Shown piece by piece: positions 1 to 64,000 of a DNA stretch of 64,000 nucleotides (positions within the stretch are counted from its first letter, which is position 1; each line of letters starts with the position of its first letter). Position numbers and translations under genes: made by a program. Origin of the DNA: Macrostomum lignano (taxonomy: Eukaryota). The stretch spans positions 1 through 64,000 of the forward strand of contig NIVC01000847.1 in assembly GCA_002269645.1 (NCBI GenBank), read 5' to 3'. The notes under the pieces are model-generated. The model was not told the DNA's origin. It saw nothing but the letters and a program-made list of their open reading frames with translations, and did not search any database.

Positions 1-1329
1 GAGGTGGTGTGAAAGTAGAGTGGGAGGGGTGTGAAAGTAGACTGGGAGGTGTGAAAGTAGAGTGGAGGAGGTGTGAAAGTAGACTGGGAGGTGTGAAAGT
101 AGAGTGGGGAGGTGTGAAAGTAGAGTGGGAGGTGTGAAAGTAGAGTGGGAGGTGTGAAAGTAGAGTGGGAGGTGGTGTGAAAGTAGAGTGGGAGGTGGTG
201 TGAAAGTAGAGTGGGAGGTGGTGTGAAAGTAGAGTGGGAGGTGGTGTGAAAGTGAGTGGGAGGTGGTGTGAAAGTAGAGTGGGAGGTGGTGTGAAAGTAG
301 AGTGGGAGGTGTGAAAGTAGAGTGGAAGGAGGTGTGAAAGTAGAGTGGGAGGTGTGAAAGTAGAGTGGTAAAGGTGTGAAAGTAGAGTGGAAGGTGTGAA
401 AGTAGAGTGGAAGGTGTGAAAGTAGACTGGGAGGTGTGAAAGTAGAGTGGGAGGTGTGAAAGTAGAGTGGAAGGAGGTGTGAAAGTAGAGTGGGAGGTGT
501 GAAAGTAGAGTGGGAGGTGGTGTGAAAGTAGAGTGGGAGGTGGTGTGAAAGTAGAGTGGGAGGTGGTGTGAAAGTGGAGTGGGAGGTGGTGTGAAAGTAG
601 AGTGGGAGGTGGTGTGAAAGTAGAGTGGGAGGTGGTGTGAAAGTAGAGTGGGAGGTGGTGTGAAAGTAGAGTGGGAGGTGGTGTGAAAGTAGAGTGGGAG
701 GTGGTGTGAAAGTAGACTGGGAGGTGTGAAAGTAGAGTGGGAGGAGGTGTGAAAGTAGACTGGGAGGTGTGAAAGTAGAGTGGGAGGTGTGAAAGTAGAG
801 TGGGAGGTGGTGTGAAAGTAGAGTGGGAGGTGGTGTGAAAGTAGAGTGGGAGGTGGTGTGAAAGTAGAGTGGGAGGTGGTGTGAAAGTGGAGTGGGAGGT
901 GGTGTGAAAGTGGAGTGGGAGGTGGTGTGAAAGTGGAGTTGGAGGTGGTGTGAAAGTAGAGTGGGAGGTGTGAAAGTAGAGTGGGAGGTGTGAAAGTAGA
1001 GTGGAAGGAGGTGTGAAAGTAGAGTGGGAGGTGTGAAAGTAGAGTGGAAGCTGGTGTGAAAGTAGAGTGGAAGCTGGTGTGAAAGTAGAGTGGAAGGTGT
1101 GAAAGTAGACTGGGAGGTGTGAAAGTAGAGTGGGAGGTGTGAAAGTAGAGTGGAAGGAGGTGTGAAAGTAGAGTGGGAGGTGTGAAAGTAGAGTGGGAGG
1201 TGGTGTGAAAGTAGAGTGGGAGGTGTGAAAGTAGAGTGGGAGGTGTGAAAGTAGAGTGGAAGGAGGTGTGAAAGTAGAGTGGAAGGAGGTGTGAAAGTAG
1301 AGTGGGAGGTGTGAAAGTGGAGTGGGAGG
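1..1329. repeat. G-rich minisatellite, 20-23 bp unit (GGT)GGTGTGAAAGTAGAGTGGGA, runs off the window start
   Basis: Direct tandem periodicity; variants differ by a GGT/GGA insertion. Confidence 0.97.
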
Positions 1330-1528
1330 CGTGGACTTAACGCAGTCAAGTGCGTGATTTGGAAACCAAGCGGAACAGCAAGGCACATTTCAGGCCTGCA
1401 AGCCGCTAAATCTAAATAAATATTTGAACCAAAACTGATATTATCAACTGGTGGCTTTTCGATTTTTCATCACCAACTTTTCTGTTTCTGTTCTTCGCAT
1501 TTATGTGCGACCGGAAGCTCTTGTGCAG

Positions 1529-1552
1529 CACAGGAAGCTGCCTCTGCTGCAG
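1529..1552 (+). CDS. Candidate 24-nt micro-exon (HRKLPLLQ) of the Gab/DOS-like gene
   Basis: TGCAG acceptor and CAG|GTAGGG donor; phase 0 matches the next exon (HWRKRYF); lies between two different arrays. The true 5' end of the gene is not resolved. Confidence 0.3.
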
Positions 1553-1701
1553 GTAGGGCCGCAAAAGTAAAAGCCCAGCTTTGGATCTTGGCCATTTTTT
1601 TATAATTTTTCTGACTGCTGTGATGACTAACTAGTTTTGAAAATGTTTCACTACCCAGCGATCAGTGCAGTCCAAATTTCTTGGAAATATGGAGTCGTTC
1701 A

Positions 1702-2807
1702 GGATCTGGGATCTAGGATCTGGGATCTAGGATCTAGGATCTAGGATCTGGGATCTAGGATCTGGGATCTAGGATCTGGGATCTAGGATCTGGGATCTAG
1801 GATCTGGGATCTAGGATCTGGGATCTAGGATCTGGGATCTAGGATCTGGGATCTAGGATCTGGGATCTAGGATCTGGGATCTAGGATCTGGGATCTAGGA
1901 TCTGGGATCTAGGATCTGGGATCTAGGATCTGGGATCTAGGATCTGGGATCTAGGATCTGGGATCTAGGATCTGGGATCTAGGATCTGGGATCTAGGATC
2001 TGGGATCTAGGATCTGGGATCTAGGATCTGGGATCTAGGATCTGGGATCTAGGATCTGGGATCTAGGATCTGGGATCTAGGATCTGGGATCTAGGATCTG
2101 GGATCTAGGATCTGGGATCTAGGATCTGGGATCTAGGATCTAGGATCTAGGATCTGGGATCTAGGATCTGGGATCTAGGATCTGGGATCTAGGATCTGGG
2201 ATCTAGGATCTGGGATCTAGGATCTGGGATCTAGGATCTGGGATCTAGGATCTGGGATCTAGGATCTGGGATCTAGGATCTGGGATCTAGGATCTGGGAT
2301 CTAGGATCTGGGATCTAGGATCTGGGATCTAGGATCTGGGATCTAGGATCTGGGATCTAGGATCTGGGATCTAGGATCTGGGATCTAGGATCTGGGATCT
2401 AGGATCTGGGATCTAGGATCTGGGATCTAGGATCTGGGATCTAGGATCTGGGATCTAGGATCTGGGATCTAGGATCTGGGATCTAGGATCTGGGATCTAG
2501 GATCTGGGATCTAGGATCTGGGATCTAGGATCTGGGATCTAGGATCTGGGATCTAGGATCTGGGATCTAGGATCTGGGATCTAGGATCTGGGATCTAGGA
2601 TCTGGGATCTAGGATCTGGGATCTAGGATCTGGGATCTAGGATCTGGGATCTAGGATCTGGGATCTAGGATCTGGGATCTAGGATCTGGGATCTAGGATC
2701 TGGGATCTAGGATCTGGGATCTAGGATCTGGGATCTAGGATCTGGGATCTAGGATCTGGGATCTAGGATCTGGGATCTAGGATCTGGGATCTAGGATCTG
2801 GGATCTG
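1702..2807. repeat. Nearly perfect 14-bp minisatellite GGATCTGGGATCTA (two alternating 7-mers), about 79 copies
   Basis: Direct periodicity. Confidence 0.98.
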
Positions 2808-2813
2808 CAATAA

Positions 2814-4448
<1,635 letters not shown>

Positions 4449-5205
4449 AAAATATCAGTTTTCCTTTTCTGGGATGCTGTTTTGAGCTTTAGTCACTGGG
4501 CATTTACGGGAAGTAGTGCAGGCGGGCGACTATAATACGCATGTACATTTTGAAAAAAATGTAGACCTTCAATGCATATGTAGCTCATATTTGTTTAAAT
4601 TCAAGACCAGTTTTGAAGTGCATATATGTCCTTATACTACTATAAGTGGAATTTATGGCCTAACATTAGGTTTTCTCCTACTGTACGTTTTATGCTTTCA
4701 CATCTGCGAAAGTAATGCAACCTGATGCGTGATTCATGAACTCCCGATCTCGCGAATATTCATTACATTTATTAAATGCACGAGAGTATGCATGTTATTT
4801 CCGCGCATTCAGAATTCTGAAGCTGAATTGAAGAAGCTGGCCATGGTACATTGCATGTATATTGATTATTAAAGTCCCTATGGCCAACACTGTTGCATGT
4901 GCAGTGTACGAATGCTATACGTATAAACAAATACAGTACTATACTGCTCTGGATGCTTTCTCAAAGTTTAAAAACTGCTTACACAAATCAATTAGACATA
5001 TATACAAACGTGCATCGATGCACATGCAACTTGTCTAAAAGACATACATGTATCAATATTAAAATGTATCTACATGTATATACAATACATGTAAGGCACA
5101 GTATGATATGTACATCGTGTAGAGATGTTATAATTTTAGTGTACCCTTAGGCACAATACAACAATATATATTATATTGCATATACTTTTGGTGAACCCAT
5201 ATTTC

Positions 5206-7190
5206 TGATGAGGACGCACTTTTTCCCAAATCCCGCGCTAGCACATGGGCTCTAAACTTACTTGCCTACTAACAGTGGGCAATGGGCATTTTTATCCTTT
5301 TTCTGCGAATTTTCATAGAAACTATACTAGATATAATGTCTGGTCATACTAGTAGTCATAATAACATAGGCGCAGCTTTTTGGGTCATAAATCATCGCTT
5401 TCAAAGTTGGTCTGACAGCCACCTGCGCCTCACTCAGTGTTGAAGCGGGCGCCAGATGGTCTGAGAGGATGCGGGCGGTAGCTTTTTTCTCATTATCTTG
5501 ACAGGCCATCAAGATTTACGAGGTCAGAGCCTATTGTTCGTGTTCACTCAAGCGTGTGACAGCTTTGACAGCTATGCGTTTTACCCCTAAAAGTACCTTG
5601 GGATTAGCGATTAGCGATTTCTCTTCATTATCTTCACTTTCTATTTAATAAGAGCTTTCTAATGTATATTTTTTCATTAATTTCTGTCAATCCTACGCGA
5701 AAAGTCATAAATCATTTTGTTGCGATTTTGAGTGATTTATGGCCGCACCTGTCATCTTTTTACGACCCTGTGGGAACTGATAGGATCTCTCGGTCACGTG
5801 ATTCTGGGTAGCAACAAGCTTAGCCAATCAGAAAATTCGGCGCTCATTTTAACAAAACGGCTCAGCCAATCAGAATCGACGTGTTCCATTATAACAAACT
5901 GCGGTCCAGTTGGCGGCTATTTAAACCGGAGTTTTTGGCCCGCTCGGACTCAACTTTGGCTCGGGCCCAGCGCGCAACTTCTGGTTCCCAGAGCACGACC
6001 GTCGTTTCTTGATCCCCGGATTGCGACTTCCCCCATCATCATCAAGGACGAGTCCCCCGGTCGACAGCAGCGAACATCAAGTTAAGAGCATCACCTGCTA
6101 GCTAACAGCGAAGAGTGTGACAGCATCATCCGAGTCTACAGCTGCAGAGCATCGAGCCGATTCGGTCACTGTGGATTACCTGGTCTCCGGCTGTTGAGTT
6201 TCTGATTGGTTGGGTGAGAGGCTACCTAGACTTGCTTGATTGGGTGATCCCTTATCTGTCCCCTGTTGCAGTAGCTGAATTAGGCGCACACTTTTGCTCA
6301 TTTTGTTCAGTAGTGCTGTTGCTGAGGCAGGAATCATTCAATAATACTGCTAGTAGTCTAAGACTCCAATTCAATCCGAGGTGTGAAGTGAACTAAGGAG
6401 AAGGTTAAATCTAACAGTTATTTTTGTCGGTTTTATTTCTTTGTTCGCCGATGGCTCAGATGAGTAGCTAGCTAGTAGGCGCCGGTCACAGTGGACCAAT
6501 GGCAAGGCAGTTCTCAGTCGACCAATCTATCAAATCAGTGAGCAAAACTGCCAGAAGTGCAGGATCGGCGCCAGAGATGTACTTTGTGCACTCTAGGGTA
6601 GCCAAGCGGCTCGGGTAAATGAATCATGCGGTCTCTGAAGTTCGAGTCAGTCTATCATCAGCGCTATGAGAGGCTAGTTGGCGCGTTGAAGGCCAAAAGT
6701 ACATATCTTCGTATTTAGCAATGTAATAGTACATGTAGCTACCCCATAGACTCGCCACCGCAAGAATCCCCTGCACAAGTCCCCTCTGTACCTGCATGGC
6801 CAACGCGATCTAGTCCCAGCAGTGTCCCTTAACATCGGCTATGACTTCGAGATTGACAGCAAAAAGACACTAGTTGGCAGGTAAGTGCAAAGCCCCTTCT
6901 AGTCGGAAGCCCGATTTCGAGAGTCCCGGTGTGGTGAGCCAGGGCGTACGGGCTGGTGGCAGCAAGTTAGTTGATCTGCGGATTAGCTAATTTCTACTTT
7001 CAAAATTCTCCCTGCTCGTCTCTCGCTGTCCCTCTCTTAGCTATAGGACCTAGACTGCTCGCCACACGATCAAGCTACCATGGGGCTGACCATCTGACAG
7101 GAGTGGGGGGCCAGGTCTCTAATTGATTTATTTCTGAGCCTGAGGCCCGAAGGCTTCCCTAACAAGGAGTCCGAAGGTCGAAACCCATCA
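5206..7190 (+). repeat. 5' LTR (1985 bp)
   Basis: Near-identical to 16149-18133; by eye four 1-nt indels and one substitution. Confidence 0.96.
5824..5925 (+). promoter_or_regulatory. Candidate LTR Pol II promoter: two AGCCAATCAG boxes (CCAAT at 5824 and 5866) and TATTTAAA (5918-5925)
   Basis: Motif sequence and spacing typical of LTR U3 promoters; duplicated in the 3' LTR. Confidence 0.55.
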
Positions 7191-7192
7191 AA

Positions 7193-7210
7193 TGGTGGCA
7201 GCGGTGGGAT
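7193..7210 (+). other. Primer binding site complementary to the tRNA-Leu 3' end
   Basis: TGGTGGCAGCGGTGGGAT, 2 nt after the LTR; reverse complement ATCCCACCGCTGCCACCA is the metazoan tRNA-Leu(AAG/TAG)-type 3' end with CCA. Confidence 0.9.
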
Positions 7211-9715
7211 ATGGTAAACACTAGCCGGTAGGAAGTGGTAAAGTGCTCACCGGTAGTGATGGCTGGTAAATGGCAAATTGTGACAGAATAATAAAATCGA
7301 GTTGCGCCGTTTAGATTTCAAAATTGGGAATTTAGGTTTCTTATTAGATTACTGTAAGTAGTCAGCTGCGATAGCTTTTCAAGTCTGAATTATGAGAGTC
7401 CAAAAATGCACAAAAAATTTATGCTACTGGAACCAAAAAAATTACTAGTATGAATTGCTTATCATTAAATGCATGCCTATTCAAAAAATCAACCAAAAAA
7501 AATTATAAAAATTCAAAAAGCCAGAGCATATAAAAAAAATCAACCCCGCACAGACAACTCTCTCAGCTTGATCAGTTATCTAGGCTCTCTGCTTAGTTCC
7601 CCAGTTTTGATTTCAGCCAGCTAATTATGCGGAAAATAGAGACTTAGGATAGTTCTTGTACTTTTGCTAAACAGAAAAGTTTCGAACTGATCACTCGAAA
7701 TTAAGCTATTAATTTTTGTCGTGTAGACAAGAGGCCATTATCCGAATGATGATGCTTCCTCGGCCAAAACGTTCATTATAGAATGCTGACAGCGCTCGTA
7801 GTTTTTGTCTTGTTTGCAAAATTTAGAATCAGGCAGCTTTTTGGATGTGCGAAGCCTTGGTTTCATACGCAGGGCCTCACGGGTTTTGGGTTCAAAGGTT
7901 ATACTCTGGAGCAGATTAGTACGGGACAGTCGGATTAGCGTACTGTGTGATTATAGTATCATTTCGATTTAAATCGGGGTGTTCTATCTGAGTGCTTCTC
8001 ACGAATTGTTGTCCGCTTTTCGGGCTTTGGTGGTATAAATCGCTTTAAGTGGCAACGGAGAGCTCAAATTCCCACTGCAATTCTCGGTATTCCGGCTAAC
8101 AATGGCAAGTGCTGTGCCGTTGGGCCTCTGGATGCGCTGGGTCAGACATCCATGTCCTGAAAAATATGTCTGGGGTTGATGGCTACCGGAACGCGAGAAC
8201 AGCCACGCTACTTTGGGTTTGGGTACAGAATTGTGAGGTCTGAAGTTACTTTAAGTTCGTACATTTACCATCTGCTTAGCCTAGGAGTCTGGGAAGTGTG
8301 TAGGTATTACTTTCAGTAGTACAGTTTGCCAGTGCACAAGTAAATTTCCTGGTTGCGGAATTTAGGGTTTGGAAGTTTGCTTTTGCCCTTTCGGTTCTTT
8401 CTTAGAATCGGAGGGGTATCTAATGTAAATACAGTAAGGAAAGCGGAGAGAATTACCCACACGGTGCCATGGTAGTATGTGCGAATTCCAGCTACCGCTC
8501 TGGTTAACGATTCTGCAGAGAGCAGAAAACGCCGTGGCTATTCATTTTTATGATAGCAAGAGGAGGGGAGCGCAGCTTTGTCTGGACAGACTCTACGACT
8601 CAAGACACAGATGTCTTCTGTGGTTCGCCGCTATAAAAATACCCGACCCGATAACGTAGGGTCATAATATTTGACAAACTTTCCTGCTGCCCGTAGCTTT
8701 TTCTATGATCAAAATTCTTAGGGACCGTGCCATAAGGTTTTGTTGCGGAGTGAACACTACACTACGGACCTGCTTAACTCCTTGTGTATTATCTGTCTGT
8801 TCGCGAGTATCGTTTATTAGGTGTAATCCGCCCTCACCGGTCAATGCTGACGAAAGCTACACAGAGGGGCCACTGGGCGCGCTGGGTCAGACGTCCAAGT
8901 TCCGCTAAAAGATCAGCCTTGATGGGGATTGTGAATCTGTCTAGCCGTAGCAGCACCCGGACGGTTTCCTAGTGGCGATACCACGCAGGAGAGCTCTGAT
9001 ACACATGAGGTGCCCACATATTGGCGCCTGCAATTTAGACTAATGAGAGCTGATGAGACCCTCCATGATTTACTAGCCCATCAAAATTATTCGGAAGCAA
9101 AAAGAGCCGCTCAGAGAGAAAGAGAGACTGAGACTGTAGTAGCCTGCGGAAAGCTGTGGCCTTAGCCCAGTTGAGAACCAGTGAGTTTAAAAGCAGCGAT
9201 TCGAGAAAATCCGAGATCGGATTCAAGGCAGAGACAGAAGGATTTTAGGTGTGAAAAATTTGAGTCAAGTGTGACTGCGGTGTGAGTGGAATAAGTGAAG
9301 TTTCCGCTTCGTTGGTTTTTGCGTATTTTTTCATTTTTGTGCTGTGTTTGCGATCATTATCGCAAGCCCCGCGCTCGTATTGTACGCTTTTTGTATATAG
9401 ATCGCGTATCTTTTGCTTATTTGCGTGTTTTATGCACTTTGCTTATTTTTGCTTGTAATTTATTGTTTTTGCTTTGAGCTCCCCAACTCGCGGCGCTCAA
9501 CCCCCCATTGCTTACTTGTGTCAAAACCCTACCCCAGTTAGGCTTTTTGCACAATCTCCCCCCCCTTCCCCCCATTCGATTCGATTCATTGCCATTGTCT
9601 TGCTTTGAAGCAGACACCCAATTTCGGCTAGTAGCCAATTGCATTCATTCTTTCCGCCCCGGTTCAGATTTTCATCCTTTAGTTCTGTCCCGGCAACTGG
9701 TGTTGTGCCCGAACT

Positions 9716-11074
9716 ATGGAAACATGTAATTCCAGTACCAGTAAGTCAGGAGGTAGAGGGAGAAGAGGTAGAGGGAATAGGAACGGATCAGCAGCCGCCG
9801 CCGCAGCCGCCTGCGATTTTTCGTCCCAGGGCTCAGGCTCCCCCGAGCGATCAGAGTGCGGATCATCACCGCAGAGAGCCCCACCTCAACCCCAAGCCGC
9901 CGACATGGCAGCCCAATTAGCGCAAGCCCTTGCAGCTATTGGATTGGGCAGAGAGACACAGAGTGTCAAGATTAGCGTTGAGAAATTCAACCCAGCAGAA
10001 TCCTGCTTCCCACAGTGGGTTGACAGAGTCAAATTCAAACTCAGATCTGAAGAGATTAGGGACAGAGAGCAGAAGAAGAGCACAGTAATCTCGCTCCTCC
10101 CCCCAGATCTGCAGAGTCTTGCTATTGCCCTCCATCCCGGCCTTGACTTCGAAGAATTCATAGAAAGGTTAGGTCGCCAGGTAGGAGAGGCCAGTTCAGA
10201 ATTAGCGAAGAGGAACAAAGTCCGGAATTTGAAACAGAAAGCAGGCCAGAATCACCACGCCTACTCGGCCATGGTGCGTAGTGTGATAGCTTCTGCTTAC
10301 CCCGACATGAGTCCTAGACAGTTAGAGTCGGAGGTGATCTTCGCCTACTTGGAAACGGCTGATATTGCCCCAGATGTGCGCAAGTCGCTGCTAGGGCAAC
10401 AGTTTCGCAGCATTGATGAAGTGCTGGCAGCTCAGCAGAATCTCCAAGAGGCAGATGAGATTTCCCGGCGCTTAGCGCGAGACCAGCCCAGATATGATCA
10501 GCGTAGGGACGAGAGAAACAGAGATCAAAATCGCCCCAGCGACAGAGAATATCAGCGCAGGTGGGTCCGCATGCTGGAGTCAGAGGAAGGAAGGGAAGTA
10601 GAAGAGGCATTGACAGATTTACAGCAGCGCCAAAACAGCCTTGATGAAACCGTCGGCAAGATTTACGGCGCTATGAGTCAGGTAGCGGAGAAGATCGATC
10701 GGGCCATGATAAGCCACTCAGATCATTGGGAGGGAGACCTCACAGTGGTAGAAGATACTGAGCGAGCTAGCCAACCGCCTGAGGGCAAGTCTCCGCCCCC
10801 CTCATCTCAAAATCTGTCAGAGAAGCCCGTGCTACAGAGGCAGAATGCGATTTATGGTGACCCGGCCAAGCAGATTGAAAAAACTGAGATTTACCGGCCC
10901 CCGCAGTTGCGCAACAGTGCACGCGCGCGCCCGCCTCCCTTGCGTGTTCCTACCCAGGGAGAGAGCAGAGTAGGAGAAGAGAGCTGGAGCCCCCCGCCAA
11001 CCCCGGCGCCTGGAACGCAGAGACAGCGGCCCTCTTTATATCTTCCGTCTGGGCCAGCCGGTTCGGAAAACTGA
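9716..11074 (+). CDS. gag: Gag-like protein, 452 aa, no CCHC zinc knuckle
   Basis: First long ORF after the PBS; strong Kozak ACTATGG; capsid-like segments KFNPAESCFPQWVDRV and LKQKAGQNHHAYSAMVRSVIASAYP; coiled-coil and proline-rich C-terminus. Confidence 0.8.
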   Translation: METCNSSTSKSGGRGRRGRGNRNGSAAAAAAACDFSSQGSGSPERSECGSSPQRAPPQPQAADMAAQLAQALAAIGLGRETQSVKISVEKFNPAESCFPQWVDRVKFKLRSEEIRDREQKKSTVISLLPPDLQSLAIALHPGLDFEEFIERLGRQVGEASSELAKRNKVRNLKQKAGQNHHAYSAMVRSVIASAYPDMSPRQLESEVIFAYLETADIAPDVRKSLLGQQFRSIDEVLAAQQNLQEADEISRRLARDQPRYDQRRDERNRDQNRPSDREYQRRWVRMLESEEGREVEEALTDLQQRQNSLDETVGKIYGAMSQVAEKIDRAMISHSDHWEGDLTVVEDTERASQPPEGKSPPPSSQNLSEKPVLQRQNAIYGDPAKQIEKTEIYRPPQLRNSARARPPPLRVPTQGESRVGEESWSPPPTPAPGTQRQRPSLYLPSGPAGSEN

Positions 11075-11126
11075 GAGTAGGGATGGGTGGCGCCCACACT
11101 CACCCCTCTTCTGTACTTTCAAGGGC
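11065..11126 (+). promoter_or_regulatory. Candidate -1 programmed ribosomal frameshift signal (gag to protease)
   Basis: G_GAA_AAC at 11065-11071 directly before the gag stop; 8-nt spacer; hairpin 11080-11105; protease frame is -1 and open from 10888. Confidence 0.6.
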
Positions 11127-11577
11127 AAATTTAGTAAACAGTGGCAAAAGGAAAATGAATCTTGTACCCGATTTCATTGTCCCTAGGAAGTCTGTATCAT
11201 TTAGAAGCTCTCGAGCTGATGTTTATGTAAAAGTTCAAGTAGAGAGATTGCCAGTCCGAATCTTAATCGATTCTGGGTCGGCAGTTTCCATCTTACCCTT
11301 CAAAGACTTTGTGGCGGCCACTAACGATGATATGGACAGGTTGGAGGCCCCTACAGTTTCTATCTATTCCTATAGCGGGCATAGACTGGAGATTGTGGGT
11401 CAATCTAAGCTGACAGTCATCTTAGGCAGTGAGACCATGCCTGTCATGTTCCTGATTGCCAGTGACCCCGGCACGAGGCCTCTGTTGGGCAACTCTTTCC
11501 TCGCAGCAGCACCTGCTGTGTTGGATTACCACACTAGAAATCTATTAGTATTGGGGCAAATGCTCCCATTTTGTTGA
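11083..11577 (+). CDS. Retropepsin-type aspartic protease; ORF stops immediately after the domain
   Basis: ILIDSGSAVSIL catalytic motif, flap-like SIYSYSGHRLEIVG, terminal PLLGNSFL motif. Confidence 0.88.
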   Translation: MGGAHTHPSSVLSRANLVNSGKRKMNLVPDFIVPRKSVSFRSSRADVYVKVQVERLPVRILIDSGSAVSILPFKDFVAATNDDMDRLEAPTVSIYSYSGHRLEIVGQSKLTVILGSETMPVMFLIASDPGTRPLLGNSFLAAAPAVLDYHTRNLLVLGQMLPFC

Positions 11578-11952
11578 CTTCCTGAAGAACTCTGAAGGTC
11601 GGGGGCCCGATTCGCTTTTCCCCTTGCTTATCCTCTGCTAGATCCGGTTTATTTCGTGAAAGTATTATGACAGGTTGGACGTATAGAGGAAATAGATGAA
11701 GCTCTTAGAACAATTGGAAGCTCTTAGAACAAATTATAAATGAAGCAGTTAACGCTGAAATGGTATATTTAAAATAGCTAATAGAATTAATGGTAGGAAC
11801 AGATACTATAGACTGGTGCAGCGTTTTATATAATTAAGAAAGGCATTAGGAAGTTATCTAAAAGCAATTAATACGATAATGATTTTATGGACAAATGAAA
11901 GGTGAAAGTGGTGTGGTAAAGGGCAGAAACCCTTAGGCACATGAATAGAGAA

Positions 11953-12549
11953 TTAGTTGGCACCGCTGAGCTGGGCGGCCGCCTGCATTAACAACTCGAC
12001 GGTGCGGTCGTGTTCAGGGCAGCCATGGTCAGAGGCCTGCAAGGCGCTAGCGTGTTGCTGCAGCCGCACCGAGAGGTCAGCTGTTGCGGGTGCCGCAGGT
12101 TGAGCACCGGAAGGCGCACCTGAGGGCTCCTCTTGAATGGAGTCCAAGGCGGAAATTGATGAGGCCTCCGGTGTGCTAGCACTGTAGTGTCCGATGGGGG
12201 TAGAGGTGCCCGCGGTAGTTGGGCGGGTGCCGCTGCTACTGGGCGTGCCCCGACCCCGACTGCGACCGCTGCTGCGACCTCCTCCACTCCGGGCGGGTCC
12301 AGCCACGCCGCGGTCAGCAAAGGTGGCCTCTATTAGAGGCGGAGCAGCAGTCCCGGCTCGGGGCCGGAGTGTCAGCTGGCCGTCTCCATGGGCTATCACC
12401 TCTGTTGGCAGGACTGAGAATGCGCCATGAATGAGCCTCTTGCCCAGGATAAGGCTCTGTTGTAGAATTAGCGCGCCCTCTGCGGGTGTGAGGTGGAAAG
12501 GTAGACGCAGGTTAGGGGTAGAGAGGGATTGAAGCTGCCAGGATTGGGA
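11953..12549 (-). CDS. Antisense open frame inside the LTR element (about 198 codons, no in-frame ATG; low-complexity with helical C-terminus)
   Basis: Stop-free from 12549 to the TAA at 11953-11955; GC-rich block between AT-rich spacers. Confidence 0.3.
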   Translation of the reverse strand, partial: SQSWQLQSLSTPNLRLPFHLTPAEGALILQQSLILGKRLIHGAFSVLPTEVIAHGDGQLTLRPRAGTAAPPLIEATFADRGVAGPARSGGGRSSGRSRGRGTPSSSGTRPTTAGTSTPIGHYSASTPEASSISALDSIQEEPSGAPSGAQPAAPATADLSVRLQQHASALQASDHGCPEHDRTVELLMQAAAQLSGAN

Positions 12550-13047
12550 TTAGCTTGAAATTCTGAATCGCTTTGAGTTCATAGTCCAATTAACATAACT
12601 TTGAGGAGCCAATTCTTCACTTGGGGAAATCCGCCGTAGCTATTTTTAGTCCCCCCAGCTAGTCTGCAGGGATCCCTCATCTCTTCCCTCCTCTGGTCCC
12701 CGCTCCCGTTCTCCTTCCCCCCCCCATGCACCCCATGCACATTTCGACCCCCATTGTAACCCTCGTTTTTTGTTCCTCTTGCAAAAAATTGACGGTCTGT
12801 TGAGCTCAAATGTTTTATTGGCCCTCATAATGAGTTTTTTCTACTATGCGCCCCAAATGATTTGTATCAATCTGAGGGTGACTCTGACGTGGAGTCGCCC
12901 CACCCTCTGTTTACTGTTATCTGATTTTTTCCGAATACAAAAAGGAAAACTTTGACTGTAATTCAATTTGACTTTCTGCGAGCTAAAAGCATTCTGCTAG
13001 CTGTGATCCTCTGTTTATAAGTGAGAGCTTTGTGCATCTGCGAAGAC

Positions 13048-14139
13048 ATGGAAGCCTTCTTGGTTAGCGCTATCAAAGAAGAAGTGCACTCACCGCTGTC
13101 GTCCGGCGCGACCAGTCCGCACAGCCGAGGCGGGCTGGGGAGCACGGGAGAGCGTCCGGCCATCCTGAGTGGTCTACGGCACCTGGAAGGCGAAGAGAGA
13201 CACGAACAGCTTGAGCAAAATGCGAAGGAGCGAGTGCTGGGACAGCTGGGCACCCGCCTTCATGGAGAGGGTCCCTTGCACTACACCCTGCTACCCGCTG
13301 CCCAGCAAGCTATCGATGAGAGACACTCCTTAAGAGCTGCCCACGCTCGAGCGGCAACATTGATGGGCACGGAGCTGGCCTACTCCTGGGCCGACGTCGA
13401 CAACAGCCTATGGCGCGTGATCATCGGCGAGGCCTACGACGCGCTGAGCCGACACTTCCGCGAGGTTGAAAGTGCGGGCCCATGGCCGACAGCGACGAGG
13501 TGGCCAAATCTAATCCAGCGGCTGGCCCCGCTACAGCTGAACAACCCGGGGCGGGCGGTCATGTACCTGGCCCAGCTGCTCGCCTTCCCCTATCCGGCGG
13601 CGGTCGATCGTGGCCTGACTCCGGCTGCAGCGGCGAACATCATCTCCATGTTGAGCCGGCACGAAGTCCATCTGACGGCTCTACAGATGGTCATGTACGC
13701 CCGACTAGTGCTAGGCTTACGCGGCGCCGATACTATCGTCTTCCATGATGGTCTGTTTGCGCTGGCTACCGACCTCACGCCAGCGCTGCTCATCTACGCG
13801 CCTCACCAAGCGGGCGAATGGGCCGCACAGCTGGCACTGCAAGACTGTCTGGACTCGACGGTGCTGATACTGGCAGTCGGCGAGGCCCCCGAGAACTGGG
13901 GCGGCCTGCCGCTCCTGCAGCCCTGCCCCCAGCGCCTGCGCGAGCGTCTGATTGTGGTCCCGGCTAACGAGCGGTTTTGGCTGCTTTCGCCCGAGCAGCT
14001 CGAGCGAAACCAGCTTTACAATGAGTTGGTGCGCGGGCCGGGTACCCCGTTTGAGGCTCGCTTACGACCTGCTCAACGACGTTTTCCACCGCGGCGAGGA
14101 CCCCCCGCGTTCGGTCCTCAAGAGGTCTGCTGCTCTTGA
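13048..14139 (+). CDS. Extra ORF of the LTR element, 363 aa, unknown family
   Basis: Intact GC-rich ORF; GACATGG Kozak context; non-repetitive globular-looking sequence; no RT, integrase, signal peptide or TM segment recognised. Confidence 0.75.
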   Translation: MEAFLVSAIKEEVHSPLSSGATSPHSRGGLGSTGERPAILSGLRHLEGEERHEQLEQNAKERVLGQLGTRLHGEGPLHYTLLPAAQQAIDERHSLRAAHARAATLMGTELAYSWADVDNSLWRVIIGEAYDALSRHFREVESAGPWPTATRWPNLIQRLAPLQLNNPGRAVMYLAQLLAFPYPAAVDRGLTPAAAANIISMLSRHEVHLTALQMVMYARLVLGLRGADTIVFHDGLFALATDLTPALLIYAPHQAGEWAAQLALQDCLDSTVLILAVGEAPENWGGLPLLQPCPQRLRERLIVVPANERFWLLSPEQLERNQLYNELVRGPGTPFEARLRPAQRRFPPRRGPPAFGPQEVCCS

Positions 14140-16133
14140 AGCCGCCCAGAAGATTTGGGAGTTGAGCCTGGCGGTGAGGCATCAGCGAAGCCAGAATGCC
14201 AACCAAGAGTGAGAAGACCAAGGGAGGGACTGATGTAAACAATCTTTTAATTAGGGAAAATATTTTACGTAATCTTTCGATTAAGTCGTTCGGCTCAAGT
14301 GATTAGTTAACGAATAGTACCTATATTTACATGTTCAACTTTTAACCAAGTTATTGTCATGCCGGAGCAAATTTCGAACCCCCTATTTTTCTTTTTTTGT
14401 GCTGCTATGCCCCTTGTAAATATATCCCCTTATTGCGTGAACTATTGCTTGCTCATACTGTCTTTTGCACCCCCCGATTCCCCTGTAAATACCCCCCGGT
14501 GCTTTGAGAATGCGTTTTTTATATTTATACTCAATGTTGTGCCACTATTTATCTCCGCGTATTTCTCTCTCTGTTGTGTCATTGCTTATTTTGTCTTGCC
14601 TAATTTCTTCTTTGCTCATTTTTTTGCGTAAAAGGTTCATCAAATGGTGGCGGAAACAATATGTTGTGTGCGTGAATGTGACTGCTTGCTTATTGTGCTT
14701 AATTTGTCGTGAGTGCTTTTGAAATTAAATGTGAAATTGAACCTTGGTTTGAGTTAAGTTTGAAACTGAAATTTAGGACTTCTCGTGTTACTAAACTCAC
14801 TGAGCCAAGGCGAAGAAAGAGATCAACGATGAGCGAATTAGGTCATTAATATAGAAGAATACTAGGCATAATTAAACTAATAAAAGTCTTAAATAAGGTA
14901 CGAATGGTCCACCTGAATTAATACGAATTGCTAAACCAAATTAGGAGTGATAAATTTAAGCTGAATTTCGCGGCCGTGCGATACTACTGATATGTAGTAA
15001 TACTGAGTGTAAAACAAAATAGGATTGTGTGAATTAAATTTGAAAGTGAATGCCATTGAAGCGGAGTCTTGAAGACAAAAATCTTTGAAAGAACTTTTAA
15101 AATTTAACACTAGTGCTCAAAATTATTCTGCCTCTTATCTGAAACTCTATTAATAATACATCTTAAAGTACCTATCTGCACAGCACTGAATGGGCAAGTG
15201 AGTAGGAGGGAGTGTACCCTGAAGGCTGCTGAGACTGTGGGATGGGTCTGGGATTATCCGATTGAGTAACGTGTACAGTAGAGAATCACAGAGCTGAGAT
15301 GAGACTTACCAGTTGAAGATCGGAGGTCTGCAGTGGCTGGCCTGGCTTGGTGCAAAATCAGCAAAGGTGGTGGTGGCGAAGCGCTGGCTGGCAAATCGGA
15401 GGCTGACGCAGGATTTGAAGATGAAAATCATAATTTGTGGATGACCTGAGTGGTCAGTCGCTTTTATCTCCCTGCGAACTCGAGGTGGTTGAGATCATTC
15501 TCCCCCAGCAGCGTCTCAGCCAGTCAGCAAGGATGACTCGAGGGTCCCTTAATCCTCTGAGGGTCGCCATTCGTCGGCTGCCGCCAGATGAGCACGGCAA
15601 CCCCAGGCACGTGGACTCCACAGGCGGGAGGGGAGAATGTGCAACGCATTTCCCAAGCTCCTCGCCCATCCTGGCTCGGGTCGGCCGCGCGGCGAAGGAA
15701 ATAAGCCATCAAGAGGCTTAACAGGTAGAATCGAGACTGACTCGAACGCGAACAATGAAGCTTAGTCTCATCGAACATGCGCTGTTTATTCCATTTCGCA
15801 CATTTTGAATTTTGTCTTCTCGCGTGGCAATAATTTATCTGTCTATTATCCCCTTACGTGTATCTCGCACTTGATACTGTATTTGCAATGCAATATTTAG
15901 TTGAAGCACCTTTCTCTTGATCCCTTTCTTTCTTCAAATCCTTCCCTTTCCCCAATTTCTTTCTCTTTTGGGATTTCCATTCTTGGGATGCGTATTAGTC
16001 TAATATTTTTAGTACCTATTTGTGAGTAACTATTTTTATTTTTACTACTCTTTTCGATGCGCTAGCTGCGATTTTGTACAAAACTGCGCTCATTTTTCTT
16101 CTTTGTTTTTGAGTTAATCTGCGATCAACTCAC

Positions 16134-16144
16134 AAATAGGGGGG
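16134..16144 (+). other. Polypurine tract
   Basis: AAATAGGGGGG ending 4 nt before the 3' LTR. Confidence 0.75.
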
Positions 16145-16148
16145 CATA

Positions 16149-18133
16149 TGATGAGGACGCACTTTTTCCCAAATCCCGCGCTAGCACATGGGCTCTAAAC
16201 TTACTTGCCTACTAACAGTGGGCAATGGGCATTTTTATCCTTTTTCTGCGAATTTTCATAGAAACTATACTAGATATAATGTCTGGTCATACTAGTAGTC
16301 ATAATAACATAGGCGCAGCTTTTTGGGTCATAAATCATCGCTTTCAAAGTTGGTCTGACAGCCACCTGCGCCTCACTCAGTGTTGAAGCGGGCGCCAGAT
16401 GGTCTGAGAGGATGCGGGCGTAGCTTTTTTCTCATTATCTTGACAGGCCATCAAGATTTACGAGGTCAGAGCCTATTGTTCGGTTCACTCAAGCGTGTGA
16501 CAGCTTTGACAGCTATGCGTTTTACCCCTAAAAGTACCTTGGGATTAGCGATTAGCGATTTCTCTTCATTATCTTCACTTTCTATTTAATAAGAGCTTTC
16601 TAATGTATATTTTTTCATTAATTTCTGTCAATCCTACGCGAAAAGTCATAAATCATTTTGTTGCGATTTTGAGTGATTTATGGCCGCACCTGTCATCTTT
16701 TTACGACCCTGTGGGAACTGATAGGATCTCTCGGTCACGTGATTCTGGGTAGCAACAAGCTTAGCCAATCAGAAAATTCGGCGCTCATTTTAACAAAACG
16801 GCTCAGCCAATCAGAATCGACGTGTTCCATTATAACAAACTGCGGTCCAGTTGGCGGCTATTTAAACCGGAGTTTTTGGCCCGCTCGGACTCAACTTTGG
16901 CTCGGGCCCAGCGCGCAACTTCTGGTTCCCAGAGCACGACCGTCGTTTCTTGATCCCCGGATTGCGACTTCCCCCATCATCATCAAGGACGAGTCCCCCG
17001 GTCGACAGCAGCGAACATCAAGTTAAGAGCATCACCTGCTAGCTAACAGCGAAGAGTGTGACAGCATCATTCCGAGTCTACAGCTGCAGAGCATCGAGCC
17101 GATTCGGTCACTGTGGATTACCTGGTCTCCGGCTGTTGAGTTTCTGATTGGTTGGGTGAGAGGCTACCTAGACTTGCTTGATTGGGTGATCCCTTATCTG
17201 TCCCCTGTTGCAGTAGCTGAATTAGGCGCACACTTTTGCTCATTTTGTTCAGTAGTGCTGTTGCTGAGGCAGGAATCATTCAATAATACTGCTAGTAGTC
17301 TAAGACTCCAATTCAATCCGAGGTGTGAAGTGAACTAAGGAGAAGGTTAAATCTAACAGTTATTTTTGTCGGTTTTATTTCTTTGTTCGCCGATGGCTCA
17401 GATGAGTAGCTAGGCTAGTAGGCGCCGGTCACAGTGGACCAATGGCAAGGCAGTTCTCAGTCGACCAATCTATCAAATCAGTGAGCAAAACTGCCAGAAG
17501 TGCAGGATCGGCGCCAGAGATGTACTTTGTGCACTCTAGGGTAGCCAAGCGGCTCGGGTAAATGAATCATGCGGTCTCTGAAGTTCGAGTCAGTCTATCA
17601 TCAGCGCTATGAGAGGCTAGTTGGCGCGTTGAAGGCCAAAAGTACATATCTTCGTATTTAGCAATGTAATAGTACAGGTAGCTACCCCATAGACTCGCCA
17701 CCGCAAGAATCCCCTGCACAAGTCCCCTCTGTACCTGCATGGCCAACGCGATCTAGTCCCAGCAGTGTCCCTTAACATCGGCTATGACTTCGAGATTGAC
17801 AGCAAAAAGACACTAGTTGGCAGGTAAGTGCAAAGCCCCTTCTAGTCGGAAGCCCGATTTCGAGAGTCCCGGTGTGGTGAGCCAGGGCGTACGGGCTGGT
17901 GGCAGCAAGTTAGTTGATCTGCGGATTAGCTAATTTCTACTTTCAAAATTCTCCCTGCTCGTCTCTCGCTGTCCCTCTCTTAGCTATAGGACCTAGACTG
18001 CTCGCCACACGATCAAGCTACCATGGGGCTGACCATCTGACAGGAGTGGGGGGCCAGGTCTCTAATTGATTTATTTCTGAGCCTGAGGCCCGAAGGCTTC
18101 CCTAACAAGGAGTCCGAAGGTCGAAACCCATCA
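16149..18133 (+). repeat. 3' LTR (1985 bp)
   Basis: Matches 5206-7190. Confidence 0.96.
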
Positions 18134-19590
18134 TTTCATTTAATAATATACCCTTCAGTGCATCCTTCAGTTAAAAATGTGATAATGACGAATCCTATAT
18201 AATTTACTACTGTTATACATGTGCATGTACATGTATTCCCGTGTGTACTTTAATTTTACTCATTCTAGTCTATGCACTTGTAATATATGGGTTTGTTATA
18301 GAGTACTAGAGTTTGCGCCTCTATTTTGTATTTGAGGTTTACAAGTTAAAAGAAAAATAATTAAAGTAAGGTATGGTGTGATTGATTTCTAAAAATTTTT
18401 TGTTTGGAGTGTTTTGAACGTTGAATCAGAAAAATATTAAAATTGATGCTGCAAAAATTGGTGCGTCTATTTAATTGCTAAAACAGTTGGATTAACTTTC
18501 TTATGCGATATGTTGAGCATTGAGTTCGAAATAATAGCTAGTCATCAGATATCATTTATTCGAAAATTAGAAGACTGCTTGAACATAAGTCGGCAATATC
18601 ACAATCCTCAAATTACAAAAATCCGATAAAAAATAATTAAATCATTTACAACAAAATGCGCGATATATTTACTTTAATCAATAAATTTGTCCATACTCAA
18701 GTAGTTTTTTGTTGATTTTGTTTTTTTTTTTCTAAACAGTAGAAAATTTATTAGATAGTAAAGAAAGAAAAGTCTCTAGTATCAATCATGGGCATTTTGA
18801 TTTCAGTATTCTGATTTGATTAATTCGTTTATTCAGATACTTCGTAATGTTCCCAGGCCAGCTAGGCCCACCCATGTGTCAGTCAGTAGTCTGTACGCAC
18901 TATTAAAACACAACTATGCCTTTTTGCATTTATAGAATCTTTAGAATTGTATAAAATATCGAGACTATAAGAGAAATTTATTAAAATTAATTTTATGACT
19001 GAATAGAATATAGTGTACACTGCAGTAAATTATCGTCTATTTATGGTTTCGAACCTATAATCTTACATACAGATTCTTTCATAATAATATACTGATATAC
19101 TTAACATATGTTAGATTATATAGCCAACAACAGCAATAAATAAAGCCTGTGTATTAACCAAATGTGAAGAAAACATGAGAAGATCTTATTCATTCAAATA
19201 TTTTTATTTTTTAGCATAATTTTTTGTAGTTTAAATTGAAAAAATACTCCGCCTCTTAATTTCATTACTTTGCCAATGAAGAAATATCAACTAGAAGTTA
19301 TTAAATTTGCACTCAAATAGATTGATAAGTTATTGCCCTAGTGTAATACAGATAATAATAAATTACCAACTAAAACATCCTTTTCAGCCAAAAGCCTTAA
19401 TGATATGCGAAAACATACAATGCACTATGCACTATATTACTTTCATTGTAAAATATAAAATTTCTTTTTTTGAGATGGAATCATTATCAACTATTAGAAC
19501 AACTATTAACACCAAATTCTATTTTTTTATAATTTTTTTTAGTTATAAAAGATCAGTGTCCTATGTTTCGAAAATTCTCTTCATGCCGAA

Positions 19591-22500
19591 ATGCCCTCAA
19601 CAATAGAAGAGAAGTCGGAGCGGTCAACCACACTGGCACCGGCAGCCTCTGCGATCAGAGCCGAGGTGAACTCTCCGAGGAGGGAGGAGTTGGAAAGGAA
19701 ACTTGTTGGCGTCAGGCAGTGTGAGCTCAGGGGAACTCGTGGAAACTCAAGTGTAATACTTCAGATGGGGCCAAGATGGGATTGATGGATGGGGTTGCGA
19801 CAGGATGATGGGACTGTGAGATCAGGATGATGGGACTGTGAGATCAGGATGATGGGACTGTGAGATCAGGATGATGGGACTGTGAGATCAGGATGATGGG
19901 ACTGTGAGATCAGGATGATGGGACTGTGAGATCAGGATGATGGGACTGTGAGATCAGGATGATGGGACTGTGAGATCAGGATGATATGACTGTGAGATCA
20001 GGATGATATGACTGTGAGATCAGGATGATGGGATTGTGAGATCAGGATGATGGGACTGTGAGATCAGGATGATGGGATTGTGAGATCAGGATGATGGGAC
20101 CGTGAGATCAGGATGATATGACTGTGAGATCAGGATGATGGGATTGTGAGATCAGGATGATGGGATTGTGAGATCAGGATGATGGGATTGTGAGATCAGG
20201 ATGATGGGATTGTGAGATCAGGATGATGGGATTGTGAGATCAGGACGATGGGACTGTGAGATCAGGATGATGGGACTGTGAGATCAGGATGATGGGATTG
20301 TGAGATCAGGATGATGGGATTGTGAGATCAGGATGATATGACTGTGAGATCAGGATGATGGGATTGTGAGATCAGGATGATGGGACTGTGAGATCAGGAT
20401 GATGGGATTGTGAGATCAGGATGATGGGACCGTGAGATCAGGATGATATGACTGTGAGATCAGGATGATGGGATTGTGAGATCAGGATGATGGGATTGTG
20501 AGATCACGATGATGGGATTGGGAGAGCATACCAAACTGACTTACACCAAAAAAACCACCCAGACACGCCAAACACGGAGCTCAGCACGCCCAGGTGGAAC
20601 CCGGACATCAGCATCTACTGCCACGCTTGCAGAGAGCTGGTCAGCGTCAGGGAGATTGTGCAGCACAAGCGCTACCATAGGGAGATGCGGCACTTTGGCT
20701 TGGCTAGTGAGCTGCATTGCTAACTACTTTTATCAGTAGCAGACTGGGGACATGTGTCAATCAGATACGTAAACTCAACGGTTGCGTAACAATTGAGGTA
20801 TAAACTCCACAATCCAAAGTCAAGTCTAGAAACCTTAACTACACAAAAATTCACAACCCACAGTACAGCTTCACTCCATAAACCACACAAACCACACAAA
20901 CCTCACAAACCTCAACAAACCCCACAAGCCTCACAAACCTCACAAACCACACAAGCCTCATAAACCTCAGGAAGCCCCACAAATCCCACAAACCACACAA
21001 GCCTCACAAACCTCACAAGCCTCACAAACCACACAAACCACACAAACCACACAAACCACACAAACCCCACAAACCTCACAAACCTCACAAACCTCACAAA
21101 CCACACAAACCTCACAAACCACAAACCTCACAAACCTCACAAACCACAAACCTCACAAACCACAAACCTCATAAACCCACAAACCTCACAAACCACACAA
21201 ACTATACAAACCTCACAAACCACAAACCACACAAACCCCACAAACCTCACAAACCTCACAAACCTCACAAACCTCACAAACCACACAAACCCACAAACCC
21301 ACAAACCTCACAAACCTCACAAACCTCACAAACCACACAAACCTCACAAACCACAAACCTCACAAACCACAAACCACACAAACCTCACAAACCACAAACC
21401 TCACAAACCACACAAACCCCACAAACCTCACAAACCTCACAAACCACAAACCTCACAAACCACAAACCACACAAACCTCACAAACCACAAACCTCACAAA
21501 CCTCACAAACCATACAAACCAAACCCCCACCAACTCTGCAGACGTCGCCAACCTGACTCTGGAGCAGCTGACCGCAGCCAGACGTCGCAAAGTGCAGCAG
21601 CTGGAGGAGCGGCTGGGCGGCTGCTCGGCAGTCCGCGCCACCGACCTTGAGCGGGTGAACCAGCGCTACGCCTTCCTGCGGGCCCACCTGTTCGAGGAGA
21701 ACCGAGGCCGCCTGGTGCTGGCCTCCCGGCCTGCCGAGCAGATCCCGGCCAATGATGTGGAAAGTAAGACTTTTTTCTATCAAACAAAACTATTTTTTCG
21801 ATACATATCGGCTGTTAAGACGTTAAAACTGGAGGCTCAAATCACGTTTCTCCGACTCTCAAATCCCAATTTTTCCTGACTCTCAATTTCAAATTTCCCC
21901 CGACTCATAAATCCCAATTTTCCCCGACTCTCAAATCCCAATTTTCCCCGACTGTCAAATCCCCAATTTTCCCCGACTGTCAATCCCCAATTTTCCCCGA
22001 CTGTCAATCCCCAATTTTCCCCGACTGTCAAATCCCCAATTTTCCCCGACTCTCAAATCCCAATTTTCCCCGACTGTCAATCCCCAATTTTCCCCGACTC
22101 TCAAATCCCAATTTTCCCCGACTCTCAAATCCCAATTTTCCCCGACTGTCAATCCCCAATTTTCCCCGACTGTCAAATCCCAATTTTCCCCGACTCTCAA
22201 ATCCCAATTTTCCCCGACTGTCAATCCCCAATTTTCCCCGACTCTCAAATCCCAATTTTCCCCGACTGTCAAATCCCAATTTTCCCCGACTCTCAAATCC
22301 CAATTTTCCCCGACTCTCAAATCCCAATTTTCCCCGACTGTCAAATCCCAATTTTCCCCGACTCTCAAATCCCAATTTTCCCCGACTGTCAAATCCCAAT
22401 TTTCCCCGACTGTCAAATCCCAATTTTCCCCGACTGTCAAATCCCAATTTTCCCCGACTCTCAAATCCCAATTTTCCCCGACTGTCAAATCCCAATTTTC

Positions 22501-25007
22501 CCCGACTATCAAATCCCAATTTCCCCGACTGTCAATCCCCAATTTTCCCCGACTCTCAAATCCCAATATTCCCCGACTCTTAAGTCACCATTTTCCCAAC
22601 TCTCAAATCTCAATATTCCTAACTCTCAATTTCCAATATTCCCCGACTGCCAAATGCCAATTTCCTTAAGTCTGAAATCCCGCATCACTCACTCCGAACT
22701 GCTCAGGCCGCGGCCTGCGCTGCTCAGTGCCATTCGTCCTTGGCGCCGGCGCCGCCAGCTTCCACAATGCCCGATTCGGCAGGCGGCCTCGGGCCCGCGC
22801 CGCCTACCAGGACTGGCTGGGCGGCGACCCGGCCAAGTGCTTCGTCGGCCTCTACGCCGGTCGGTATGGCGACACGGCCGCCAAGCTGGCCTCCGAGGAG
22901 ATGCACCACTTCCTGCTGTGCGAGCTAGCCAGATTCGATCCCGGGACCCGCTGCACCTGCGCCTTTAACATGGCAGCCGCGCCGAATGACAAGCCGGAGG
23001 CCGCGCCGGAGATTCACCGGCCGTCGACCGGCGGCACCTCGGCCCGGCAGCGGGAGCGGCTGCACTGGACGAGCGCCAATTTGGTCCACAGCGTGCTGCG
23101 CACCTGCGCCGAGCGCTTGGACGAATTTGCGCTGGCCTACGCGCGGAGTCGAACTCCGGACTTGCGCTGGTACGATGACAACAACGAGAACGAGAACGAC
23201 GACAAAGGCGACGTCGTAGAAGACGACGACAGCAACGTCGACGGTTGGGCGGATAAAGTGGCGGCGGCGTTTGCCAAGGCGCTTGAGTACACGGACGGCC
23301 TGCTCAAGCGGGGCCAATCCGACTATGCGGCGGTGCGCTGGAGCGGCGCCTCCGTTGGCGCCGTCCTGGTCAGGGCCGCCGATGAACTGGAGGGTGGCGC
23401 CGGGGACGGCGAGGGAGCCGGTGAGGAAGTGGGGGTTTGAAATGTCTTGAACATGTTACACAGTGAATAACTCAGTTTTACAAGATAAGAGCCGTGTTAC
23501 ACTGGATAAGAGCCGTGTTACACCAGCTTAGAGGTGCGTTACACAAGATTAGAGCTGTGTTACACAAGATTAGAGCTGTGTTACACAAGATTAGAGCCGT
23601 GTTACACAAGATTAGAGCTGTGTTACACAAGATTAGAGCCGTGTTACACAAGATTAGAGGTGTGTTACACCAGCTTAGAGGTGTGTTACACAAGATTAGA
23701 GATGTGTTACACCAGCTTAGAGGTGCGTTACACAAGGTTAGATTTATTGATCGACATATTTGAGATTGGGGGGTTGCATACATCTACACAGTGTGTACAG
23801 AATGTAAGGCTGCTACACAATATTGGAGGTCGGATTTACTAGACAAATCATAAATTCGGTTTGAAATAGTCGAACCCACAAAACCTTCCAGGCCGGCGGC
23901 GACTCGGCTGGCTGCACGCAGCCGCCTGCGGCGATGTGCAGCTGATCCTGGTGCGCAACAACCAGCCACACGGCCTGTCCAGCCCGGCCCCGAATCGCGG
24001 CATCGGTTACCATGGCGACCCGGAGATGAAGCGGCGCCTCAGCTGCCGGCCGGATTGTCGGTGCGTCCCTATAGACTCGGAGTGCCAGGCGGTTGTCATG
24101 GCAACGGCCGGAGTGACCGGCGTGTTGAATCCAGCCGAGATCTGCCAACTGGTGGCCACGCACCTGCCGGTGAACCGGGTGCGAGTGGCCAGCAGCTTGG
24201 AGGACAGCGAGAGGCGGCGGCTGTTCGGCGAGACGGACACTCGGGTAGGCGGATGGAGATTTGGGGCGTCCTTCAGGATTCTGGGTGTCTGCGGGGGATC
24301 TGAGGCGTGTCCACGGGGATCGGGGTGTCTGCGGGGGATCTGAAGCGTGTCCACGAGGATCGGGGTGTCTGCAGGGGGATCTGAGGCGTGTCCACGGGGA
24401 TCGGGGTGTCTGCGGGGGATCTGAGGAGTGTCCGCCAGAATCGGGGTGTCTGCAGGGGGATCTGAGGCGTGTCCGCGAGGATCGGGGTGTCTGCGGGGGA
24501 TTTGGCCGCGTCTCGCGGGGATCGGATCTCCGTGTGGGCCAGAGTAATTAGGTTGGCCGGGCTGCGTTCTTGAACATAATCCTCCGTGATCGGGTAGAAG
24601 TATCTACATTCGAAACCCCTCACGCTCTCTTAAAATTCTTTCAGGCCTCTTCGTCCAGTCGTTCAGCAACGCCGTCGACAAGTTCGTCATTTGAAGCCGC
24701 CGCCGCCGATGCAGTCAGCGACGCAGACCGCCCCGGCTCGTCATCGCGTAGTTTCGACCACGACTTTGACGAAAGCCGGCGCAGCAGCGTTACGGCCACT
24801 ACAGAGTGGGATCTGGGGGGCGAAGGACGAACCGAGGCAGAGGGCGAGGGCGAAGTCGACGGCTTGGAAGTCAGCTTGGCCGAAGAGGTGGCCCGCCGCC
24901 TGGCTCAAGCGGCGGTGCTAGCGGGTAGTCAGGAGGATCTGGCCACCGCGGTGTTGCTGCTCCCGGCAGCATTCCAAACCGACTGGCGGCCGCCGCGTCC
25001 GCTCTGA
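19591..25007 (+). CDS. PP2D1: PP2D1-like (PP2C-like domain protein 1), about 641 aa; exons 19591-19720, 20563-20706, 21542-21763, 22707-23420, 23892-24244, 24645-25007
   Basis: N-terminal C-x2-C-x11-H-x3-H motif (CHACRELVSVREIVQHKRYH); FVGLYAGRYG; AFAKA...VRWSGAS; LHAAACGDVQLILVRN; RGIGYHGD; RLAQAAVLAGS, all matching recalled PP2D1 motifs; all splice phases consistent, total 1926 nt. Confidence 0.82.
19801..20520. repeat. 22-bp minisatellite CAGGATGATGGGACTGTGAGAT (PP2D1-like intron 1)
   Basis: Direct periodicity. Confidence 0.96.
20858..21516. repeat. 7-9 bp satellite AAACCTCAC/AAACCACAC/AAACCAC (PP2D1-like intron 2)
   Basis: Direct periodicity. Confidence 0.95.
21860..22600. repeat. 24-bp minisatellite AAATCCCAATTTTCCCCGACT(C/G)TC (PP2D1-like intron 3)
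   Basis: Direct periodicity. Confidence 0.96.
23479..23738. repeat. 21-bp minisatellite ACACAAGATTAGAGCTGTGTT (PP2D1-like intron 4)
   Basis: Direct periodicity. Confidence 0.94.
24283..24525. repeat. 40-bp G-rich minisatellite, about 6 copies (PP2D1-like intron 5)
   Basis: GGGGGATCTGAGGCGTGTCCACGGGGATCGGGGTGTCTGC repeats. Confidence 0.92.
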
Positions 25008-26435
25008 CCGGCCGTGCAGTGGAATGGCATGGCAACAATTGAATCCAAACAGATTTTACTGACAGCTACGTGTAAGATGGTAATTGTACATGTGACTCGT
25101 TAAGTTAGCAGCTGTGATGTTTAACAGCTAGATAAAGAATTTTCTCACTTTATACACTTTAATGCAACTGTACATGCATGTAGATGCACATGAAATTGCG
25201 ACAATGAATCCTATATGAGTTCTGGGAGCCGTATGTAGCTGTATGTCTAAAAAATGGATGAATAAATTGCTACAGAAACTAAAATCTATACTTGTAATAG
25301 CAGCAGTTATGTCTTGTTTTTATAATTCTGCAACATTATGAAATGGATGAGTTTATTTCTAAATGAATACAGAATTCTCCATTTTTAATTTAACTGCGAA
25401 TCATTGATGATATATCAGTATCGAGGGAGGTGGCGGAAAATTGGGTGGCTCTGTGTTTTGGGCCGGGATCCCGGGATTGAAAAGGTTTCTATGATAATCT
25501 TTGTTGGTGCAATTTTGGTTTACTAAGCCATCTAACATGGTTTTAAAAGGGCTTTCAATGATAAAAGTGACAGTGAGAAACTGACAGTGATTGGAGTGTG
25601 ATGTATGAATTGGCTGGCGTAATCATAGATAGATGTTGTATTTGGATTTGGGCCTAATCCCGTGATTGTATTCCCTATAGCTTGGTCCCCCTTTGATTTT
25701 TTTCTGGTCTCGGCCTAAGGGGGTGGGGCGACCCCCCCCCCTGGTTGCGCCACTGGATACTATACTGATGATACATGATTACAAAATTCAGCTCGATGCC
25801 AATTAAATACATGGTAAAAGACAAGTGCAGATATGCATTACATGTACATGCTGGGTTGTACCCTCGTAACCATTACACCATTATTTATAGAGTATGTTGC
25901 ATACAACAAATTAACGTACGCAGCCCGCAAGCAGGTCACAGCTGAGTATGTCACAAGTTGTTTACATCTGCAAGCTTCGGCTTCTAAACTTATCAAAGTC
26001 ATCTCAGCTGCCTTTATTTTTATAAAATGGCTTATGTATCCTTCTATGCTACTGAACTGAAAGTAGAAAGCTGTTTTGTTAAGTATTCCTGAGAGTGAGT
26101 GGCCCATCTAGTTATTTTAGTATCTGTGTGAACCAGACCGACGCTCTATGCCATGTATGTTGCGTGATGTTTGGATGTTACATGCACGTATGTTGCATAC
26201 AAGTACATGTAAATGTTTTCAACTCTAAACTATAACTATCAAATTAATTAACAATGACCTGCTGTAAATGTTGTTTGTGTATAGCGAGTTCTTTTTTGTA
26301 CATCTAGTGGCCGCCTGCTGTAGTTGCTCTAGAATTTTATTTAGAAAATAATTCCTAATAAAAATCACAATTAGAGCTTAATTAAGTTTTATTGGTTTGA
26401 TTCCACTAAATCCTGCATTAGCTACATATGTATAC

Positions 26436-27132
26436 CAAGGACGACTTAAGTAGAAGGACGGGAAACCTCGTTTCTTAGAAAAGTTTTGAAGGCACTTTCT
26501 CCCGAAAAAATACACTACGGAGATAGGAAGTTTTCATTTTTTCAGCACAAAAATTGTTATTGCGTTTGATAGGAGGCAGATCCAGTGTTCATCTTTTGAT
26601 ATGTTGTGCCTTTTTTATTGCTCTATCGATATTTATAAAGCTTTTCGTTCAGAAAATTAGATTCTATGTTAATTTTTTATTCTACGTATATTTTCGCGTG
26701 TCTTGTGCTTGAAATACATTAGAATGCCACGGCTCGGCTCTTTAGCTTCATGAGTCTTTTTTATCATTCTTACCCGACTGTGTAGCAAATATTTGTAACA
26801 GAGATGATAAAATAGGTTCATAAAACCAAATATTGGAGCTGTGTCATGCATTTTTGTGATTTTTAGATCCAGGAAATATACGTAGAATAAAAAATTAACA
26901 TAGAATCCTAATTTTCTGAACGAAAAGCTTTATAAATACCGATAGAGCAATAAAAAAGGCACAACATATCAAAAGATGAACACTGGATCTGCCTCCTATC
27001 AAACGCAATAACAATTTTTGTGCTGAAAAAATGAAAACTTCCTATCTCCGTAGTGTATTTTTTCGGGAAAAAGTGCCTTCAAAACTTTTCTAAGAAACGA
27101 GGTTTCCCGTCCTTCTACTTAAGTCGTCCTTG
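26436..27132. mobile_element. hAT-type MITE, 697 bp, about 258-bp terminal inverted repeats
   Basis: Arms 26436-26693 and 26874-27132 are reverse complements starting CAAGGACGAC; 8-bp TSD ATGTATAC on both sides. Confidence 0.92.
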
Positions 27133-30100
27133 ATGTATACATGCATTCCTTTATTTTTAAATCTAACGGGGTAGATAACAAAACGTTATAAAATAAAGGT
27201 GTAATTCGACGTGACTAGGAAGCACGCATTGAGTAGTAGGATACAAAATGTATATTATCAAAGAATTATTTACTTCTGCGCACACACTGTCATTACTCAT
27301 AGCATGCGCACACTGATCACTATAAAACCACATTCGCTGCCCTCCCATCACAAGGCATCAAATCTACTGATGTACAGGGGCAAATGCTAAAAACCTAATG
27401 TACAGGTTGTATGGTAGAAAAAGACATTGCCCCAGAGGATGACGTTGTGAAAAATGAATGCCTTCAAGATTCTTGAAAGATGGACGATTATACAAATACA
27501 ATAATCTCGTAAAATAGTTCATCAATCAACAAGTATACGTTGTACTGATACATGTAGGGCACAAAATAATTTAATAATACAAAATATTCTAAATAGACAC
27601 ATTATCTGTTAATAAGGAGAGATCAATGAAAGACCTGCCAAAAGTATTTTTGCTTACTAAAAAAGTCGGCGATTTTTGTCGTTATTGTAGTCGTTATTAC
27701 TACTCTTTTTTAGTTTCTATGTGATTTTTTAGTTTATACATTAGAACTTTCCTAACCTTGAACCAAGTACGATAGCAAATGCTTCAATCATTTAGTAGAA
27801 AAAAAAGTTTTTAATAAAAGCATAAAGTTTTAAATTATTTTATTTCCTACTTTGTAAATCATTTTTCTGCTGTTCAAACCATTTTAAAAAAATTCTATTT
27901 TAACTGTGGCCCGTAAGCCGTATAGAAAAACTTTTCTAAGCATCGAGTCTTAACTCTCTTTCTAGCAGTCGAGAATTATCGTTCAAGTTAACCGATTGCA
28001 AAAATCACTGACTAAAAGCGTATCCAATTTTCGAATTTGTTCTTCACTTCATTCGTCAACAACTAAGGATTCTTAAGTAAGTAATATTATAAATCAATGT
28101 TTTCGTTCATTCAACAGCTAGTAATTGATCAAATTTTGAAGGCATAACTAGGCCTAGTTACTGCAAAGCAAAGCAATTATTTATTTGGCCGTAGGCTATT
28201 TCTATTGGATTCTATAGTTTTGTAAGTTGTATTCCTAATACCTAACGTGCAGGCTTATTCACTAGGGGCCTATTATTTATGAAAATGCATTTTTGCGTAG
28301 AACCCCATACTCTGTTGAGTCCATTAGCATGAGAATTCAGGAAGGTGGCAGTGTGCGCTGGAATAAACTTTTTATGGACAATTTGTGTGCTATCTGTGCA
28401 CTGTTTCTAAGCCCTAACTTATAAAGACTATGTAAACATTCATGCCAACTAGATGTTAATCTTTTGATATTTTGCTTTTTGTATAGCTCTATTGATATTC
28501 GTAAAGCTTTTAGGGCCTAATTTTATCTAAAAAAAATGGATAATAAAACTTTTTTTCTATAGTGGTATATTGGTTTTTTTCATTGGCACTAAGATGCAAA
28601 ATTGTATCCAAGATCTAAATTTAGGATATGACAAACATACAAACCTTAGAGATTTAGTATATTTAGATTTGGATCAGGATATTATATTATATCCTTATCT
28701 ATCTATGTCTTAAAAGTATAGATCTTGAATCTTAAAAATCTCAAAGTATGATATTGTCCAACCCTTATTTTTCATTGGCACTAGAATTCAAAATTACATC
28801 CAAGGTATAATTTGAGGATGCAATTTTAAAAGTTATGATGCATCTGTATTGCAGAAAAAATTAGAACTGTATATGCCATATGCCTAAAATCATTAAAACC
28901 CTTTTGTAACTAAAGTCTAAACTGCATTAGATGCCCCTTTTTTAATGCCCAATCATGCAATGTACCAGACCATGCTTGTATTACTAAAGGCCAATCTGTG
29001 CTAGATGCTATTTGCAAAAATGGCCATTGGCTATAATAAAGCAATAAAATTACATAGTTTAATGTACACTGTACTGGTTTTAAAGGTTTGTATTTATAAT
29101 TAATAATTAATTTTTTTTCAAATTAGATAAATGGCGCATGACCAAGACGGCCACATACCAAGACCGCCACAGCTCTTACTGACTATTGGAATTGAGGGGA
29201 AGTTACCAATCTTCTAGCATTGCTATTGGTTATGATGGGTTGTGGAGTTAGATGAGGAGGAAGTGTCCCAAGATTGGTCACTAATAAGATGAATAAGTAA
29301 CCCAAAATGATTTCAAGTCAACCAGGGCAATTTTAATAATTCAAATTAAATGAAAAAAACAAGGAACCTGGCTCACTCACCTACCTGGCCAGGCTGGCCT
29401 GCTCACCAGTTCCTCTCTCATGGCTTTGTCTTGCTGGCTCTCCCCATCTCACCCCTCATCAGCACCATCCAACAACATGGCAAGCCAAATTCCTCCCTCC
29501 TAGCTCTTCCAAGTGTGGCAGTCTTGATGTGTGGCTGTCTTGGTCCTACACTAGATAAATATATGCTTATATATTTGGCTTTATTATATAGCATACATAT
29601 GCAACCCCCCCCTGATTAACATTAGCTATATGACTTGCTTTTTGACCAAAAATGCAACTTATCTTTAAAAAACCTAAAGCAAAAATTAATTCAATTTTGG
29701 GTAAATGGCAGGAGTAACATTTTTTATTAGGGCTAAATGTCTTATTATATAATTAGAATAATACTACATCTGTATCTTTATGTTGGCATTTTTGTGACTT
29801 GCCTTGGCTAGGCCCCTTGCCAGCTAGCCACATAGGCCAGGTGTTGCATATATATGTTATATAGTATTTTAATTAACCTATTTAAATATAACTATTATAA
29901 CTGTTAAATACTAGAATACAAACCAAAATGCATTGTAATTGAATAATATTTTAGTTTTTATATTTCATTATATCGATATATATATATCAATAAATTTTGT
30001 ATAAACTCTATAAACTATAATTTTTGTTAAACCTTGGGTTAACTCAAGGTGTAAACTTGGGACATTTCCAATTGTTTATATAATGTCTAATTAGAAAAAA

Positions 30101-30327
30101 AGTACATATTCAATCATTTTAATATCTATAAGGGATTGAGATTATAGCATTTTAAGTCACGAAATATAGAGCCATTAAAGATAATTACCACATTATCTAT
30201 AAAAATATTTGCTTTTTTATTTAGGATGTATATTTTATAGAACAACCTTCTTGCTTTCAGATTGGACCTTGAATTTGCATTTTATTATCTGTGATCTCGA
30301 GTTATTATCTACTCATTTGTTGCATTT

Positions 30328-32421
30328 ATGGAGCGTACTGCTTCCCAGAAGGGTGATTCCCAGGACTGGAAAGATGGCCTCAAGCTGCCTCCAAAGGATA
30401 ATCGGCTTCGAACTGTCGATGTTACATCGACGAAAGGCAATGCTTTTGAGGATTTCAACCTAAAGCGCGATCTTCTAATGGGCATTTATGAGAAAGGATG
30501 GGAAAAGCCATCGCCAATTCAAGAGGCTAGCATCCCTATTGCTCTTACAGGCCGAGACGTCCTCGCCAGGTGAGAATTTTTACTTTCAGCTGTACCTTTT
30601 ATACATCAAGTTCAAAACGTTTTTACAAAAGTAAATCTGTTCACATTCTTAACTGTTAGGGCCAAGAATGGCACTGGCAAAACTGGTGCCTACTGCATCC
30701 CTCTGCTAGAGAAGATCGACACTAGCAAAAATGCAGTACAATCTATGATCATCGTTCCTACTCGCGAGCTTGCTCTGCAAACTAGCCAAATATGTATAGA
30801 ATTGGCCAAGCACACTGGTGCCAAGGTAAATATTTGCTTGATGTGTCATAGTAGTCAGCTATGTGTCCCAACCCAATTTTCGAAATGCTCATTTTTTTAA
30901 ATCTGCGTTATTAATGGTAATTAAAGCTGACTGCACTTCAATCGCATACAGATCATGGTTACTACGGGTGGCACAAATCTTAAAGATGACATCATGCGCC
31001 TAGATGAAGAGGTTCATCTCGTAATTGCTACTCCTGGTCGAGTACTTGATCTTCTTAAAAAGGATGTGCTGAAGACTGATGTTTGCAAAACGTTGGTGCT
31101 AGATGAGGCAGACAAGCTTCTCTCGCAGGATTTTAAGGTAATTTTTTAAGTTTGCAAATTTAAGCCTAAACGAGGGTCTGTAATTAAAATTAAAAAGGCA
31201 CAGCCTTAGTCCTCACCTCCATCCTGTCCTAGTGTAAGTGATCTTTGATAACTAAAAGTGTGGAAGCATACGCACTGACTGTATAATTATTTATTAATGT
31301 TATTAATATATGATGTTCCATCTTTCGGGTTTGATACCCTATGAAATCTAGTATATATTGTCTGAACAAAGTAGTTGTCACTATTAAAAATCTCAATAGA
31401 TGCCGTGCATTTCAGTTGCGTTCAACCAACTAATACGATTTTTATTTTTATTTAGATAATGCTGAGCGGCATCATCTCACGACTGCCCAAGGATCGACAA
31501 ATTCTCTTGTTTTCCGCCACATTTCCACTCACCGTCCAAGAGTTTATGGAGACTTACCTGCGTACTCCATACGAGATCAACCTAATGGAGGAGCTGACTC
31601 TGAAGGGTATAACTCAGTTCTACGCCTATGTTCAGGAGAAGCACAAGGTAAGTACTAATCCGGCTTTGTTCCTGTCAATGTGTCAAACTGTTATTCTATT
31701 GTTAAATTTTAATCATTACCTTTGTGATGAAGATTTTTTAAGCATTTGATTCCAATGATATGCTAGTCCATGCTAATGCTGAGAGGCTTCTGTTATGTTG
31801 TTAGGAGGACGGGAGCTTAATTAAAAGTAAATATAATTTACAACAATTCTTGCGTTTCAGGTTCATTGCCTCAACACTCTGTTCTCTAAGCTTCAAATCA
31901 ACCAGTCGATTATCTTCTGCAACACTGCTCAGCGCGTGGAACTTCTTGCCAAGAAAATCACCGAGCTTGGCTACTCGTGCTACTACATTCACGCCCGAAT
32001 GTCGCAACACTTTCGTAATCGCGTCTTCCATGACTTCCGTCAGGGCCACTGCCGCAATCTCGTCTGCACAGACTTATTCACCCGCGGTATCGACATTCCT
32101 TCTGTCAATGTCGTTATTAACTTCGACTTTCCAAAGTACGCAGAGACTTACCTGCACCGCATTGGCCGCTCTGGCCGCTACGGACACCTGGGCATCGCTA
32201 TCAACCTCATCACGTACGACGACCGCTTTGCTCTTAAACAGATTGAGCAGCAGCTGAACACGGAGATTAAGGCCATCCCCAAGCTGATCGACAAGCGCCT
32301 GTATGTATCCGAGTACCAGCAGGAAGGCGAGCTAGATGATGAGACCAAGGCTATGCTGGCTTCTGGCAAGGGCCTCCAGTTCATTCAGGAGCAGCAAACT
32401 CTCAATGGGCCGACTCAGTAG
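30328..32421 (+). CDS. DDX6: DEAD-box RNA helicase DDX6/Me31B/Dhh1, 448 aa; exons 30328-30569, 30660-30825, 30952-31137, 31456-31647, 31861-32421
   Basis: [67 protein letters not shown]; splice phases consistent, 1347 nt. Confidence 0.96.
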
Positions 32422-35400
32422 CTGAGGCGCGGCGTTGTGTGTAAATAACTTACTGTCTCTGTAGTCAACGAATAGTTATGCTGCAGGTGTCCCGTCTGTT
32501 CATCATTGAATTGAAACTTTTCCGATATTAGTAGTAAGTAATTGGAGCTTAAAAATGCCTAGCGGACACTTGTGGTGCATCTATTTTTAGACTATTATTT
32601 TCTTTTTTGTTGCCTGTTATAGCTGTATTCGCGTAATTAAATTCGATGATTTTCAATTCTAGTAATACATTTGTAACTTATATCTATGGTTGGCTGCAGT
32701 CTTTCATTGACGCGCTTTGCAATGATGTTTGTCTGTTTGAATTGACACGCTGTACCTGTTTGCTTCTATCTTCCTAATATATTACTACTTTCCAATGCGC
32801 TCGTGTTGCGCCTAGATCCCTCTGTACATGTTACGTGCTTTCAGTAGAACTAAGCTAAAAGTGACTGCCACCCTGTACAAAATGCAATCCACCATACTAT
32901 TTGTATAATCCGCATCTTCCTTGTCCTTTCAATTTCTACGCAACCCAAACAGTGTCCACTAACTTGTGTGCTAATATTACTTGATTACGCGTATTAAATC
33001 CTATTTCTCATTTCTCAAGAGAATTCTTCCCCTTTGTCCTGAAATAGTGTATTGAATAACATTGTACCTTTGTTTTGTTACTCTCATCATCTGCTTCGGC
33101 CCCTAATCTTTCCGGTGCAATAACGAATATCTATCTAGCGACCAGTGGCTACCTTATAATGACTATATTTGCTGCTGTGGTCGTGTCTTGTTAGGCTTCC
33201 ATGCCTCAAACATGTATTTGTGTGCTCCCAATCTCTTCGCTTCAGTACTTTGTCCATGACTGTTTCCTGTATTCTTAGTTAATATTTTCTAACTTCATTA
33301 TTCGATTGAAAGGCGTCCAGGCTTTCAGTTTCACATCCAGAGCTATTATTCGAATTTTGTGAACAGTCTAGCCACCGTATGCAGCATGGAAATGAATCTT
33401 TCACCGTGCCAGGCATTACATTTGTTAAAATTCTAAATGATGATCCTGTTACAGTAGCCCTTTATTTCCGTACACCCTGTTCTGCAGCAACTTGTATCGT
33501 ATAGAGATGTTTGACCAGTTTATACTTTAATATAACCTGTATTTAACGCAATATTGATAATATTCTGAGCCAGCTCTTATGTTTCAAGCAAACTCACTAT
33601 CTACTGCATGCTTTTCACTTGATATCAGCGAGCAAGTCATTCCCAAGTTTATTATTAGAGTCTGTCCCATGTCGCATTTGTGGCTTAAGTGGTTTTTGTC
33701 CGTACGAGTTCAACGCTGAGCTCATGTGATCGCCCAGCTAGCATCGTTTCAAACTTAGACATGTTGTCTCAATCAAAACCGTCTTTGACCACTCCCTTTT
33801 GCCATGGAAAGACTCCAGTATCACCTACCTACCGCAGTCTAATGTTGTACCGTATATTTATCACTGCCCTACCGATGCTTGTGCTTTTGTCCGTTTCGGA
33901 CTATGTTGGCGGCTTGTTGGACTGTATTGATTGACAAATATGCCGGGCAACTAATTTAACTAATATTCTATACTAGTATGCTCTGTATGGCCTTAGCCGC
34001 ACTAAACTTGCGGGCATAACGCCTGCCATCTGTCAGTTAAATAGCAAATGCATTTATACGGTTTTACAACTAAATTACCATCAGCGGCACGGCGTACGAT
34101 TTTTTCATATCCACGCATCTACGCTGGATAAACTATAACATCTCTTTGTCAGATAAAACTCCAAATTCACTTTTTCGTGTTCAAAATTTTCTTTTTTAAT
34201 AATAAGCCTATTTTCTAAAAGTCATTTTTCAGTACCAAAATTCCTTTTTGAAAAAAAAATCCCTCATAGTCTTCCGTCTTATTTTTTTATTAGCAAACCT
34301 TTCGTCTGTAATCTTTTAAGCCGTACGAAACAGGAGCAGACAGTTTTGCACAGTACGAGTATTGGATTAAATTTCGGCGTTTTTGTGACACTCGTTATAA
34401 ATTTAAGCGGTTACTCTCGCTAACTATCTAGTTCAAGTCGTGACAAACTTTAAATCGAAGGTCTGAATTAATCGTAGATTAAGTACGAGCTAGTATCATC
34501 TGTGACTCTTATTTGAAAAAGAGGATTCTTTTCAATTTAAAGAACCCTCTGCACCGCTATAATTATGGATCATCTTTTATTACAAGAGCTTTGGCTTACA
34601 AATATGTATGCAACATAAGTGCACTTGACCTTGTAAATTTATTTCTGTGAAATCTATCACATCCGAGCATAATTCGACGATAAGTTCAAGCTCGTCTTCG
34701 AGGTGCTGTTTTAACATCGATTTGAGTTGGTCAGGGTTTAGATATGTAATTGAACAATCTTAAAACTACAACAAGCGAATACATTTGTCCTGCAGCTGAA
34801 TGCCCCCCTACCCTGGATCCGCCAGCGCTACCTTGTCAAATGGGTACTTTACGAGCGTAAATTTCGCCGATTATACCTTGCTACTTTAAATTTAAACACA
34901 TCGGCTAATGCAAACTAAGCTACTCATTCGCCATTTTCCTTGAAAAACGACTTCTGAAGTGAGGGACTTCGCCGTTTGGTATTGCACGATCATGATTGCA
35001 AGATTTTACGCACAGCAACTTCTATGCATAGCAACTATTTCAGGTTTTTTGAGCTTTCAGCTCCTGCCCAGAACATTTCTTGAACCGCGATTCTGTTTTC
35101 GGCTTTTCGCATTTCCAAGAAGGCTGCAACCAATTGGTTTATTCTCGTACTTGCATCCATACATGTAATAGTTGATTTTTGCACGTATGTATCATTAGAA
35201 ATTAGAATCTGGAGAAATCTCCATGTAAAATAATTGTCAGCATAAAAGATCACTCGATGATGGAGTCTGTTCGTGAAAGCCTCTTTAAAGTAAGACTTTC
35301 AAAGCTTAATTAAACACCACGCTCGCATGTACTCGTATAATTTTTTCTGCATAAGCAAATTACCCAGACGAATTTAGACGAGGTTTTACTCAGAAGCATT

Positions 35401-35856
35401 GCGTAAATATATTATCTAAATTCGCTTAGTTAAAGCTAAGTATAGCTCAATAAAATAGGCAGATGTGTACAGTCAGGACATTAAACAGCAGCTGCATTAA
35501 ATAGCTGTGTAAATTGCTCAGAATCTAAATAGATAATAGCTGTGCACATGGCGTTTTTGGCTTTGAGTAAAAGGAAAAAATACAGCGGTAAAATTTATGA
35601 TTATTTTAATTATCTGCAGGTAAAGCAGAGGGTTGGGTGCGAGCTGAGCAGAAAACTTTGTCAGGAAAAAAAATTCTGCAGCACAACAGTCAAAGAGAAA
35701 AAAGTTATGAAACAGAAGAACCGAAAGGTTGCAGGCTGTACATTACAGCAAATTTTACACTGTGTTATCGCGTAAGAAGTATGTAAATAATACTCAACTA
35801 TGATGCTGCTCAGAGATTGAGTAGCTGAGAGGTGTCAGGCCAGGCTATGTGAATGA

Positions 35857-36405
35857 ATGTCAGGGGGAGGCTGTGGGAGTGTCAGGGGGAAGGCTGTGGG
35901 AGTGTCAGGGGGAAGGCTGTGAGAGTTTCAGGGGGAAGGCTGTGGGAGTGTCAGGGGGAAGGCTGTGGGAGTGTCAAGGGGAAGGCTGTGGGAGTGTCAA
36001 GGGGAAGGCTGTGGGAGTGTCAAGGGGAAGGCTGTGGGAGTGTCAGGGGGAAGGCTGTGGGAGTGTCAAAGGGAAGGCTGTGGGAGTGTCAAGGGGAAGG
36101 TTGTGGGAGTGTCAAGGGGAAGGCTGTGGGAGTGTCAGGGGAAGGCTGTGGGAGTGTCAGGGGGAAGGCTGTGGGAGTGTCAGGGGAAGGCTGTGGGAGT
36201 GTCAAGGGGAAGGCTGTGAGAGTGTCAAGGGGAAGGCTGTGAGAGTGTCAAGGGGAAGGCTGTGAGAGTGTCAAGGGGAAGGCTGTGAGAGTGTCAGGGG
36301 GAAGGCTGGGAGTGTCAGGGGAAGGCTGTGAGAGTGTCAAGGGGAAGGCTGTGAGAGTGTCAGGGGGAAGGCTGGGAGTGTCAGGGGGAAGGCTGTGGGA
36401 GTGTC
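35857..36405. repeat. 22-23 bp G-rich minisatellite GGGGAAGGCTGTGGGAGTGTCA(G)
   Basis: Direct periodicity. Confidence 0.95.
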
Positions 36406-36875
36406 ACATGGGGCACAGGATCACAAGACCGTGGCACGAGAAGTCTCAGCTACCGCAGCTCATTAACACCTGTGCATAATTAATTGCATGGTGCTATCAA
36501 GACAGTACAGCAAATCAGAAGTCGGATTAAACAATAACAATACGGACCAATCAAAAGGATAGTGCTCGGAGCGACAAAAATACTGCACCTGAGAAAAAAA
36601 GAAATTGCACGAAAGAAGAACTTAGTCGTGAGTAAAATTGTCAGAAACGATTTCTATATTAGTGGAAAAAGTGTGTCTGAGAAGCAGCTGATTGCACAGC
36701 TGGGGCGTGGGGAAGCAGAGTAGCGGCACAGAAGGGGTCTTCAAGCCCGAAGGCCGGCACAAGACAACAGCAAATCAGATCAAGCAGACGTAGAGGTAGA
36801 AAAATTCTGATCAAAATTCGAGTACGATTACAAGTCTGGGAGCAGAGCAGCTCTGCGGTAAACGCGTCACCTCAT

Positions 36876-37610
36876 GCATTACTACCAGTAGTCTGTGGTT
36901 CAATATCATCAATCAGATTTAACCGAGCCGCATTACTACCAGTAGTCTGTGGTTCAATATCATCAATCAGATTTAACCGAGCCGCATTACTACCAGTAGT
37001 CTGTGGTTCAATATCATCAATCAGATTTAACCGAGCCGCATTACTACCAGTAGTCTGTGGTTCAATATCATCAATCAGATGTAACCGAGCCGCATTACTA
37101 CCAGTAGTCTGTGGTTCAATATCATCAATCAGATGTAACCGAGCCGCATTACTACCAGTAGTCTGTGGTTCAATATCATCAATCAGATTTAACCGAGCCG
37201 CATTACTACCAGTAGTCTGTGGTTCAATATCATCAATCAGATTTAACCGAGCCGCATTACTACCAGTAGTCTGTGGTTCAATATCATCAATCAGATTTAA
37301 CCGAGCCGCATTACTACCAGTAGTCTGTGGTTCAATATCATCAATCAGATGTAACCGAGCCGCATTACTACCAGTAGTCTGTGGTTCAATATCATCAATC
37401 AGATTTAACCGAGCCGCATTACTACCAGTAGTCTGTGGTTCAATATCATCAATCAGATTTAACCGAGCCGCATTACTACCAGTAGTCTGTGGTTCAATAT
37501 CATCAATCAGATTTAACCGAGCCGCATTACTACCAGTAGTCTGTGGTTCAATATCATCAATCAGATTTAACCGAGCCGCATTACTACCAGTAGTCTGTGG
37601 TTCAATATCA

Positions 37611-37633
<23 letters not shown>
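36876..37633. repeat. 54-bp minisatellite, about 14 copies, overlapping the stop codon of the Dok-7-like gene
   Basis: Unit GCATTACTACCAGTAGTCTGTGGTTCAATATCATCAATCAGATTTAACCGAGCC. Confidence 0.96.
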
Positions 37634-55014
<17,381 letters not shown>

Positions 55015-56959
55015 CAACCCATAAGTTTCTCTAACCTAATATAGCCATTAAATAAAAGCAGTGGCAAAAGTTAAGATATAAATATATATATATGTGCGAA
55101 GGGTAGCGTTACAGTAATTTTATTTATTTTAACTTATTTAACTTATTATAATTGTAAAGAGATAAATAGAGTTGGATAAGTGGTAATAAGGGTAGAGATC
55201 ACTTGAATTTAAATGATATCTTAAAATGTCAAAAATAAAAAGCATTAAGTTTCGCTAAATTACCTTTTTATTTATCAGGATTCGAACAGGGCCTGAAACA
55301 ATAACAACTGTACTGCTTGGAACAGGCATACTTCAGCGGTAACGTTCTCGACTCCCAAGGAGTTTCGAGAAATCTTAATTCTTACAGAGTAGAAGATTTC
55401 ATTCAGCAACAAAATGAATGGATGAAAGTTACTAAATAGCTTATTTTATAAATCTGAAAAAAATCCAATAGTATATACTAATATGACCTATTTTGACAAA
55501 AGTAATTAAGTGCCACACACACTAGCTTAGTCCTGATGACTGTTATACCATGTGATGTGATATGTAAAAATATTCGAAATAAGAAATCATGTTAGCGCGA
55601 TAAAAATTATCATATTTTATGTACCGTATAAAAAATCGTAGAAAAAATAAGGAAAGTAACAAAACTCTATATACAACAATCGGATTGATATATTATACAA
55701 TACTTTAGCACAAAACAAGTTTATTTTGTTTACACTGAACATCGTTTTCAAATTTGAAATTTGCATATTTAACTGTGTTGAATCATCATCCAATAACTTC
55801 TGCACTACCACTTCACTTTTTTTCGTACGGTGGGTCTGCTGAGGGATTATTTAATAAGCCTTTTTAATAAGCTGTTCAGCAAAAATTTCAATGCCAGGTC
55901 GATCTCGTTCTCCTGTTAGGTAATTAATTATACTTTTGACATTGTATAATCACAAAATATGAGTACCCATATATATTAAATATTGTTGCTTTGATGTTGA
56001 ATATTTAGGTTAATTTTATTAACACATATATCAGGATGTAAATTAACCTCAGAAGGCAATATTGAGACAGGAATTTAAGTTTTGTGTATAGTAAAAAATT
56101 AGACAAGAAAAATGTTAGGGGCCTATGCCTGTTAAAAAAGCTGTTATGTAACACTTTAAATGAAAGAAAACAACTTAGGAAATTTTTTTGCAACGAGGAA
56201 TTAGTGGTATATTTACTTTAAGAGAAAGATGTTTGCTGGCAAACTGCACTTTAAATTATTTTTTATGAATTTTTGCAACTTTAAGTGGTTTTAGAAAAAC
56301 TTAGAAATCCTTAGAAATCCTTCATCTTTTTGAATGAAATAAAAAGTAAAACACAGAATACTTTCTGTTTTCTAAGTAGTGAAAAAATTATCTTCTCTGA
56401 GGTCTAGAAGTCTTAAATTAATTGTTTACTAGTGAATAAAAGTGAAACAAAAAATGTAAATCAGTCAACTTAGACTTTTAAAATGCTTTCTTGTGTTTTT
56501 TTATTCATTTATTCAATAATGTAAAGCATGCAAACAATAGCTTTTATCCAGAATTATTTTTTAAAGACTTATCTATGTTTCAAAAAGCTTTTTAGATATA
56601 TAACCTTCCATCAAATATCCACAGATTCGTTCTACCATTTTATCCCATATTTTTTAAATTTTGCCATTAATGTATGCTGGGTCCAGTAGGGAAAAAGTAC
56701 AGAACCATGTTTGTATGCCAGGACTAAAAAAGTTGTCATTTATGTATGCCAAAATTATACACTTTTCATTTTTGAATTCAATATTTATATAGAATAACAA
56801 ACTTAAAAATTATATATTTTTACATTTTTAAAAAAATTCTAAAAGAAGTACTTTTTATTTGTTAAAAATTGAAGAAAAAATATGTTTTAGAGCACAAAAT
56901 TCAAAATTGTTTGTTTTTATTTCTTGTTTTGTAATGATGGTGTTACATGTAGTATACTT

Positions 56960-57637
56960 TAGAGCTATCACGAGATCTTGACGAGACAAGATCTCGACAT
57001 TTTTTCTTGTCTCGAGAAATCTCAAATTTTGTCAAGAAATTCGAGACAAGATTCAAGAATTTTTCTGATACCTTTTTTCAAAAGCTTTTAAGTGATAAGA
57101 TATAAAAAGGGGAGCAAATTTTCATATAAATACAACTGTTTATTGTAACACGCTTGATAGGGCAATTTTCAAATGGTAAAATCTAGCCAATGTCAAGCAG
57201 TTATTTAACAAACATCGTTATATACAAGTTTGCATTGCATATGCGCTCTTTTAGTTATCATTTCAGTTCTGCAGCAAGGTGTATCATAGCAGACTTAAAG
57301 ACAATCTACACAGGCCTTTTGACAAATTAGTAATAGACATAGTAGGGCCAAGGGCCTATATGCTATAAGCATAAATTCTTATGAATAAATAGCAAAGAAT
57401 TTAAACTAGAATTAAGAAAGTATTCTGGAAAATCTATAAAATATATTTTAGAATTATATCTTATCAAGAAATTTAAGACAAGATAAGGCAAGATAAGACC
57501 AAGACAAGATGCAATTCTGAAATATATTTTTTAGATTTACTTTGTCTTATCTTATCTCAAAATTCTCAACTTATAAGCCTTTCTCGTCTCGAATCTCGTC
57601 TCAAATAAAATCTCTAATTTTGACATTGACAGCTCTA
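56960..57637. mobile_element. hAT-type MITE, 678 bp
   Basis: TIRs TAGAGCTATCA / TGACAGCTCTA (1 mismatch); 8-bp TSD GTATACTT; subterminal GAGAC/AAGAC repeats, inverted at the two ends. Confidence 0.85.
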
Positions 57638-57687
57638 GTATACTTTATATAAAATCACTTTATTTGATTGTAACATGTATATATACA

Positions 57688-57857
57688 TGCTTGGGCCTAA
57701 CCTAGGGATTCACCTGGTCATTTCTATTGGCAACACATACATGTAAGTTGCTATTAGACGGAATAGTAGTCATGTGACTGCTCTCAGCCAATAGCGACTT
57801 ACATATGTATGTTGCCAATAGAAACAGCCAGGTGAATCTCTAGGTTGCACCCAAGCA
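57688..57857. mobile_element. 170-bp imperfect palindrome, MITE-like
   Basis: TGCTTGGG..AACCTAG.GATTCACCTGG..TTTCTATTGGCAACA mirrored at the right end; no TSD identified. Confidence 0.7.
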
Positions 57858-58579
57858 AGTAAAACTATAGCTGATGCAAGATACTTAGTCAACTATCAAA
57901 TGTTTAGCAATCTACCAACTCCTAAAGAACTAGCAAAATGGTATCTATAGGGCTGGCAATACAATGTTATACTTATACTAAAGACTAATACAAGCTACAT
58001 TGATTATATTACTTGGATCTGCAGGGTATACTATAGTATAGCCAAGTGTCCATTTGTCAGGACTTATTTTATAACTTACTTACATTACATTGCTTATACT
58101 ATAAGCAATGTAAGTTCTATAAGTCTAACAGGTAGTTATATACCATTGCAAATTTAATATCAATTGTTAAAGTTTGTAATATTTTTTGATTTACTAATGA
58201 TAGGTAATAAGTGATTAACTAATGATGACTTATTTATAATGACAGTTTTTAAAGAATAAAGAAAAAAGTGGGAGCATTAGAATTAAGTTTCTAAAATCTG
58301 CAAATGCTATATTTGTGATCATTTTGTACTATATGTATTTATCTATATGCCTTAATGATTTTTTGTTTATAATGATAATCACAATATTGTGAAATTTATT
58401 GCTTGTATATGAGTATCACTTTGATTCATTTCTTTCCTAATCTTTTGTAACCTCTACTGCCAATGCTAGTGCTATTGAAAAAATATTTAATATTTTATTT
58501 AATAATCAATTTACATTTAAGTTTTAAATAAGTTATTGCTTTCTAGTTTATACTTACTTATAGTATATATACTTATAGC

Positions 58580-59307
58580 TAGTGATAGATCAAAATTCGA
58601 TTTTGATTTCGATATTCCGAATTTCGAAACTAATTTTGCATCAAAATAATTTCAATTTCCATTTCAAATTTCGACACCATTCCTTGAAAATCATTTTGAA
58701 ATTTTGGTTATATTTTAACAATTTAGACATTGATGATCATGCTACACAAGAAAGAAAATCTATAGGAAGTGAAAGGAAGTGCGGTTCAAAGACTCAGTGG
58801 GGAGGTGAGAATTGCCTTTTCTACAAGAAAGATTGTGCGGGGCACACACTGTTCCAGGCCTTGTGCTGCACCCACCTCAACCTCCATAAGCCCACTGGCT
58901 GAACTCATCGGCGTGGATTTTAATTGGCTAAAGACTTAATGAAATGGATATAGGCTACTCGTATCTAGATCTTCAGCTTTAACAGCGGTGAAGTATAATA
59001 CAACTTCTACTATATTTCTATGTACAAGTGTATAATACATAATACACCAGCATTTTCTATTTTGTATTTTTAAAGTAAGTTAAATCTTAAGTATTCTGGT
59101 TTGAACATATCAAAGAAACTTTTTATAAAACATGTAAGCTCATACATGCAGAGGCAAGGTATGAACCTTTTTGCATGATTAGCAAAAAAGTAAAAATTTG
59201 TTAAGCTTAAAAATTTCGATTTCGATTTCAATTTCGATTTTGATTCTAAGTTACCGAAAAATTTCAATTTCAATTTCGATTTGAAAAATAATTTTGATCC
59301 ATCACTA
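58580..59307. mobile_element. hAT-type MITE, 728 bp
   Basis: 16-bp TIRs TAGTGATAGATCAAAA / TTTTGATCCATCACTA (1 mismatch); 8-bp TSD CTTATAGC; subterminal TTCGATTT repeats. Confidence 0.88.
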
Positions 59308-61403
59308 CTTATAGCTTAGAATTTTGTCCAAATTTCAAGTGTATATAATAGTTGGTTAAGAATCATTATATAGGCTTTTCATTGTATAAAAGCAGGAACT
59401 TATTAAAATGTAAATTTTAATATATAACAAGCAAAAACTAAATTCAATCATTTTAGTAATAACCATATTAGCAATAATGATTAAGCATTTAGTTTTGACT
59501 ACATTTAAAGGTATTTAACTTGATACTTTTTTAGCTTATTAATATTTATATAAGTTTTGTTTTAAAATATTGGCACATTCTAAGAGCTATACTTTATTTT
59601 GTAAAGTATCTGTTTAAATATTTGCTAAAGTGGTCAAAATATTGCCAAATATCTGTTGGCAGTCACTTTAAAATCCCCTAAAATATACTGTCACATTAAT
59701 TTAGAAATGTGTATATATGTAATCTCTAATTTATACTAGCCATATATAACTTAGTTTTGACCAGAAATCCAAATTAATTTTGCAACTAGCTGTTTTCACC
59801 TTTTGATTCTTGGGTTTGTTTTTCTTGGTTCACTTCTCTACAATTCTATTTTTGCTTCCCTATATTTTTTTCTGTCTTTCTGTCTGTTTGCCCTTTTTCC
59901 AGTTTTGGTTGTTACTTTTCCAGCTTATCCTTGGTATATCATAGTTTACATTAGCTTCATTTATTTATGCAGTTTTGTATTTGTCTAGCAAATATATTTT
60001 AGATAAAACCAACTTTATAGACATAATATTATCCTCTTTAGACAATATATTTCCTTTAGACATGAAGAACACTTAGACATAGAGAGACTTAGACAAAACA
60101 TTAAATTAATGATAGTTATCATTAAACAAAAGAAAAGTACTTATTCTCCCTTATTGGAGCAAATAGCATCTATATGGATAGCATCTTGTGCAGATAAAAA
60201 ATCAATTGGCAAGCTTGTATGTGTAGCTCTTTTAAGGAAGAGTAGTCTCCTTACGCAAATATTATGTAGCTCCTTTCTATATATTGTGAAGTGTTGAAGT
60301 GGATAAAGCAAAGTAAAGCTATTCCTATGATCTTATGTAGATCAAATATTTGTTAACTGTTTTAGTTTTAGCAATTTGTTTAAAATAATTGAAAAATATA
60401 AATACTTTGCTATAATTCATATTTTATGCAGGGTCTTATTGACAACCATATTGTTTTACAAGTAGTATGTAATTGAGTATGTAATTAAATTAGCATAATT
60501 TAATTTATTATTTAACCAATGTTTAAAAAATATATAAATTGGGTATTAATTATGTCATTTAAATATTTATCTAGATAGGAATCTCATAAAAAATTACAAA
60601 TCTGTTCAAGTTTAAATTGCAATAATTTTCTGTAAACATTCTGTAAACATATTTTTGTATAAACTGTTTATAAGTTTATTTGCAGGACAGTGGTATCTTA
60701 ATGCAGGCATTTCTCTATATGACATATTTGTTACATATACAAGTAATGCTAAATTTGGAAAGTAGAAAATTTATTTGAATATCTTAAAATTACAAATCCA
60801 TAGTCATAATTATAATGGTCAATGTTTGAATATTACCAATGTATTCATATTGTATATAGAGGTAAGACAGGATCCCAATCCTACTTCCATAATCTCAAAA
60901 TCCTTGGATGCTAGTAAATATTATTCCAGACATTGATTCTGCCCACCCAGCCTCTAATTAATGTCACAAAGCTCATTGTTCTTAGAAATCATTTAACTAT
61001 TCAATGATTGAATGGTTATATGTATACAGATAAATATTATGTACATATACTTAACTTTAATGTGCTTGTCTACTTTTTAAGTAACAATGCTAGCATTTTT
61101 AACTTTATAGTAGTAAAATAAAAAACTGAAAACAATTTACAAGACATTAGGTCTGAAATCTATATACTAAAATGGTTTGTCTCTAAGTATCTATGTGATC
61201 TACTTGTGTGTACATCGAGTTTAAATACTTAATGGGAGGCCACAACCACAAGCCCCCAGGAAGTAAAGGAAATTTTAGCTGCCACATTGAATTTAAGTGA
61301 CACTGCGCAAACAAACTACTGACAAAAGAGTAGTATATTTTAGACTAAAAAGAATCAGATTAGTAATTAGCTTCTCTTCTCTATCCAATCAAATCGAATC
61401 CAG

Positions 61404-63032
<1,629 letters not shown>

Positions 63033-64000
63033 TAGGTTATGACCTAGTTTATATACTCAACAACATTTAAAAGTGCGCAGTAAATTCTAGGTCGGTATCG
63101 ACTTTGAGCATACATGCGCCACCCCACTGATCTACACTGGTCATGCGACTTATTTTTTTTACCAAAAATGTGACTTACCTGAAAAAGAAACGCAATTTTG
63201 GGTAAACGGCAGGAGTAACTATAAATGTCTTTATTAAGATAAATGCCTCGTCACCTAATTAGTACTATCCTATTCTTTCGGGTGGGCGTTTTTATGCGAC
63301 TTACCCCTGGTCCACCACAATTCACGGTGACCGGTTCGGCCAGGTCAGCTAGCAGTTGCGCATGTATGCTTTTAAGTGACGCAACTTTTGCCACACCTTT
63401 TGCCACGGGTGAGGAGAGATTGGGAAGAGCGGAGGGCAAAGATTGGATTAATTGAAGCTTTTTAAATATCAAAATGGTTGGCCAGGTGATAGACGCTAGT
63501 CGAAAGACACTGCTTACTGGGGCAAAGGATGGCGACTTTTCAATGTTGCTGAGTGTAAATATATTCAAGACAACCAGATTTTTCTAATCTCTATTATGAA
63601 GATTAGCTTCATATTCTCTGCTCGCTACTAAGTCAGTAAGCTATCTCTGTTATAATGCACTGTGCAACAAGTCTGTTGCAAAAGCTGAGGCATGGCCATG
63701 GGTGTTTGGCCAGACCGTGCGCTACTGTCTCTTGAGCTGCTCTCGGTCTTGGCTGGTCGCGTCTCGGTAAGCAATCAACTTTAATCATTTTACTTGCTTT
63801 GCTGCCTATTCGTGACTGAATCAGGATTTTCGAGCAATTTGAGACCAGATTTGATGAGGCAATTATTTATTTACAATTGCGCTTGCTCTGTCACCATCTC
63901 CTCGGTTCTATCAGCTTAAAATTTAAGTTTGATAGTTCTGTTAAGATTGCTGCATCATTGAATAGCCTGCTAAGGTTGCAGCAGCCTGCCACGCGGTTTC

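Follow-up and report, generated by a model that had tools for sequence, protein, structure and literature searches.

Within a 64,000-nucleotide stretch of the Macrostomum lignano genome (contig NIVC01000847.1, positions 1 to 64,000; hereafter the window), an ATG-to-stop open reading frame of 363 codons as assembled (13048-14139, forward strand) raises the question of what protein a retroelement carries in what a first-pass annotation called the env position, and of what kind of element carries it. The ORF, termed the cargo here, is a real, long-conserved accessory gene of a retroelement, and its product is a selected protein without a database relative. The surprise is the system around it, which is a probable two-part retrotransposon, present as two old families of which no complete member was detected.

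The ORF opens in the strong Kozak context that the first-pass annotation had described (purine at -3, G at +4). That annotation also took the frame to be intact, which does not hold for the copy in the window: it diverges near codon 330 from the frame common to the other copies, so that ~30 residues at the end of its 363-aa translation do not belong to the conserved C-terminus. The conserved part of the ORF covers approximately codons 1-330, and the conserved C-terminal part lies in the other frame at 14039-14212 (forward strand), where it matches the copy on contig C4636 at 96%. Mismatches are biased to third positions in all 150-base blocks of 13001-14050, and the bias switches frame past ~14050. 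The natural copies on C4636, C1545 and C2406 encode proteins of 388, 385 and 391 aa, respectively, and one further copy, likewise frame-shifted, encodes 372 aa. The frame change in the window copy may be an assembly error, since contigs built from short reads (runs X1 and X9) show gaps relative to the window in the 3′ stretch of the cargo.

The cargo is under strong purifying selection. Against the copy on C2406, dN/dS is 0.09 over 329 codons (p ~1e-44), and six pairwise comparisons of natural copies within this family (family A) give 0.09-0.19 at dS of 0.73-2.4, so that the neutral decay against which the first-pass annotation had suggested checking is not borne out. The ORF almost certainly encodes a real protein. 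That it is a captured host gene fragment in neutral decay is barely credible; several cargo copies are indeed broken or lost, but dN/dS of about 0.1 largely refutes this explanation, no host match was found in the genome or the databases, and the IAH1-like SGNH genes of the host are at loci separate from the cargo. Three runs taken as RNA gave low cover of the cargo with no splice joint into the ORF, and the depth of run X1 parallels that of a DNA-like run.

The observation that env hallmarks are lacking was upheld by a hydropathy and RX[KR]R scan of five cargo proteins. None of the five has a signal-like N-terminus (19-residue hydropathy of at most 0.49 in the first 25 windows, judged without a dedicated predictor) or a strong membrane segment (best 19-residue hydropathy 1.37-1.71, and 1.37 in the window copy), and the best-scoring segments fall at modelled strands or internal places. 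The furin site RX[KR]R is absent from all five, and the window protein has no N-glycosylation sequon. Env identity was rejected on the missing signal-like N-terminus, membrane anchor and furin site, and as judged from its sequence the protein is very probably not an env product.

The carrier of the cargo is a young Ty3/gypsy LTR element at 5206-18133, recognised by LTRs of the TG...CA type, a primer-binding site, a polypurine tract and a target-site duplication. The 5′ LTR (5206-7190, forward strand, as are all following features of the element unless stated) differs from the 3′ LTR (16149-18133) by one mismatch and four one-base gaps over 1983 aligned bases, and sequence comparison reveals a 4-base target-site duplication at 5202-5205 and 18134-18137. 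The primer-binding site (7193-7210) lies within a long leader that runs with the first gag codons over 7191-9753. Gag (9716-11074, 452 aa) has a capsid-like domain and a coiled region, a weak match to PNMA and a dN/dS of 0.17, and it resembles the gag of complete elements with E-values down to 1e-16. An aspartic protease is encoded in the -1 frame at 10888-11577, terminated by a stop codon (110 bits by profile, dN/dS 0.08), and a slippery-like heptamer at 11065-11071, in the overlap of the two genes, suggests that a -1 frameshift joins gag to protease. A 3′ region with the polypurine tract (14099-16148) precedes the 3′ LTR. No RT, RNase H or integrase is encoded in the window element, as judged by its ORFs and Pfam; Gag and protease are intact, which is the arrangement of the wheat element RLG_Sabrina_SA. 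The cargo does lie between protease and 3′ LTR, and to this extent the placement in the first-pass annotation stands, but “env position” is a loose term because the element has no pol for the cargo to follow.

Between protease and cargo is an antisense frame of 175 codons without ATG (11953-12480, reverse strand), which has third-position bias and is open in the window and in C2406. It stands behind a pyrimidine-rich, splice-acceptor-like AG and is likely to be a spliced exon. This frame was lost along with the cargo in the copies on C2246, C839 and C3728. As a separate observation, short-read depth over the LTR (5206-7190) is ~200 times the internal depth in run X9 and ~150 times in X1, whereas the leader is covered to the same depth as gag. 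Solo or related LTRs are likely to be numerous. A search with the LTR-end pattern gave just four exact matches, which do not account for the high LTR depth.

The cargo matches 13 contigs of the genome, and the match adjoins family-A element DNA in all 11 contigs examined of the 12 besides the window. This confinement to element DNA, together with the purifying selection, bears out the suggestion of a retroelement accessory protein. The proposed check for homologues in autonomous elements turned out otherwise, with a cargo profile finding none in 27 complete RT elements. The cargo is deleted from the copies on C2246, C839 and C3728. LTRs are 99.7-99.9% alike in cargo-less copies (those on C2246, C839 and C181), so the cargo is not needed in cis. 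The C4636 locus is a duplicate in the assembly, with the same element, flank and target duplication as the window, and since the assembly holds such duplicate loci, the copy ratios given below are rough.

A second family (family B) was reached via gag matches at ~40% identity. Its DNA is unrelated to that of family A; the primer-binding site is identical and the gag-protease layout is the same. In the cargo position is a 449-aa ORF homologous to the cargo (26% identity over 120 aa, E 5e-6; ~25% overall), whose N-terminal region, absent from family A, comprises the basic stretch RKRP and acidic sequence. The family-B cargo gives 81 matches, of which 15 are full-length near-identical copies, and the one comparison with a diverged copy gives a dN/dS of 0.10. 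By coordinates, a cargo match lies beside 24 of the 44 family-B gag copies that have a primer-site match, some of the others ending at contig edges. The family-B protease (on C650) has the active-site motif D-G-G, not D-S/T-G, and follows a GGGAAAC heptamer with a predicted hairpin. Family B also has an antisense frame at a place similar to that in family A.

Where, then, are the RT and integrase that such elements need? The family-A LTR end plus primer site has 19 exact matches in the genome, 14 of which lead into gag-protease (one across an 11-kb gap), three into truncated leaders and two, on C3095 and C1757, into a different interior with a capsid-like domain, a spacer, RT, RNase H and integrase in this order. 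This partner shares window positions 5206-9753 and 14099-17832 at 97.5-97.7%, with the leader at ~98% and the 3′ region at ~97-98%. In family B, assignment of the 54 matches by eye places 44 with gag-protease and eight with a partner of the same kind, two being left unassigned. The family-B partner is a single frame of 1553 codons on C936 and C1115, it has 4.8 kb and 3.05 kb in common with the family-B cargo element at 98.7-99.0%, and it has the same order of RT, RNase H and integrase, which the window element lacks. Four-base target duplications were found on both kinds of element, at 10 of 12 ends examined (one being the duplicate locus of the window).

Pfam detects no protease in either partner, and it does detect one in a complete control element. 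A local profile built from 110-residue natural protease stretches is positive in 27 of 27 other RT elements (27-127 bits), of which 17 are seeds or share the seed motif stretch and 10 are not seeds. In partner stretches from 11 of the 12 known partner loci, the same profile does not exceed 5.4 bits; one stretch is cut by the contig end, and none of the 10 informative stretches is positive. A fully autonomous partner such as that of Sabrina_SA was thus not found, the partners lacking protease. A gag-protease half and a protease-less RT-integrase partner with the same ends therefore likely need each other.

The partner RTs of the two families are 70% identical and form a clade with support of 100/100 in a tree of 37 rows. 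The next best RT is 51% identical, and none falls between 52% and 65%, among the best 141 of 4579 candidates scored. A midpoint-rooted capsid tree of 15 rows joins the two gags (support 85/79) and the two partner capsids (98/95), and unites all four with 100/100. Because RTs and both capsid types group by role and not by family, the split appears to predate the divergence of families A and B, with the cis sequences within each pair still matched. With sister RTs in the partners and no complete relative among the best 141 of the 4579 RT matches, the split looks old and obligate, and we consider obligate dependence likely. An alternative is that dependence is one-sided, both kinds of element being deletion derivatives of a missing complete helper, or the RT half borrowing the protease of any gypsy element. 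The assembly may lack a complete helper, and the partner, which keeps its capsid-like domain, might use the protease of another family; known gag-protease elements do have complete helpers, as far as the wheat reports describe them (PMC9744471, PMC11302176), the LTR depth far exceeds the internal depth, and the genome searches score top candidates only. Against this are the identical split in two families, the clustering by role, the gap in RT identity and the finding that no assignable element among the 73 LTR-plus-primer-site matches has both protease and RT. We regard one-sided dependence as unlikely.

The closest known systems, in the parts of the literature we draw on, are in wheat, where RLG_Sabrina_SA (Gag and protease) pairs with RLG_Wilma, and RLG_Quinta (Gag and an unknown domain) with RLG_Cereba (PMC9744471, PMC11302176). 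As here, these are gypsy elements that encode Gag without RT and integrase and have LTR and primer site in common with a co-evolving partner. In these descriptions, however, the wheat partner is autonomous, Cereba encoding a protease, whereas the partner described here lacks protease and no complete element was found; dependence here appears to be two-way, in an animal genome, and the split is in two old families. BARE-2 and the deletion forms of IAP are also non-autonomous LTR elements in which some of the coding capacity is retained. The same is true of the TR-GAG elements of plants (PMC4350172), but all of these are either short and gag-only or dependent on a complete element, with no reciprocal partner known. 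Searches of the full-text literature, judged mostly by title and start of abstract and in a corpus short of most subscription papers and repeat databases, turned up no account of an LTR element that is obligately in two parts.

The relatives of the cargo protein were sought by sequence and by structure. Word-indexed protein searches were blank with the ORF alone and with the alignment of both families, as was that with the N-terminal region of the partner; searches of the ESM Atlas gave no relatives, and Pfam has no family for the ORF at E-values up to 1 or 10. The sole HMMER match among 1.84 billion representatives, a repeat protein over 39 residues, was rejected as chance, and a PDB sequence match to one alpha/beta hydrolase (E 0.79) was not trusted. 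The SGNH family PF13472 matches three loci in the genome, all of them other than the cargo. A structural model from 11 natural rows (pLDDT 49, pTM 0.44) has a predicted helical N-terminal and alpha/beta C-terminal part, in keeping with the fold pattern proposed in the first-pass annotation; a single-sequence model (pLDDT 42) matched helices only and was set aside. Foldseek gave nothing at E 0.001 for the model among PDB and viral models. With a structural aligner against 48,161 chains, the top four matches of the C-domain are SGNH/GDSL esterases (Z 6.2-5.4), followed by a receiver domain (5.4), and against 1000 pre-selected chains the top 12 are SGNH/GDSL-type (best Z 6.9, rmsd 4.0, 142 of 178 residues aligned) with the next fold at 4.7, values under 8 being ones that, by the aligner’s own warning, may reflect a mere common alpha/beta arrangement. 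The family names of the top 12 are presumed from their titles. Two other origins were considered and found no significant support: a 14-column motif match to the TatD-like ORF of another element has a probability of 1.6%, and a TatD TIM-barrel is not among the leading fold matches of the model; short motifs hinting that the cargo is related to the helical third ORFs carried by complete elements are likewise not significant.

By eye, against the known SGNH patterns, strands and helices of the cargo line up with the SGNH blocks, with the Ser, Asn and His missing, and the motifs G-D-S, G-x-N-D and D-x-x-H are absent from the C-domain in both families. Compared as a profile with 64 SGNH sequences, the cargo reaches a probability of 1.4% and a score of 17.6, where the best of 40 column shuffles scores 17.3; this is not significant. 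The first-pass suggestion of an SGNH-like domain without its catalytic motifs is thus upheld as regards the best structural match and the absent motifs, while Z stays under 8 and the profile comparison gives no significance; on the model, an SGNH-like fold is moderately probable. We do not class the cargo as a hydrolase; the prediction is of a protein that resembles an esterase but is inactive. Motifs kept between families at 25% identity, which are D-G after the first strand, Y-x-P, G-D/E, R-N and H-R, would also suit an active enzyme, such as a lipase, deacylase or nuclease, that uses non-classical residues, and active GDSL third ORFs are described in rotifer LTR elements. But by eye there is no Ser in the first-strand motif, no Asn in the third and no D-x-x-H before the last helix, and the His of H-D-G is replaced by Asn in one selected copy, so that we consider enzymatic activity very doubtful.

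In bdelloid rotifers, active GDSL/SGNH third ORFs are described in Vesta and catalytically dead GDSL derivatives in the Penelope-like Athena-L (PMC5408684). As described there, Vesta resembles the present case: the third ORF of an invertebrate gypsy element is not an env, lacks membrane segments and has an SGNH-type fold, which for the cargo is predicted. In contrast, S, G, N and H are retained in the Vesta proteins, which were found by profile search, whereas the cargo has an extra helical N-domain and no profile match and sits on the pol-less half. The OSK domain is catalytically inactive and RNA-binding, and might exemplify how an SGNH fold can be put to non-catalytic use. It is the SGNH-like domain of Oskar (PMC7250577), a host germ-plasm protein, unlike the cargo, and no sequence link to the cargo was found.

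A mechanism can be proposed from general knowledge of Ty3/gypsy replication. The gag-protease half would make Gag, and Gag-protease through -1 frameshifting, and the particle would be built from both. Through its capsid-like domain, the partner's RT-RNase H-integrase polyprotein would enter this particle and there be cut in trans by the protease of the first half, and the shared leader could lead to packaging of both RNAs. The copy excess of Gag-protease over partner (14:2 and 44:8, ~6:1) might substitute for the usual Gag:Pol ratio. The cargo would be translated from its own message and would bind RNA or membrane without hydrolysis, acting in trans. A role as particle or RNP cofactor is the likeliest of those considered but tentative, its probability falling somewhat short of even. 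We lean slightly towards the wider picture of a segmented LTR retrotransposon, that is, an old animal gypsy lineage without a complete member, with segments matched by recombination, Gag:Pol set by copy number and a dead-esterase cargo that lets both RNAs travel together. Taken as a whole, the model of an accessory protein on the Gag-protease half, a complementing partner and a trans-acting non-catalytic SGNH-fold cofactor seems to us evenly poised between right and wrong.

Within the same two-part element, the cargo could instead be a nuclear anti-silencing factor or a transcriptional regulator of the LTR. The basic RKRP stretch and acidic region at the start of the family-B protein would fit such a role, third ORFs with chromo, DnaJ and TatD-like domains are found in other gypsy families here, and cargo-less copies are compatible with a trans-acting product. 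However, the family-A protein lacks the basic and acidic N-terminal region, and the conserved core is modelled as an alpha/beta domain with SGNH folds as best match. A nuclear factor is fairly unlikely by comparison with the cofactor.

LTR elements are usually sorted as autonomous or as parasites of autonomous ones. If the two-part reading is true, this lineage, with both halves incomplete, would correspond among retrotransposons to the multipartite viruses; its split would have been stable while Gag drifted to ~40% and the cargo to ~25% identity, and it would offer a natural system for studying how cooperation persists amid cargo-less cheaters. The cargo itself is a candidate case of a retroelement having taken up an SGNH fold devoid of catalysis. 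Annotation anchored on RT overlooks one half of such a system and labels the other defective. For one free-living flatworm, LTR elements have been surveyed by RT-based mining (PMC12801592); the main text of that survey does not contain “non-autonomous” or “ORF”, though its supplements may list partner families of this type.

Third ORFs differ among the complete gypsy families of this genome, which show DnaJ, DnaJ plus chromodomain, TatD-like (E 4e-5) and a shared helical domain without a family (loci L137:7111-8193, L135:6676-7455, L101:5594-6559, L103:5713-6597, L140:1167-2798 on the reverse strand and L128:8895-9998). On C1674 (L056-L057), a 709-aa ORF is inserted near a gypsy gag, and by eye it resembles a tyrosine recombinase. 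Elsewhere in the window are a DEAD-box helicase gene, recognised from motifs read directly in two ORFs at 61576-63035 (forward strand), a MITE-like inverted repeat at 26425-27143 with 236-base arms that are 97% complementary, and long tandem arrays at 46341-48270 and 19647-20670 with units of 11 and 22 bases.
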